Shown here: one piece after another, positions 1 to 29,377 of the stretch | Layout: every line of letters starts with the position of its first letter | How positions within the stretch are numbered: the first letter of the stretch is position 1 | Assembly: GCA_028717605.1 (NCBI GenBank) | Contig: JAQUNM010000001.1 | Span: 1 to 29,377, forward strand | Reading direction: 5' to 3' | DNA length: 29,377 bases | From: Minisyncoccota bacterium | GTDB lineage: Bacteria; Patescibacteriota; Minisyncoccia; Minisyncoccales; GWA2-38-27 | The notes under the pieces: model-generated | What the model was told of the DNA's origin: nothing | Databases searched by the model: none | The model's input: the letters and a program-made list of their open reading frames with translations, nothing else | Made by a program: the position numbers and the translations under genes

Positions 1-2
1 AT

Positions 3-269
3 TCATTATCAGATACAGCTAAGGTAATAGTTAATAAAACAGCTGTAGCAGGAGCAGCAACTAATGTTTCTACTGGTTTGACTAATAATGCTTTACTAGA
101 TTCATTTTTTATCCCTTTAGTAATTACTTTATTAATTCTTTGGTTTTTCAAATTCTATATTGTGAGAATTGAGGCTTGGTTAGATAATAGAAAAAAAGAA
201 TATAAAGATTTTAGGTTTAAAAAAGCATTTGAGACAAAAGTTAATAAGATTAAATCTAGAGAATTATAA
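3..269 (+). CDS. 5'-truncated CDS; C-terminus of a probable surface/secreted protein with a TM anchor and basic tail
   Basis: The frame of track ORF 78..269 is open from position 3 (SLSDTAKVIVNKTAVAGAATNVSTGLTNNALLDSFFIPLVITLLILWFFK...). The track start is an internal TTG. A hydrophobic helix is followed by a K/R-rich tail. Confidence 0.75.
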   Translation, partial: SLSDTAKVIVNKTAVAGAATNVSTGLTNNALLDSFFIPLVITLLILWFFKFYIVRIEAWLDNRKKEYKDFRFKKAFETKVNKIKSREL

Positions 270-289
270 ACAAGATTTATCTTAATTCT

Positions 290-318
290 AAAAAGGACCG
301 TTTAAAACGGTCTTTTTT
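290..318. terminator. Bidirectional intrinsic terminator
   Basis: AAAAAGGACCGTT-TAA-AACGGTCTTTTTT hairpin with A/T tracts on both sides, between convergent genes. Confidence 0.8.
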
Positions 319-322
319 AGTT

Positions 323-354
323 AAAAGAAAAAACCTTAGATTTTCTCTAAGGTT
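323..354 (-). terminator. Intrinsic terminator of the minus-strand unit
   Basis: Perfect 9-bp stem AACCTTAGA(332-340)/TCTAAGGTT(346-354), 5-nt loop, followed on the minus strand by TTTTCTTTT. Confidence 0.7.
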
Positions 355-355
355 A

Positions 356-434
356 TGGACCCCCTTCCCACTGACTAAGTAGTTTGTCAGCTGTTAAATT
401 TCAACACCGAAAATAAGTTTCGGGGGAAGGGGGT
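356..434 (-). ncRNA. Putative tRNA-like cloverleaf (4-way junction) RNA of unknown family
   Basis: 359-369 ACCCCCTTCCC pairs perfectly with 424-434 GGGAAGGGGGT. Three internal hairpins (371-390, 392-406, 407-423). The minus strand ends ...GGGGG-T-CCA (358-356). No TTCRA T-loop or canonical anticodon loop, so not a standard tRNA. Confidence 0.5.
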
Positions 435-444
435 TATTTTAAAA

Positions 445-657
445 TTAATTTTCTATATTTACAGATATTACTTTATAATCATGATATCTTTCGAGATGCG
501 ATCTTACGGTTTTGTCTGTAAGACCATCAGAAGGCATAATTGCCCTACCAAGTTCAACTAAAGCATCACTCATTTTCTTTGTTTCTGTCAAAACTCCTAC
601 TTGTTTTGGTTCTCCGTTTTCTTTGCCAGAAACCATAAATATCCATTTATAATACAT
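445..657 (-). CDS. Hypothetical protein, 70 aa
   Basis: ORF with AGGAGGT SD (667-661) overlapping the upstream TAG stop. No recognisable motif. Confidence 0.75.
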   Translation of the reverse strand: MYYKWIFMVSGKENGEPKQVGVLTETKKMSDALVELGRAIMPSDGLTDKTVRSHLERYHDYKVISVNIEN

Positions 658-665
658 TTTACCTC

Positions 666-911
666 CTAGTTAAGGTTAATTACATATATTAGTAACGCTG
701 TTGTATCTAATATATAAGGTAACATTAATTCCCTTAAAAGAAGTTCTCTTTGGTCTGTTATATCTTGAGAAAATGGATTACAGGGTATTTTTCTGTCTAC
801 TATTCTTTGAGCTTCAAAAAAAACATGCATTAATTTCAGGGCTTTTTCGTGTTCTTTTTCTTTTAAGAATTCTTGAAATTTTTCATAATAAAGATCCGCA
901 GTTCTTTTCAT
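666..911 (-). CDS. Hypothetical protein, 81 aa, helical
   Basis: ORF with GGGAGG SD (921-916), downstream of a consensus promoter. No recognisable motif. Confidence 0.75.
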   Translation of the reverse strand: MKRTADLYYEKFQEFLKEKEHEKALKLMHVFFEAQRIVDRKIPCNPFSQDITDQRELLLRELMLPYILDTTALLIYVINLN

Positions 912-954
912 TATTCCTCCCTTTTTTAGTTTTTAATGTTCTTTTGATAAATTT

Positions 955-983
955 ATTATAATCTTTAAAATAAATTTTGTCAA
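955..983 (-). promoter_or_regulatory. Perfect-consensus sigma70 promoter
   Basis: Minus strand TTGACA (983-978), 17 nt, TATAAT (960-955). Confidence 0.85.
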
Positions 984-1000
984 TAGTAAAAATTTATTAA

Positions 1001-1029
1001 TTGACAAAGTTTTTTATTTAAAATAAAAT
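1001..1029 (+). promoter_or_regulatory. sigma70 promoter of the nrdD-like/SDR/rubrerythrin operon
   Basis: TTGACA (1001-1006), 17 nt, TAAAAT (1024-1029). Confidence 0.8.
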
Positions 1030-1060
1030 ACAATAAAGGTCGAGAATAAATAAAAAATAT

Positions 1061-1327
1061 ATGAAAAAAATATTGTGTCATGATTGTAAAAAAGTAATTG
1101 AGCTAAAAGAAGAAGAAATTAAGGACGGATTTAGGGTTGTATATAAAAAAGATGGAAAAGTAATTACTATTTTTAAGTGTAAGAATTGTTTTTCAAAAAA
1201 TAAAGCTTTAAATAATTTTCAAGATTGTGAGGTTTATTCTCGAGTAGTTGGTTATTTAAGGCCAGTTAAGCAATGGAACCAAGGAAAACAAAAAGAATTT
1301 AAGCAAAGAAAAGAATACAAAATATGA
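1061..1327 (+). CDS. Stand-alone class III ribonucleotide reductase (NrdD) C-terminal domain: Zn ribbon plus glycyl-radical loop
   Basis: CHDC...CKNC followed by YSRVVGYLRPVKQWNQGKQKEF, the NrdD RxxGY glycyl-radical signature. Only 88 aa, no catalytic barrel. Confidence 0.85.
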   Translation: MKKILCHDCKKVIELKEEEIKDGFRVVYKKDGKVITIFKCKNCFSKNKALNNFQDCEVYSRVVGYLRPVKQWNQGKQKEFKQRKEYKI

Positions 1328-2085
1328 TTAACCTTAATAATAAAATAGCTATTGTGACTGGAGCTAAACAAGGAATGGGCAAAGCCCATGCTTTAATCTT
1401 AGCGCAAGCTGGTGCCAAAGTAGTTGTTTCTGATATTAACTTACTAGATTGCGAAAAAGTAGTTAAAGAAATAAAGGATTTAGGCGGAGAAGCTTTAGCT
1501 ATTAAATGTGATATTAGTAATAAACAAGAAGTAGATAAAATGGTCCAAAAAACAAAAGAAGAATGGGGGAGAGTCGATATTTTAGTTAATAATGCTGGTA
1601 TTGCTGAGTTTAAACCATTTTTAGAAATGACGGAAAAAGATTGGGATAAGACTATTAATATTAATTTAAAGGGATATTTTTTGTGCTCTTTAGCTGTTTC
1701 AAAAGTAATGATAGAACAAAAATCAGGAACAATTATTAACATTGGTTCTATTGCTATGGGTCAAATGGGCGTAGGTTTTCCTAATTTAGTTCATTATGTT
1801 TCTTCTAAAGGAGGAATAGCTGGGATGACTGTTGCTTTAGCTATTGATCTTGCCCCTTATAATATTAGAGTTAACGCTATTGCTCCTGGAGTTATTGATA
1901 CTCCAATGATAGACCCAGTAAAATCAGATCAAACAGGATTAGAAGCATTAATTCAAAGAATTCCTTTAAAAAGAACTGGTCGACCAGAAGAAGTTTCTAA
2001 TGTCGTTTTATTCTTATCATCTGATCTTTCCTCATATATGACTGGAACAGTAATTCCAGTTGACGGAGGTTGGATTATAACTTAA
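1324..2085 (+). CDS. Classical SDR-family NAD(P)-dependent oxidoreductase (FabG/glucose-dehydrogenase-like)
   Basis: TGAKQGMG (TGxxxGxG), DILVNNAG, YVSSK (YxxxK), NAIAPG, VDGG. ATGA overlap with the upstream gene. Confidence 0.95.
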   Translation: MINLNNKIAIVTGAKQGMGKAHALILAQAGAKVVVSDINLLDCEKVVKEIKDLGGEALAIKCDISNKQEVDKMVQKTKEEWGRVDILVNNAGIAEFKPFLEMTEKDWDKTININLKGYFLCSLAVSKVMIEQKSGTIINIGSIAMGQMGVGFPNLVHYVSSKGGIAGMTVALAIDLAPYNIRVNAIAPGVIDTPMIDPVKSDQTGLEALIQRIPLKRTGRPEEVSNVVLFLSSDLSSYMTGTVIPVDGGWIIT

Positions 2086-2655
2086 ATGCAAACTTTAAAA
2101 AATTTATCAAAAGCTTTCATTGGAGAAAGCCAAGCTAGAAATCGTTATGATTTTTATGCCAAAATAGCTAAAAAAGAAGGTTATGAGCAAATAGCTGAAA
2201 TATTTTTAATTACAGCTGAGAATGAAAAAGCTCATGCTAAAAGATTATTTGAACATATTCAAAAAATAAAATCAGATAATCAAGAAATTTTAGTAGATGC
2301 AAGTGTTCCTAATATTTATGGTAACACAATAGACAATTTACAATCAGCTATTGAGGGAGAGAACCATGAATATACTCAAATGTATCCTGATTTTGCTAAA
2401 ACAGCAGAGCAAGAAGGTTATGAAGACGTTGCTATTCGTTTAAGATCTATTGCTAAGGCTGAAGAACACCACGAACAAAGATTTAAAAAAGTTTTAGAAC
2501 AATTAAAAAAAGAAAGTATATTTAAAAAAGATCAAGAAATTGAATGGGTTTGTAGAGAATGTGGTTATGTTCATAAAGGAACAGAACCTCCAGAAAAATG
2601 TCCTTCCTGCGATCATCCCAGAGCTTTTTATCAAGTAAAGTGCGAACAATATTAA
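2086..2655 (+). CDS. rbr: Rubrerythrin
   Basis: AFIGESQARNRY, ENEKAH, GENHE and EEHH diiron ligands; C-terminal rubredoxin CRECG...CPSC. Confidence 0.95.
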   Translation: MQTLKNLSKAFIGESQARNRYDFYAKIAKKEGYEQIAEIFLITAENEKAHAKRLFEHIQKIKSDNQEILVDASVPNIYGNTIDNLQSAIEGENHEYTQMYPDFAKTAEQEGYEDVAIRLRSIAKAEEHHEQRFKKVLEQLKKESIFKKDQEIEWVCRECGYVHKGTEPPEKCPSCDHPRAFYQVKCEQY

Positions 2656-2999
2656 GTGACCAAGAGTTTGAAAAATTAGTTAAACAAGGAATTGATTTAA
2701 TTCCAGAAAATATTTTAAAAAAACTGGAAAATATTGAAATTTGCATAGAAGATAAGTATCTTTTTAATAAATCAGGATCTTTAGTTTTAGGTCTTTACCA
2801 AGGAATACCCAAAATTAAAAGATGGGGTTATGGTCAGGTTTTACCAGATAAAATAACAATTTTTAAAAAATCAATAGAGAAAATTGCTAAAGACCAAAAA
2901 GATATTAAAAAAATTATAGCTAAAACAGTATATCATGAAATAGCTCATCATTTTGGGTATTCGGAAAAAGAGGTTAGAAAATTAGAGAAAAAAAGATAG
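2598..2999 (+). CDS. Minimal zincin-like metallopeptidase family protein (start uncertain)
   Basis: LGLYQG...PDKITIF and HEIAHHFG (HExxH). The recognisable part begins near DQEFEKLV at 2658. Confidence 0.85.
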   Translation: MSFLRSSQSFLSSKVRTILSDQEFEKLVKQGIDLIPENILKKLENIEICIEDKYLFNKSGSLVLGLYQGIPKIKRWGYGQVLPDKITIFKKSIEKIAKDQKDIKKIIAKTVYHEIAHHFGYSEKEVRKLEKKR

Positions 3000-3000
3000 T

Positions 3001-3567
3001 TTATTCTGTTTCTATTCTTTTAGTATATTCTCTTCTTTCTGTGTTTATTTCTATAATATCTCCCTTCTTTATAAACAAAGGAACATTTATTTTAGCCCCA
3101 GTTTCTAGGGTGATTAGTTTTGTTCCGGCTTGAGACCTATCTCCTTTAACCCCAGGAGGGGCTTCTATTACTTTTAGTTGTAATTTAATAGGAAGATTAA
3201 TATTAACAATTTTATCTTTAAAAATTACTATTTCTACTTCTTGGTTTGGTTTTAAAAAATCTATTTTTTCTTTAACTTGATCGCTAGAAAGAGTAATTCT
3301 TTCTTTATTTTTTTTAACAAAAACAAACTTGTCTCTATGAGAATAAATGAATTGAGCTAAAAATTTTTCTATTTCAGCTTGTTCTAGAACGTCAGAAGAC
3401 TGAAAGGTGTAAGAAAAAATTTCTTCAGTTATTAAGTTTTTAATTTTTGCTCTTAGAACAGAACTTCCTCTTCCTTTAAACATAGGAGAGCATTCTATTA
3501 TCTGATAAGGCTGATTATTTAAAATAATTTTTGAGCCTTTTTCTAAATTAGAATAAGATACTTTCAT
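3001..3567 (-). CDS. efp: Elongation factor P
   Basis: PPGVKGD, LETGAKINVPLFIKKGDIIEINT C-terminal signature; three-domain length. Confidence 0.95.
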   Translation of the reverse strand: MKVSYSNLEKGSKIILNNQPYQIIECSPMFKGRGSSVLRAKIKNLITEEIFSYTFQSSDVLEQAEIEKFLAQFIYSHRDKFVFVKKNKERITLSSDQVKEKIDFLKPNQEVEIVIFKDKIVNINLPIKLQLKVIEAPPGVKGDRSQAGTKLITLETGAKINVPLFIKKGDIIEINTERREYTKRIETE

Positions 3568-4399
3568 TGATTTTATTTCCTTTTAAAAAATCTTGAGCTA
3601 AGACAGGTTTTTTACCTTCTATTTGTAATAATTCTATTACTAAAGTTCCTTTTTTGCATTGAATAGTTAAATTATCATAAACTTTTCCTGGAATATCGGA
3701 AATATTTTTTTGATAATTTTTTGCCCTTAAAATTTTTATACGAATATCCTTGTTATTTTTCTTCCAGAAAGTAAAACAGCCTGGCCAAGGATTAAGAGCT
3801 CTTATTTTTCTTTCAATTATATCTGAAGACTCTTGCCAGTCAATTTTCCCATCTTCTTTTTGAAAAAGATGCGTATAAGTGGCTTGTTCTTCTTTTTGAT
3901 AAATTGGTATTATCTTTTTAGAAATCCAGTCAGGAATTGTTTTTATTAATAAATCAGCTGAAATTTCAGCTAGTTTTTTTTCTAAGCTTAAAAAAGTTTC
4001 TTTTTGTTTAATTAGATATTCCTTTTGTGAAACTATTTTTCCGTGATCTATTAATTCATCCATTAGAATAATAGTTGTTCCTGTTTTCTGATCATTATTT
4101 AAAATAGTTTGTTGTAAAGGAGATGGGCCTCGATGTTTAGGCAGCAAAGAAGGGTGGATATTTAAACTACCATATTTTGGAATACTTAATATTTTTTTAG
4201 AAAGAATTCTGCCAAAAGAAGCAACAATAAACAAATCAGCTTCTTTTATTAAAAAAGGAAAAAATTTAATAGGAATATCTGTTTTTAAGTTAGAATTTTT
4301 TGTTGTGGCAATTAAAAAAGGACAAAATTTTGTTTTGCTTAATTTATTTAAAATAACCGAAGAAAAGGTTGATGACCCAAAGAAAACTATTTTTAGCAT
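3548..4399 (-). CDS. fmt: Methionyl-tRNA formyltransferase
   Basis: FFGSS N-terminus, NIHPSLLPKHRG (SLLP motif), IRALNPWPG, QIEGKK. Confidence 0.95.
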   Translation of the reverse strand: MLKIVFFGSSTFSSVILNKLSKTKFCPFLIATTKNSNLKTDIPIKFFPFLIKEADLFIVASFGRILSKKILSIPKYGSLNIHPSLLPKHRGPSPLQQTILNNDQKTGTTIILMDELIDHGKIVSQKEYLIKQKETFLSLEKKLAEISADLLIKTIPDWISKKIIPIYQKEEQATYTHLFQKEDGKIDWQESSDIIERKIRALNPWPGCFTFWKKNNKDIRIKILRAKNYQKNISDIPGKVYDNLTIQCKKGTLVIELLQIEGKKPVLAQDFLKGNKINESILF

Positions 4400-4401
4400 T
4401 A

Positions 4402-4587
4402 TTAATCTTCTTGTTTTTCAGCAGCTGACTTATTCCATTCTAATAATTCTAGCTCCATAAATATTCTTTTAGCTTCCTCTGATCGTGGTTTTTTAGAAAT
4501 TATTTCTGCTAATATTCCTTTTTCTTTAGCCTGTTCTAATAAATCTTTTACTTGTTCTGCGGTGTCTTTTGTTGGTTCTTTTTCCAT
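4402..4587 (-). CDS. Hypothetical protein, 61 aa, charged helical
   Basis: ORF tightly packed between the 4615..5046 gene and fmt (2-nt gap). Confidence 0.65.
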   Translation of the reverse strand: MEKEPTKDTAEQVKDLLEQAKEKGILAEIISKKPRSEEAKRIFMELELLEWNKSAAEKQED

Positions 4588-4614
4588 AATATTTTTAAAA
4601 TAATTAAATGACCT

Positions 4615-5046
4615 TTATTTTTCTATTTTCCAATCTATGTCTTTTTCTTTTCCGGCAAATTCTAGCCATTCATCATCTTTTGTAATAACAAACCATTTTT
4701 TCTTTGCTTTTGACCAAATCATAGGATTTGATCTATAATATGGTTTTTTAACAATTTCTTTTGGTTTTAATTTATCTAGTTCCAGCCATTTTTTAAACAC
4801 GGTTTCAATTGAGTAGTCTAGATTTCTTGTTTGCGCCCATTGAGCCACTTTATCAATTGCTTTCTCAGCCTTATTTACAGAACCAGCTAATTCTAAAAGT
4901 TGTTTGGCTGGTCTAGTAAATCTAGAATAAATTATTTTTTGTTTTTTAATGTTTTGTTTAATTTGATCTAAATTTAAACCCTTGCTATAAAAATAATGAT
5001 TTACTATTTTTTGAATATCTGTTTCTTGCTTTTTTACTTTTTCCAT
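4615..5046 (-). CDS. Hypothetical protein (about 143 aa, Trp-rich C-terminus)
   Basis: The track start at 5067 lies in the promoter region. ATG at 5046 (MEKVKK) follows TGCTATTAT. Confidence 0.8.
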   Translation of the reverse strand: MEKVKKQETDIQKIVNHYFYSKGLNLDQIKQNIKKQKIIYSRFTRPAKQLLELAGSVNKAEKAIDKVAQWAQTRNLDYSIETVFKKWLELDKLKPKEIVKKPYYRSNPMIWSKAKKKWFVITKDDEWLEFAGKEKDIDWKIEK

Positions 5047-5080
5047 ATTAATATATAATAATAGCATATTTTAAAATTAT

Positions 5081-5416
5081 ATGGAACAAGAAAAAGAAAT
5101 CATAGAATTTATTGAAGGAAAAACAGAAAAAGAACCGATTAAAGAAACAACAGAAAAAACAAAACATCAAAAAGAGAAAGATCCAGAAACAGCCGTTACT
5201 TTTAAAGCAGAAGAAACAGAACAACAAAAAGAAGAAGTTTCAGAAATAGAAAATCTTAATTTTACTGGAAAAATAGAAAAACTTTTTAAATTAGCGGAAG
5301 TAAAAGGACTTTTGTATTCAATAGAAGTAGCTAGAAAGACAGGAGATGGTTACTTAATTGATGTTTTTAGGGACAGGTTAGCAGAAGATAATTATTATAA
5401 AAAATTTTTAAAATAA
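5081..5416 (+). CDS. Hypothetical protein, 111 aa, abutting the coupling ATPase
   Basis: Acidic low-complexity N-terminus, helical C-terminal block (KGLLYSIEVARKTGDGYLIDVFRDRL). Its TAA abuts the next ATG. Confidence 0.8.
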   Translation: MEQEKEIIEFIEGKTEKEPIKETTEKTKHQKEKDPETAVTFKAEETEQQKEEVSEIENLNFTGKIEKLFKLAEVKGLLYSIEVARKTGDGYLIDVFRDRLAEDNYYKKFLK

Positions 5417-7789
5417 ATGTTCTATTATTATTTTTCTTTTTTAATATTGATTATTCTGTTTGTTGTCATATTTAAAAATAAAAAGAAAAAATTTTCTAAT
5501 ATTTTACAAAGCCTTGATATGGTTTTGTTTTCAATTAGAATACCCAAGTTTGAAAAAAAGGATGATTTAAGCCCCCAGAAAGAAAGAAAAGAAATTATTG
5601 CTTCAATGGAGCAAGTTTTTTCTTCTTTCTTAAATTTAAAAACAAAAGGTGTTCCTAGAATTGTTTTTGAGATAGCTTCTGAGCAAGGAGGAACAGATAT
5701 TGAGTTTTATGTTGCTGTTCCCAATGAATTAGCATCTTCACTAGAAAAATATATTCAGGGAGTCTATCCATTAGCTCAAGTGAGTAAAGTATCTCGTGAT
5801 TATACAATTTTTGAGCCAGATTCAAAAACAGCTGGTGCTTATTTGAAATTAAGAGAAACAAACTTTTTACCTATTAATACATATGTTTCTTTAGCTCAAG
5901 ACCCTATAGCTAGTATTACAAATGCTTTATCGAAAATAAAACCAGAAGAAGGAGTAGCCCTACAATTAATCTTAAAACCGTTTAAATATACTGTTTTTCA
6001 GAAACAAGGTAATAAAATTATTTCTTTATTAAAAAAAGGCAAAGACCTATCTTTGGCTATTAGGGATTCTCAAAAATCAGAAACAAAAAAAACCCTAGAA
6101 AGTTTTCAAAAAAAAGAAGAAAAAAAAGAAAACCCAGTTGATGAATTTTCAATAGAAGTTATCCAGAATAAAATTAAAAAACCTTTATTTGAAACTAATA
6201 TTAGAATTATAGCCTCAGCCAAGACTCAGGAAAGAGCAAAAGAAATTCTTTCTTATTTAGAAGCTAGTTTTGGCCAATTTTCTAGTTCTAATTCTTTTAA
6301 CGCTTTTTATGTTAAAGCAAAAAGAATTAAAAACTTTATTTATAATTTTAGTTTTAGAAATTTTAATCCTTTAGAAAAAAACGTTCTAAATTTGGAAGAG
6401 ATAACTAGTATATTTCATTTACCTACTAGTTCTTTAGAATCACCAAATATAAAATGGGTTACTAGCGGCGAAGTTACTCCACCAACTAATTTGCCTAAAT
6501 CAGGTGATCTTTTATTAGGTAATGTAATTTATAGAAGCGAAGAAAATCCAGTTTATTGTGCCTCTGCTGAAGACAGAAGAAGGCATTTTTATGTTATTGG
6601 ACAAACAGGTACTGGTAAATCTTCTTTACTTCAAGAATATATTAGGCAAGATATTAAAAATGGTAAAGGAGTAGGGGTTATTGATCCTCACGGTGATTTA
6701 ATTGAAAACACCTTAGCTAGCATTCCGCCTGAAAGAATAGATGATGTTGTTCTTTTTGAGCCCTTTTATACAGAAAGACCTGTTGGTTTAAATATGTTAG
6801 AATATGATACTTTGGATCAGAAAGATTTTGCTGTTCAAGAAATGATAGCTATTTTCCAAAAATTATTTCCTCCTGAAATTACTGGTCCTATGTTCGAACA
6901 CTATATGAGAAATGCTATGTTAGCTTTAATGGCTAACAAAAACGATCCAGGAACTTTAGTAGAAATTCCGCGACTTTTTACAGATACAGAATTTATGGAA
7001 GAAAGATTAGCTAGTATTACTGATCCAGTAGTAAGATTATTTTGGGAAAAAGAATGGAAACAAACGACCGGGAGTACTAGATCTGATATGCTGGGATATG
7101 TTGTTTCAAAGTTAGGAAGATTTATTGAAAATGAAATGTTAAGAAACATTATTGGTCAAGCAAAATCTGGTTTTGATTTGGCTAAAATAATGAATGAGGG
7201 GAAAATTTTTCTCGCTAATTTATCTAAAGGAAGAACTGGAGAAGTTAGCAGTTCTTTATTAGGATTAATTTTAGTTTCTAAAATGCAGATGGCAGCTATG
7301 AAAAGAGCAGATATGCTAGAACAAAATAGAAAAGATTTTTATTTATACATTGATGAGTTTCAAAACTTTACTACTGACAGTGTAGCCACTATTCTTTCTG
7401 AAGCTAGAAAATATAGGCTTAATTTAATATTGGCTCATCAATATATTCCTCAAGTAGCTGACGAAATTAAAAACGCTGTTATGGGTAATGTTGGTTCAAT
7501 GGCTATTTACAGAGTGGGGGCTGATGATGCAGAATTTTTGGAGAACAAATTTGCTCCTTATTTTTCTAAATATGATTTTGTAAATATTGATAATTATAAC
7601 TGTATAATTAGAATGATGATTAACGGATCTGTTTCTACTCCTTTTAAATTAAAAGCCCTAAAACCCAAAGAAGGCAATAAAGAAATAATTAATCCTTTAA
7701 AAGAATTGTCTAGATTAAAATATGGAAAGTCTAAACAAGAAGTGGAAAAAGAGATTTTAAGAAGGTCTAGGCTTGATACTATTGGATAA
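5417..7789 (+). CDS. VirD4/TraD/TrwB-like (FtsK-HerA superfamily) membrane-anchored P-loop ATPase
   Basis: N-terminal TM helix; Walker A GQTGTGKS; IDPHGD; Walker B YIDEFQNF; SEARKYRLNLILAHQY. Confidence 0.9.
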   Translation: MFYYYFSFLILIILFVVIFKNKKKKFSNILQSLDMVLFSIRIPKFEKKDDLSPQKERKEIIASMEQVFSSFLNLKTKGVPRIVFEIASEQGGTDIEFYVAVPNELASSLEKYIQGVYPLAQVSKVSRDYTIFEPDSKTAGAYLKLRETNFLPINTYVSLAQDPIASITNALSKIKPEEGVALQLILKPFKYTVFQKQGNKIISLLKKGKDLSLAIRDSQKSETKKTLESFQKKEEKKENPVDEFSIEVIQNKIKKPLFETNIRIIASAKTQERAKEILSYLEASFGQFSSSNSFNAFYVKAKRIKNFIYNFSFRNFNPLEKNVLNLEEITSIFHLPTSSLESPNIKWVTSGEVTPPTNLPKSGDLLLGNVIYRSEENPVYCASAEDRRRHFYVIGQTGTGKSSLLQEYIRQDIKNGKGVGVIDPHGDLIENTLASIPPERIDDVVLFEPFYTERPVGLNMLEYDTLDQKDFAVQEMIAIFQKLFPPEITGPMFEHYMRNAMLALMANKNDPGTLVEIPRLFTDTEFMEERLASITDPVVRLFWEKEWKQTTGSTRSDMLGYVVSKLGRFIENEMLRNIIGQAKSGFDLAKIMNEGKIFLANLSKGRTGEVSSSLLGLILVSKMQMAAMKRADMLEQNRKDFYLYIDEFQNFTTDSVATILSEARKYRLNLILAHQYIPQVADEIKNAVMGNVGSMAIYRVGADDAEFLENKFAPYFSKYDFVNIDNYNCIIRMMINGSVSTPFKLKALKPKEGNKEIINPLKELSRLKYGKSKQEVEKEILRRSRLDTIG

Positions 7790-7810
7790 TCATCTAATTT
7801 AAAAAATATT

Positions 7811-8170
7811 ATGGAAAACTTAGAACAAAAATTTGGTCAGAATAATAATGAAGATCAAGAGATAAAAGAGGCACAGGAAATAAAAGAAAGGGCTGAAAAA
7901 ATAGAAAAGATAGAAAGAACAGAAAAAGATTATTTAGATAAATATAAAGAATATGAAAAACTTATGGATACTCTTAGAATTAGAAGAAGGGAACTTAATG
8001 AGCTTAATAAAAAACCATCTATTTTTAATAGACGTAAAGCTAAAAAAACCAAAGAAGAAATAGGTATTATTTGTGAACAAATAAATATTTTTACTAATGA
8101 ATTAGAACAAATTTTTAACGAGCTTCCGGAAGAATTAAAAAAGAAATATTTGAGAATAGAAGCAGAGTAA
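7811..8170 (+). CDS. Hypothetical coiled-coil protein
   Basis: E/K-rich heptad-like composition; A-rich leader. Confidence 0.7.
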   Translation: MENLEQKFGQNNNEDQEIKEAQEIKERAEKIEKIERTEKDYLDKYKEYEKLMDTLRIRRRELNELNKKPSIFNRRKAKKTKEEIGIICEQINIFTNELEQIFNELPEELKKKYLRIEAE

Positions 8171-8209
8171 AATTAGATGAAAAGACGAATTTAATTATTT
8201 TTATCTTTT

Positions 8210-8238
8210 TTGATTTTTGTTAACATTAATGCTAGAAT
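8210..8238 (+). promoter_or_regulatory. sigma70 promoter with extended -10; probably leaderless thpR mRNA
   Basis: TTGATT (8210-8215), 17 nt, TGc-TAGAAT (8230-8238); ATG 6 nt downstream. Confidence 0.6.
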
Positions 8239-8244
8239 TGTTTA

Positions 8245-8721
8245 ATGGCTAGGGTTTTTATTGCTATTAATTTACCTCAAGAAATAAAAGAAAAGCTTGT
8301 TTCTTATTATAATTTTGAATTACCAGCCAAATGGACTAAAAAAGAAAATTTACACATTACAGTTGATTTTTGGGGTTATATTAGGGACGATAAAATTCCA
8401 GAAATAATAGAAAAGACTAAGGAAAAAGCAAAGAATATTTCTCCTTTTTTGATTAAGTTGAATAAGATATGTTTTGCTCCTCCTGGATATTCTATCCCTA
8501 AAATGGTTTGGGTCACAGGAAAAGCTGATAAATTAATTAAAGATGTTCATATTACTTTAGCTAGAATTAAAAAGTGGGAGCTCCAAAGACAAGAAAATAT
8601 TATAGAGATAGAAAAAAACATTAATCTAGAATTTATAGCTGAATCTTTAGACGTTATGGAATCAAAATTAAAAAAAGGCGAACCAGAATACATTCTGTTG
8701 CAAAAAAATAAATTTCAATGA
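8245..8721 (+). CDS. thpR: RNA 2',3'-cyclic phosphodiesterase (2H phosphoesterase)
   Basis: RVFIAI N-terminus, two HxT motifs (ENLHITV, VHITLAR), ESKLKKGEPEY. Confidence 0.9.
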   Translation: MARVFIAINLPQEIKEKLVSYYNFELPAKWTKKENLHITVDFWGYIRDDKIPEIIEKTKEKAKNISPFLIKLNKICFAPPGYSIPKMVWVTGKADKLIKDVHITLARIKKWELQRQENIIEIEKNINLEFIAESLDVMESKLKKGEPEYILLQKNKFQ

Positions 8722-9959
8722 AAATCCATTTTATAGGTATAGGCGGTATAGGAATTAGTGCTTTAGCTGGTTATTATTTAAAAAAAGGAGCGATGGTTTC
8801 TGGTTCTGATTTGAGTTTTTCCGAGACTACCAATTATCTAAAAAAACAAGGGGCTAAAATTATCAACGGACATAAAATCCAAAATATTAAAAAAGATTTA
8901 GATTTAGTTATATATAGTCCAGCTGTTAAAAAAGAAAATCCTGAGTATAAAAGAGCCAAAGAATTAAAGATTCCCTTAAAAAGTTATCCTCAAGCTTTAG
9001 GGCAATTAACTAAAAAATATTTTACTATTGCTGTTTCAGGAACTCACGGGAAAAGCACTACTTGTTCTATGATAGCTTTACTTTTAGAGAAAGCTGGTTT
9101 TGATCCGACAGTAATTGTTGGCACAAAATTAAAGGAATTTTCCAACTTGAATTTTAGGGTCGGTAAAAGCAAGTATTTGGTTATTGAAGCTGATGAGCAT
9201 TTTGCTTCTTTTTTAAATTATTCACCCGACATTATTATTTTAACAAACATAGAAAAAGAGCACCTGGATTATTATAAAAACTTTAAAAATATATTAAAAA
9301 CTTTTAAAAAATATATTAAAAAACTCCCTAAAAATGGTTTATTAATTATTAATAAAGATATAAAAATAAAAGCTCTTAATGTAATAAAATATGGACAAAG
9401 AAGGATAAAACTAAAAATACCAGGAAAACATAATCAATTAAACGCTTCTGCTGCTTTAACATTGGCTCGTTACTTAAGAATTCCAGATAAAATTTCTTTA
9501 AAAGTTTTAGCAGAATATAATGGTTGTTGGAGAAGATTCGAACAAAGAAAATATAAAAAATTAATAATTATTTCTGATTATGCTCATCATCCTACTGAAG
9601 TTAGAGAAACCCTTAAAGCAGCTAGAGAAAAATTCAAACAAAAAAATATCTGGTGTATTTTTCAACCCCATCAATATCAAAGAACTTATTATTTTTTTAA
9701 TGATTTTATAAAAACATTTAAATTTAACTATCAAGATAATTTAATAATTACTGATGTTTTTGAAGTAGAAGGAAGAGAAAACGAAAACATAAAAAAGAAA
9801 GTTAATATTCAAAAATTAGCTAAAAAAGCTGGTGGAATTTATTTAACACAGGACAAGATAGGTAATTATTTAAAAAACAATATAAAAAACAATAGTATTA
9901 TTATATTTATGGGAGCAGGAAACATATATCTTTTAGCTGATAAAATATTTCCAAAATAA
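8718..9959 (+). CDS. murC: UDP-N-acetylmuramate--L-alanine ligase
   Basis: IHFIGIGGIGISA, YSPAV, GTHGKSTT, IEADE, DYAHHPTE, FQPH. Confidence 0.95.
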   Translation: MKIHFIGIGGIGISALAGYYLKKGAMVSGSDLSFSETTNYLKKQGAKIINGHKIQNIKKDLDLVIYSPAVKKENPEYKRAKELKIPLKSYPQALGQLTKKYFTIAVSGTHGKSTTCSMIALLLEKAGFDPTVIVGTKLKEFSNLNFRVGKSKYLVIEADEHFASFLNYSPDIIILTNIEKEHLDYYKNFKNILKTFKKYIKKLPKNGLLIINKDIKIKALNVIKYGQRRIKLKIPGKHNQLNASAALTLARYLRIPDKISLKVLAEYNGCWRRFEQRKYKKLIIISDYAHHPTEVRETLKAAREKFKQKNIWCIFQPHQYQRTYYFFNDFIKTFKFNYQDNLIITDVFEVEGRENENIKKKVNIQKLAKKAGGIYLTQDKIGNYLKNNIKNNSIIIFMGAGNIYLLADKIFPK

Positions 9960-9967
9960 AATATATT

Positions 9968-9976
9968 TGCTATAAT
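9968..9976 (+). promoter_or_regulatory. Extended -10 promoter; probably leaderless aspS mRNA
   Basis: TGc-TATAAT (9968-9976), ATG 6 nt downstream at 9983. Confidence 0.6.
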
Positions 9977-9982
9977 TTACAT

Positions 9983-11296
9983 ATGAAAAAAATATATATT
10001 AATCAAACACCAGAATATATCGGTAAAAAAATAACCATATCTGCCTGGATAGACACCAGAAGGGATCATGGTAAAGTTGTCTTTTTAGATTTAAAAGATA
10101 AATCAGGTATTCTGCAAGCAGTAGGTCAATGTTTAGGAAAAGAATTTCAGCCACAATGTGTTATTCAAGTCCAGGGAAAAATTAAACAAAGACCTGAAAA
10201 AATGCAGAATAAAAAACTAGAAACAGGAAAAATAGAACTAGAAATTGAAACAATTAAATTATTAACTGAATCAGAGCCTTTCCCCTTTGATATTAACGAT
10301 AAACTAACTCTACCTATTTTGTTAGACTACAGACCAATTACTTTAAGAAATCCTAAAATTAGAGCTATTTTTAAAATTGAAGAAGGGATTACAGAAAGTT
10401 TTAGGAAAAATATGAGAGCTTTAGATTTTACTGAATTCCATGCTCCGGCCATAGTGCCTTCTACTACTGAAGGAGGAGCTGAGGTTTTCTCTCTTGACTA
10501 TTATAATTCTAAGGCATATTTAGCTCAAAGCCCTCAACTTTATAAACAAATTATGGTTGGAGTATTTGAAAGGGTTTTTACTGTTGCTCATGCATATAGA
10601 GCAGAACCAAGTGTTACTACTCGTCATATTGCCGAATATGTAAGTCTAGACGCAGAAATGGGGTTTATTGATTCTTGGAAAGATATAATGGAGGTTTGTG
10701 AAAAATTGATAAAGAATATTTTAAATGATCTGGAAAAAAATTATAAAAAAGAATTAAAAATATTTTTAGCTACTATACCTGAGATTAAAGGTAAAATTCC
10801 TGTTTTAACTCTACAAGAAGCCTTAGATATTCTGTATAAGTTAACTAAAAAAGATCAGAGAAATGAACCTGATTTAGACCCAGAGGGCGAAAAAGAAATA
10901 TGTCAATATATTAAAGAAAAATATGGATCAGATTTTGTTTTTATCACTCACTTTCCTGTTTCTAAAAGACCCTTTTATACCTTTCCTGATCCGGAAAACC
11001 CTAAATTAACTCTTTCTTTTGATATTTTATGTAGGGGATTAGAAATAGTAACTGGTGGACAAAGAATTAATGATTATAAAAAATTATTAGAAAATATTAA
11101 AAAATGGGGGAATAACCCAGAAACTTTTTCTTTTTATCTTCAAGCTTTTAAATATGGAATGCCACCAGAAGGAGGTTTTGCTTTGGGTTTAGAAAGAATG
11201 GTAAAACAAATTTTGGGACTAGAAAATATTAGAGAGGCTATTCCTTTTCCAAGAGATATGCAAAGAATTGATCAAAGATTATATAAAAATGACTAG
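9983..11296 (+). CDS. aspS: Aspartyl-tRNA synthetase, short archaeal/eukaryal type (no GAD insertion); discriminating vs non-discriminating not determinable
   Basis: OB fold (RDHG..F.DL.D), YLAQSPQLYKQ, YRAE...RH..EY, GGQRI, YGMPPEGGFALGLER, FPRD. Confidence 0.9.
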   Translation: MKKIYINQTPEYIGKKITISAWIDTRRDHGKVVFLDLKDKSGILQAVGQCLGKEFQPQCVIQVQGKIKQRPEKMQNKKLETGKIELEIETIKLLTESEPFPFDINDKLTLPILLDYRPITLRNPKIRAIFKIEEGITESFRKNMRALDFTEFHAPAIVPSTTEGGAEVFSLDYYNSKAYLAQSPQLYKQIMVGVFERVFTVAHAYRAEPSVTTRHIAEYVSLDAEMGFIDSWKDIMEVCEKLIKNILNDLEKNYKKELKIFLATIPEIKGKIPVLTLQEALDILYKLTKKDQRNEPDLDPEGEKEICQYIKEKYGSDFVFITHFPVSKRPFYTFPDPENPKLTLSFDILCRGLEIVTGGQRINDYKKLLENIKKWGNNPETFSFYLQAFKYGMPPEGGFALGLERMVKQILGLENIREAIPFPRDMQRIDQRLYKND

Positions 11297-12203
11297 AAAT
11301 TTAAAATTTTTTATTTTCCCTCTTTTTTTTACTATTATTATTTTTTTAGGTATAAATATTCTTTTTGGGAAAACAGAAAAAGCTCCTAGCTTTACGGCTC
11401 AAATAGTAGAAACATCACCTTTAAGAAAAATAAATATTCAGCCCAACCTTTCGGCTCAATCAGCTATTGTTATGGAAGTAGACAAGAAAGGGAACGATAT
11501 TGTTCATTTTGAAAAAGGAATAAAACAAAAATTACCTATTGCTTCTTTAACCAAATTAATGACAGCTTTAGTTGTTTTTGAAAATCCGTTAATTTATCCA
11601 AAGTCTATGCCAATTACTTTAAGCAAAAAAGCTGTTTCTCAAATAGATGCTTCAAGATATATAACACTAGAAGAAGGAAAGACTTTTTCCTTAGAAACAC
11701 TTTTGAATATTTTGTTAATAGAAAGTGGAAATGGGGCTGCTCAAATTATAGCTGAAACCTTAGGGGAAAAAGAGTTTATTAACACTATGAATTTTAAAGC
11801 CAAAGAATTAAATATGTTAGATACTTTTTTTGTTAATCCATCAGGACTAGATAATAGAGATAATTATAACTATTCTACGGTTTATGATTTAGCCGTTTTG
11901 GCTCAATATATTAAAAAAAATTATCCTGAAATTTTCCACATAAGCAGTAAAGAAATTTATCATGTTTTCGATATAAATAATGAATTTTATTATTTTATTC
12001 CAGAAAACACCAATAAACTTTTATTTGAAATACCAGAAATAATTGGCGGGAAAACAGGCTGGACTCCTACAGCTGGTCAATGTTTACTAGTTTTATTTTC
12101 TCATCCCCATAAAGATACTTATTTTATTAGCGTTGTTTTAAATTCTCAAAACAGGTTTGAAGATATTAAAAATATAATTCAACAAATATATAATGATAAT
12201 TGA
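11289..12203 (+). CDS. dacA: D-alanyl-D-alanine carboxypeptidase (peptidase S11, low-MW PBP)
   Basis: N-terminal TM; SLTK (SxxK), SGN (SxN), NPSGLD, KTG triad. Start moved to ATG 11289. Confidence 0.9.
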   Translation: MTRNLKFFIFPLFFTIIIFLGINILFGKTEKAPSFTAQIVETSPLRKINIQPNLSAQSAIVMEVDKKGNDIVHFEKGIKQKLPIASLTKLMTALVVFENPLIYPKSMPITLSKKAVSQIDASRYITLEEGKTFSLETLLNILLIESGNGAAQIIAETLGEKEFINTMNFKAKELNMLDTFFVNPSGLDNRDNYNYSTVYDLAVLAQYIKKNYPEIFHISSKEIYHVFDINNEFYYFIPENTNKLLFEIPEIIGGKTGWTPTAGQCLLVLFSHPHKDTYFISVVLNSQNRFEDIKNIIQQIYNDN

Positions 12204-13230
12204 TCTTATTAAAATATTTGTTATTGGTAGTGCTTCTTTTTTCTTAGCTTTTTTTTTAACCCCTGCTTTAACTTATTTTTTATATAAATATAAGTTATGG
12301 AAGAAAACATCTAAATTAAAATCAATCGATGGTTATGATCTAGAAGTTTTTCCTAAATTTCATGCTCAAAAAGAAACAAAGGTTCCCAGAATTGGGGGAA
12401 TTTTAATTTGGTTTTCTGTTCTTTTTTTATCTTATTTTTTTTATTTTTTATCTAAAACCGGAATATGGTCATTAGAAAAAATGAATTTTTTAAATAGATC
12501 TCAAACTTGGCTTCCTCTTTTTGCTCTAGTAGCAGCTGCTTTAGTTGGGTTAACTGATGATGTTCTAGAAATATTATCAAAAAAGGTTATTGGTTTAAAA
12601 CTAAGATATAGAATTTTATTAGTTGCCTTAATTGGTTTAATTGGTAGTTGGTGGTTTTTCTATAAACTTGGTTTTCAAACTATCCATATTCCTGGTAACG
12701 GAGATATATTTATTGGTTTTTGGTATATTCCTCTTTTTATTTTAGTTATGATAGCGACTTATTCTGGCAGTGTCATAGATGGGCTCGATGGTTTATCTGG
12801 AGGAGCCTTTGCTTCAATGTTTGCTGCTTTTGGAGCTATTGCTTTAGCTAGGGGACAAATAGATTTAGCTGCTTTTTGTATTGCTATCACTGGTGCTATT
12901 CTGGCTTTTTTATGGTTTAATATTCCACCAGCTCGTTTTTATATGGGAGAAACAGGTATTATGGGTCTTTGTTGCTCTTTAACTGTGATAGCCTTTTTAA
13001 CTGATTCTGTTTTAGTTTTACCTATTATTGGGTTTTTATTAGTTATTGAATCAGGATCAGTAATTATTCAGCTTATTAGCAAAAAACTAGGAAAAAAGGT
13101 TTTTTTAGCTGCTCCTTTGCATCATCATTTTGAAGCAAAGTTATGGCCTCATTATAAAATTACTATGAGGTTTTGGATAATAGGAGTGATTGCTGCTTTA
13201 GTTGGAGTAGCCATAAGACTATTAGGATGA
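12193..13230 (+). CDS. mraY: Phospho-N-acetylmuramoyl-pentapeptide transferase
   Basis: VPRIGG, DD motif, DGLDGL, FLWFNIPPARFYMGE, APLHHHFE; multi-TM. Confidence 0.93.
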   Translation: MIIDLIKIFVIGSASFFLAFFLTPALTYFLYKYKLWKKTSKLKSIDGYDLEVFPKFHAQKETKVPRIGGILIWFSVLFLSYFFYFLSKTGIWSLEKMNFLNRSQTWLPLFALVAAALVGLTDDVLEILSKKVIGLKLRYRILLVALIGLIGSWWFFYKLGFQTIHIPGNGDIFIGFWYIPLFILVMIATYSGSVIDGLDGLSGGAFASMFAAFGAIALARGQIDLAAFCIAITGAILAFLWFNIPPARFYMGETGIMGLCCSLTVIAFLTDSVLVLPIIGFLLVIESGSVIIQLISKKLGKKVFLAAPLHHHFEAKLWPHYKITMRFWIIGVIAALVGVAIRLLG

Positions 13231-14501
13231 AATTTAAAGGAAAAAAAGTATTAATTGCAGGATTGGGTTTAAATAAAGGGGGAGTTTCAGCTGCTAGATT
13301 TTTTTGTTCTCAGGGTTCATTAGTAACTGTTACAGATTTAAAAAATAAAGAATATTTAAAAGAATCATTAAATGATCTAAAAAAATATAAAATAAAGTAT
13401 ACTTTAGGTAGACACAAAATAAAAGATTTTTTAGAAAACGATTTGATAATAAAAAATCCTGCTATTCCCAATAATTCTTATTATTTAAATCTTGCTCGAA
13501 AAAAAGGAATACCTGTTGAAACAGATATTAATCTTTTTTTTAAACTAGCTAAAGGATATATTATTGGGGTTACTGGAACTAAGGGAAAAACTACTACTTG
13601 TTATTTGCTTTATGAATTTTTTAAAAAAAATAATGTTTTTTTAGCTGGAAACCTAGGTATTTCTCCTTTAGATTTCGTATTAAAATTAAACTCAAGAAGC
13701 ATTACCATATTAGAGCTTTCTAGTTTTGCCCTAGAGAATCTTAACTTTAGCCCTAATCTAGCTGTTATTACTAATATATATCCTGACCATTTAAATAGAT
13801 ATAAAAATATAAAAGAATATGTTAAGGCTAAAAAAAGAATATTTAAATTTCAAAAAAAGGAAGATTTATTGGTTTTAAATTATGATATTCCTTGTTTAAG
13901 AAATATCTCGGCTCATTATTTTTCAGAAACCAATAAAAAGGCTGATTGTTATTTAAAAAACAATAAAATATTCTTTAAGAATAAGTTTATTTGTGAAACG
14001 AATTTGTTAAATTCTTTACCAGCTGTATTGTCAGCTAAACTATTAAATGTTCCTAATTATAGAATTAAAGAAGCTATTTCTGGGTTTAAAGGAGTGCCTA
14101 ACCGTCAAGAGTTTATTGCTGAAAAAAAAGGAATAAAATATATTAACGATACAACAGCTACTATGCCTCAAGCAGTTCAAAAAGCAATACAAATTTTTTC
14201 TCCTATAATTCTAATAGCCGGAGGACAAGATAAGGGTTTAGATTATAAAGAATTATCTGAAGATATTAAAAAAAATGTTAAATTTTTAATCTTATTAAAA
14301 GGTACAGCTACTGATAAACTGAAAAAATATTTAAAAAATTATTATATCTTTTCTTGTATGGAAAAAGCAGTTAAAAAAGCTTCTTTACTAGCTAAGAAAG
14401 GGGATTATGTCGTGCTTTCGCCAGGAGCAGCTTCTTTTGGTCTATTTAAAAATGAATTTGACAGAGGAGAACAGTTTAAAAAGGCAGTTAAAAAAATATG
14501 A
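13227..14501 (+). CDS. murD: UDP-N-acetylmuramoyl-L-alanine--D-glutamate ligase
   Basis: GLGLNKGG, GTKGKTTT, ELSSFAL, DHLNRY, IAGGQDK, LSPGAASF...RG. Start moved to the ATGA overlap at 13227. Confidence 0.93.
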   Translation: MKFKGKKVLIAGLGLNKGGVSAARFFCSQGSLVTVTDLKNKEYLKESLNDLKKYKIKYTLGRHKIKDFLENDLIIKNPAIPNNSYYLNLARKKGIPVETDINLFFKLAKGYIIGVTGTKGKTTTCYLLYEFFKKNNVFLAGNLGISPLDFVLKLNSRSITILELSSFALENLNFSPNLAVITNIYPDHLNRYKNIKEYVKAKKRIFKFQKKEDLLVLNYDIPCLRNISAHYFSETNKKADCYLKNNKIFFKNKFICETNLLNSLPAVLSAKLLNVPNYRIKEAISGFKGVPNRQEFIAEKKGIKYINDTTATMPQAVQKAIQIFSPIILIAGGQDKGLDYKELSEDIKKNVKFLILLKGTATDKLKKYLKNYYIFSCMEKAVKKASLLAKKGDYVVLSPGAASFGLFKNEFDRGEQFKKAVKKI

Positions 14502-15562
14502 AAAAACTAGATTACGTCTTACTGTTTACTTCTTTGTTCTTATTGGGTTTTGGAATTTTAATCTTGAGCGGCGTTTCTGCCGTTTATTCTTTCCAAAAAT
14601 TTAATATAACTAATTATTATTTAAACAGACAATTAATAGCTATTGTAATAGGATTGATAATGGCTTTTTTTATTTATAAAATCCCTTTTTCTTTTTTGAA
14701 AAAAATAGCTTTTCCCTTATTTATTTTTTCTTTTTTTTTAATTTTTCTAACTATTATTCCTAATATTGGAACCCAAATAGGGGGAGCTAGAAGATGGATT
14801 AATTTAGGTTTTATTAGTTTCCAACCCATTGAACTATTAAAATTAACTTTTATCCTTTATTTAAGTATTTGGTTAACTAGCAAAAAAGAAAAAGTATTAA
14901 TTCCTTTTTTAATTATCCTTTCTTTTATTTCTTTAATCTTATACATCCAAAAAGATTTTAGTTCTTGTTTCATCATAATATCTACTGCTTTGGTAATATA
15001 TTTTATAACCAGAAAATCTTTTTTAGAAAATATAATAGTTTGGGCTATAATTGGTTTAGTTTTTTTTACTTTTTTATTGTCTGGCTTTAGAATAGATAGA
15101 TTTTTAAGCCATCAAGGTATTACTAATGATCCTATTGGCATTGGCTTTCAATCACTACAAGCGAAAATCACTATTGGTTCTGGTGGTTTTTGGGGAAAAG
15201 GTATAGGTTCTTCTAGCCAAAAACTTTATTTGCCTCACTCTATGTCAGATTCTATTTTTGCTATTATTGCTGAAGAGGGTGGTTTCTTTTTTAGTTTTTT
15301 AATTATTCTTTTATTTTTTATTTTCTTTTATCGGTCTATTTTTTTAGCAAAAAAGAATGGTAATAAAACATATCAACTTATCATAATAGGTATTAGTACT
15401 TGGTTTTTAACCCAGGCTTTAATTCATATTGGAGCAATGAGTGGTTTAATTCCTATTACTGGAATTCCCTTACCTTTAATAAGTTATGGTGGTTCACACA
15501 TTATGGTAGAATTAATGGCGCTTGGTTTAGTCTTTGGTATTTTAAAATCTTCAAAAAAATGA
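14498..15562 (+). CDS. ftsW: SEDS peptidoglycan polymerase FtsW
   Basis: GARRWI, QPIELLK, GSGGFWGKG, IPITGIPLPLISYGGS; located between murD and murG. Confidence 0.9.
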   Translation: MKKLDYVLLFTSLFLLGFGILILSGVSAVYSFQKFNITNYYLNRQLIAIVIGLIMAFFIYKIPFSFLKKIAFPLFIFSFFLIFLTIIPNIGTQIGGARRWINLGFISFQPIELLKLTFILYLSIWLTSKKEKVLIPFLIILSFISLILYIQKDFSSCFIIISTALVIYFITRKSFLENIIVWAIIGLVFFTFLLSGFRIDRFLSHQGITNDPIGIGFQSLQAKITIGSGGFWGKGIGSSSQKLYLPHSMSDSIFAIIAEEGGFFFSFLIILLFFIFFYRSIFLAKKNGNKTYQLIIIGISTWFLTQALIHIGAMSGLIPITGIPLPLISYGGSHIMVELMALGLVFGILKSSKK

Positions 15563-15574
15563 TATATTAAAAAT

Positions 15575-16687
15575 ATGAAAATTGTTTTTACTGGTGGTGG
15601 AACAGCTGGTCATATATATCCTATAATAGCGATTATAAAAGAAATTAAAAAAAACAATCCCAATGTTTCTTTTTATTATATTGGGCCAAAGGATGATTTT
15701 GCTTTAACTGCCCTACAAGAAGAAAATGTTATTATTAAAATTATTTCTGCTGGAAAAATCAGAAGGTATTTGTCGTTTCAAAACATAATTGATATCTTGT
15801 ATAGAATCCCAAAAGGTTTTTTCCAGTCTTTTTATTATATTTATACCATTAACCCTGACCTAATTTTTAGCAAAGGAGGATATGGTTCTATCACTCCAGT
15901 AATTGCTTCTTGGATACTACAAACTCCTATATTTTTACACGAATCAGACTCAATCCCAGGTTTAGCCAATAGAGTAAACGGAAAATTAGCGCTGGTAATA
16001 TTTTTAGCTTTTGGAATTAAACAAATTTCTTTTTTTTCTCCCAATAAATTAATGGTAGTTGGTAATCCTATAAGATCAGAAATATTACAAGGAAACCTAG
16101 ATGAGGCTAAAAGAATATTTTCTCTTTCTGGAGAGAAACCAGTTATTCTAATTTTGGGTGGTTCTCAGGGAGCTCAGATAATTAACGAAACTATTCTTTT
16201 AATGATGCCTGACTTTTTAGAAAAATTTGAAGTTATTCATCAAACAGGAGAAAAAAATATTAAAGAAATAGAAAAAGAATCTAAAACAGTAATTCCTGAA
16301 AATTTACAGAAATATTACCATGCTCTTGGTTTTTTAGATAAAAATAAACTAAAACATGCTTATAAAGCATCAGATTTAATTATAGCTAGAGCTGGAGCAG
16401 GCACTATTTTTGAAATAGCAGAAATAGAAAAACCAAGTATCCTAATTCCCTTAAAAGGATCAGCCCAAAATCATCAAGTAAAAAATGCTTATGCTTTTGC
16501 TCAAGACGGAAAATCCATAGTTATTGAACAAGAAAATTTAAAGGCTCATTTTTTGCTAGAAAAAATAAAATATCTATTTTCTCAAAGGTCAATAATGGAA
16601 GAAATGAAAAAAAAATGTCGAAATTTTGCCAAGCCAAATGCAGCTAAAATAATAGCTGAATATATAATTAGTTATTTGGAACAATAA
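15575..16687 (+). CDS. murG: Lipid II GlcNAc transferase
   Basis: GGGTAGH, GKIRRY, KGGY, HESD, GNPIR, GGSQGA, RAGAGT, HQVKNA. Confidence 0.96.
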   Translation: MKIVFTGGGTAGHIYPIIAIIKEIKKNNPNVSFYYIGPKDDFALTALQEENVIIKIISAGKIRRYLSFQNIIDILYRIPKGFFQSFYYIYTINPDLIFSKGGYGSITPVIASWILQTPIFLHESDSIPGLANRVNGKLALVIFLAFGIKQISFFSPNKLMVVGNPIRSEILQGNLDEAKRIFSLSGEKPVILILGGSQGAQIINETILLMMPDFLEKFEVIHQTGEKNIKEIEKESKTVIPENLQKYYHALGFLDKNKLKHAYKASDLIIARAGAGTIFEIAEIEKPSILIPLKGSAQNHQVKNAYAFAQDGKSIVIEQENLKAHFLLEKIKYLFSQRSIMEEMKKKCRNFAKPNAAKIIAEYIISYLEQ

Positions 16688-16689
16688 AT

Positions 16690-17130
16690 ATGGATCATAA
16701 AAAAGATTTAAAAAAAATAGAGTTATTAATTAATCAACATTTATATACTATTTGTTCGGTGATTACCATTTTAGTAATGTTGATGTTTTTAGTTGAATTT
16801 TTCAGTAAAGGAATGTTTAATTTATACAAAATAGAACTTTTTTATTTAGGGGTTTTATTAATTTATTCTTTTCATAAAGAATTAATAAGATGTATCGGTT
16901 GTAAAAAACTTGATAAACAAGGTGAAAATTTTGTTTATATTTGGATAGTTTTAACTTTAAGTTTATATATAGTTAATTTTATTAGTCGAGACTTTTTCAC
17001 CATAACTGTATACAATGAACCATCTTTGGTTTTAAAAAATATTTCAATTTTAACTTTACAAATTTTAGCTATTTTTATAATTACCAGGGGTATAAAATTT
17101 ATAAAAATCTTTTTAGCAGAAAAAAAATAA
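16690..17130 (+). CDS. Hypothetical multi-pass (about 4 TM) membrane protein
   Basis: Four hydrophobic stretches; packed between murG and lysS. Confidence 0.75.
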   Translation: MDHKKDLKKIELLINQHLYTICSVITILVMLMFLVEFFSKGMFNLYKIELFYLGVLLIYSFHKELIRCIGCKKLDKQGENFVYIWIVLTLSLYIVNFISRDFFTITVYNEPSLVLKNISILTLQILAIFIITRGIKFIKIFLAEKK

Positions 17131-17136
17131 AATATT

Positions 17137-18567
17137 ATGGCAACTATAGACGAAATAAGAAAAAATAGATTAAAAAAATTAGAAAAAATTGAATCAGCAT
17201 ATCCAGTTTTTTATAAAAGAACTCATACTTGTTTTGAAGCCTTAAAAAACAAAACAGGGCAAATTTATGTAACTGGAAGAATTATATCTTTAAGAGAACA
17301 CGGTTCTATAGTTTTTGTTCACATTAAAGACGAAACCGATAAACTTCAACTTGTTTTTAGGAAAAATAGTTTAGGAGAAAAAAGCTTTCAATATTTTTTA
17401 GATTATTTTGATATAGGTGATTTTGTTCAAGCTAAAGGCAAAATGTTTAAAACAAAAAAAGGAGAAAAAACGCTTGATGTTTTAGACTATAAAATTTTAG
17501 CTAAATCGCTCTTACCCTTACCAGAAAAATGGCACGGATTAGAAGATATTGAGCAAAGGTATAGAAAAAGATATTTAGATCTAATTTTCAATAATGAAGT
17601 TCAAGAAAAATTTAGAAAAAGATCAGAAATAATAAAAAATATAAGAAAATTTTTAGAAAATAAAGGGTTTTTAGAAGTAGAAACACCTATTTTACAGCCG
17701 CTTTATGGCGGAGCAACAGCTCGTCCTTTTAAAACTCATTTAAATGCCTTAAATATGGATTTATATTTAAGGATATCCCCAGAACTTTACTTAAAAAGAT
17801 TATTGGTAGGAGGGTTTGAAAAAGTTTTTGAGATAGGAAAATGTTTTAGAAATGAAGGCTTGGATAAAGAACATAATCCTGATTTTACTATGTTAGAATT
17901 TTATTGGGCTTATGCTGATTATAAGGATTTGATGAAATTGACAGAAGAAATGTTTAAAGTTTTATTAAAAAACATATTTAAAAAATTAGAGATTATTTAT
18001 AAAGATAATAAAATAAACTTTAAAACTCCTTGGACAAGAATTGAATTTGTAGATCTTTTCAAAAAATATACAAATATTAATTTAGATGAAATAAATGAAA
18101 GTGCTTTAGCTCAAAAAGCGAAAGAATTAGGAATTTCTGTTAAAAAAGGAGATTATAAGTTTGAAATTGCAGATAATATTTATAAAAAGTATTGTCGTCC
18201 TAAAATTATTCAACCAACTTTTGTTATTCATCATCCTGTCGAATCATCTCCTTTAGCTAAACAATTAGATTCTAAAAAATTAGCTAGATTTCAACTATTA
18301 GTAGGGGGGATGGAAATCATTAATGCTTTTTCGGAATTAAATAATCCTATAGAACAAAAAAGAAAGTTTCAAGAACAAGAAAAAGTTTTTAAAAAGGGAT
18401 TTGAAGAAGCTCAAAGACTAGACGAGGACTATATAGAAGCCTTAGAGTATGGAATGCCCTTGGCAGCTGGTTTTGGTATGGGTATTGATAGATTAGTTGT
18501 TTTACTTACTGATTCTAGTAATTTAAGAGAGGTGATTTTATTTCCAATAATGAAAAATAAAAAATAA
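17137..18567 (+). CDS. lysS: Lysyl-tRNA synthetase, class II
   Basis: LPEKWHGL, RYRKRYLDL, EVETPIL, GGATARPF, LRISPELYLKRL, FRNEG, YGMP..GFGMGIDR. Confidence 0.97.
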   Translation: MATIDEIRKNRLKKLEKIESAYPVFYKRTHTCFEALKNKTGQIYVTGRIISLREHGSIVFVHIKDETDKLQLVFRKNSLGEKSFQYFLDYFDIGDFVQAKGKMFKTKKGEKTLDVLDYKILAKSLLPLPEKWHGLEDIEQRYRKRYLDLIFNNEVQEKFRKRSEIIKNIRKFLENKGFLEVETPILQPLYGGATARPFKTHLNALNMDLYLRISPELYLKRLLVGGFEKVFEIGKCFRNEGLDKEHNPDFTMLEFYWAYADYKDLMKLTEEMFKVLLKNIFKKLEIIYKDNKINFKTPWTRIEFVDLFKKYTNINLDEINESALAQKAKELGISVKKGDYKFEIADNIYKKYCRPKIIQPTFVIHHPVESSPLAKQLDSKKLARFQLLVGGMEIINAFSELNNPIEQKRKFQEQEKVFKKGFEEAQRLDEDYIEALEYGMPLAAGFGMGIDRLVVLLTDSSNLREVILFPIMKNKK

Positions 18568-18570
18568 AAT

Positions 18571-19794
18571 ATGTTAGATATAAAATTTATTAGAGAAAAC
18601 AAAGAATTAATTAAAAAAGCTATTTTTCATAAAAATATTGACTTAGATTTAGAAAAATTGCTTTTATTAGATAGAAAAAGAAGAAACCTTATCCAAGAAG
18701 TTGAAAAATTAAAGTCAGAACAGAAAAAGACAAAAGATATTAAAAAAGCAAAAGGAATTAAAGAAAAAATTAAAAAATTATTACCAGAAAATCAAAAGAT
18801 TGAGAAAGAATACCAAGAATTAATGCTTTTGGTACCTAATCTTTATTCAGAAGACACACCAATAGGTAAGGATGAATCTTCTAATAAAGAAATTCTAAGG
18901 TGGGGGAAGATACCTGTTTTTGATTTTCCGATCAAAAATCACATAGAATTAGGTAAAAATTTAGACTTAATTGATTTAGAAAAAGGAACTAAAACAAGTG
19001 GTTTTAGAGGTTATTATTTGAAAAACGAATTAGCCCTTATTTCTATGGCTTTAATTTGGCACACTATTTCTGTTATGAGAAAGAAAGGATTCTCTTTTAT
19101 GATTCCTCCTACTATTTTAAAGGAATTTGCTTTAATAGGTAGTGGTCATTTTCCATTTGGACAAAAGGAGATATACAAAATAAATGAAAGCTCATATTTA
19201 GCTGGAACCTCAGAACCTTCTTTGTTGGCATATTTTTCAGATATGATTTTAGAAAATCTTCCAATAAAAGTTTTCGCTTTTTCTCAGTGTTACAGATCAG
19301 AGGCAGGAAGTTATGGAAAAGATACTAAGGGTTTATATAGAAAACACGAATTTATGAAAGTAGAACAAGTTGTTTTGTGCAAAAATAATCTAAAAGAATC
19401 TAATTATTGGTTAGAAGAAATGAGAAAGAATTCAGAAGAAATTTTACAAAGCCTAGAGCTTCCTTACAGAGTAATTCAAATCTGTACTGGAGATATGGGA
19501 GCTGGCAAATACAAAATGTATGACATTGAAACCTGGATGCCTTCTAGAAATTCTTATGGAGAAACCCATTCGGATTCTAATTTAACTGATTGGCAAGCAA
19601 GAAGACTAAATATTAAAGACAAAGATAAAAATTTTGTTTATACTTTAAACAACACAGTTATTGCCTTACCTAGAATATTAATTTCTATTTTAGAGAATTA
19701 TCAAGAAAAAGACGGCTCAATAAAAATACCAAAAGTTTTACAGACATATTTAGGTTTTAAAAAAATTAATGTTAAAAAAACAAATTCGAATTAA
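18571..19794 (+). CDS. serS: Seryl-tRNA synthetase
   Basis: MLDIKFIREN, coiled-coil arm, YLAGTSE, CYRSEAG, HEFMKVE, DIETWMP, TLNNT. Confidence 0.96.
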   Translation: MLDIKFIRENKELIKKAIFHKNIDLDLEKLLLLDRKRRNLIQEVEKLKSEQKKTKDIKKAKGIKEKIKKLLPENQKIEKEYQELMLLVPNLYSEDTPIGKDESSNKEILRWGKIPVFDFPIKNHIELGKNLDLIDLEKGTKTSGFRGYYLKNELALISMALIWHTISVMRKKGFSFMIPPTILKEFALIGSGHFPFGQKEIYKINESSYLAGTSEPSLLAYFSDMILENLPIKVFAFSQCYRSEAGSYGKDTKGLYRKHEFMKVEQVVLCKNNLKESNYWLEEMRKNSEEILQSLELPYRVIQICTGDMGAGKYKMYDIETWMPSRNSYGETHSDSNLTDWQARRLNIKDKDKNFVYTLNNTVIALPRILISILENYQEKDGSIKIPKVLQTYLGFKKINVKKTNSN

Positions 19795-20467
19795 AAACTT
19801 AAACATTAATTATAGGGTTTCTGGTCAAGGAAAACCTTTTTTAATTTTACATGGTTGGGGCTCTAACTCTGAAAAATGGGAAAAAGTAATTAATTTATTA
19901 TCTTTTAAATTCCAAGTATTTGCTCCTGACTTACCTGGTTTTGGAGAGTCAGAGGTAATGAAAGATCCTTGGCAGATTAAAGATTTTATTGATTTTTTAA
20001 AAGAATTTGTTGAAAAGCTAGATCTCAAAAATTTCTATCTTTTGGGTCATTCTTTTGGCGGATCATTGGCTTTAAAATATAATTCAGAATTTAAGGTTAA
20101 TAAATTATTTTTAGTGGCTCCTTCTTTAGTAAGAAAAAATACACTAAAAAAAAGAATATTCTCTTTAAAAATACCTTGTCCATTTTTTTGTAAAAAAATT
20201 ATCTATGCATTATTTTTAAAAAACACTGACTATCCTTTGTACAGGGGGGCAATGAAAGAAACCTTAAAAAACGTTTTAATAGATCTATCCCACTTAAAAC
20301 CCTTATCAGAAACAATTCTAATCTGGGGAAAAAAAGATAAAATTACTCCTTTTTCTAATTCTAAATTAATTAAAAAAGATGTTTTAGAAACTATTCCTCA
20401 AGCAGGTCATGCTATAGAGATAGATACACCTGATTTATTAGTAGAAAAAATATTAAATAATCTATGA
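19769..20467 (+). CDS. Alpha/beta-fold hydrolase
   Basis: LHGWG, PDLPGFG, GHSFGG nucleophile elbow, WGKKD, C-terminal GH. Confidence 0.92.
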   Translation: MLKKQIRIKNLNINYRVSGQGKPFLILHGWGSNSEKWEKVINLLSFKFQVFAPDLPGFGESEVMKDPWQIKDFIDFLKEFVEKLDLKNFYLLGHSFGGSLALKYNSEFKVNKLFLVAPSLVRKNTLKKRIFSLKIPCPFFCKKIIYALFLKNTDYPLYRGAMKETLKNVLIDLSHLKPLSETILIWGKKDKITPFSNSKLIKKDVLETIPQAGHAIEIDTPDLLVEKILNNL

Positions 20468-22002
20468 TTTATTTTTTAACCCTTTTTTGGTCTTTAAAGG
20501 AAATTCAATCAGCTTTATTTTATCTTCATTTGTGCCAACTAAAAGAATATCATTTAGGAAGGTTTTTAGTTCATTTTAAAACTAGTCAAGGAAAATCATT
20601 AATTTTAAATAAATTAATTTTATTAAAAATTATTATTCTTTTTTTTCTTTTAACAAACTTTTGGTCAGGCTTAGCAATTTTTCTCTTGTTTTTATTATAT
20701 CTAGTTGAATTTTTAAATATAGCTTTTAAAATCATTCAAGATAGATTAATAAAACCTGTTTTCACTAAAAAAGTTTTATTCTTAATTTTCGTTCTATTTT
20801 TAATTATTTTTTCTTATTTAATTGTTTTACTTTTATCTATAGAAAGAATATATTTACCCTTATTGATAGTAGACATTTTATCTCCTATATTGTTTCCTCT
20901 CTTAGTTTTTATTTTACAACCTTTAACTATTTTAGAAAGAAAGAGAATATTAGAAAAAGCCACTAAAAAAAGACAAAGCTGTAAAAATTTATTAGTAATT
21001 GGAATTACTGGTAGTTATGGGAAAACAACAACCAAAGAATTTCTAGCAATTATTTTGTCTCAAAAATTTAATGTTTTGAAAACCCAGAATCATAAAAACT
21101 CAGAAATGGGAATCTCTCAAACGATTTTAGAAGAATTAAATAATGATCACGAAATTTTTATTGGTGAAATGGCTGCTTATAATAAAGGGGGGATTAAATT
21201 ATTAGCTGATATTATTCATCCTAAAATAGGAATAATAACTGGTATAAACGAACAGCATTTAGCTCTTTTTGGTTCCATGGAAAATTTAATTCAAGCTGAA
21301 GGGGGGAAAGAATTATTAGAGTATGTTGATATTGCTTTCTTTAATGGTAATGATAAATTGTGTCAAAAAGTTTATGAAGAGACAAAAATTAAGAAAAAAT
21401 TATGCTCTATTAAAAAAGAGTCTGATTTTTGGATTTCCGATTATAAAACAGACTTAAATTATATTTATTGCACTATTGAAAACAAAGAATCGATTAATTT
21501 AAAAATAAAAGCACACGGCGTTCATAATCTTTCTAATTTATTATTAGCCATAGCTGTAGCAAGGTATTTAGATATGGATTGGGAAGAAATTAAAAAGGGT
21601 TGTTTAAAAATTGATCCAGAAATGACAGGTATAAAAACCTATAAAAGTAAACATGGTTTTTTAATTATTGATTCTTCTTATTCAGCTAATCCAACCGGAG
21701 TTTTAGCTGATTTAAAATATTTAAGTTTATATTCCGGAAAAAAGGTTATTGTTATGCCATGTTTAATAGAATTAGGATCAGCTAGCAAAAAAATACATGA
21801 AAAAATAGGAAGAAAAATAGACGAAGTTTGTGATTTGGCTATTATAACTACTCCAGATAATTTTAAAGATCTAAATTCAAAAAAAGCTATTTATGTTCAA
21901 AAACCAAATCAAATAATTAGTAAGTTAAAAAGTTTTTGTTCTGGAAAAGATACGGTTCTAATAGAGGGTAGGATTAAGAAAGAAATAATTAAAAAATTAT
22001 GA
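20464..22002 (+). CDS. murF: MurF-like Mur ligase with an N-terminal multi-TM domain
   Basis: About 150-aa hydrophobic N-terminus; GITGSYGKTTTK; DSSYSANP; IELG; HEKIG. Confidence 0.75.
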   Translation: MIYFLTLFWSLKEIQSALFYLHLCQLKEYHLGRFLVHFKTSQGKSLILNKLILLKIIILFFLLTNFWSGLAIFLLFLLYLVEFLNIAFKIIQDRLIKPVFTKKVLFLIFVLFLIIFSYLIVLLLSIERIYLPLLIVDILSPILFPLLVFILQPLTILERKRILEKATKKRQSCKNLLVIGITGSYGKTTTKEFLAIILSQKFNVLKTQNHKNSEMGISQTILEELNNDHEIFIGEMAAYNKGGIKLLADIIHPKIGIITGINEQHLALFGSMENLIQAEGGKELLEYVDIAFFNGNDKLCQKVYEETKIKKKLCSIKKESDFWISDYKTDLNYIYCTIENKESINLKIKAHGVHNLSNLLLAIAVARYLDMDWEEIKKGCLKIDPEMTGIKTYKSKHGFLIIDSSYSANPTGVLADLKYLSLYSGKKVIVMPCLIELGSASKKIHEKIGRKIDEVCDLAIITTPDNFKDLNSKKAIYVQKPNQIISKLKSFCSGKDTVLIEGRIKKEIIKKL

Positions 22003-23198
22003 TTTCAATATCCATTTCTCCAAACATAGAAAAAGATGACCTTTTTTTAACACTTAGATTAATTTTCCAACCTTCTAAGTGGAAAAAAGGTGATAAAGAA
22101 GAAGAACTTAAAGGGTTAATAAAAGAATATTTTAATATTCCTTATGTTTCTTTGTTTAATAGTGGCAGATCTGCTTTATATTGTTTATTAAGGGCTTTTA
22201 ATTTAAAAAAAAAGGACGAGGTTTTAATCCAAGCTTTTACTTGTAATGCTTTAGTTAATCCTATTTTATGGAATAATCTTACTCCAGTATATGTGGATAT
22301 TGACAGTAATTTAAATATTGATCCTTTGGACTTAAGAAAAAAAATAACAACTAATTCTAAGATATTAATTGTCCAGCATACTTTTGGTAATCCCTGTAAA
22401 ATGGAAGAAATCTTAAAGGTTGTTAAAGAAAATAATTTAATTTTAATAGAAGATTGTGCTCATTCTCTGGGGGCTGAATATAAGGGACAAAAAATAGGTA
22501 CTTTTGGTAAGGCTAGTTTTTTAAGTTTTTCTAGAGACAAGGTTATTTCTTCTGTTTACGGAGGAGCTATTCTTATTAAAGACAAAGAATTAGCAGAAAA
22601 AATATTAGAATTAGATTATCCTTCTAATTTTTGGACTTTTCAGCAACTTTTACATCCCTTATTAATTAAATTAATTATCCCTTGTTATAATTTTTTAGGT
22701 AAAGCTTTGTTAATTTTTTTTCAAAGACTCCATATTCTTTCTAAGGCTGTTTCATACGAAGAAAAACAAGGTAAAAAACCAAAATATTTTCCTAAAAAAA
22801 TGCCAAATGCTATAGCCTGTTTAGCTTGTAATCAATTCAAAAAACTTGATAAATTCTATTTACATAGAAAAAAAATATCAGAAATATATTCAAAAGAACT
22901 AGGGGTTAGCTACCTAGAAAAAGACGTTAAAAAAACTTATTTAAGATTTATTTTTTTCCACGAAAAAGCCCATGAAATTATTAGAAAATTTTGGAAAAGA
23001 AATATTTTAATAGGGGATTGGTATACCAGTCCTATCGCTCCCCCCGACACAAATTTAGAAAGAATGAAGTATAAATTAGGTTCTTGTAAAAAAGCAGAAA
23101 AATATGCTAAAAAAACCTTAAATCTACCCACTCATATTAATATTTCTAAAAAACAGGCTAAGTATATTGTTTCTATTTTAAGAGAATTAATTAAATAA
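21999..23198 (+). CDS. DegT/DnrJ/EryC1/StrS-family PLP aminotransferase
   Basis: NSGRSAL, QHTFG, IEDCAHSLG, SFSRDK (PLP lysine), LNLPTH. Confidence 0.9.
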   Translation: MISISISPNIEKDDLFLTLRLIFQPSKWKKGDKEEELKGLIKEYFNIPYVSLFNSGRSALYCLLRAFNLKKKDEVLIQAFTCNALVNPILWNNLTPVYVDIDSNLNIDPLDLRKKITTNSKILIVQHTFGNPCKMEEILKVVKENNLILIEDCAHSLGAEYKGQKIGTFGKASFLSFSRDKVISSVYGGAILIKDKELAEKILELDYPSNFWTFQQLLHPLLIKLIIPCYNFLGKALLIFFQRLHILSKAVSYEEKQGKKPKYFPKKMPNAIACLACNQFKKLDKFYLHRKKISEIYSKELGVSYLEKDVKKTYLRFIFFHEKAHEIIRKFWKRNILIGDWYTSPIAPPDTNLERMKYKLGSCKKAEKYAKKTLNLPTHINISKKQAKYIVSILRELIK

Positions 23199-23213
23199 AG
23201 ATATAATAAGTTA

Positions 23214-24200
23214 ATGCAAATTAAAGAAATAAATAGTAAAAAACAATGGGAGGACTTTTTATTTTTAACGGAAGAAAAAACCTTTTTACATTCTTGGAAT
23301 TGGGGTGAATTTCAAAAAAAACAGGGGAACAAAATATGGCGGATTGGTTTTTTTGACCCAAAGTTAAAAGGAGTGGCTTTAATAGTTAAAATACAAGCCA
23401 AAAGAGGAACTTTTTTATTCATTCCTCACGGCCCGGTTGTATTAAAGGAAAAAAAAATTATTTTTGAATCATTAAAAAAATATCTTAAAAAATTAGATAA
23501 GGTAAGTTTTGCTAGAATTGCTTTTGTTTGGGAAAAAGATAGCTTTTCTTCAAGCTTGAAAAATTCTCCAATTCATATCCACCCAGAAGAAACTTGGGAG
23601 TTAGACTTAACTACTAAAGACTTGTTGGGTGAAATGAGAAAAACTACCAGATATTTAATAAAACAAGGATTAAAAAACCCTGATATCCAGATAGAAAAGA
23701 GCAGTGATTTAAAATTATTTAATGATCTTTATTTAAAAACAGCAAAAAGGCATAATTTTATTCCTTTTTCTTATAAATATCTTTTAGATCAATTTGAATT
23801 ATTCTCTCGCGACAATCAAATATCTCTATATTTGGGTAAATACCAGGGAGAAATTGTCTCCGGAGCCATAATTGTTTTTTGGCAAAATACTGCTTTTTAT
23901 CATCATGGAGCTTCTTTATCATGTAAAGCCCCTGTTTCTTATATACTCCAATGGAAGGCTATTGAAGAAGCTATTAAAAGAAATTGTAAAAAATATAATT
24001 TTTGGGGAATTGCCCCTGATATACAAAACAAAGAAGACTTAAAAAAATCTTCTCATCCTTGGGCTGGGTTAACCTTATTCAAAATGGGTTTTGGGGGTTA
24101 TAAAAAAGAATATATAAAAACTAAAGATTTAATATTTTCTCCTCAATATTATCTAACTTATTTTTTTGAAAAATTAAGAAAGAAAAAAAGACATCTATAA
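23214..24200 (+). CDS. FemABX-family aminoacyl-tRNA-dependent peptidoglycan bridge transferase
   Basis: FLHSWNWGEF, IPHGP, EMRKTTRYLI, YHHGAS, LQWKAIEEA, YNFWGI, FKMGFGG. Confidence 0.9.
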   Translation: MQIKEINSKKQWEDFLFLTEEKTFLHSWNWGEFQKKQGNKIWRIGFFDPKLKGVALIVKIQAKRGTFLFIPHGPVVLKEKKIIFESLKKYLKKLDKVSFARIAFVWEKDSFSSSLKNSPIHIHPEETWELDLTTKDLLGEMRKTTRYLIKQGLKNPDIQIEKSSDLKLFNDLYLKTAKRHNFIPFSYKYLLDQFELFSRDNQISLYLGKYQGEIVSGAIIVFWQNTAFYHHGASLSCKAPVSYILQWKAIEEAIKRNCKKYNFWGIAPDIQNKEDLKKSSHPWAGLTLFKMGFGGYKKEYIKTKDLIFSPQYYLTYFFEKLRKKKRHL

Positions 24201-24892
24201 TGAAAAGAAAGAAATATAAGGCTAGAAAAAAGTTTCCTTTTTTATTTATATTAAAAATTACTTTATTTTTTATTATATTTTATTTTCTATTTTTTTCTAA
24301 TTTTTTTGAATTAAAGAAAATTAAAGCTGATTCTCTTGTCTTAGAAGTTGTTAAAAATAATATTACTAGAGAAATAGGTTTTTTAAAAACAAATAACATT
24401 TTTTTATTAGATATAAAAAAAGCAGATGAAAAATTATCTGAAATAATAGAAATAGAAAAATTTTCAATTAAAAGAAAACTCCCTCATACTTTAATAGTTA
24501 ATATAGAAAAAAGAAAAGAAACTTTTATTTGTTGTTCTCAAGATAGGTGTTTTAAAGTTGATAAAAACGGGATTGCATTTGAGCAAACGAACAAGACTGG
24601 TTATATTAGTTGTTCCTTATCAGAGATAGGGAATAAAGTCATGGATGAAAAAATAGTTACAGACATTCTGAAAATTCAAAAAGATTTAAAAAGCTTTTTC
24701 GGTGAATTATCGTTTCAAAACAATTCTTTAATTTTAGAAACGAATCAAGGTTGGCGAATTTTTTTTAACACCGAAGACAATATTGAAAAACAAATTGCTA
24801 GATTGTTCAAGGTTCTTGAAAAAACAATAAAAGACCACAGTCTGCTTGATTATATTGATTTAAGATACGAAGAAACAATCTATTTTAAATAG
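24200..24892 (+). CDS. ftsQ: Cell division protein FtsQ/DivIB
   Basis: Basic N-terminus, TM helix, POTRA-like region (RKLPHTL), C-terminal YIDLRY; TAATG overlap. Confidence 0.8.
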   Translation: MKRKKYKARKKFPFLFILKITLFFIIFYFLFFSNFFELKKIKADSLVLEVVKNNITREIGFLKTNNIFLLDIKKADEKLSEIIEIEKFSIKRKLPHTLIVNIEKRKETFICCSQDRCFKVDKNGIAFEQTNKTGYISCSLSEIGNKVMDEKIVTDILKIQKDLKSFFGELSFQNNSLILETNQGWRIFFNTEDNIEKQIARLFKVLEKTIKDHSLLDYIDLRYEETIYFK

Positions 24893-24936
24893 TTATCAGT
24901 CAAGGGTCTTGACTGCTAATTTTAATTTGCTATAAT
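24893..24936 (+). promoter_or_regulatory. Variant CIRCE operator overlapping the hrcA promoter
   Basis: TTATCAGTC-N9-GACTGCTAA (24893-24919) versus canonical TTAGCACTC-N9-GAGTGCTAA; TTGACT (24909-24914), 16 nt, TGc-TATAAT (24928-24936). Confidence 0.85.
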
Positions 24937-24943
24937 TAATTAT

Positions 24944-25642
24944 ATGCTTTTAGAAAGAGAAAAAGATATTTTAAATATAATTATAAAAGAATATGTAAAA
25001 AGAGCTAAACCCATTAGCTCAGATTATCTTAAAAAAAGATATAAACTTGATGTATGTCCAGCAACTATTAGAAATGATATGCATCGCTTATCAGAAAAAG
25101 GGTATTTATCTCAATTCTATATTTCGGGTGGTAGGGTTCCTACTAGTAAGGCTTATAAAATGTTTGCTGAAGAAGTATTAGAAAATTTATCAGAAAAATC
25201 AGATTTTTTAAGTTTAGTTGAACAAATCCATGGGTCTTCAGAAAACGATTTTGAATTTATTTCTTTAATAACTAAAAGTTTGGCCGATTATTCATGTTCT
25301 TTTGCTTTCACGTATTATCAGAACCATTCATATAAAGAAGGGTGGAAACAAATAATTCAAAATCCAGAATTTTCTAAAATAAAAGCTTTAAAAAATTTTC
25401 TAAGGATATTGGACGAACTAGAAGAAAACATAGAAGAATTAATAGAAAATGATTTTAAAATAAAAGTATATATTGGCAAAGAAAAAGATATTAATTTAAA
25501 AGATTTTAGTTTAATTGTTGGTCAAACTGTTTTTCCAGAAAATCAAAAGGGTATTTTAGCTTTAATAGGCCCAGATAGAACAGATTATACTAAAAATATA
25601 GAGATAATGAATTCATTAATTAAAGCATTAGAAAAAACTTAA
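24944..25642 (+). CDS. hrcA: Heat-inducible transcription repressor HrcA (short form)
   Basis: wHTH PATIRNDM, SGGRVPT, C-terminal IGPDRTDY; heads grpE-dnaK-dnaJ with a CIRCE upstream. Confidence 0.9.
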   Translation: MLLEREKDILNIIIKEYVKRAKPISSDYLKKRYKLDVCPATIRNDMHRLSEKGYLSQFYISGGRVPTSKAYKMFAEEVLENLSEKSDFLSLVEQIHGSSENDFEFISLITKSLADYSCSFAFTYYQNHSYKEGWKQIIQNPEFSKIKALKNFLRILDELEENIEELIENDFKIKVYIGKEKDINLKDFSLIVGQTVFPENQKGILALIGPDRTDYTKNIEIMNSLIKALEKT

Positions 25643-25643
25643 T

Positions 25644-26084
25644 ATGGAGGAATTAAAAAAATGCGAAAAAGAAAAACAAGAATACTTAGAAGCTTGGAAA
25701 AGAGCTAAAGCTGATTTAATAAATTATAAAAAAGAAGAGGTAGAAAGAATAGCCAGTATATCAAACTATATTCAGGAAAACTTTATATTAGAAATACTTC
25801 TAGTTTTAGATAACATGGAAATAGCTGAAAAAACAGTTCCTCCTAATAACGATTGGTTTCAAGGTCTTTTAAATATAAAAAAACAAATAAATTCTCTTTT
25901 AGAGAAAAGGGGCGTAAAACAAATTAATACAAAAGATCAGGTCTTTGATCCTAATTTCCACGAAGCAATAGATATTCAAGATATTCCTGATAAAAAATCA
26001 GGTTTAATCTTAGAAGAAGCACAAAAGGGCTATCTTTTTGGAGACAAGGTAATCAGACCTGCAAAAGTAAAAGTAAATAAATAA
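25644..26084 (+). CDS. grpE: Nucleotide exchange factor GrpE
   Basis: RAKADLINYKK, LLVLDN, FDPNFHEA, QKGY...IRPAKVKV. Confidence 0.95.
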   Translation: MEELKKCEKEKQEYLEAWKRAKADLINYKKEEVERIASISNYIQENFILEILLVLDNMEIAEKTVPPNNDWFQGLLNIKKQINSLLEKRGVKQINTKDQVFDPNFHEAIDIQDIPDKKSGLILEEAQKGYLFGDKVIRPAKVKVNK

Positions 26085-26091
26085 AAAATAT

Positions 26092-27987
26092 ATGTCAAAA
26101 ATATTAGGTATAGACTTAGGTACAACTTTTTCAGCCATGGCTGTCGTTAAAGACGGCGAACCAAAAATAATTGAAAGCAAAGAAGGAGGGAGAACAATTC
26201 CTTCTGTGGTTACTTTAAGCAAAACTAATGAACGTTTAGTTGGTATTTTAGCTAGAAGGCAACAAATTACTAATCCAGAAAATACTATTTATTCCGTTAA
26301 GAGATTAATTGGTAGAAATTTCTCAGACCCAATTGTTCAAAAAGATAAAAAAAACTTATCTTATCAAATAAGAGAAGCCTCGGACAAGGGTGTTGAGGTT
26401 AAATTAGGAGAAAAATGGCATAAGCCAGCTGAAATTTCTGCTATGGTATTGCAAAAAATTAAAAAAGACGCTGAAGAATACTTAGGAGAAAAAATAACTG
26501 ATGCTATTATAACTTGTCCTGCTTATTTTGATGATTCTCAAAGAAAAGCAACTAAAACAGCAGGAGAAATTGCTGGTTTTAATGTAAGAAGAGTTATCAA
26601 TGAGCCAACAGCAGCTGCTTTGGCTTATGGTTTAACCAGAAATAAAGATCAACAAGTAGTTGTTTATGATTTTGGAGGCGGAACTTTTGATATTTCTGTT
26701 TTAGATATTGGAGATAATGCTATTGAAGTAAAAGCAACTGCTGGTGATACTCATTTAGGAGGAGATGATTTTGATCAAAAAATTATAGACTGGGTCGTTG
26801 ATAAATTTAAAAAGGATGAAGGAATTGATTTAACCAAGGATCCTTTAGCTTTACAAAGATTAAAAGAAGCAGCTGAAAAAACAAAAATAGAATTATCATC
26901 TGCTTTAGAATCAGAAATTAACCTTCCTTTTATTACTTCTGATTCTGCAGGACCAAAACATTTATACTATAAACTAACTCGTTCTCAATTTGAAAATTTA
27001 GTTCAAGAATATATTGATAGATCTATTGAATTAGTTAGAAAAACAATCAAAGACGCAAAAATGAGAATAGAAGAAATTGAAGACGTGGTTTTGGTCGGTG
27101 GTCAAACAAGAATGCCAAAAATACAAGAAGAAGTTAAAAAATTATTAAACAAAGAACCTCATAAAGGAATTAACCCTGATGAAGTGGTAGCCATAGGCGC
27201 TGCTATTCAAGGAGAAATACTTTCTGCTAAAGACGAGGGAAGAAAGACAGAAGGAGAGGTAAAAGATGTTCTTTTATTAGACGTAACGCCTCTATCTTTG
27301 GGAATTGAAACATATGGTTCAGTTAATACTGTTTTAATTTCTAAAAACACAACTGTGCCCACTTCAAAAAGTCAAATTTTTTCTACTGCTGCCGACAATC
27401 AAACATCAGTAGAGGTCCATGTTTTACAAGGAGAAAGACCAATGGCTCCAGACAATAAATCTTTAGGTAGGTTTATTTTAGATGGTATTCCTCCTGCACC
27501 CAGAGGAGTTCCTCAAGTTGAGGTTACTTTTGACATTGACGCTAATGGAATACTAAATGTTTCAGCTAAAGATAAAGCAACTAATAAAACTCAATCTATA
27601 AGGATAGAGGGTTCATGTGGTATTTCTAAAGAAGAAGTAGAAAGGATGAAAAAAGAAGCAGAACAATATGCTCAAGAAGATAAAAAGAAACAAGAATTAA
27701 TTGAAATCAAGAATAAAGCCGAAGGAATGATTTATTCTTCAGAAAAAACAATAAAAGATTTAGGGGAAAAAATTCCAGAAGAATCTAAGAAACAAATTCA
27801 AGAAAAAGTAGAAGAAGTTAAAAAAGTTTTAGGCACAGATAATGTTCAAGAATTAAAACAAAAAACAGAAGATCTAGAAAAAGTTATTCAAGAAATAGGT
27901 GCTAAAGCTTACCAAGAACAGCAGGCAAACGAAAAAAAAGAAAAACCTAACAATAATCCAGAAGAAGGAGATTATAAAGAAAAATAA
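26092..27987 (+). CDS. dnaK: Chaperone DnaK (Hsp70)
   Basis: [54 protein letters not shown]. Confidence 0.99.
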
Positions 27988-27989
27988 TC

Positions 27990-29051
27990 ATGAAGGATTA
28001 TTACAAAATATTAGGAATTGATAAAAATGCTTCTTCAGAAGAAATAAAAAAAGCATATAGAAAATTAGCTCATCAATATCATCCTGACAAAAGAACAGGT
28101 GATGAAAATAAATTTAAAGAAATAAACGAAGCATATCAAATCCTTTCAGATAAAGAAAAAAGATCCCAATATGATCAATTCGGATCTACTTTTGATCAAC
28201 CACAGTCAGGTTTCTCTGGCTTTGAAGGCTTTGGACAACAAGGATTTGATTTTGGTGAAGATTTAGGAGATATTTTTGAACAATTTTTTAGCTTTGGTAG
28301 AAAAAGACCCAAAGACACAAGAAAAGGATCAGATATCCAAGTAGACATAGAGCTTTCTTTAGAAAATGTTTTAAAAGATCAAGAAAAAACTTTTGTTATA
28401 AATAAGTTTTCTTCATGTTCTCGGTGTAATGGTTCTGGAGCAGAACCAGGAACTTCTTCTAAAGAATGTTTTTCTTGTCGAGGAACTGGTCGGGTTCAAC
28501 AAATAAAAAGAACATTTTTAGGTACTTTTTCTCAGTGGACCATTTGTCCAGAATGTAATGGTGAGGGTAAAAAACCAGAAAAACCATGCAATGTTTGTAA
28601 GGGTGAAGGAAGAACAAAAAAAGAAGAAAAAATTAATATTTTTATTCCAGCTGGAGTAGACACCGGTCAAACAATAAAAGTAAATGGACAAGGAGAAGCA
28701 GGAAAAAGAGGGGCTAAACCAGGTGATTTATATTGCCGTATATTTATTAAAAAACATAATATTTTTCAAAGAAAGGGAGATGACTTACTAACTACTGTTT
28801 CTGTTTCTTTTCCCCAAGTAGCATTAGGAGAAGAAATAGAGATTACAACCTTAGAAGGGAAAATACTATTATTGAAAATTCCTGCTGGGACAGAATCAGG
28901 TAAAATTTTTAGAATTTCTGGGAAAGGAATTCCTCACTTTTCAAGAGCAGGAAGAGGGGATTTATATATAAAAATTAATGTCAAAATACCTAAAAAATTA
29001 ACTAAAAAACAAAAACAACTATTAGAAGAGTTGAAAAAAGAAGAGTTATAG
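27990..29051 (+). CDS. dnaJ: Chaperone DnaJ (class A)
   Basis: J domain with HPD, G/F-rich region, four CxxCxGxG repeats. Confidence 0.98.
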
Positions 29052-29059
29052 TATATAAT
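29031..29059 (+). promoter_or_regulatory. Probable tRNA promoter overlapping the dnaJ 3' end
   Basis: TTGAAA (29031-29036), 17 nt, TATAAT (29054-29059), 9 nt before tRNA-Lys. Confidence 0.6.
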
Positions 29060-29068
29060 CAAATATCT

Positions 29069-29141
29069 GCCCTCGTAGCTCAATTGGTAGAGCTGCTCCC
29101 TTTTAAGGAGAAGGTCGCAGGTTCGAGTCCTGCCGAGGGCA
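29069..29141 (+). tRNA. tRNA-Lys(UUU), CCA not encoded
   Basis: GCCCTCG/CGAGGGC acceptor stem, GCTC/GAGC D stem, loop CT-TTT-AA, GCAGG-TTCGAGT-CCTGC T arm. Confidence 0.95.
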
Positions 29142-29147
29142 TAAATA

Positions 29148-29169
29148 CCAGAATTATTCTGGCTTTTTT
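29148..29169 (+). terminator. Intrinsic terminator after tRNA-Lys
   Basis: CCAGAA-TTA-TTCTGG hairpin followed by CTTTTTT. Confidence 0.6.
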
Positions 29170-29189
29170 ATTTAAATTCTGTTATTATT

Positions 29190-29375
29190 TCACAAGGGCC
29201 TGTGGTATAGTGGTAACACACATCCATGGCATGGATGAGTCCGGGGTTCGACTCCCCGCAGGTCCACCAAATGGGATTTTTGGGGAATTTCAGCCCCGGC
29301 AAACTCCTGATTCAGCTTCAAAATGGCACCTAATCGAGGAGTTCCATAAGTCGAATTATTTTTGTAGAAAATTCC
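29190..29375 (-). CDS. 5'-truncated reading frame; possible C-terminus of a large serine recombinase/integrase, antisense across tRNA-Ala
   Basis: Frame open from the right edge: GIFYKNNSTYGTPRLGAILKLNQEFAGAEIPQKSHLVDLRGVEPRTHPCHGCVLPLYHRPL-TGA(29190). Not in the supplied track because it has no start in the window. Product call rests on recalled resemblance only. Confidence 0.5.
   Translation of the reverse strand, partial: GIFYKNNSTYGTPRLGAILKLNQEFAGAEIPQKSHLVDLRGVEPRTHPCHGCVLPLYHRPL
29196..29269 (+). tRNA. tRNA-Ala(GGC), CCA encoded
   Basis: GGGCCTG/CAGGTCC acceptor with the G3:U70 Ala identity pair, loop AT-GGC-AT (A32-U38 typical of Ala-GGC), TTCGACT T loop, A73-CCA. Confidence 0.96.
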
Positions 29376-29377
29376 CT

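Follow-up and report, generated by a model that had tools for sequence, protein, structure and literature searches.

A species-specific two-gene cassette with Shine–Dalgarno sites in a Minisyncoccota genome whose bulk genes lack them

The window analysed here, that is, the whole stretch of 29,377 nucleotides, corresponds to one complete contig from an assembly of 0.53 Mb that originates from landfill metagenomes (65 contigs, 29.3% GC, 98% complete) and whose size and composition agree with the Patescibacteria/CPR. The module at positions 290-983 of this window runs on the minus strand throughout (Table 1). It contains two small open frames, ORF81 and ORF70, which stand under one promoter and one terminator, and the promoter, the two gene-like frames, a 3' RNA junction and the terminator together form a single unit of about 620 nt.

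Table 1. Coordinates of the features of the cassette and of the adjoining bidirectional hairpin (positions in the window).
Feature	Position	Strand	Basis
Sigma-70-type promoter, TTGACA (983-978), 17-nt spacer, TATAAT (960-955)	955..983	-	12/12 match
5' UTR, A-rich, about 37 nt, with Shine–Dalgarno site GGGAGG (921-916)	912..948	-	sequence
ORF81, 81 aa, pI 6.1, four predicted helices	666..911	-	open frame, codon score, structure model
Shine–Dalgarno site AGGAGGT of ORF70, overlapping the ORF81 TAG (668-666), 4 nt ahead of the ATG	661..667	-	sequence
ORF70, 70 aa, pI 6.7, predicted beta-beta-alpha-alpha-beta	445..657	-	open frame, codon score, structure model
GC-rich four-way junction, 79 nt, in the 3' UTR, ending UCCA	356..434	-	folding
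Intrinsic terminator of the cassette, 9-bp stem AACCUUAGA / UCUAAGGUU and U-run	326..354	-	folding
Bidirectional terminator hairpin GGACCG...CGGTC, A-run on one side, T-run on the other	292..318	both	folding

An earlier note on this DNA, made from the sequence, had described a perfect TTGACA-17-TATAAT promoter, and the promoter scan of the cassette region returned exactly this site as the single perfect sigma-70 promoter (12 of 12 positions, 983-955 on the minus strand). Weaker promoter-like sites were as frequent as expected by chance in this AT-rich stretch (14 observed vs 14.5 expected from shuffles). Transcription of the cassette would start near position 948. The promoter stands back-to-back with a plus-strand promoter of an nrdD-like gene (1001-1029), and an imperfect mirror repeat of 31 nt (954-984 / 1000-1030) spans the promoter region. 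Because two promoters standing back-to-back account for this palindrome, its interpretation as an operator was dropped.

Both Shine–Dalgarno (SD) sites of the cassette are also as the note had read them. The GGGAGG of ORF81 (921-916) lies 4 nt ahead of the ATG at 911, and the AGGAGGT of ORF70 (667-661) overlaps the upstream stop codon and stands at the identical spacing from the ATG at 657, leaving an intergenic gap of 8 nt between the two frames. Judged from the sequence, this overlap of SD site and stop codon would allow translational coupling at the ORF81-ORF70 boundary. Elsewhere in the genome, the SD-led orphan gene C33 (ORF77) has a leader to which the final 25 nt of the ORF81 leader are 92% identical.

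Because the two ORFs offer no conservation to test, their coding quality was judged by codon statistics, for which 242 long ORFs of this genome served as the training set. The log-likelihood per codon was 0.19 and 0.22 for the two cassette ORFs, compared with 0.28 +/- 0.10 for native genes, while the remaining five frames of each ORF had negative codon scores and contained 1-12 stops apiece. Single-sequence AlphaFold2 models gave a beta-beta-alpha-alpha-beta arrangement for ORF70 (pLDDT 83) and four helices for ORF81 (pLDDT 77), and for both proteins the AF2 and ESM models are confident by single-sequence standards. Residues 62-80 of ORF81, which form its final helix, are hydrophobic (Kyte-Doolittle 19-residue mean 1.66), so in the predicted structure this helix may be a membrane anchor. 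ORF81 (pI 6.1) and ORF70 (pI 6.7) are both close to neutral. It could be argued that the ORFs are not genes and that the stretch is a non-coding spacer or a small-RNA locus with chance open frames, given that the ORFs have no homologue and so come without conservation evidence, and that the sequencing runs carrying the locus are DNA runs only. This is improbable in view of 81 and 70 open codons in DNA of 28-32% GC with interrupted alternative frames, the gene-like codon scores of both, the perfect and equally spaced SD sites ahead of both ATGs and the confident fold predictions. ORF81 and ORF70 are thus regarded as real genes, with a small leftover doubt.

The presence of two SD sites sets the cassette apart from its surroundings. 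The earlier note had seen no comparable SD site elsewhere in the window, and a placed GGAGG was indeed found at none of the 30 other starts. The alternative that SD use is common across the genome does not hold either, as GGAG or GAGG occurs at 4.8% of 187 unambiguous starts, compared with 5.0% in random windows. The leaders of these unambiguous starts are A/T-rich, and ribosomal-protein genes, like bulk genes, have no SD site. The scarcity of SD sites in the genome is explained by the 16S rRNA of its relatives, the tails of which lack the anti-SD. No 16S rRNA gene was found in the 65 contigs of the assembly that carries the cassette; the 16S tail of a same-genus genome (G001) ends in ...GGAUCAUAUCUAAAU, and those of two same-family genomes (G006 and G007) end in ...GGAUCAUUUC..., so that the CCUCC of the anti-SD is missing from all three. 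PMC9297842 reports a subgroup of Parcubacteria without the anti-SD motif, and the CCUCC-less tails of the relatives agree with that report. Taken together, the 16S rRNA of the congener and the genome-wide absence of SD sites suggest that the anti-SD has been lost in the cassette species as well, and the two SD sites of the cassette would then be without a ribosomal partner.

The two cassette genes are not the only ones with such a signal. Across the genome, GGAGG was located 3-9 nt ahead of a 5'-proximal ATG in 23 of its 467 occurrences, while the corresponding value was 0.2-1.5% for control motifs (motifs permuted from or complementary to GGAGG, ORFs of at least 45 codons being counted; p = 6e-13, Fisher test). 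In all, about 20 genes of the genome, the two of the cassette among them, are SD-led, and its bulk genes have no SD site. With GGAGG sites at only 19 of about 530 plausible genes, the chance expectation for two adjacent SD-led genes is about 1.3e-3. Compared with other genes, the SD-led genes are smaller (median 130 aa vs 224 aa) and richer in GC (median 0.336 vs 0.291, p = 5e-4). A Pfam family was assigned to 2 of 20 SD-led genes and to 16 of 20 size-matched SD-less controls (p = 1.7e-5); the 20 SD-led genes comprise ORF81 and ORF70, both without Pfam family, and 18 others, of which 16 have none, and many of the 16 Pfam-positive controls are ribosomal proteins. The contigs that hold the SD-led genes have native GC content (0.27-0.31), and mis-binned contigs were for this reason rejected as their source. 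Most SD-led genes are monocistronic; they begin with a TTGACA promoter of their own and a long leader and end in a GC-rich terminator.

Analysis of related genomes revealed a patchy distribution of this class. In the congener G001, 8 of 40 GGAGG-ATG sites were at gene starts, which indicates a similar, smaller set. In the family member G006, the same was true for only 3 of 36 AGGAGG-ATG sites, and the SD-led class was accordingly rejected as a family-wide trait. In a genome of another genus (G027), a different SD-led gene of 114 aa follows a homologue of the left neighbour of the cassette, the plus-strand gene 3..269. Within the cassette genome, two SD-led paralogues (C15 and C51) are only 38% identical and both keep AGGAGGAT. 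This pair was not found in 38 genomes of the family, and a search of 5.8 billion proteins gave no match to C15. The retention of AGGAGGAT in paralogues as diverged as these hints at selection rather than at a relic. As a separate consideration, about 20 perfect GGAGG sites without function would be expected to decay fast in a genome of 29% GC, which speaks against a relic view.

The cloverleaf reported by the earlier note folds as a four-way junction (434..356) that begins 10 nt past the ORF70 stop codon. An 11-bp closing stem, in which ACCCCCUUCCC pairs with GGGAAGGGGGU, encloses three 6-bp hairpins with loops of 5, 3 and 10 nt, with zero unpaired linker bases, and CCA follows. The predicted structure is far more stable than chance (-35.7 kcal/mol, z = -5.7, none of 200 shuffles equally stable), and it is retained when the entire transcript is folded. 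The two strands fold nearly alike (-35.7 vs -34.3 kcal/mol), with two G-U pairs slightly favouring the transcribed strand. At a fixed offset, a CCA behind a discriminator-like U would arise with a probability of about 0.008, which makes this end suggestive, in a singleton for which no second example was found.

Neither default nor relaxed thresholds of ARAGORN gave a tRNA or tmRNA at the junction, and Rfam 15 gave no meaningful match on 356-434, either at the gathering thresholds or at E <= 10, where matches were at chance level only; the ribozymes known to Rfam 15 (hammerhead, twister, hairpin and others) reached no meaningful score on the same positions. In line with this, the closing stem has 11 bp and not the 7 bp of a tRNA, and the T-loop and D-loop motifs and the junction linkers are missing. 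The junction RNA was therefore rejected as a tRNA, a tmRNA or a member of any Rfam family. The genome contains one copy of this RNA, and a covariance model built from that single sequence gave no match in 38 same-family genomes. A scan for the closing-stem pattern gave one chance match in viral contigs, within a GC-rich coding region, and at least 120 loci in metagenome contigs, where the 80 listed ones were scored with the covariance model and share only the pre-specified stem. Because the RNA is a singleton, it has no covariation support. Structures at the 3' ends of RNAs include viral tRNA-like structures and mascRNA-type elements. Like tRNA-like structures and stabilising 3'-UTR stem-loops, the cassette RNA folds into four arms over about 76 nt, has NCCA behind them and sits at the 3' end of an mRNA, ahead of a terminator. 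Unlike tRNA-like structures, it has an 11-bp closing stem, no linkers and none of the T-, D- or anticodon-loop signatures, and it was rejected by both ARAGORN and Rfam. The most economical role for it would be the protection or definition of the 3' end.

The earlier note had also ascribed two terminators to the module, of which one could be confirmed as its own. Directly after the junction RNA, a hairpin at 354..332 with a U-run ends the cassette. The other hairpin (296-312) lies 26 nt past the stop codon of the convergent plus-strand gene 3..269, with predicted energies of -11.5 kcal/mol on the plus strand and -8.5 kcal/mol on the minus strand. Because of its flanking A-run and T-run and its position relative to this stop codon, it is read as a bidirectional terminator of the neighbour: most likely it ends gene 3..269 and serves the cassette as a back-stop only, and it is probably not part of the module.

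The earlier note had proposed checks of presence, absence and synteny in close relatives, and these placed the cassette outside the conserved gene content. Neither protein was found by six-frame search in 100 relatives, including two same-genus and 38 same-family genomes, so the view that ORF81 and ORF70 are vertically conserved housekeeping genes finds no support among the relatives searched. ORF81 was not found by six-frame search in 400 class-level genomes either; one match (E = 0.004) was located inside an ORF of 797 aa, is insignificant over 400 genomes and was rejected. A word-indexed search among 5.8 billion proteins revealed no relative of either protein, and an exhaustive phmmer search of ORF70 against 1.84 billion cluster representatives gave no true match, the matches obtained being repeat-inflated scores in long repetitive proteins that were dropped upon pairwise inspection. 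Similarly, phage and plasmid records contained no match to ORF81 or ORF70, and the ESM Atlas returned generic low-score neighbours only. Among the genomes and databases searched, the cassette is thus unique to one species, with ORF81, ORF70 and the RNA each found nowhere else. Contigs bearing the locus were obtained from four landfill or biofilm studies; they are of the same strain, 100% identical and of low depth, and no presence/absence polymorphism of the cassette was seen among them.

To the right of the cassette, the sequence that starts with the nrdD-like gene is 74-76% identical in the two same-genus genomes (G001 and G002), and towards the cassette the alignment ends at about 1015-1048. 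Upstream of the nrdD-like gene, G001 has murI and an ArsR-like gene, and G002 has a prephenate dehydrogenase/dehydratase fusion. To its left, gene 3..269 encodes the C-terminal end of a large conserved protein that is present in six genomes of the family; in G002, its homologue and the nrdD-like gene are on one contig, about 11 kb apart. The synteny of both flanks places the cassette precisely on a rearrangement junction, with a native gene on either side. It is 290 nt from the contig end; no integrase or repeats are visible within these 290 nt to its left, and the adjoining sequence has no mobile-element gene. Because the GC content of the cassette (0.30) and its codon usage are indistinguishable from those of the host, its composition gives no sign of a foreign origin.

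With regard to function, the earlier note had taken the module for a toxin-antitoxin or anti-phage unit with an RNA component, which the protein analyses failed to support. Searches of ORF81 and ORF70 against Pfam, PHROGs and PADLOC came back empty, with no family of toxins, antitoxins or defence proteins among them, and since neither protein matched a PADLOC-DB v2 family at E <= 1, the locus does not correspond to a known or candidate defence system of that database. The fold comparison suggested in the note was run on the predicted structures (Foldseek; PDB, AFDB clusters and BFVD; all-against-all VIA), and nothing rose above noise: the best match had a Z of 5.8 (ORF70) at a stated noise level of 7-8. 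Matches of ORF70 to eukaryotic/archaeal ribosomal protein domains, PurS and small phage inhibitors were below this level and were rejected. Toxin folds and families (RelE/ParE, MazF/CcdB, PIN/VapC, HicA, Doc, Zeta, GNAT and others) were not matched in these searches. Additionally, neither Pfam nor the fold search detected a DNA-binding domain (RHH, HTH, AbrB/SpoVT, Phd/YefM) in the two proteins.

A type II-like toxin-antitoxin pair, in which the coupled partner would neutralise a small toxin and the pair would repress its own promoter, would fit the layout of the locus. As in type II operons, the genes are small, close and co-transcribed, the 8-nt gap is compatible with coupling, the strong promoter is in a palindromic region and the distribution is accessory, the locus being strain-specific and at a synteny break; moreover, the hydrophobic C-terminal helix of ORF81 might act on the membrane. 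However, the cassette differs from type II operons in having no toxin or antitoxin family match in Pfam or PADLOC, no above-noise fold likeness to RelE, MazF, PIN, HicA or Doc toxins or to RHH, AbrB, Phd or HTH antitoxins, no detected DNA-binding domain in an antitoxin and no basic, toxin-like partner, and the two back-to-back promoters account for the palindrome. The family, fold, pI and domain results together argue against a classical type II pair, and we consider this reading quite unlikely. A role in anti-phage defence or abortive infection, in which the CCA-ended RNA would be freed by RNase P to act as a tRNA mimic or decoy, or would serve as an RNA antitoxin, is highly improbable, even though the junction is far stabler than chance (z = -5.7), lies within the transcript with its G-U pairs slightly favouring the transcribed strand, and has a discriminator-like U and a CCA at its end. 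This RNA is no tRNA for ARAGORN under relaxed thresholds and has no Rfam match at E <= 10, its long closing stem and missing loop motifs and linkers are not those of a tRNA, its two strands fold nearly alike, it is a singleton without covariation support, and PADLOC was empty. In type III systems, the antitoxin RNA consists of tandem repeats that precede the toxin, and this layout was not seen at the cassette.

Phage morons are autonomous promoter-gene-terminator units in accessory DNA. The cassette resembles them in having its own strong promoter, ribosome-binding sites and terminator, in standing between unrelated native genes and opposing the local gene direction, and in encoding small orphan proteins that are missing from close relatives. 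Unlike morons, it is not embedded in a prophage or mobile element that could be recognised, it holds two cistrons, and it has a structured RNA in addition. On balance, the locus is probably a species-specific, autonomous, moron-like accessory cassette between two conserved native genes. It would have been acquired from a mobile or foreign gene pool with similar base composition, possibly from SD-using relatives or their mobile elements. As the genus tail of the 16S rRNA is GGAUCAUAUCU instead of the canonical GGAUCACCUCCUUA, its SD sites would be unable to act by the usual 16S pairing, and translation might proceed via the SD-independent route of the host on the A-rich, unstructured leader. 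ORF81 and ORF70 may act as a pair, consisting of a helical and maybe membrane-anchored protein and a small soluble alpha/beta protein, and the four-way junction just ahead of the terminator would protect or define the 3' end of their mRNA. The claim of the earlier note that the module had been horizontally acquired thus stands in part. The unit is self-contained and species-specific, has foreign-looking SD signals and lies at a synteny break; its composition is host-like, and no donor was found. Because neither composition nor a donor or homologue points to an outside source, acquisition is argued from the distribution and the signals only.

In a rival reading, the GGAGG sites would be no relics but the functional mark of an accessory regulon of about 20 genes that includes the cassette. 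With the anti-SD lost from the ribosome, they would have a reader different from the 16S tail, for instance a protein that binds RNA or a C-rich RNA acting in trans. Such a reader would account for the roughly tenfold enrichment of GGAGG at gene starts with a steady spacing of 4-9 nt, for the motif in paralogues of only 38% identity, and for host-like codon usage in spite of perfect sites; SD-led genes in the congener G001 (8 of 40 sites) and beside the same conserved gene in G027 point in the same direction. We nevertheless regard a regulon as unlikely. A search of the cassette genome for small RNAs with a CCUCC loop gave no candidate, gene starts accounted for only 3 of 36 AGGAGG-ATG sites in G006, and all SD-led genes tested are species-specific orphans, which a continuing influx of foreign genes would fit at least equally well. 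That the selected GGAGG represents a separate translation regime for foreign genes, with the CCA-ended junction as a processed RNA product, is likewise a tentative idea to which we give little weight. The preferred reading of the locus is still an acquired, moron-like accessory cassette.

The cassette alone would be one more orphan accessory unit, and the class-level pattern of SD sites is more interesting. In low-SD lineages, such as Bacteroidota and the anti-SD-less Parcubacteria subgroup of PMC9297842, bulk genes without SD sites and A-rich leaders are found as they are here, together with the CCUCC-less 16S rRNA of the relatives. The cassette genome differs from these lineages in keeping about 20 orphan genes with perfect GGAGG, and a GGAGG-led minority is not mentioned in the SD and anti-SD passages of PMC9297842. 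The SD-led orphan minority may provide a practical marker for the flexible and probably imported gene pool of ultra-small bacteria, and it raises the question of whether and how a ribosome without anti-SD translates SD-led messages. The genomic positions of these genes show two weak tendencies: 9 of 22 SD-led genes are at contig ends (p = 0.06), and 3 of 22 are within 100 nt of a tRNA gene.

A perfect GGAGG Shine-Dalgarno (SD) site before the ATG was found at about 20 genes of the genome under study, ORF81 and ORF70 of the cassette among them, and the bulk of its genes, including those for ribosomal proteins, lack one. These SD-led genes are small and GC-richer, mostly have no Pfam family, and typically stand between a TTGACA promoter of their own and a GC-rich terminator. 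A tRNA gene is found within 100 nt of three of them, and another adjoins the RNase P RNA gene. The assembly holds no 16S rRNA gene, and the 3' tail was read from relatives (see the table). The tail was found to be GGAUCAUAUCU in the congener G001 and GGAUCAUUUC in two members of the same family (G006 and G007), where GGAUCACCUCCUUA would be expected. This replacement reveals that the anti-Shine-Dalgarno sequence has been lost in these relatives. In G001 and G010, the 16S gene was also observed to contain a large insertion past the ~1400 region.

Two of the SD-led genes, on contigs C15 and C51, are paralogues with 38% identity, and AGGAGGAU is kept upstream of the ATG in both. The family was not found among 38 same-family genomes, and the C15 member had zero matches among 5.8 billion proteins. 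A second resemblance was detected between leaders: over its final 25 nt (C33:3352-3376, minus strand), the leader of ORF77, an SD-led orphan, is 92% identical to that of ORF81 (window 911-935, minus strand; blastn-short E = 0.02), the common sequence being ACUAAAA.AGGGAGGAA.AAUG. This likeness could be caused by a shared leader module, or else by chance in low-complexity sequence. Additionally, an intergenic stretch (C42:3403-3450, read on the minus strand) contains two AAAGGAGGUGAU motifs about 35 nt apart, and these may serve as SD sites for micro-ORFs of fewer than 45 codons.

Locations of 16S rRNA genes, SD-led genes and the nrdD-like gene
Feature	Location	Strand
16S gene, G001	L035 ~4700-4740	
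16S gene, G006	L032 2940-3000	
16S gene, G007	L033	-
SD-led paralogue, 129 aa	C15:8416-8805	+
SD-led paralogue, 130 aa	C51:1348-1740	-
SD-led gene examples	C3:14271, C10:51, C15:8416	+
SD-led gene examples	C3:17416, C9:11367, C11:11772, C11:11418, C30:6087	-
Further SD-led gene examples	C33:3356, C35:2072, C51:1740	-
SD-led orphan gene, 114 aa, secreted-looking, leader AAGGAGGUG	L257 (G027:C16) 1921-2265	+
nrdD-like gene, 88 aa, stand-alone	window 1061-1327	+

In G027, a family member from another genus, the gene to the left of the cassette has a homologue with a different SD-led orphan gene directly downstream of it, which hints that the site beside the left-neighbour gene is a recurrent insertion site. 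On the right, the product of the nrdD-like gene matches Pfam NRDD (E = 2e-13) and carries the NrdD C-terminal glycyl-radical motif RVVGYLRP as well as two CxxC pairs, and the gene is adjoined by SDR and rubrerythrin genes in an arrangement conserved in both congeners. The cassette promoter and the nrdD-like gene promoter stand back-to-back and form an imperfect inverted repeat of 31 nt (954-984 and 1000-1030), with 74% complementarity and 16 nt between the -35 boxes. In both congeners a gene of the same orientation is directly upstream of the nrdD-like gene, and thus the divergent promoter region is specific to the species of the window.

Follow-up and report, generated by a model that had tools for sequence, protein, structure and literature searches.

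A 76-nt element at positions 359-434 of the DNA analysed here folds, when read on the minus strand, into a perfectly paired four-way junction. It stands at the 3' end of a two-gene cassette, ranks among the most stable structures of its genome, and is neither a tRNA nor a member of any known family that could be tested. The explanation we prefer, and hold tentatively, is that the element is transcribed as part of the 3' UTR, where its structure would define or protect the end of the mRNA, or bind a protein. "The window" below refers to the whole stretch of 29,377 nt, which is contig 1 of a genome of 534,777 bp in 65 contigs (29.3% G+C), rated 97.9% complete and derived from landfill metagenome assemblies. 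The features of the region are listed here in the order of minus-strand transcription.

955-983, minus strand: sigma-70-type consensus promoter, TTGACA-17 nt-TATAAT, 12 of 12 matches; the first hexamer is at 983 and the second ends at 955
666-911, minus strand: ORF81, an orphan helical protein with a GGGAGG ribosome-binding site
445-657, minus strand: ORF70, an orphan protein of beta-beta-alpha-alpha-beta type, with an AGGAGG site that overlaps the stop of ORF81
359-434, minus strand: four-way junction of 76 nt, an 11-bp closing stem (359-369/424-434) around three hairpins, predicted with RNAfold
407-423, minus strand: arm 1, the first on the minus-strand RNA; 6-bp stem (407-412/418-423), loop CUUAU (5 nt)
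392-406, minus strand: arm 2; 6-bp stem including one G-U pair, loop AAU (3 nt)
370-391, minus strand: arm 3; 6-bp stem including one G-U pair, 10-nt loop AAACUACUUA
356-358, minus strand: CCA, directly after U359, the single base that follows or closes the stem
332-354, minus strand: intrinsic terminator of the cassette, with a 9-bp stem and then a T run, separated from the CCA by 1 nt
296-312, no single strand: second hairpin, a two-way terminator flanked by an A run and, opposite it, a T run

Fold and stability of the element

Inspection of the sequence and folding with RNAfold agree with the initial annotation in finding a four-way junction with a perfect closing stem and three arms. The closing stem has 11 perfect pairs, consisting of ten G-C-rich pairs and A359-T434. 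The minus-strand RNA contains 27 Watson-Crick and two G-U pairs, every helix is perfect, and there are zero unpaired bases at the junction. Arm 2 has an alternative form, a 4-bp stem with the 7-nt loop GAAAUUU, in which AAAUUU is self-complementary. The same annotation had described the element as a GC-rich island in AT-rich DNA; the enrichment is real but modest, at 42% G+C in an 80-nt window versus 29% for the genome.

The minimum free energy is -36.3 kcal/mol on both strands, with z scores of -5.5 (minus) and -4.6 (plus). None of 200 shuffled sequences matched the stability of the element, and the centroid structure is identical to the minimum free energy structure. On the plus strand arm 2 is reduced to 4 bp (392-395/403-406), to which the minus strand adds one G-U and one A-U pair, and arm 3 has 5 bp (371-375/386-390). 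The plus-strand fold thus lacks three pairs of the minus strand, both G-U pairs and an A-U pair that depends on one of them, and has one extra G-U pair at the base of the stem. Because the two strands fold equally well, energy does not separate a reading of the element as RNA from a reading as DNA. The two G-U pairs that extend arms 2 and 3 on the minus strand only speak for the RNA reading, but the plus strand has equal energy and a G-U pair of its own, so the choice of strand is a matter of context only.

To place these values in the setting of the genome, stability was ranked for 87-nt windows over the whole genome on both strands. The element is 4th of 36,516 windows, and the other top-ranked windows are tRNA genes. 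Among windows whose closing stem has 7 bp or more and encloses three or more branches, the element was the sole non-tRNA window below -26 kcal/mol. The other very stable non-tRNA windows in the genome are simple long-stem terminators or coding sequence; the other strong 3' structures are simple hairpins, whereas the element is branched. All three inner helices are perfect and the interior is filled completely, an arrangement that chance does not give and that a plain hairpin would not need.

On the minus strand the pentamer ACUUA is present in the hairpin loops of arm 1 (413-419) and arm 3 (376-380). Together with the AAAUUU of arm 2, these loops could be candidate protein-binding or kissing motifs, or a coincidence of A+U-rich loops.

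The cassette and its transcription

Several lines of evidence place the element in genuine sequence. Positions 1-687 show zero differences from an independent contig assembled from a second landfill sample, indicating that the sequence is not an assembly artefact. Pieces of the cassette are identical in three further landfill runs. Reads from all four other runs were without variants, and therefore offer no natural covariation to exploit.

The stop codon of ORF70 occupies 445-447 and the junction begins 10-11 nt downstream on the minus strand. This placement, with the closing stem followed by U and CCA (358-356) and the terminator stem starting at 354, is as the initial annotation gave it. A scan for promoters and terminators found no terminator between ORF70 and the junction, so the junction should be made as the 3' tail of the mRNA, and we infer firmly that it lies inside the minus-strand transcription unit. 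The 176-nt tail folds as the junction plus two hairpins (z = -8.4). The second of these hairpins, at 296-312, is common to the cassette and to a convergent plus-strand gene that ends at 269. Six-mer Shine-Dalgarno sites are found at no more than about 36 ORFs in the genome, ORF81 and ORF70 among them; such strong sites fit a unit built for high expression.

In both genomes of the same genus the neighbouring block is conserved (a small NrdD-like gene, a short-chain dehydrogenase and rubrerythrin). The cassette is missing from both, and other genes stand in its place. The cassette therefore sits at a break in synteny and is replaced in the same-genus genomes, which indicates a species-specific accessory unit.

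The two proteins of the cassette are probably real, since AF2 produced confident models of both from single sequences without alignments. The ORF70 model has a beta-beta-alpha-alpha-beta fold (pLDDT 83, pTM 0.69) and the ORF81 model has four helices (pLDDT 77). Among 5.8 billion proteins ORF81 matched only itself, and so did ORF70 when spurious matches to repetitive proteins are set aside; no true relative of ORF70 was present among 1.84 billion representatives. Neither protein has relatives in viral contigs or belongs to a Pfam, PHROG, PADLOC or NCBIfam family. Fold searches gave no convincing match for ORF81 and only weak matches, to small alpha/beta folds, for ORF70. An early fold-search hint that ORF70 might be a GIY-YIG protein was not borne out. 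The marks of a type II or III toxin-antitoxin cassette with an RNA partner were not found either: no toxin or antitoxin family was matched in these collections and there are no tandem RNA repeats. The fold searches were not telling on this point.

Comparison with tRNAs and other RNA families

The initial annotation held that the cloverleaf is not a tRNA and named a match to a known Rfam family as one result that would overturn its reading of the element. ARAGORN detected nothing in the element at its default setting or at the relaxed settings (-ps60 and -ps80); the default run returns the two real tRNAs of the window and nothing else. No Rfam family was found at the element at the gathering score. 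At E values up to 10, searched over positions 200-700, the best overlapping matches scored 14.7-19.2 bits against thresholds of 90-100, and none was to tRNA. These searches reject a tRNA or a degenerate tRNA and leave the annotation's view standing.

The loop sequences lead to the same result. The T-loop (UUCRANY), the GG of the D-loop and the 7-nt anticodon loop with U33, which had been reported as missing, are indeed absent; the loops are CUUAU, AAU or GAAAUUU, and the 10-nt loop of arm 3. One tRNA-like feature is present on the minus strand, where U359 in the position of a discriminator base is followed by CCA (358-356), and this may be chance. The initial annotation had allowed that the CCA alone could be fortuitous; from base composition we estimate the chance of a CCA at about 0.8% per position and about 5% over three offsets and two strands. 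There are 36 tRNA genes in the genome, of which about 4-5, counted by eye, encode CCA; genes for Ala, Ser and Ile are among them.

The element shares with canonical tRNA (RF00005) a size of 76-78 nt, a four-way topology, a single base and CCA after the closing stem, and a placement before a terminator. Its closing stem, however, is 11 bp rather than 7, its arms are 6 bp, and its loops are 5, 3 and 10 nt. A tRNA has unpaired bases at positions 8, 9 and 26, whereas the element is without unpaired junction bases. The 7-bp acceptor and 5-bp T stem of a tRNA form a stack of 12 bp, and the corresponding stack in the element would be 11 + 6 = 17 bp. The likeness of the element to tRNA is one of outline only.

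Other RNA classes were compared in the same way. The mascRNA of MALAT1 is a tRNA-like 3'-end module that is cut from a longer transcript (PMC8457004). Modules of this type, and bacterial RNase P substrates other than tRNA, resemble the element in that a longer transcript ends in a fold of cloverleaf-like shape with a CCA-type end. They differ from it in retaining a 12-bp stack and the T and D features of a tRNA, which the element is without. A divergent copy of a universal RNA was rejected: the genome has its tmRNA and its bacterial RNase P RNA (contig 15:8860-9203) elsewhere, and the element is not found in 38 genomes of the family. The SRP model gave no match to the element, though SRP RNA was not found in the genome. 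A self-cleaving ribozyme was rejected as well, since all helices are perfect and leave no internal loop to form a ribozyme core.

Search for relatives of the element

The element is single-copy, with no paralogue in the genome. BLAST against 38 genomes of the family returned chance matches only, the best of them falling within a long open reading frame. A covariance model derived from the element sequence alone found nothing in the 38 family genomes or in a 150-genome sample of the phylum. In a 150-genome sample of the order it found one weak match of 26 bits (genome G063, contig 4:29942-30011; L162:1501-1570). This match consists of two adjacent A+U-rich hairpins between two plus-strand genes, and one of the hairpins has a T run after it on the opposite strand, in the manner of an intrinsic terminator. 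It resembles arms 1 and 3, including a loop CAAACUA, but is without arm 2 and without a real G+C-rich closing stem. About 0.1 such matches are expected over the genomes searched, and the match was therefore judged to be chance and rejected as a relative. The gene downstream of these hairpins appears by eye to be of ribonucleotide-reductase type, judging from its N-terminal sequence.

Pattern scans for the interior of the element found none in metagenome or viral collections, and BLAST against phages and plasmids returned A+T-rich noise only. The motif pair of the closing stem, CCCCCTTCCC and GGGAAGGGGG spaced 45-70 nt apart, had more than 119 matches in the genome contig collection. These were rejected as relatives of the element: they are in G+C-rich genomes, where composition predicts such matches, and their interiors are unrelated. 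The pair was observed in G+C-rich Chloroflexota, Planctomycetota, cyanobacteria and Clostridia (loci L027-L106), often several times per genome. These loci sit within palindromic repeats of purine and pyrimidine tracts that are unrelated to the element.

Possible functions of the element

The initial annotation had put forward three possibilities: a tRNA mimic cut from the 3' end of the mRNA, an RNA that partners the two proteins or acts as their antitoxin, and a structured DNA site. In kind, the nearest known counterparts of the element are 3' structures that stabilise or terminate transcripts; in outline, they are 3' modules resembling tRNA. According to the explanation that we prefer, the cassette would be a species-specific, self-contained operon made up of the promoter, ORF81, ORF70, the junction and two terminators. 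Minus-strand transcription of this operon would make the 76-nt junction as RNA between the ORF70 stop and a weak, A+U-rich terminator hairpin. After termination, 3'-to-5' exonucleases would remove the weak hairpin and stall at the G+C-rich junction, which would act as a very stable 3' cap. The stall would set the mature 3' end close to U-CCA and would stabilise an mRNA that is short and strongly expressed. The exposed loops of the three arms, with ACUUA in two of them, may in addition form a platform for protein binding.

We infer the transcription of the junction, its protective or processing role and any binding of protein, whereas its fold, exceptional stability, placement and uniqueness, and the finding that it is no tRNA, are direct results. 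Only 3 of the 9 pairs in the A+U-rich terminator stem at 332-354 are G-C, so that the junction is by far the stronger barrier. A simple hairpin would nonetheless protect a 3' end equally well, and the proposal of a 3' cap leaves the four-way shape unexplained. Long simple hairpins are what other genes of this genome have, which also speaks against the proposal.

The element shares several properties with intrinsic terminators and with stem-loops that stabilise 3'-UTRs. Its stem is G+C-rich and stands where an operon ends, within a convergent intergenic region; on the plus strand a run of U comes after the stem, and two ordinary terminators adjoin the element. In a rather unlikely alternative, the element is a nested palindrome at the DNA level, in this convergent region, and serves mainly as a back-up terminator for the plus strand. 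Plus-strand read-through would be halted before it became antisense to ORF70, while minus-strand transcripts would pass the element and stop at the next two hairpins. The equal folding of the two strands favours this alternative, as does the location of the element between two convergent genes, whose ends are at 269 and 445. So does the plus-strand sequence, where an 11-12-bp G+C-rich stem is followed by UUAUUUU (6 U in 7), and each direction of transcription would then have two terminators. The plus-strand gene, however, already has a good terminator at 296-312. The form of the element is also far from the usual one: the stem encloses three hairpins in a branched "loop" of 54 nt, and the terminator scan made no call there. 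T-rich runs are common in DNA of 29% G+C, where we estimate that 5 T in 8 occurs about 1 time in 6, and the upkeep of three perfect inner hairpins would be unexplained. On the minus strand, the one that is clearly transcribed, the U run of an intrinsic terminator does not follow the stem; the tail there is UCCAUAAC.

The outline of the element also raises an improbable alternative, that it mimics the acceptor end of a tRNA. RNase P would cut at the 5' side of the closing stem, and trimming would expose the encoded U-CCA, releasing a stable small RNA of 78 nt in the manner of mascRNA from MALAT1. Such an RNA might serve, for example, as a decoy or antitoxin for the orphan proteins. Bacterial RNase P cuts some non-tRNA helices with a 3' RCCA, among them 4.5S RNA, tmRNA and the C4 RNA of phages P1 and P7. 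The genome has RNase P RNA and encodes a CCA-adding-type nucleotidyltransferase, and the element occupies the position of a tRNA gene between an ORF and a terminator. The stem followed by one base and CCA points in the same direction, a CCA being unlikely in DNA of this composition, as estimated above for all offsets and both strands. Against this stand the missing T-loop, D-loop GG and U33 and the absence of a tRNA score at relaxed settings. The stack of 17 bp in place of 12 bp, with no junction bases to allow an L shape, also argues against it, as does the encoding of CCA in a minority of the tRNA genes. No homologue was found that would show conservation of the CCA, and the two proteins match no toxin or antitoxin family. 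It is highly improbable that the element is a stand-alone small RNA, released by RNase P with its encoded CCA, that works with the two orphan proteins as a minimal acceptor-end mimic devoid of other tRNA features; it might then, for instance, be the decoy or antitoxin of an enzyme whose substrates are the 3' ends of tRNAs. If true, this would make the cassette of proteins and RNA one of a new kind, in a bacterium of ultra-small size.

Mobile and repeated elements provide a further comparison. Like REP/BIME and MITE-like repeats and integron attC sites, the element is a nested palindrome that closes a small gene cassette on its 3' side and has a short flanking direct repeat. We consider it quite improbable that the element is the footprint of a miniature mobile insertion, a palindrome of 75-77 bp placed between the ORF70 stop and the terminator with duplication of the target GGTTAT. 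This 6-nt direct repeat, at 351-356 and 432-437, flanks the element and would occur by chance about 3% of the time by our estimate. Excision of the element with one repeat would leave roughly 14 nt between stop and terminator, a normal arrangement, and the cassette stands at a synteny break and is absent from the same-genus genomes. REP/BIME and MITE-like repeats are multi-copy, however, whereas the element has a single copy and no family: the covariance model found no other copy in about 340 related genomes, and there was none in the metagenome and viral pattern scans or the phage and plasmid collections. The GGTTAT repeat overlaps the stem, the inverted termini do not start at the repeat, and no transposase is nearby. 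An integron attC site was rejected, because GTTATGG and GTTATTT do not fit GTTRRRY, there are no RYYYAAC/GTTRRRY core sites, and all stems are perfect with no extrahelical bases.

The probability that is left falls to an element that has no assignable function or is a coincidence.

If the preferred explanation or another role as a working RNA is correct, a genome of 535 kb retains a lineage-specific structured RNA that is tied to two proteins without relatives. Structural study would then be worthwhile too, the element being a compact four-way junction with perfect pairing. At present it is one instance without relatives, and its value is mainly that of a well-defined candidate.

Other features of the genome

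No SRP RNA (RF00169, RF01854), Ffh M domain (PF02978) or SRP54-type GTPase (PF00448) was found in this 97.9%-complete genome. RF00169 had no match in 39 genomes of the family. PF00448 matched only P-loop fragments in 121 genomes of the order, and nothing in 81 genomes of the phylum at E <= 1e-10. DTAGR, TKxDG and related motifs were absent from the six frames of the genome. As a positive control, SecY was present (E = 2.5e-105), and the control genomes were all positive. Either the lineage is without Ffh, FtsY and SRP RNA, or these are too divergent to detect. The literature searched contained no statement on SRP loss in the lineage.

Contig 42:1715-1790 carries a tRNA-Ile with anticodon UAU, as called by ARAGORN; this is a rare type in bacteria. 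The tRNA-Ile(GAU) and tRNA-Ala(UGC) genes were not found in the assembly. These two are often located within rRNA operons that remain unassembled.

The small NrdD-like gene next to the cassette is a stand-alone gene of 88 aa (1061-1327, plus strand) that holds only the C-terminal Zn-ribbon/glycyl-radical part of NrdD (Pfam NRDD 521-562). Both same-genus genomes (60-67% identity) and about ten others of the family keep it as a separate gene. Some of these genomes, this one included (contig 10), have a full-length NrdD of about 700 aa alongside it. In the two same-genus genomes examined, the small gene is followed by the same dehydrogenase and rubrerythrin genes.

Most of the non-tRNA windows at the top of the stability ranking are long terminator-like hairpins. 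Unusually long and perfect examples, with stems of 13-18 bp, were observed at contigs 3:17024-17110, 60:668-754, 65:291-377 and 51:1306-1392.

Follow-up and report, generated by a model that had tools for sequence, protein, structure and literature searches.

Exposure to oxygen cleaves glycyl radical enzymes irreversibly, and the only repair of such enzymes known to us is that of pyruvate formate-lyase (PFL) by GrcA/YfiD. A small gene in the genome of a Minisyncoccota bacterium raises the question of whether another enzyme of this kind, the class III ribonucleotide reductase NrdD, is provided with a comparable replacement for its radical domain. The gene lies in a window of 29,377 nucleotides, the whole stretch of DNA analysed here (contig JAQUNM010000001.1), and its product, P0001, had been interpreted in an initial annotation as a repair factor for NrdD or as one half of a naturally split NrdD, with a decayed fragment of a full-length gene named as a further possibility. 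That annotation described an 88-aa gene with its own start that encodes only CxxC...CxxC and the motif RVVGYLRP, a description that the open reading frame at 1061–1327 on the forward strand bears out.

The small gene and the protein family it defines

The reading frame, the parts of its product and the features that surround it are the following:

1001–1029, + strand: putative sigma-70-like promoter TTGACA-17-TAAAAT, with 11/12 consensus matches, ~30 nt 5' of the P0001 start
1061–1327, + strand: gene of the 88-aa stand-alone NrdD-type glycyl-radical module P0001, from ATG to TGA
1076–1189, + strand: zinc-ribbon part, C6xxC9 and C40xxC43 around a beta-hairpin (residues 23–40), as predicted from cysteine invariance, the NrdD alignment and the AF2 model
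1226–1264, + strand: glycyl-radical loop CEVYSRVVGYLRP, residues 56–68, containing G64, as predicted from identity with the genome's own NrdD, invariant residues and the AF2 model
1265–1324, + strand: C-terminal helix and tail, with W72, K76, E79 and R83 invariant, from the homologue alignment and the AF2 model
1324–2085, + strand: short-chain dehydrogenase/reductase (SDR) gene (PF13561, E 5e-72)
2086–2655, + strand: rubrerythrin gene (PF02915, E 8e-35), its first base directly after the SDR stop

P0001 resembles the C-terminal end of NrdD. Residues 28–86 align with positions 521–562 of the 562-position Pfam NRDD profile (PF13597) at E 2e-13, with a score of 50.3 bits (cut-off 26.2), and this match to the last 42 positions agrees with the earlier assignment to the zinc-binding and glycyl-radical part of NrdD. 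The NCBIfam NrdD models are matched in their last ~40 positions only and far under their equivalog cut-offs; for TIGR02487, the match covers profile positions 540–580 only and reaches 47.4 bits (cut-off 326), and P0001 lacks the barrel and the finger loop with its cysteine, which define a full-length NrdD, as well as the ATP-cone. In common with the C-termini of the T4 NrdD and the T. maritima NrdD (4COI/4U3E), P0001 possesses four zinc-site ligands, an RxxGY loop and a tail, arranged as a four-Cys zinc-type site, predicted to bind metal, followed by the glycine loop. Its cysteines form one CxxC pair at C6/C9 and another at C40/C43, with an additional C56, and the candidate radical glycine of RVVGYLRP is G64 (codon 1250–1252). 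The last 35 residues are 71% identical (25/35) to the NrdD of the same genome, whereas the spacing of the zinc knuckles in the alignment to that NrdD is ~30 residues in P0001 and ~10 in NrdD. No PFL-type Gly_radical domain (PF01228), by which the GrcA/YfiD family (IPR011140) is recognized, was found among the Pfam hits of P0001 at E<=1.

The AF2 model of P0001, built with the homologue alignment (mean pLDDT 78), contains a first hairpin (23–40) formed by strands 23–30 and 33–40, a second hairpin at residues 59–68 whose tip is formed by G64, and a helix spanning residues 69–82; the modelled shape is that of the usual glycyl-radical loop. A Foldseek search of the PDB with this model returned no match at E<=0.001, with NrdD 4U3E at rank 8 (E 6.8); a domain of this size is too small to be searched by fold. 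A profile search of PDB sequences gave a weak NrdD match only, to residues 612–645 of 4COI/4U3E (E 0.13).

A protein so short, with similarity to no more than the end of a large enzyme, could be a piece of nrdD that was duplicated and has no function, or a reading frame called in error. However, a word-indexed search found at least 586 P0001 homologues, and the 120 listed are 87–118 aa long and cover 92–100% of the query at 55–75% identity, so that a chance reading frame is ruled out by similarity over the whole length. The 120 aligned homologues share 19 invariant columns, situated in both halves of the protein, which include C6, C9, C40, C43, C56, E57, Y59, S60, G64, Y65, R67, P68, W72, K76, E79 and R83. 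Moreover, the N-terminal half, which NrdD does not have, is conserved and specific to the family, and the linker to the glycine loop, 7 residues longer than in NrdD, is conserved across the family together with the wide knuckle spacing. When 1.84 billion representatives were searched exhaustively with the family profile, 521 clusters were retrieved at E<=1e-10, the best 150 of which are mostly 80–160-aa proteins covering the entire profile, and over 100 clusters formed at 50% identity span the whole family profile; the ESM Atlas contains 68 look-alike clusters, all with automatic names only. The family is found in bacteria, in one Methanophagales archaeon and in one real phage. The reading as a dead fragment is, therefore, already refuted by this sequence conservation and we regard it as extremely improbable; the decayed fragment envisaged at the outset fails on the same grounds. 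A literature search found no description of the P0001 family, which is thus large, conserved and apparently undescribed.

The phage member was found at 4932–5270 of a 90.8-kb IMG/VR contig (L143), where it occurs alone between a PmgB-like head-morphogenesis gene and a tape-measure gene. About 30 more IMG/VR contigs carry the small gene with nrdD and nrdG absent within 5 kb, a situation that parallels Y06I of phage T4.

Candidate partners, putative promoter and neighbours of P0001

The genome assembly of the organism, for which the listed runs are DNA runs of landfill metagenomes and no RNA run appears, comprises 535 kb in 65 contigs and is 97.9% complete. Both nrdD and nrdG, which the initial annotation proposed to look for, were found adjacent to each other on contig C10, separate from the contig of P0001. 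The single full NrdD has 698 aa (NF006126, 1056 bits; cut-off 548), and directly 3' of its gene lies that of an NrdG2 that scores as its cognate activase (TIGR02495, 227.9 bits; cut-off 131). This NrdD retains the finger-loop CC motif, the zinc site, the glycine loop and the tail, its RxxGY, the second item raised by the annotation, being intact. The class I/II RNR domain (PF02867) and enzymes with the PFL-type Gly_radical domain (PF01228) were both sought in the same genome and not found. Since no RNR and no glycyl radical enzyme other than NrdD was detected, NrdD and NrdG are the sole plausible partners of P0001. Furthermore, since this NrdD keeps its RxxGY loop, in contrast with the loop-less NrdD of an obligate split enzyme, P0001 represents a second copy of the radical module and not the half of a split enzyme; next to an intact NrdD that is the only RNR found, it would be a spare. 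The spare-part reading stands in this genome as far as its gene content can tell.

A promoter of its own had been ascribed to the gene. The sigma-70-like site upstream is present, but this AT-rich region shows no enrichment of such sites (8 were found against an expected 12.8), for which reason the promoter at 1001–1029 is graded as plausible. The stop of P0001 overlaps the ATG of the SDR gene (ATGA at 1324–1327) and rubrerythrin begins directly after the SDR stop, a spacing from which the three genes probably share one operon. Rubrerythrin is a peroxide defence of anaerobes. The distance of the P0001 gene from nrdD and nrdG counts against the spare-part model, and no regulatory site common to the P0001 gene and nrdD/nrdG was found. 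NrdR co-regulation of the P0001 gene was rejected, with no NrdR gene in the genome and no NrdR box in the window, and control by PerR/Fur cannot be argued in this organism, as no Fur-family gene above cut-off was found in its genome.

Upstream of the P0001 gene, the window contains two small divergent reading frames of 70 and 81 aa (445–911, − strand) without a Pfam family, preceded by a perfect TTGACA-17-TATAAT promoter at 983–955 that mirrors the promoter of the P0001 gene. Inverted repeats near the latter were considered as a regulatory site and discarded, being merely the mirror of two divergent AT-rich promoters. Downstream, a Zincin_1 (PF06262) metallopeptidase-like reading frame is located at 2598–2999 (+ strand); its longest reading overlaps the last 58 nt of rubrerythrin, and its true start may lie further downstream.

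In relatives where the small gene is found apart from nrdD, genes for rubrerythrin, Fur-family regulators or hemerythrin often adjoin it. Four loci have a Fur-family gene upstream: in L018, L019 and L022 the regulator is placed 8–15 bp 5' of the small gene, and in L024 it overlaps the region that tblastn matched to the small gene. In L021, L022 and L056, the last of which is a Desulfobacterota genome, rubrerythrin follows ~30 bp 3' of the small gene, a direct placement unlike that in the window, where it comes after the SDR gene, and a hemerythrin-domain protein is encoded 4 bp 3' of the small gene in L023. The complete order of Fur-family gene, small gene and rubrerythrin occurs in L022. As a pattern of gene neighbourhood, this set fits a protein required following oxygen exposure.

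Linkage of the small protein to NrdD across relatives

One scan of GTDB species genomes yielded 41 loci with the full family, to which a genome of the phylum sample (G077) added the 42nd. The 41 loci belong to Patescibacteria, Desulfobacterota/Syntrophales, MAGs labelled Bdellovibrionales and one Methanophagales archaeon. An NrdD barrel was present in 43/43 family-bearing genomes examined; for comparison, an NrdD-type glycine loop of any sort was found in 111 of 401 sampled Patescibacteria (~28%). The loci can be arranged in three classes. In class A (12 loci), an intact nrdD is followed by the small gene and then by nrdG. In class B (6 loci: L030, L037, L041, L042, L057 and L058), this order is maintained, so that it is found in 18 loci in total, and the NrdD stops just past the zinc site, with its loop missing or visibly decayed. 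In class C (24 loci and the window), the small gene is located apart from nrdD, and all 24 genomes (24/24) have an NrdD match reaching the profile end.

Each class B genome contains one barrel and one glycine loop, the latter on the small protein, which is the only loop carrier there because the NrdD has lost its own; class I/II RNR is absent in two of the six. That NrdD can lose its own loop when the small protein is present implies, as read from the genomes, an ability of the latter to provide the radical in trans. Class B is the best indirect evidence for such in-trans action and the key evolutionary evidence. It also decides how the split-enzyme alternative of the initial annotation fares, since this alternative fails in the genome of the window, where the NrdD loop is intact, and applies to these six relatives. 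In addition, NrdD loops changed at otherwise-invariant positions occur in three Desulfobacterales genomes and two others in which the small protein keeps the consensus, and these divergent NrdDs resemble intermediate forms that connect class B with classes A/C.

In the three Desulfobacterales cases (L111, L112 and L119, the NrdD of G420, G418 and G419, respectively), the loop reads YSGVAGY and WISHKP replaces WNxGKQ, and these NrdDs may be in the course of passing the radical role on to the small protein. In some genomes, NrdD matches appear in pieces within very long frames, namely G401:C1:27450-32894 (1968 aa), frames of ~1030–1050 aa in G407 and G419, and the 5' part of L010, as expected for inteins inside nrdD.

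A glycine loop separated from its barrel is also encountered outside the family. Many Patescibacteria have a minimal split NrdD, undescribed as far as found, in which a 45–60-aa glycine-loop peptide is encoded between a truncated nrdD and nrdG. Since the loop is encoded alone in so many of them, a trans-supplied loop is, judging from the genomes, a recurrent natural solution. As in these forms, the glycine loop and tail of the P0001 family would come in trans to NrdD. However, the minimal peptides have no zinc ribbon, and in six loci they adjoin a truncated nrdD and are obligatory, whereas P0001 has its own ribbon, coexists with an intact NrdD and does not adjoin nrdD.

An example of the minimal form is provided by the one-contig 700-kb genome G174 (L010), where a peptide of ~45 aa is encoded at 1531–1668, the barrel frame ends past the zinc site and nrdG follows; the same form is found in L008, L012, L014, L015 and L016, with open frames of 47–123 aa. 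Among the 111 sampled loop-bearing Patescibacteria genomes, ~70 carry the glycine loop only on a short frame.

These arrangements could also be explained if P0001 were a routine radical subunit, preferred by NrdG and serving NrdD at all times, with the loop of NrdD itself redundant or being lost. The loss of the NrdD loop in six relatives, its alteration at otherwise-invariant positions in the five genomes with a consensus small protein, and the frequency of minimal split NrdD forms agree with this explanation. However, the NrdD loop keeps all invariant residues in the genome of the window and in the majority of the 37 genomes with an intact NrdD, from which it is still under selection, and the neighbours of the small gene suggest a stress-linked and not a constitutive use. 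A routine role is, thus, considered rather unlikely.

The similarity of the small protein to its cognate NrdD was examined in 32 genomes, at 30 positions of the loop and tail anchored on the motif, with 100,000 permutations. The small protein is 85.4% identical to the NrdD of its own genome and 73.6% to non-cognate NrdDs (n=32, p<=1e-5), and in 20 of the 32 genomes no other NrdD matches it better than the cognate one. The cognate excess persists in each of three subgroups, the cognate and non-cognate identities being 0.91 vs 0.79 in class A, 0.86 vs 0.74 in small genomes of class C and 0.79 vs 0.77 in large ones. Such special pairing would not be expected after one old duplication followed by independent evolution and, therefore, the two loops are kept in step. 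The cause may be either a common docking or activase constraint or gene conversion, which the permutation test cannot separate, and the cognate similarity could stem from gene conversion or recent duplication instead of a shared docking constraint.

A further explanation is that P0001 acts as a decoy or buffer of the activase, that is, as an alternative substrate of NrdG that tunes NrdD activation or stores radical equivalents and never docks. Its loop is the same as that of the NrdG substrate and its gene co-occurs with NrdG, as a decoy would require. Nevertheless, this leaves unexplained class B, where the small protein is the only loop, as well as the conserved C-terminal helix, which in NrdD packs in the barrel, and the co-variation with the cognate NrdD tail. 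We consider a decoy improbable, more so than a routine subunit.

A proposed replaceable radical domain for NrdD

Cleavage by O2 at the radical glycine is established chemistry of glycyl radical enzymes, NrdD included (PMC12288474). The validated spare parts are the two for PFL only (Andorfer et al. 2021; PMC8683613), and reviews know of no spare part outside PFL and leave the other glycyl radical enzymes open (PMC8683613; PMC13450708, June 2026). Those two, GrcA/YfiD of E. coli and Y06I of phage T4, are autonomous glycyl radical cofactors. Like them, P0001 is small and duplicates only the C-terminal glycyl-radical domain of an enzyme of the same genome; a cognate activase, an oxygen-stress context and phage-borne copies of the family (L143) complete the likeness. 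It differs from GrcA/YfiD in its derivation from NrdD (Pfam NRDD) and not from PFL, in an N-terminal half that is a predicted zinc ribbon and not disordered as in GrcA, and in its predicted target, a ribonucleotide reductase instead of PFL. That P0001 is an autonomous trans-acting glycyl-radical module for NrdD, working as GrcA/YfiD does for PFL, is the reading we favour and hold to be fairly probable. By analogy with these systems, we infer a repair function for P0001, which is strengthened by the cognate co-variation and the oxidative-stress neighbours.

According to this model, P0001 would be transcribed together with the SDR and rubrerythrin genes, as their spacing indicates, and would fold into a zinc ribbon (C6, C9, C40 and C43) followed by a hairpin tipped by G64 and a C-terminal helix, in line with AF2 and the homology to NrdD. 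NrdG, the only glycyl-radical activase of the genome, would then place a radical on G64, and the activated protein would dock its loop into the NrdD barrel near the finger-loop cysteine. In this way, P0001 would replace the radical domain of NrdD once cleavage by O2 at the radical glycine has broken the chain, and dNTP synthesis would resume without the making of a new 698-aa enzyme. In some relatives, the spare would have become the sole radical carrier. A point against the spare-part model is that an O2-cleaved NrdD would retain its own zinc ribbon alongside that of P0001. Speculatively, the family-specific hairpin may offer a surface for binding, which would be superfluous in a domain that is tethered. 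The full picture, in which a zinc-ribbon/glycine-loop cartridge charged by NrdG replaces the O2-destroyed domain of NrdD, is deployed with peroxide defences and constitutes the first non-PFL spare part, with intermediates from intact to loop-less NrdD and phages that carry the cartridge alone for host dNTP synthesis, is given about an even chance.

The genomic evidence supports a spare or detachable radical module for an enzyme different from PFL and essential, and the P0001 family is the best candidate so far for the spare part of a non-PFL enzyme. As NrdD is the only DNA-precursor route found in this 535-kb genome, a cheap replaceable radical domain would decide the survival of transient oxygen. 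The family offers natural constructs with intact, decaying and loop-less NrdD partners, in which trans-complementation is directly testable. If the model is true, these natural intermediates would show how the cofactor domain of an enzyme turns into a separate subunit. The family is also relevant to the ways in which ultra-small anaerobes, and the phages that infect them, withstand oxygen.

Follow-up and report, generated by a model that had tools for sequence, protein, structure and literature searches.

What do the four genes between serS and ftsQ contribute to the cell wall of this Minisyncoccota bacterium? The original prediction was a tailoring pathway, giving non-standard wall chemistry or an aminoacylated glycan. 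In the window (the whole stretch of 29,377 nucleotides that was analysed), the ORF list places an alpha/beta-hydrolase, a MurF-like ligase, a DegT-like enzyme and a Fem-type transferase at 19769–20467, 20464–22002, 21999–23198 and 23214–24200, all on the plus strand. The tight linkage that had been described is confirmed by these coordinates and by direct reading of the sequence, with ATGA overlaps at 20464 (hydrolase stop/murF start) and 21999, a 15-nt gap (23199–23213) between the degT-like and fem ORFs, and a TAATG joint (24198–24202) between fem and ftsQ. The end of serS and the start of the hydrolase gene share 26 nt. Directly upstream lie the housekeeping synthetases lysS and serS (17137–19794, plus strand; NCBIfam equivalogs above cut-off), each present once in the genome, and the order lysS-serS-hyd-murF is conserved. 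Downstream, ftsQ (24200–24892, plus strand; Pfam POTRA_1) closes the co-directional murC...ftsQ block; 3' of it are a hairpin (24897–24915) and the best promoter-like site, TTGACT-16-TATAAT (24909–24936). Aminoacyl-tRNA synthetase genes are interspersed in the dcw block of the window.

The ligase (512 residues) comprises an N-terminal membrane domain (residues 1–174; 20464–20985, plus strand) and a core of central ATP-binding and C-terminal domains (20986–22002, plus strand; PF08245 Mur_ligase_M, 3e-30; PF02875 Mur_ligase_C, 3e-9). The multi-TM N-terminus that had been proposed is visible in the hydropathy profile as four strong peaks (residues 46–64, 70–88, 104–122 and 133–151) besides a short hydrophobic N-terminus, and the P-loop follows at residue 183. 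The cytoplasmic HxLQxxxY/RF motif of the membrane domain reads LHLCQLKEYHLGRF; HxLQxxxY is kept in homologs from CPR, Bacillota, Bacteroidales, Chloroflexota, Poribacteria and Hyphomicrobiaceae, and homology of the domain across many phyla is strongly supported. TIGR01143 is the best family (217.9 bits, the match beginning at profile position 62) and the MurF structures 3ZL8/4QDI match at E 2e-28; there is strong support for a membrane domain standing in place of the usual soluble domain 1. A literature search for a membrane-anchored MurF found no paper describing one, and this type (denoted type B: N-terminal membrane domain, HxLQxxxY, hydrolase partner) is widespread and apparently undescribed.

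The departures from the usual MurF motifs (HKNSEMG, MPCLIELG, IEGR) are present as predicted and conserved across the family. Together with the anchor they might be taken to mark a new substrate, an idea that comparison with other phyla does not support. Most of 80 loci, from other CPR lineages, Clostridia, Bacilli, Bacteroidales, Chloroflexota and Poribacteria, have the order hyd-TM-murF-ddl, with a Ddl that passes curated cut-offs. The departures N[TS] for NN and P[GC]L[VI]E for GDMxE are common to this Ddl-linked subfamily. As many phyla have a genuine ddl directly after such a murF, neither anchor nor motifs indicate new chemistry. Type B MurF is the top MurF match in 4/5 of the genomes checked from these loci; in a Muribaculaceae genome it comes second to an 833-aa MurF-Alr-type frame.

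The hydrolase (232 aa, cytoplasmic; 19769–20467, plus strand; Pfam Abhydrolase_1, 8e-26) retains GHS95FG, D190 and H214 in 100% of 56 orthologs; judged from sequence, a catalytically intact Ser-Asp-His enzyme is strongly supported. Type B MurF is immediately preceded by the hydrolase gene in almost every locus of the order, the class and other phyla, and the hydrolase's role as obligate partner of this MurF is likewise strongly supported. Nothing ties the enzyme to the lipid-linked tailoring step once suggested for it, since it pairs with type B MurF with or without DegT and Fem.

Neither murE nor ddl lies in the window, as had been noted, but murE is found on contig C18 of the same genome. 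Four Mur ligases are encoded (murC, murD, murE and the TM-MurF), with no second murF, and that the TM ligase is the organism's only MurF is strongly supported. The original prediction was to fall if the ligase were an ordinary MurF without conserved neighbours: the ligase does appear to be its lineage's ordinary MurF, whereas hydrolase and DegT genes are conserved beside it. The other pathway components are encoded as well: murA, murB, murI, three PBPs and an S11 DD-carboxypeptidase. However, no ddl was found in the 97.9%-complete assembly, either by a PF07478 search or by phmmer with four real Ddl sequences at E ≤ 10, and searches of the genome for Alr and Dat found neither. It is the failure to find Ddl, Alr and Dat that puts the wall chemistry in question. 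MurE carries EDPY where mDAP-adding enzymes have DNPR, which makes L-Lys a plausible acceptor.

The third gene (21999–23198, plus strand) encodes a divergent DegT-fold PLP enzyme of 399 aa (PF01041 DegT_DnrJ_EryC1, 3e-62). K181, D152 and S176 are invariant in its family, and its structure model (pLDDT 92) matches ArnB, PseC and perosamine synthase at TM 0.76–0.84. The PF01041 match falls mainly on the N-terminal half; the C-terminal half has been remodelled, the canonical N-[FY]-R region with it, residues 210–243 form a family-specific long hydrophobic helix, and every equivalog model scores far below cut-off. Could the protein be a nucleotide-sugar aminotransferase that acts on a wall precursor or glycan, with the Fem aminoacylating the sugar amine? 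The fold and PLP residues are those of UDP-, GDP- or dTDP-keto sugar aminotransferases, and UDP-MurNAc derivatives are nucleotide sugars. Fem-like enzymes acylate non-peptide amines such as streptothrisamine, and Sba18 and Sbb17 are among the fold matches of the Fem. The idea that the aminotransferase would provide the amine for acylation by the Fem has a precedent. However, the operon contains no dehydratase or oxidoreductase to form the keto group, the remodelling and low equivalog scores speak against such a function, and two canonical DegT enzymes (433 and 370 bits) are encoded elsewhere. The link to the absence of Ddl and Alr and the fusion to MurF would also stay unexplained. We consider a sugar substrate unlikely, and the aminoacylated glycan is the least supported variant of the original prediction.

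The fourth gene (23214–24200, plus strand) encodes a FemX-like aminoacyl-tRNA-dependent transferase of 328 aa (PF02388 FemAB, 4e-23). Its model has a double GNAT fold without the coiled-coil arm and matches FemX 6SNR and 1NE9 at TM 0.78; the family profile matches S. aureus FemX 6SNR at 4.9e-25. F289-K290 align with F304-K305, the catalytic residues of W. viridescens FemX (PMC12945691). The cassette Fems form a clade of their own, apart from MurE-linked Fems, and some genomes have both kinds. In Ddl-positive genomes of the class a Fem lies directly upstream of murE in 13/20 loci, a placement that follows the logic of bridge formation.

Many genes overlap in the compact genomes of CPR, and synthetase genes too are scattered through the dcw block, so four unrelated housekeeping neighbours might simply have come to adjoin. 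Yet lysS-serS-hyd-TM-murF-degT-fem-ftsQ is the dominant order in the host's taxonomic order, where the DegT-like ortholog occurs in 42/61 genomes and, as far as contig ends permit, always adjoins MurF. Dozens of families share the gene order, natural fusions of three kinds exist, and with respect to Ddl and Alr the distribution is far from random. The fusions and the conserved synteny already contradict a lack of special coupling, which we regard as highly improbable. The natural MurF::DegT and DegT::Fem fusions of other genomes indicate that MurF, DegT and Fem work together; their physical and functional coupling is strongly supported, and the four genes stand as a conserved unit, as originally claimed.

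The degT-fem pair sits in the slot where relatives and other bacteria have ddl or alr-ddl. In a phylum sample of 301 genomes (68 with the DegT-like gene, 233 without), genuine Ddl occurs in 1/68 versus 98/233 (42%) and Alr in 4/68 versus ∼ 102/233 (∼ 44%), as raw counts that ignore kinship. Likewise ignoring kinship, genuine Ddl is found in 0/15 DegT-bearing genomes of the class sample versus 66% of the rest. This complementarity would fit a tRNA-dependent route that substitutes for the Alr/Ddl branch. In it, the FemX-like enzyme would acylate a free amino acid via aminoacyl-tRNA (e.g. Ala-tRNA, Gly-tRNA) to give MurF's dipeptide, the DegT-fold enzyme would supply or correct stereochemistry (epimerisation of the N-terminal residue or D-specific transamination), and the hydrolase would edit wrong products. 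A free-dipeptide precedent among Fem-like enzymes is DhpH-C (PMC12945691). Also in favour are the exchange of hyd-murF_B-ddl (many phyla and CPR lineages) for hyd-murF_B-degT-fem here, and its counterpart within family f185, where one genome has lysS-serS-alr-ddl-ftsQ and another serS-x-degT-fem-ftsQ. The sole apparent co-occurrence in the order (G052) involves a Ddl-like protein below the curated cut-off, and one Ddl-less genome carries murF-hyd-degT-fem-x-alr as a single operon. The fusions and the distinct Fem clade point the same way, as do PBPs and a DD-carboxypeptidase in a genome with no known D-Ala route. However, tRNA supplies L-residues or Gly, we know of no DegT-family epimerase, and the counts ignore phylogeny. 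One family (f145) has the cassette alongside Ddl-like genes (230, 224 and 273 bits) and Alr. The cassette Fem clade shows at least four independent losses of DegT in which Fem stayed and Ddl did not return, and hyd-TM-murF-fem without DegT or Ddl is seen in at least seven good genomes, including a closed one. Moreover, ∼ 100/233 genomes that lack the DegT-like gene have no Ddl-like gene either, and MurF persists in 11 class genomes that have none of Ddl, Fem and DegT; thus, loss of Ddl does not require the cassette. The DegT losses and these DegT-less, Ddl-less genomes weaken a simple replacement of Ddl, and we hold such a substitute to be possible but rather doubtful.

The locus is best explained as a stem-peptide-finishing operon of a tiny-genome CPR (Patescibacteria) bacterium around type B MurF. 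Tentatively, and with a little less than even confidence, we favour conventional roles, with MurF attaching the terminal dipeptide, Fem putting a branch on L-Lys and DegT tailoring the precursor. MurF, working on the cytoplasmic side of the membrane, would add D-Ala-D-Ala, or a dipeptide closely analogous to it, to UDP-MurNAc-L-Ala-D-Glu-L-Lys. Next, the FemX-like enzyme would place a tRNA-borne residue on the L-Lys epsilon-amine as the first bridge residue. The PLP enzyme might then act on the precursor's free amine, for example by epimerising or transaminating the Fem-added residue, and the hydrolase may be an accessory or proofreading partner of MurF. The dipeptide would be scavenged or made by some other enzyme, a source likewise needed in about one-third of CPR genomes, which have neither Ddl nor cassette. 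Conventional roles are suggested by a sole ligase with MurF as best family amid an otherwise present pathway, and by type B MurF, with the same motif departures, next to genuine ddl across phyla. The FemX fold with its catalytic Phe-Lys, the EDPY of MurE and the murE-linked Fems agree with a branch on L-Lys. Frequent Ddl loss without the cassette also fits, and the repeated DegT losses are easier to reconcile with a tailoring step. Against these roles, the source of D-Ala and D-Ala-D-Ala is left unexplained, though MurI is present, as are the rarity of the DegT-like gene with genuine Ddl or Alr, and its place with fem in the ddl (or alr-ddl) slot even within single families. The separate Fem clades count against these roles too, and we know of no DegT-family enzyme that acts on peptides.

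Canonical MurF (TIGR01143; 1GG4, 3ZL8, 4QDI, 4CVK, 2AM1) is the UDP-MurNAc-tripeptide:D-Ala-D-Ala ligase. The ligase here aligns with it over the central and C-terminal domains (∼ 30% identity), shares the P-loop, NEQHL and DSSYSANP, and is the sole MurF-type gene of its pathway. It differs in a 4–5 helix membrane domain instead of the soluble N-terminal domain, a score of 218 bits versus the curated cut-off of 289, P-C-L-I-E for G-D-M-x-E, N-S for N-N and E-G-R for K-G-S-R, a hydrolase partner and a genome without Ddl. The Fem shares the double-GNAT fold (TM 0.78) and Phe-Lys with FemX of W. viridescens (1NE9, 4II9), which is of similar length, and with FemX/FemA of S. aureus (6SNR, 1LRZ). 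Identity is only ∼ 18–20%, however, and its clade is tied to type B MurF in Ddl-less genomes and often fused to the DegT-like enzyme. The latter has the fold, PLP lysine, aspartate and phosphate-binding residues of the DegT/DnrJ/EryC1/StrS family (ArnB, PseC, perosamine synthase, QdtB). Unlike those sugar enzymes, it has a ∼ 50-residue insertion, the long hydrophobic helix, and a remodelled C-terminal half; it lacks a keto-sugar-forming partner, is fused or coupled to MurF and Fem, and rarely occurs with Ddl or Alr.

Mur ligases with a dedicated partner have precedents in MurD2/MurL, vancomycin-type MurF2/VanK and MurT/GatD. MurD2/MurL, which adds L-Glu and then epimerises it, is a precedent for epimerisation after ligation, and VanK (a Fem) or a MurF paralog for dedicated handling of altered stem termini; to our knowledge none of these systems includes a DegT-fold enzyme or a membrane-anchored MurF. 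DhpH, whose N-terminal domain is a PLP domain, resembles the cassette in joining a PLP enzyme to an aminoacyl-tRNA-dependent Fem-like transferase. Its DhpH-C domain makes the free dipeptide Leu-Ala(P) from Leu-tRNA in dehydrophos biosynthesis (PMC12945691). In contrast to the cassette, DhpH belongs to Streptomyces secondary metabolism and another PLP fold family, with no Mur ligase partner. The C. jejuni genes ddl (Cj0798c) ... Cj0796c hydrolase - murF (Cj0795c) resemble the locus in their neighbourhood; there the hydrolase adjoining murF may be essential (PMC5530802). The same MurF type, upstream alpha/beta-hydrolase and gene order up to murF recur in the hyd-TM-MurF-Ddl module of Clostridia, Bacilli (Pseudalkalibacillus sp. 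R45 among them), Muribaculaceae, Chloroflexota, Poribacteria, Hyphomicrobiaceae and other CPR. There murF is followed by a genuine ddl; what sets the present locus apart is a divergent DegT-fold PLP enzyme and a FemX-like transferase in place of ddl.

The window (∼ 27% GC) carries a co-directional division and cell-wall block from a 535 kb genome, in the order murC, aspS, S11 DD-carboxypeptidase, mraY, murD, ftsW, murG, an orphan ORF, lysS, serS, the four-gene cassette and ftsQ. The cassette (19769–24200, plus strand) encodes an alpha/beta hydrolase, a membrane-anchored MurF, a DegT-like PLP enzyme and a FemX-like transferase (Fem). The coordinates and junctions of the original prediction are all right: ATGA at 20464 and 21999, a 15 nt gap before 23214 and TAATG into ftsQ. 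Promoter-like matches within the block are not commoner than in shuffled sequence. The sole convincing terminator-like and promoter-like pair lies 3′ of ftsQ (24897–24936), where a hairpin immediately following the gene overlaps a promoter close to consensus (TTGACT-16-TATAAT, TG-extended) ahead of hrcA-grpE-dnaK-dnaJ. Neither Pfam nor NCBIfam matches the orphan ORF (146 aa, 16690–17130, between murG and lysS). The dcw block also encloses three aminoacyl-tRNA synthetase genes, each present in single copy: aspS (9983–11296, non-discriminating), lysS (17137–18567) and serS (18571–19794). Throughout the order, and outside it too, the lysS-serS pair is kept in front of murF, regardless of the genes downstream; that these two are specialised paralogs was rejected, since both are single-copy housekeeping genes.

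The ligase contains the central and C-terminal Mur ligase domains (Pfam PF08245, 3e-30; PF02875, 3e-9) and an ATP P-loop, GSYGKTT, at residue 183. MurF is by far its top Mur family in NCBIfam (runner-up murC, 72 bits); its TIGR01143 (MurF) score of 217.9 bits falls under the cut-off of 288.6 because the match begins only at profile position 62. No PF01225 match, the mark of a soluble N-terminal domain 1, precedes the P-loop. Residues 1–174 comprise a short hydrophobic N-terminus, four strong hydrophobic helices and a charged LQxxEY...RF motif. Mur ligases in the genome number exactly four: murC, murD, murE (short, on contig C18) and the window ligase, which is therefore the organism's MurF. 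Also encoded are murA, murB, murI and three PBP transpeptidases. The short MurE (406 aa; L001:976–2196, minus strand) is likewise without the usual N-terminal domain 1, its profile match starting at about position 88 and ∼ 34 residues preceding its P-loop, and thus both late Mur ligases here are without the canonical UDP-binding N-domain. Short MurE proteins are common in the class, and a fem gene often precedes them.

Two kinds of MurF occur in the class, which we denote type A (∼ 430 aa) and type B (490–590 aa, profile match beginning at position 58–72). Type B comprises two subfamilies, the multi-TM form found in the window and a ∼ 476-aa form, both with the LQxxEY motif and both always preceded by the hydrolase, whose triad (Ser95-Asp190-His214, nucleophile elbow G-H-S95-F-G) is 100% conserved. 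The window ligase has the type B features throughout: N-terminal TM helices, HxLQxxxY...R[FY], P[GC]L[VI]E[ML]G in the C-domain and the upstream alpha/beta hydrolase. Its full-length homologs number in the thousands. The hydrolase, queried against Atlas, returned nothing specific. Several genomes of the class carry both MurF types, and at one locus (L079, contig C34 of G200) the two lie side by side with the hydrolase, the type B copy being of the TM form.

The original prediction had pointed to the membrane anchor and the departures from MurF motifs and proposed non-standard wall chemistry, a proposal that gains little from the relatives of the ligase. The departures are invariant inside its family, and P[GC]L[VI]E[ML]G for GDMxELG and N[TS] for NN are common to both type B subfamilies. 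The gene after the 476-aa form is a Ddl that passes the NCBI curated D-Ala-D-Ala ligase cut-offs; as the same departures occur in these Ddl-linked relatives, they were rejected as a sign of lost D-Ala-D-Ala binding. The anchored form itself adjoins Ddl across phyla. In a scan of species-representative genomes, a hydrolase–TM-MurF–Ddl module was present in the majority of the best 80 loci, which come mostly from Clostridia, Bacilli (including an isolate, Pseudalkalibacillus sp. R45), Erysipelotrichaceae, Bacteroidales, Chloroflexota, Poribacteria (where the module lies between murE and mraY), Spirochaetes and Hyphomicrobiaceae. The TM MurFs of module-bearing genomes have the N-terminal signature HxLQxxxY...R[FY]xxW in common, and the TM form was the top MurF match in four of the five such genomes examined; in the fifth, a Muribaculaceae genome (G496), it came second to an 833-aa MurF-Alr-type frame. 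The anchored form, found in many phyla, seems to serve some of them as the housekeeping MurF. We conclude that anchor, hydrolase and motif changes constitute a MurF architecture of ordinary function, apparently undescribed in the literature, and are not marks of new chemistry. Sister subfamilies and relatives in other phyla adjoin genuine Ddl, an indirect indication that the window ligase may add Ddl-made D-Ala-D-Ala, but the source genome is itself without Ddl.

The assembly (97.9% complete, MurI present) yielded no Ddl, Alr or Dat (PF07478, PF01168 and PF01063, respectively), and Ddl also escaped phmmer when real Ddl proteins served as queries (E ≤ 10). Weak PF07478 matches of ∼ 515 aa were rejected as Ddl substitutes, being biotin carboxylase. 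In the window and most of its order degT-fem replaces ddl: lysS-serS-hyd-TM-murF-degT-fem-ftsQ is the prevailing arrangement among ∼ 50 loci from 61 genomes (one per family). Full-length orthologs of the DegT-like enzyme (48–60% identity) occur in 42 of these 61 genomes and adjoin MurF wherever the contig allows, the rest having ordinary DegT paralogs only. This distribution overturned the idea, drawn from two Nealsonbacteria-like loci, that DegT is a local insert. Genuine Ddl is confined within the order to three genomes (G010, G020 and G025), all without the DegT-like gene, while one other (G052) combines the cassette with a Ddl-like protein under the curated cut-off. Alr is found in 0/61 genomes, Ddl-bearing members included, so its absence is not specific to the cassette within the order and is uninformative there; the anticorrelation is visible only in the phylum sample.

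In the class (151 genomes) a standard Ddl occurs in 90 and the DegT-like gene in 15, none of which has Ddl. Among 301 genomes of the phylum (CPR), the DegT-like gene is found in 68, across ∼ 26 families. Genuine Ddl is present in 99 and coincides with it in one; true Alr is present in ∼ 106 and coincides with it in four. The counts for order, class and phylum alike are raw, with kinship ignored. The two states alternate inside family f185, where G298 has lysS-serS-alr-ddl-ftsQ and G318 has serS-x-degT-fem-ftsQ, and also in families f218 and f135 and in the window's own order. A further operon (G424) reads murF-hyd-degT-fem-x-alr, with no Ddl.

Several other Ddl-related proteins were seen. Cassette genomes of family f150 often have, elsewhere, a divergent full-length Ddl-like ATP-grasp protein of ∼ 350 aa (∼ 135–150 bits, far under the Ddl cut-off; e.g. 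G320 C10:82909–83913 and L113:6898–7932). Proteins of ∼ 775–835 aa in which a full N-terminal Ddl (325 bits in G020, L071:3090–5474) precedes a second domain are a recurrent CPR fusion, present also in G122, G125, G132, G149, G177, G202 and several phylum genomes. Several closed genomes of family f151 (0.6–0.7 Mb; e.g. G231, L116) have a true alanine racemase and neither a Ddl-like nor a DegT-like gene; D-Ala appears to be made in them with no known ligase to use it.

The DegT-like protein (399 aa) scores 211 bits against PF01041, above the cut-off. Its model (pLDDT 92) shows a fold-type-I aminotransferase and matches ArnB, PseC and perosamine synthase in Foldseek (E 1e-24, TM 0.76–0.84). The PLP residues are kept: K181 (in SFSRDK), the Schiff-base lysine, lines up with the Lys of 7B0M and QdtB, and across 20 orthologs neither it, nor S176, nor the pyridine-binding D152 varies. 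The C-terminal half has been remodelled, with a 34-residue hydrophobic helix peculiar to the family. Two canonical DegT enzymes are encoded elsewhere in the genome. The original prediction had the aminotransferase make an amino acceptor for the Fem. We consider the amino-sugar form of this idea very improbable: the enzyme does resemble sugar aminotransferases in fold, but its top equivalog, PseC, reaches 152 bits against a cut-off of 423, and no dehydratase or oxidoreductase that could supply a nucleotide-keto-sugar lies in the operon across the ∼ 50 loci.

The Fem (328 aa; Pfam FemAB, 82 bits, cut-off 24) is modelled as a double-GNAT FemX fold without a coiled-coil arm (TM 0.78 to 6SNR and 1NE9). 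F289-K290 is invariant in 27 orthologs and aligns with the FK of 4II9; the catalytic Lys of FemX_Wv is K305, preceded by a Phe (PMC12945691). Judged from sequence, its acceptor could be the side-chain amine of residue 3 of a peptidoglycan precursor, consistent with a MurE without DNPR, or equally a free amino acid. Among 50%-identity representatives there are five DegT::Fem and three MurF::DegT fusions, plus a 948-aa frame in G036. The conservation of degT-fem and these natural fusions show that MurF, DegT-like enzyme and Fem work together. A third fusion partner of the DegT-like enzyme, a transglutaminase core seen once (P0153, a 659-aa representative), suggests a possible connection with the cleavage or cross-linking of peptides.

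What the three would make together can be read in two ways. We tentatively lean to a conservative scheme, which we would place just short of probable: MurF would add the terminal dipeptide to the precursor, Fem would branch L-Lys, the PLP enzyme would tailor the same precursor and the dipeptide would be scavenged or be the product of another enzyme. Alternatively, Fem and the PLP enzyme may themselves make MurF's dipeptide from aminoacyl-tRNA, a FemX-type enzyme joining the aminoacyl-tRNA residue to a free amino acid, and so displace Alr and Ddl. This is possible, if doubtful; it accounts better than the conservative scheme for the positional swap, the mutual exclusivity and the fusions, but is weakened by a stereochemistry problem and by repeated loss of DegT. 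Cassette Fems and those directly following TM-murF without DegT form one well-supported clade, and because the DegT-less members are scattered within it, DegT was lost independently at least four times, Ddl never being regained; hyd-TM-murF-fem without DegT or Ddl is seen in at least seven good genomes, one of them closed. Genomes without either Ddl or the DegT-like gene are also frequent, which weakens it further: of the 233 phylum genomes that do not carry the DegT-like gene, ∼ 100 are also devoid of any Ddl-like gene, and 11 class genomes have neither Ddl, Fem nor DegT and keep a type A MurF.

Simple replacement of Ddl is further opposed by three observations. Family f145 has Ddl-like genes and Alr together with the cassette. 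In Ddl-positive class genomes a Fem lies immediately upstream of the short murE at 13 of 20 loci, the position expected of a bridge-forming FemX. The DNPR motif is mDAP-specific in MurE structures, and the MurE of the source genome has EDPY in its place. That a large share of CPR has exchanged Alr-Ddl for a tRNA-dependent FemX and a stereochemistry-setting DegT enzyme, docked on a membrane-anchored MurF, we regard as rather unlikely.

Peptidoglycan precursor synthesis is among the best-mapped bacterial pathways and a major antibiotic target; vancomycin binds D-Ala-D-Ala, while Alr and Ddl are the targets of D-cycloserine. This picture turns out to have two gaps. Many phyla possess a membrane-anchored MurF that is obligately paired with a serine hydrolase, and nearly a quarter of the sampled CPR genomes have a PLP enzyme and a tRNA-dependent transferase where Ddl would be, essentially never alongside Ddl or Alr; our literature search found no relevant paper on such a MurF or on Ddl loss in CPR. 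Organisms with the cassette either scavenge D-Ala-D-Ala or make the stem terminus by a new route. Either answer bears on wall building in episymbiotic, ultra-small bacteria, on the drugs to which they are predicted to be susceptible and on the range of reactions open to Fem and DegT enzymes.

The 833-aa frame of G496, which matches the whole MurF profile (C25:50893–52167), is probably the MurF′-Alr chimera described for Bacteroidota (PMC13726279), and the TM type B MurF that coexists with it may be the working MurF. In Campylobacter jejuni an alpha/beta hydrolase beside murF may be essential, with ddl just upstream (PMC5530802); this paper and a language-model neighbour cluster point to the Cj0796c-MurF pair as a candidate homolog of the hydrolase and anchored MurF described here.

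Follow-up and report, generated by a model that had tools for sequence, protein, structure and literature searches.

The last 108 nucleotides of the window, the term used here for the whole stretch of 29,377 nucleotides analysed from a Minisyncoccota bacterium, are the terminal part of a gene encoding a large serine recombinase (LSR), joined to the 3′ end of a tRNA-Ala gene. The results point, with a probability of roughly 85%, to an integrative element of a Patescibacteria-specific clade that was inserted at the 3′ end of tRNA-Ala(GGC) by its own LSR and that has its attachment (att) site inside the LSR gene. In the proposed mechanism the attachment site would lie within the recombinase gene, 27-30 codons ahead of the native stop, and the crossover core would correspond to the 3′ acceptor end of tRNA-Ala (minimally GTCCAC, and AGGTCCACCA here). 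Integration would leave the gene body and core beside the tRNA gene and carry the codons of the native tail to the element's other end, after which the frame would continue antisense through the entire tRNA to a fortuitous TGA. The complete element would lie beyond the end of the contig. The window is the entire contig C1, which terminates inside the recombinase gene, and the features at its right end are as follows.

27990..29051, plus strand: dnaJ, a host synteny anchor (ORF list and synteny).
29068-29142, plus strand: tRNA-Lys(ttt), a host synteny anchor (ARAGORN and synteny).
29196-29269, plus strand: tRNA-Ala(GGC), anticodon (ggc), intact and with an encoded CCA, the host-side arm of the junction (ARAGORN).
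29260..29269, no strand assigned: common core AGGTCCACCA, the putative crossover region (similarity break against free-form contigs).
29270..29377, minus strand: 3′ end of the LSR gene (35 codons plus 2 bases), the P arm and left junction (94.9% DNA identity to metagenome contig L054; phmmer).
29190..29375, minus strand: composite frame of the presumed integrated state, with recombinase codons, the core and 22 tRNA-antisense codons (RGVEPRTHPCHGCVLPLYHRPL), stop TGA at 29190-29192.

From the contig edge, the minus-strand frame at 29190..29375 runs for 61 codons without a stop and spans the whole tRNA-Ala(GGC) gene, and its translation is GIFYKNNSTYGTPRLGAILKLNQEFAGAEIPQKSH/LVDLRGVEPRTHPCHGCVLPLYHRPL followed by the stop. 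The first 35 codons (29270-29375) lie outside tRNA-Ala, the other 26 consist of the exact tRNA antisense and one extra codon, and the stop TGA sits 4 nt past the 5′ end of the tRNA gene. The GC content of the 108-nt tail is 40.7% versus 27.8% window-wide; the source genome (535 kb, 65 contigs) has contigs of 26-34% GC, the window being at 28%. The tail occurs once and has no k-mer overlap with any other contig of the genome. Both the frame, with its stop at 29190, and the rise in GC directly after the CCA had been reported in a preliminary description made from the sequence alone, and ARAGORN and the ORF list gave the same coordinates. That description also warned that such a frame may arise by chance. 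When the sequence was shuffled by mononucleotides, 3.9% of the shuffles kept 61 codons open and 9.9% kept the 35-codon tail open. A plus-strand frame (29084-29377) is likewise open for 98 codons over both tRNA genes and the tail. Since about 4% of shuffles stay open and the 98-codon plus-strand frame exists, the openness of the minus-strand frame is weak evidence; open frames easily arise in the GC-richer stretch at the window end. The warning was justified, and it is homology that decides.

Comparison of the 61-residue peptide with 1.84 billion proteins using phmmer yielded 40 matches with a best E value of 1.3e-11, several of which cover query residues 1-60; the E values of the full-span matches ranged from 1.3e-11 to 3.5e-7. 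One of the matched proteins, the 569-residue P0009, aligns with the query through residues 485-540 and contains Resolvase (E 6e-24) and Zn_ribbon_recom domains. A search of public metagenomes by sequence pattern retrieved contig L054, of which positions 2116-2233 are 94.9% identical in DNA to window positions 29377-29260 over 118 nt. L054 encodes a 540-residue protein with a Resolvase domain (PF00239, E 1.7e-27) and the catalytic motif YTRVSSDEQ, and Zn_ribbon_recom (PF13408) was detected in the relative P0042/L054 protein with 27.9 bits compared to a cut-off of 25.3. When P0042 was used as the query against the source genome, a match was obtained at 29253-29375 (E 2.9e-17). The window fragment aligns with a conserved segment that follows the coiled coil in these recombinases, GIxYxxNxGFGTxxLGxIFxLNQ, in which the stretch YGTPRLG of the fragment falls on the conserved GFGTxxLG strand. 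The full-span phmmer matches and the 94.9% DNA identity to the L054 gene thus identify the 108-nt tail as the last 35 pre-core codons of an LSR gene. The initial assignment as a recombinase C-terminus agrees with the LSR ends of P0009 and L054, and the Resolvase and zinc-ribbon domains by which such an enzyme would be recognized are present in both of these relatives.

The tail could otherwise be read as a chance open frame or as a fragment of an IS3-type transposase (HTH_21), in either case unconnected with site-specific integration. HTH_21 was the sole Pfam hint obtained on the fragment, with E values of 0.07-0.24 that are below the cut-off, and 4% of shuffles contain an open frame this long. 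The full-span matches to LSR C-termini, the 95% DNA identity to an LSR gene and the alignment of YGTPRLG with GFGTxxLG outweigh these points, making this explanation highly improbable; the IS3/HTH_21 assignment in particular was rejected, its best E value of 0.07 being sub-threshold.

The NCBIfam XisF model aligned with P0042 residues 12-353 (E 6e-21) but far under its equivalog cut-off, structures of the SPbeta integrase (9dxh/9dxd) matched P0042 residues 258-437 (E 1.4e-7), and phage serine integrases are approximately 25% identical to the P0042-type recombinase. The Recombinase domain PF07508, which in LSRs sits between the catalytic domain and the zinc ribbon, was not reported in P0042 or P0009 at E ≤ 0.01. 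An AF2 model of the full enzyme, of mediocre quality (mean pLDDT 70.8, pTM 0.40), contained long helices at residues 352-400 and 405-428. A PHROGs search of the fragment gave nothing, a word-indexed protein search with the C-terminal region of P0009 returned only P0009 itself, and a second word-indexed protein search did not recover the exact fragment of sequencing run X4 described below. The DNA of the tail matched the 38 genomes of the family at chance level only.

The position at which the related genes part company locates the putative crossover. The window and L054 are similar as far as 29260 and no further, a position that marks the left edge of AGGTCCACCA, which is the tRNA 3′ acceptor end plus CCA (tRNA-Ala positions about 67-76) and which on the minus strand reads (T)TG GTG GAC CT, encoding L-V-D-L. 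The break in similarity occurs at the same core when the window is compared with the free-form contigs L076 and L043. In the recombinase sense, the window reads CAT TTG GTG GAC CT/G CGG GGA GTC GAA CCC, encoding H L V D L / R G V E P, which is tRNA antisense (RGVEPRTHPC...), whereas L054 reads CAT TTG GTG GAC CT/T TTG CAA ATT AAC TGG, encoding H L V D L / L Q I N W N Y L I K D L Q Q W Q A L, and the frame closes 27 codons on. Past the core, a conserved tail predicted to be helical, LLQINWNYLIKDLQQWQ..., is encoded by L054 together with three other contigs, and the free-form gene ends as ...KSHLVDL-LQINWNYLIKDLQQWQALNDFSVFECNTV and stop. The same or a recognizably related alternative tail follows the core in L054, L076, P0043, L043 and L075, with the consensus xxNWxxhIxxLxxWQ in the free forms. 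A second matched pair consists of P0046 (tRNA form) and P0047 (free form), the peptides of which diverge after ...VLVD at the GTGGAC codons. Since near-identical genes diverge exactly at the core, into tRNA antisense in one case and a native tail in the other, the comparison of these genes places the crossover site inside the recombinase gene, such that integration would exchange the last 27-30 codons.

The claim that the tail of the enzyme depends on the state of integration is borne out to the extent that, in a 95%-identical gene, the identical 10-nt core is followed by another tail, itself conserved (L054, and likewise L076 and P0043). The motif ...VDxxGxEP, named in the preliminary description as an ending of such recombinases, is real and represents the antisense of the acceptor and T arm of tRNA-Ala in a frame set by GTG GAC. 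The statement that the tRNA supplies the tail of the enzyme is accurate as a description of the open reading frame and implies no functional role of the tRNA-derived peptide, which is more plausibly a by-product than a selected peptide.

The sequence GTGGAC is common to the junctions examined except L049 (GTGGTC) and a degenerate attR-like copy in L077 (GCGGAC), and the crossover presumably falls within it. The minimal shared core, GTCCAC, corresponds to tRNA positions 69-74 and includes U70 of the G3:U70 pair and the discriminator A73. The G3:U70 pair and A73 are the alanine identity elements recognized by alanyl-tRNA synthetase, and the invariance of the core probably stems from them. The native tail is predicted as a helix (residues 516-534) with pLDDT values of 60-68 in the mediocre AF2 model. 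Seven diverged copies of the free-form tail showed 207, 142 and 233 pairwise differences at codon positions 1, 2 and 3, respectively, a periodicity that is coding-like but modest; conservation of the tail could derive in part from a DNA-binding half-site of attP.

The association with tRNA-Ala extends across the clade. Among 38 informative junctions, that is, those in which the sequence continues beyond the core, 30 abut antisense tRNA-Ala (ggc, tgc or cgc), all in the V-D (GTG GAC) frame. All nine matches in named species-representative genomes were to metagenome-assembled genomes of Patescibacteria. No relatives were found among the viral contigs of IMG/VR, and for this reason a phage origin is unsupported. 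Core-plus-tail units on the recombinase-sense strand were found at the far end of islands that end in tRNA-Ala, in L068 (317-382), L077 (231-296) and genome G030 (L097:3024-3095), and they appear to stand where the model predicts the other junction.

Several arrangements of related elements were also observed. Two islands without a recombinase (L077:231-3174 and L068:317-4263) have a core-plus-tail unit at one end and, at the other, a 3′ stump of a recombinase gene fused to tRNA-Ala, and L074:118-2000 holds a cargo gene between two diverged units, each composed of a recombinase 3′ fragment, core and tail. These islands may be mini-elements that can be mobilized in trans. At L042:1807-3516 the frame of P0009 is open through two successive antisense tRNA-Ala genes, ggc followed by cgc, and as a result the annotated 569-residue P0009 carries approximately 50 tRNA-derived residues. 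The element type nearest to that of the window (L070:36-2101 and L054:1-705) also encodes a tyrosine integrase of 366 residues (Phage_integrase, E 2e-43) and a winged-helix protein of the HTH_36 type, together with a 65-residue ORF that shares 4 nt with the start of the recombinase gene and is a candidate for a small regulator or a directionality factor.

About 10 of the 30 tRNA-fused relatives retain only a short 3′ stub of the gene (L044, L050-L052, L068, L073, L077, L080 and L081), which raises the question of whether the window ends in such a scar. On that view a decayed recombinase gene would have left its final ~100 nt behind, either as a remnant of attL or where a recombinase-less island mobilized in trans terminates, and the frame would yield no product. 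The stubs in L051, L080 and L081 start near the first codons of the window (GIPYTRNK...), the L077 and L068 islands have an att half at each end but no more of a recombinase than a stump, and stubs make up about one third of the tRNA-fused relatives. The 65-contig genome bin also contains no Resolvase domain, the window ending before the catalytic region. No other L054-like DNA or remainder of an L054-type element was found elsewhere in the bin, and a tblastn search of the bin for the far junction with five free-form tails gave nothing significant. However, for an element of foreign GC content at a contig break one would expect the remainder to be missing from the bin, the fragment is 95% identical to the intact 540-residue gene of L054, and the identical sequence in sequencing run X4 extends at least 226 nt further. 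A scar is therefore considered possible but rather unlikely, and the gene end is interpreted here as part of an element inserted by its own recombinase. Two additional exact copies of the 10-nt core in the genome (C36:3059 and C40:4260) lie within ordinary ORFs and were dismissed as chance matches.

Comparison with relatives of the host revealed both occupied and empty sites. The same-family genome G031 has the order DnaK-DnaJ-tRNA-Lys-orf-tRNA-Ala(ggc) followed by a gene for an LSR of 528 residues that reads antisense into the tRNA and is 58% identical to that of L054. The same DnaK-DnaJ-tRNA-Lys-tRNA-Ala locus in G038, G008 and G030 has neither an LSR gene nor an LSR stub next to the tRNA, so that empty-site relatives, which the preliminary description had named as a point of comparison, do exist. 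The downstream genes at the locus differ in every genome, as expected of an insertion hot spot. Contigs of G036, from the same genus (L012, the end of G036:C58), and of G027 (L015, the end of G027:C17) stop exactly on ...GGTCCAC, which suggests assembly breaks caused by polymorphic insertions after tRNA-Ala.

The other junction in G031 was searched for within 14 kb, and neither a core repeat of at least 9 nt nor the tail motif was found. The G031 island (L094, G031:C8, 5465-11500) has a GC content of about 38-39% versus 31-35% and contains, besides a gene for an N6/N4 DNA methylase, several ORFs of unknown function; the boundary at its far end was not located. In G030 (L097, G030:C10) the syntenic tRNA-Ala(ggc) is apparently unoccupied and a core-plus-tail unit lies ~5 kb downstream (3024-3095 and 8003-8074), with an identical 15 nt (AAAAACGACGAAAAT) ahead of both cores, an arrangement that may represent a decayed island or a duplicated target arm.

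Public sequencing runs were used to examine the host and element parts of the junction separately. The runs containing the tail (from landfill, sludge, sediment and digesters) differ from the runs containing the host dnaJ region, a pattern that speaks for mobility of the element. Landfill runs X1 and X2 contain the dnaJ region without any difference and lack the exact tail, while the tail is present and the host part absent in X4, from another landfill study, in a sludge run and in a sediment run. The X4 unitig starts in the tRNA at 29244, matches the window exactly to 29377 and continues 226 nt further, and dnaJ has zero depth in that run. A 565-nt unitig from X1 matches only from 29260 rightward and has on its opposite side 418 nt of sequence unlike the tRNA. 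L054 shares five of the seven variants listed for this unitig, which on this basis appears to be a relative, either free-form or placed elsewhere, within a sample in which the host is also present. Unique host sequence and the tail are not bridged by any single read or unitig record in the runs, and the link through the 74-nt tRNA rests on the original assembly.

These results bear on whether the contig is an assembly chimera in which the tail, taken from the same element in another Patescibacteria strain or species with an identical 3′ half of tRNA-Ala, was joined to the host through the tRNA. The separation of the exact host (X1 and X2) from the exact tail (X4, with no depth on dnaJ) and the lack of a record bridging the spacer to the tail are compatible with such a join, as is the end of the contig 108 nt past the tRNA, roughly the gain to be expected from one 150-nt read with its anchor in the tRNA. 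That X1 and X2 lack the exact tail is nevertheless weak evidence, as Logan contigs drop low-depth variants, and the orthologous LSR at the same locus and tRNA-Ala(ggc) in G031 and the G036 and G027 contigs broken exactly at the core, as a polymorphic insertion would give, argue against it. A chimera is considered quite improbable and, even if real, would alter the host assignment only and not the nature of the sequence, which remains best explained as the end of an LSR gene at an integration junction.

The P0042-type recombinase resembles known LSRs (SPbeta SprA/YokA, A118/LI, phiC31, Bxb1, XisF and CcrB) in having an N-terminal resolvase catalytic domain (YTRVSSDEQ) and a zinc ribbon, and in being one large enzyme whose gene lies at the element's edge, next to the attachment site. 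The Patescibacteria clade differs in its identity of only about 25% to phage integrases, in its targeting of a tRNA gene, and in the location of its core inside the recombinase frame, with the last 27-30 codons apparently exchanged upon integration. The closest likeness in design is with tyrosine recombinases. [quoted passage not shown] The att-in-gene design is common to Mx8 and the clade, although the Mx8 enzyme is a tyrosine and that of the clade a serine recombinase. For Mx8, the altered protein was shown to change in activity. In the 'suicidal' tyrosine integrases of SSV1-type archaeal elements, att also lies in the integrase gene, which is split by integration into a tRNA gene, and int and att form a compact module (PMC8371274). 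In those elements integration divides the gene into two large parts that are inactive, whereas in the clade only a short C-terminal tail would be exchanged and the recognizable domains stay together; the hosts and enzymes also differ, being archaea with a tyrosine enzyme in the former and bacteria (Patescibacteria) with a serine enzyme in the latter. No description of an att-in-gene design for serine integrases or for Patescibacteria was found in full-text literature that included a large LSR survey preprint and in which subscription journals are thinly covered. The serine-integrase version of the tail exchange is apparently unpublished, the design itself being known from the tyrosine integrases of Mx8 and the archaeal SSV-type elements.

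Serine integrases are major tools of genome engineering, and control of their directionality is an active question. By analogy with IntX of Mx8, the exchange of tails might conceivably act as a switch set by the state of integration, in which the enzyme with the native amphipathic helix (xxNWxxhIxxLxxWQ) would be competent for attP x attB recombination and the tRNA-tailed copy would be altered or silenced, a role that we consider doubtful. If true, it would provide control of directionality without, or on top of, a separate directionality factor, and mini-islands at tRNA-Ala that lack a recombinase could be moved in trans through the same att halves.

The window contributes a 108-nt stub with little material of its own and is a confirmed but fragmentary member of the clade. 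For the annotation of these genomes, recombinase ORFs that 'end' in tRNA genes would be artefacts of integration junctions rather than native proteins, and contig breaks at ...GGTCCAC would mark polymorphic insertions. The mobile elements of Patescibacteria are poorly known, and the clade appears to carry a compact module of recombinase plus site that is aimed at the most invariant part of tRNA-Ala. By rewriting its own C-terminus with each integration, the recombinase of this clade would offer a simple and testable coupling of the form of the enzyme to the state of integration.
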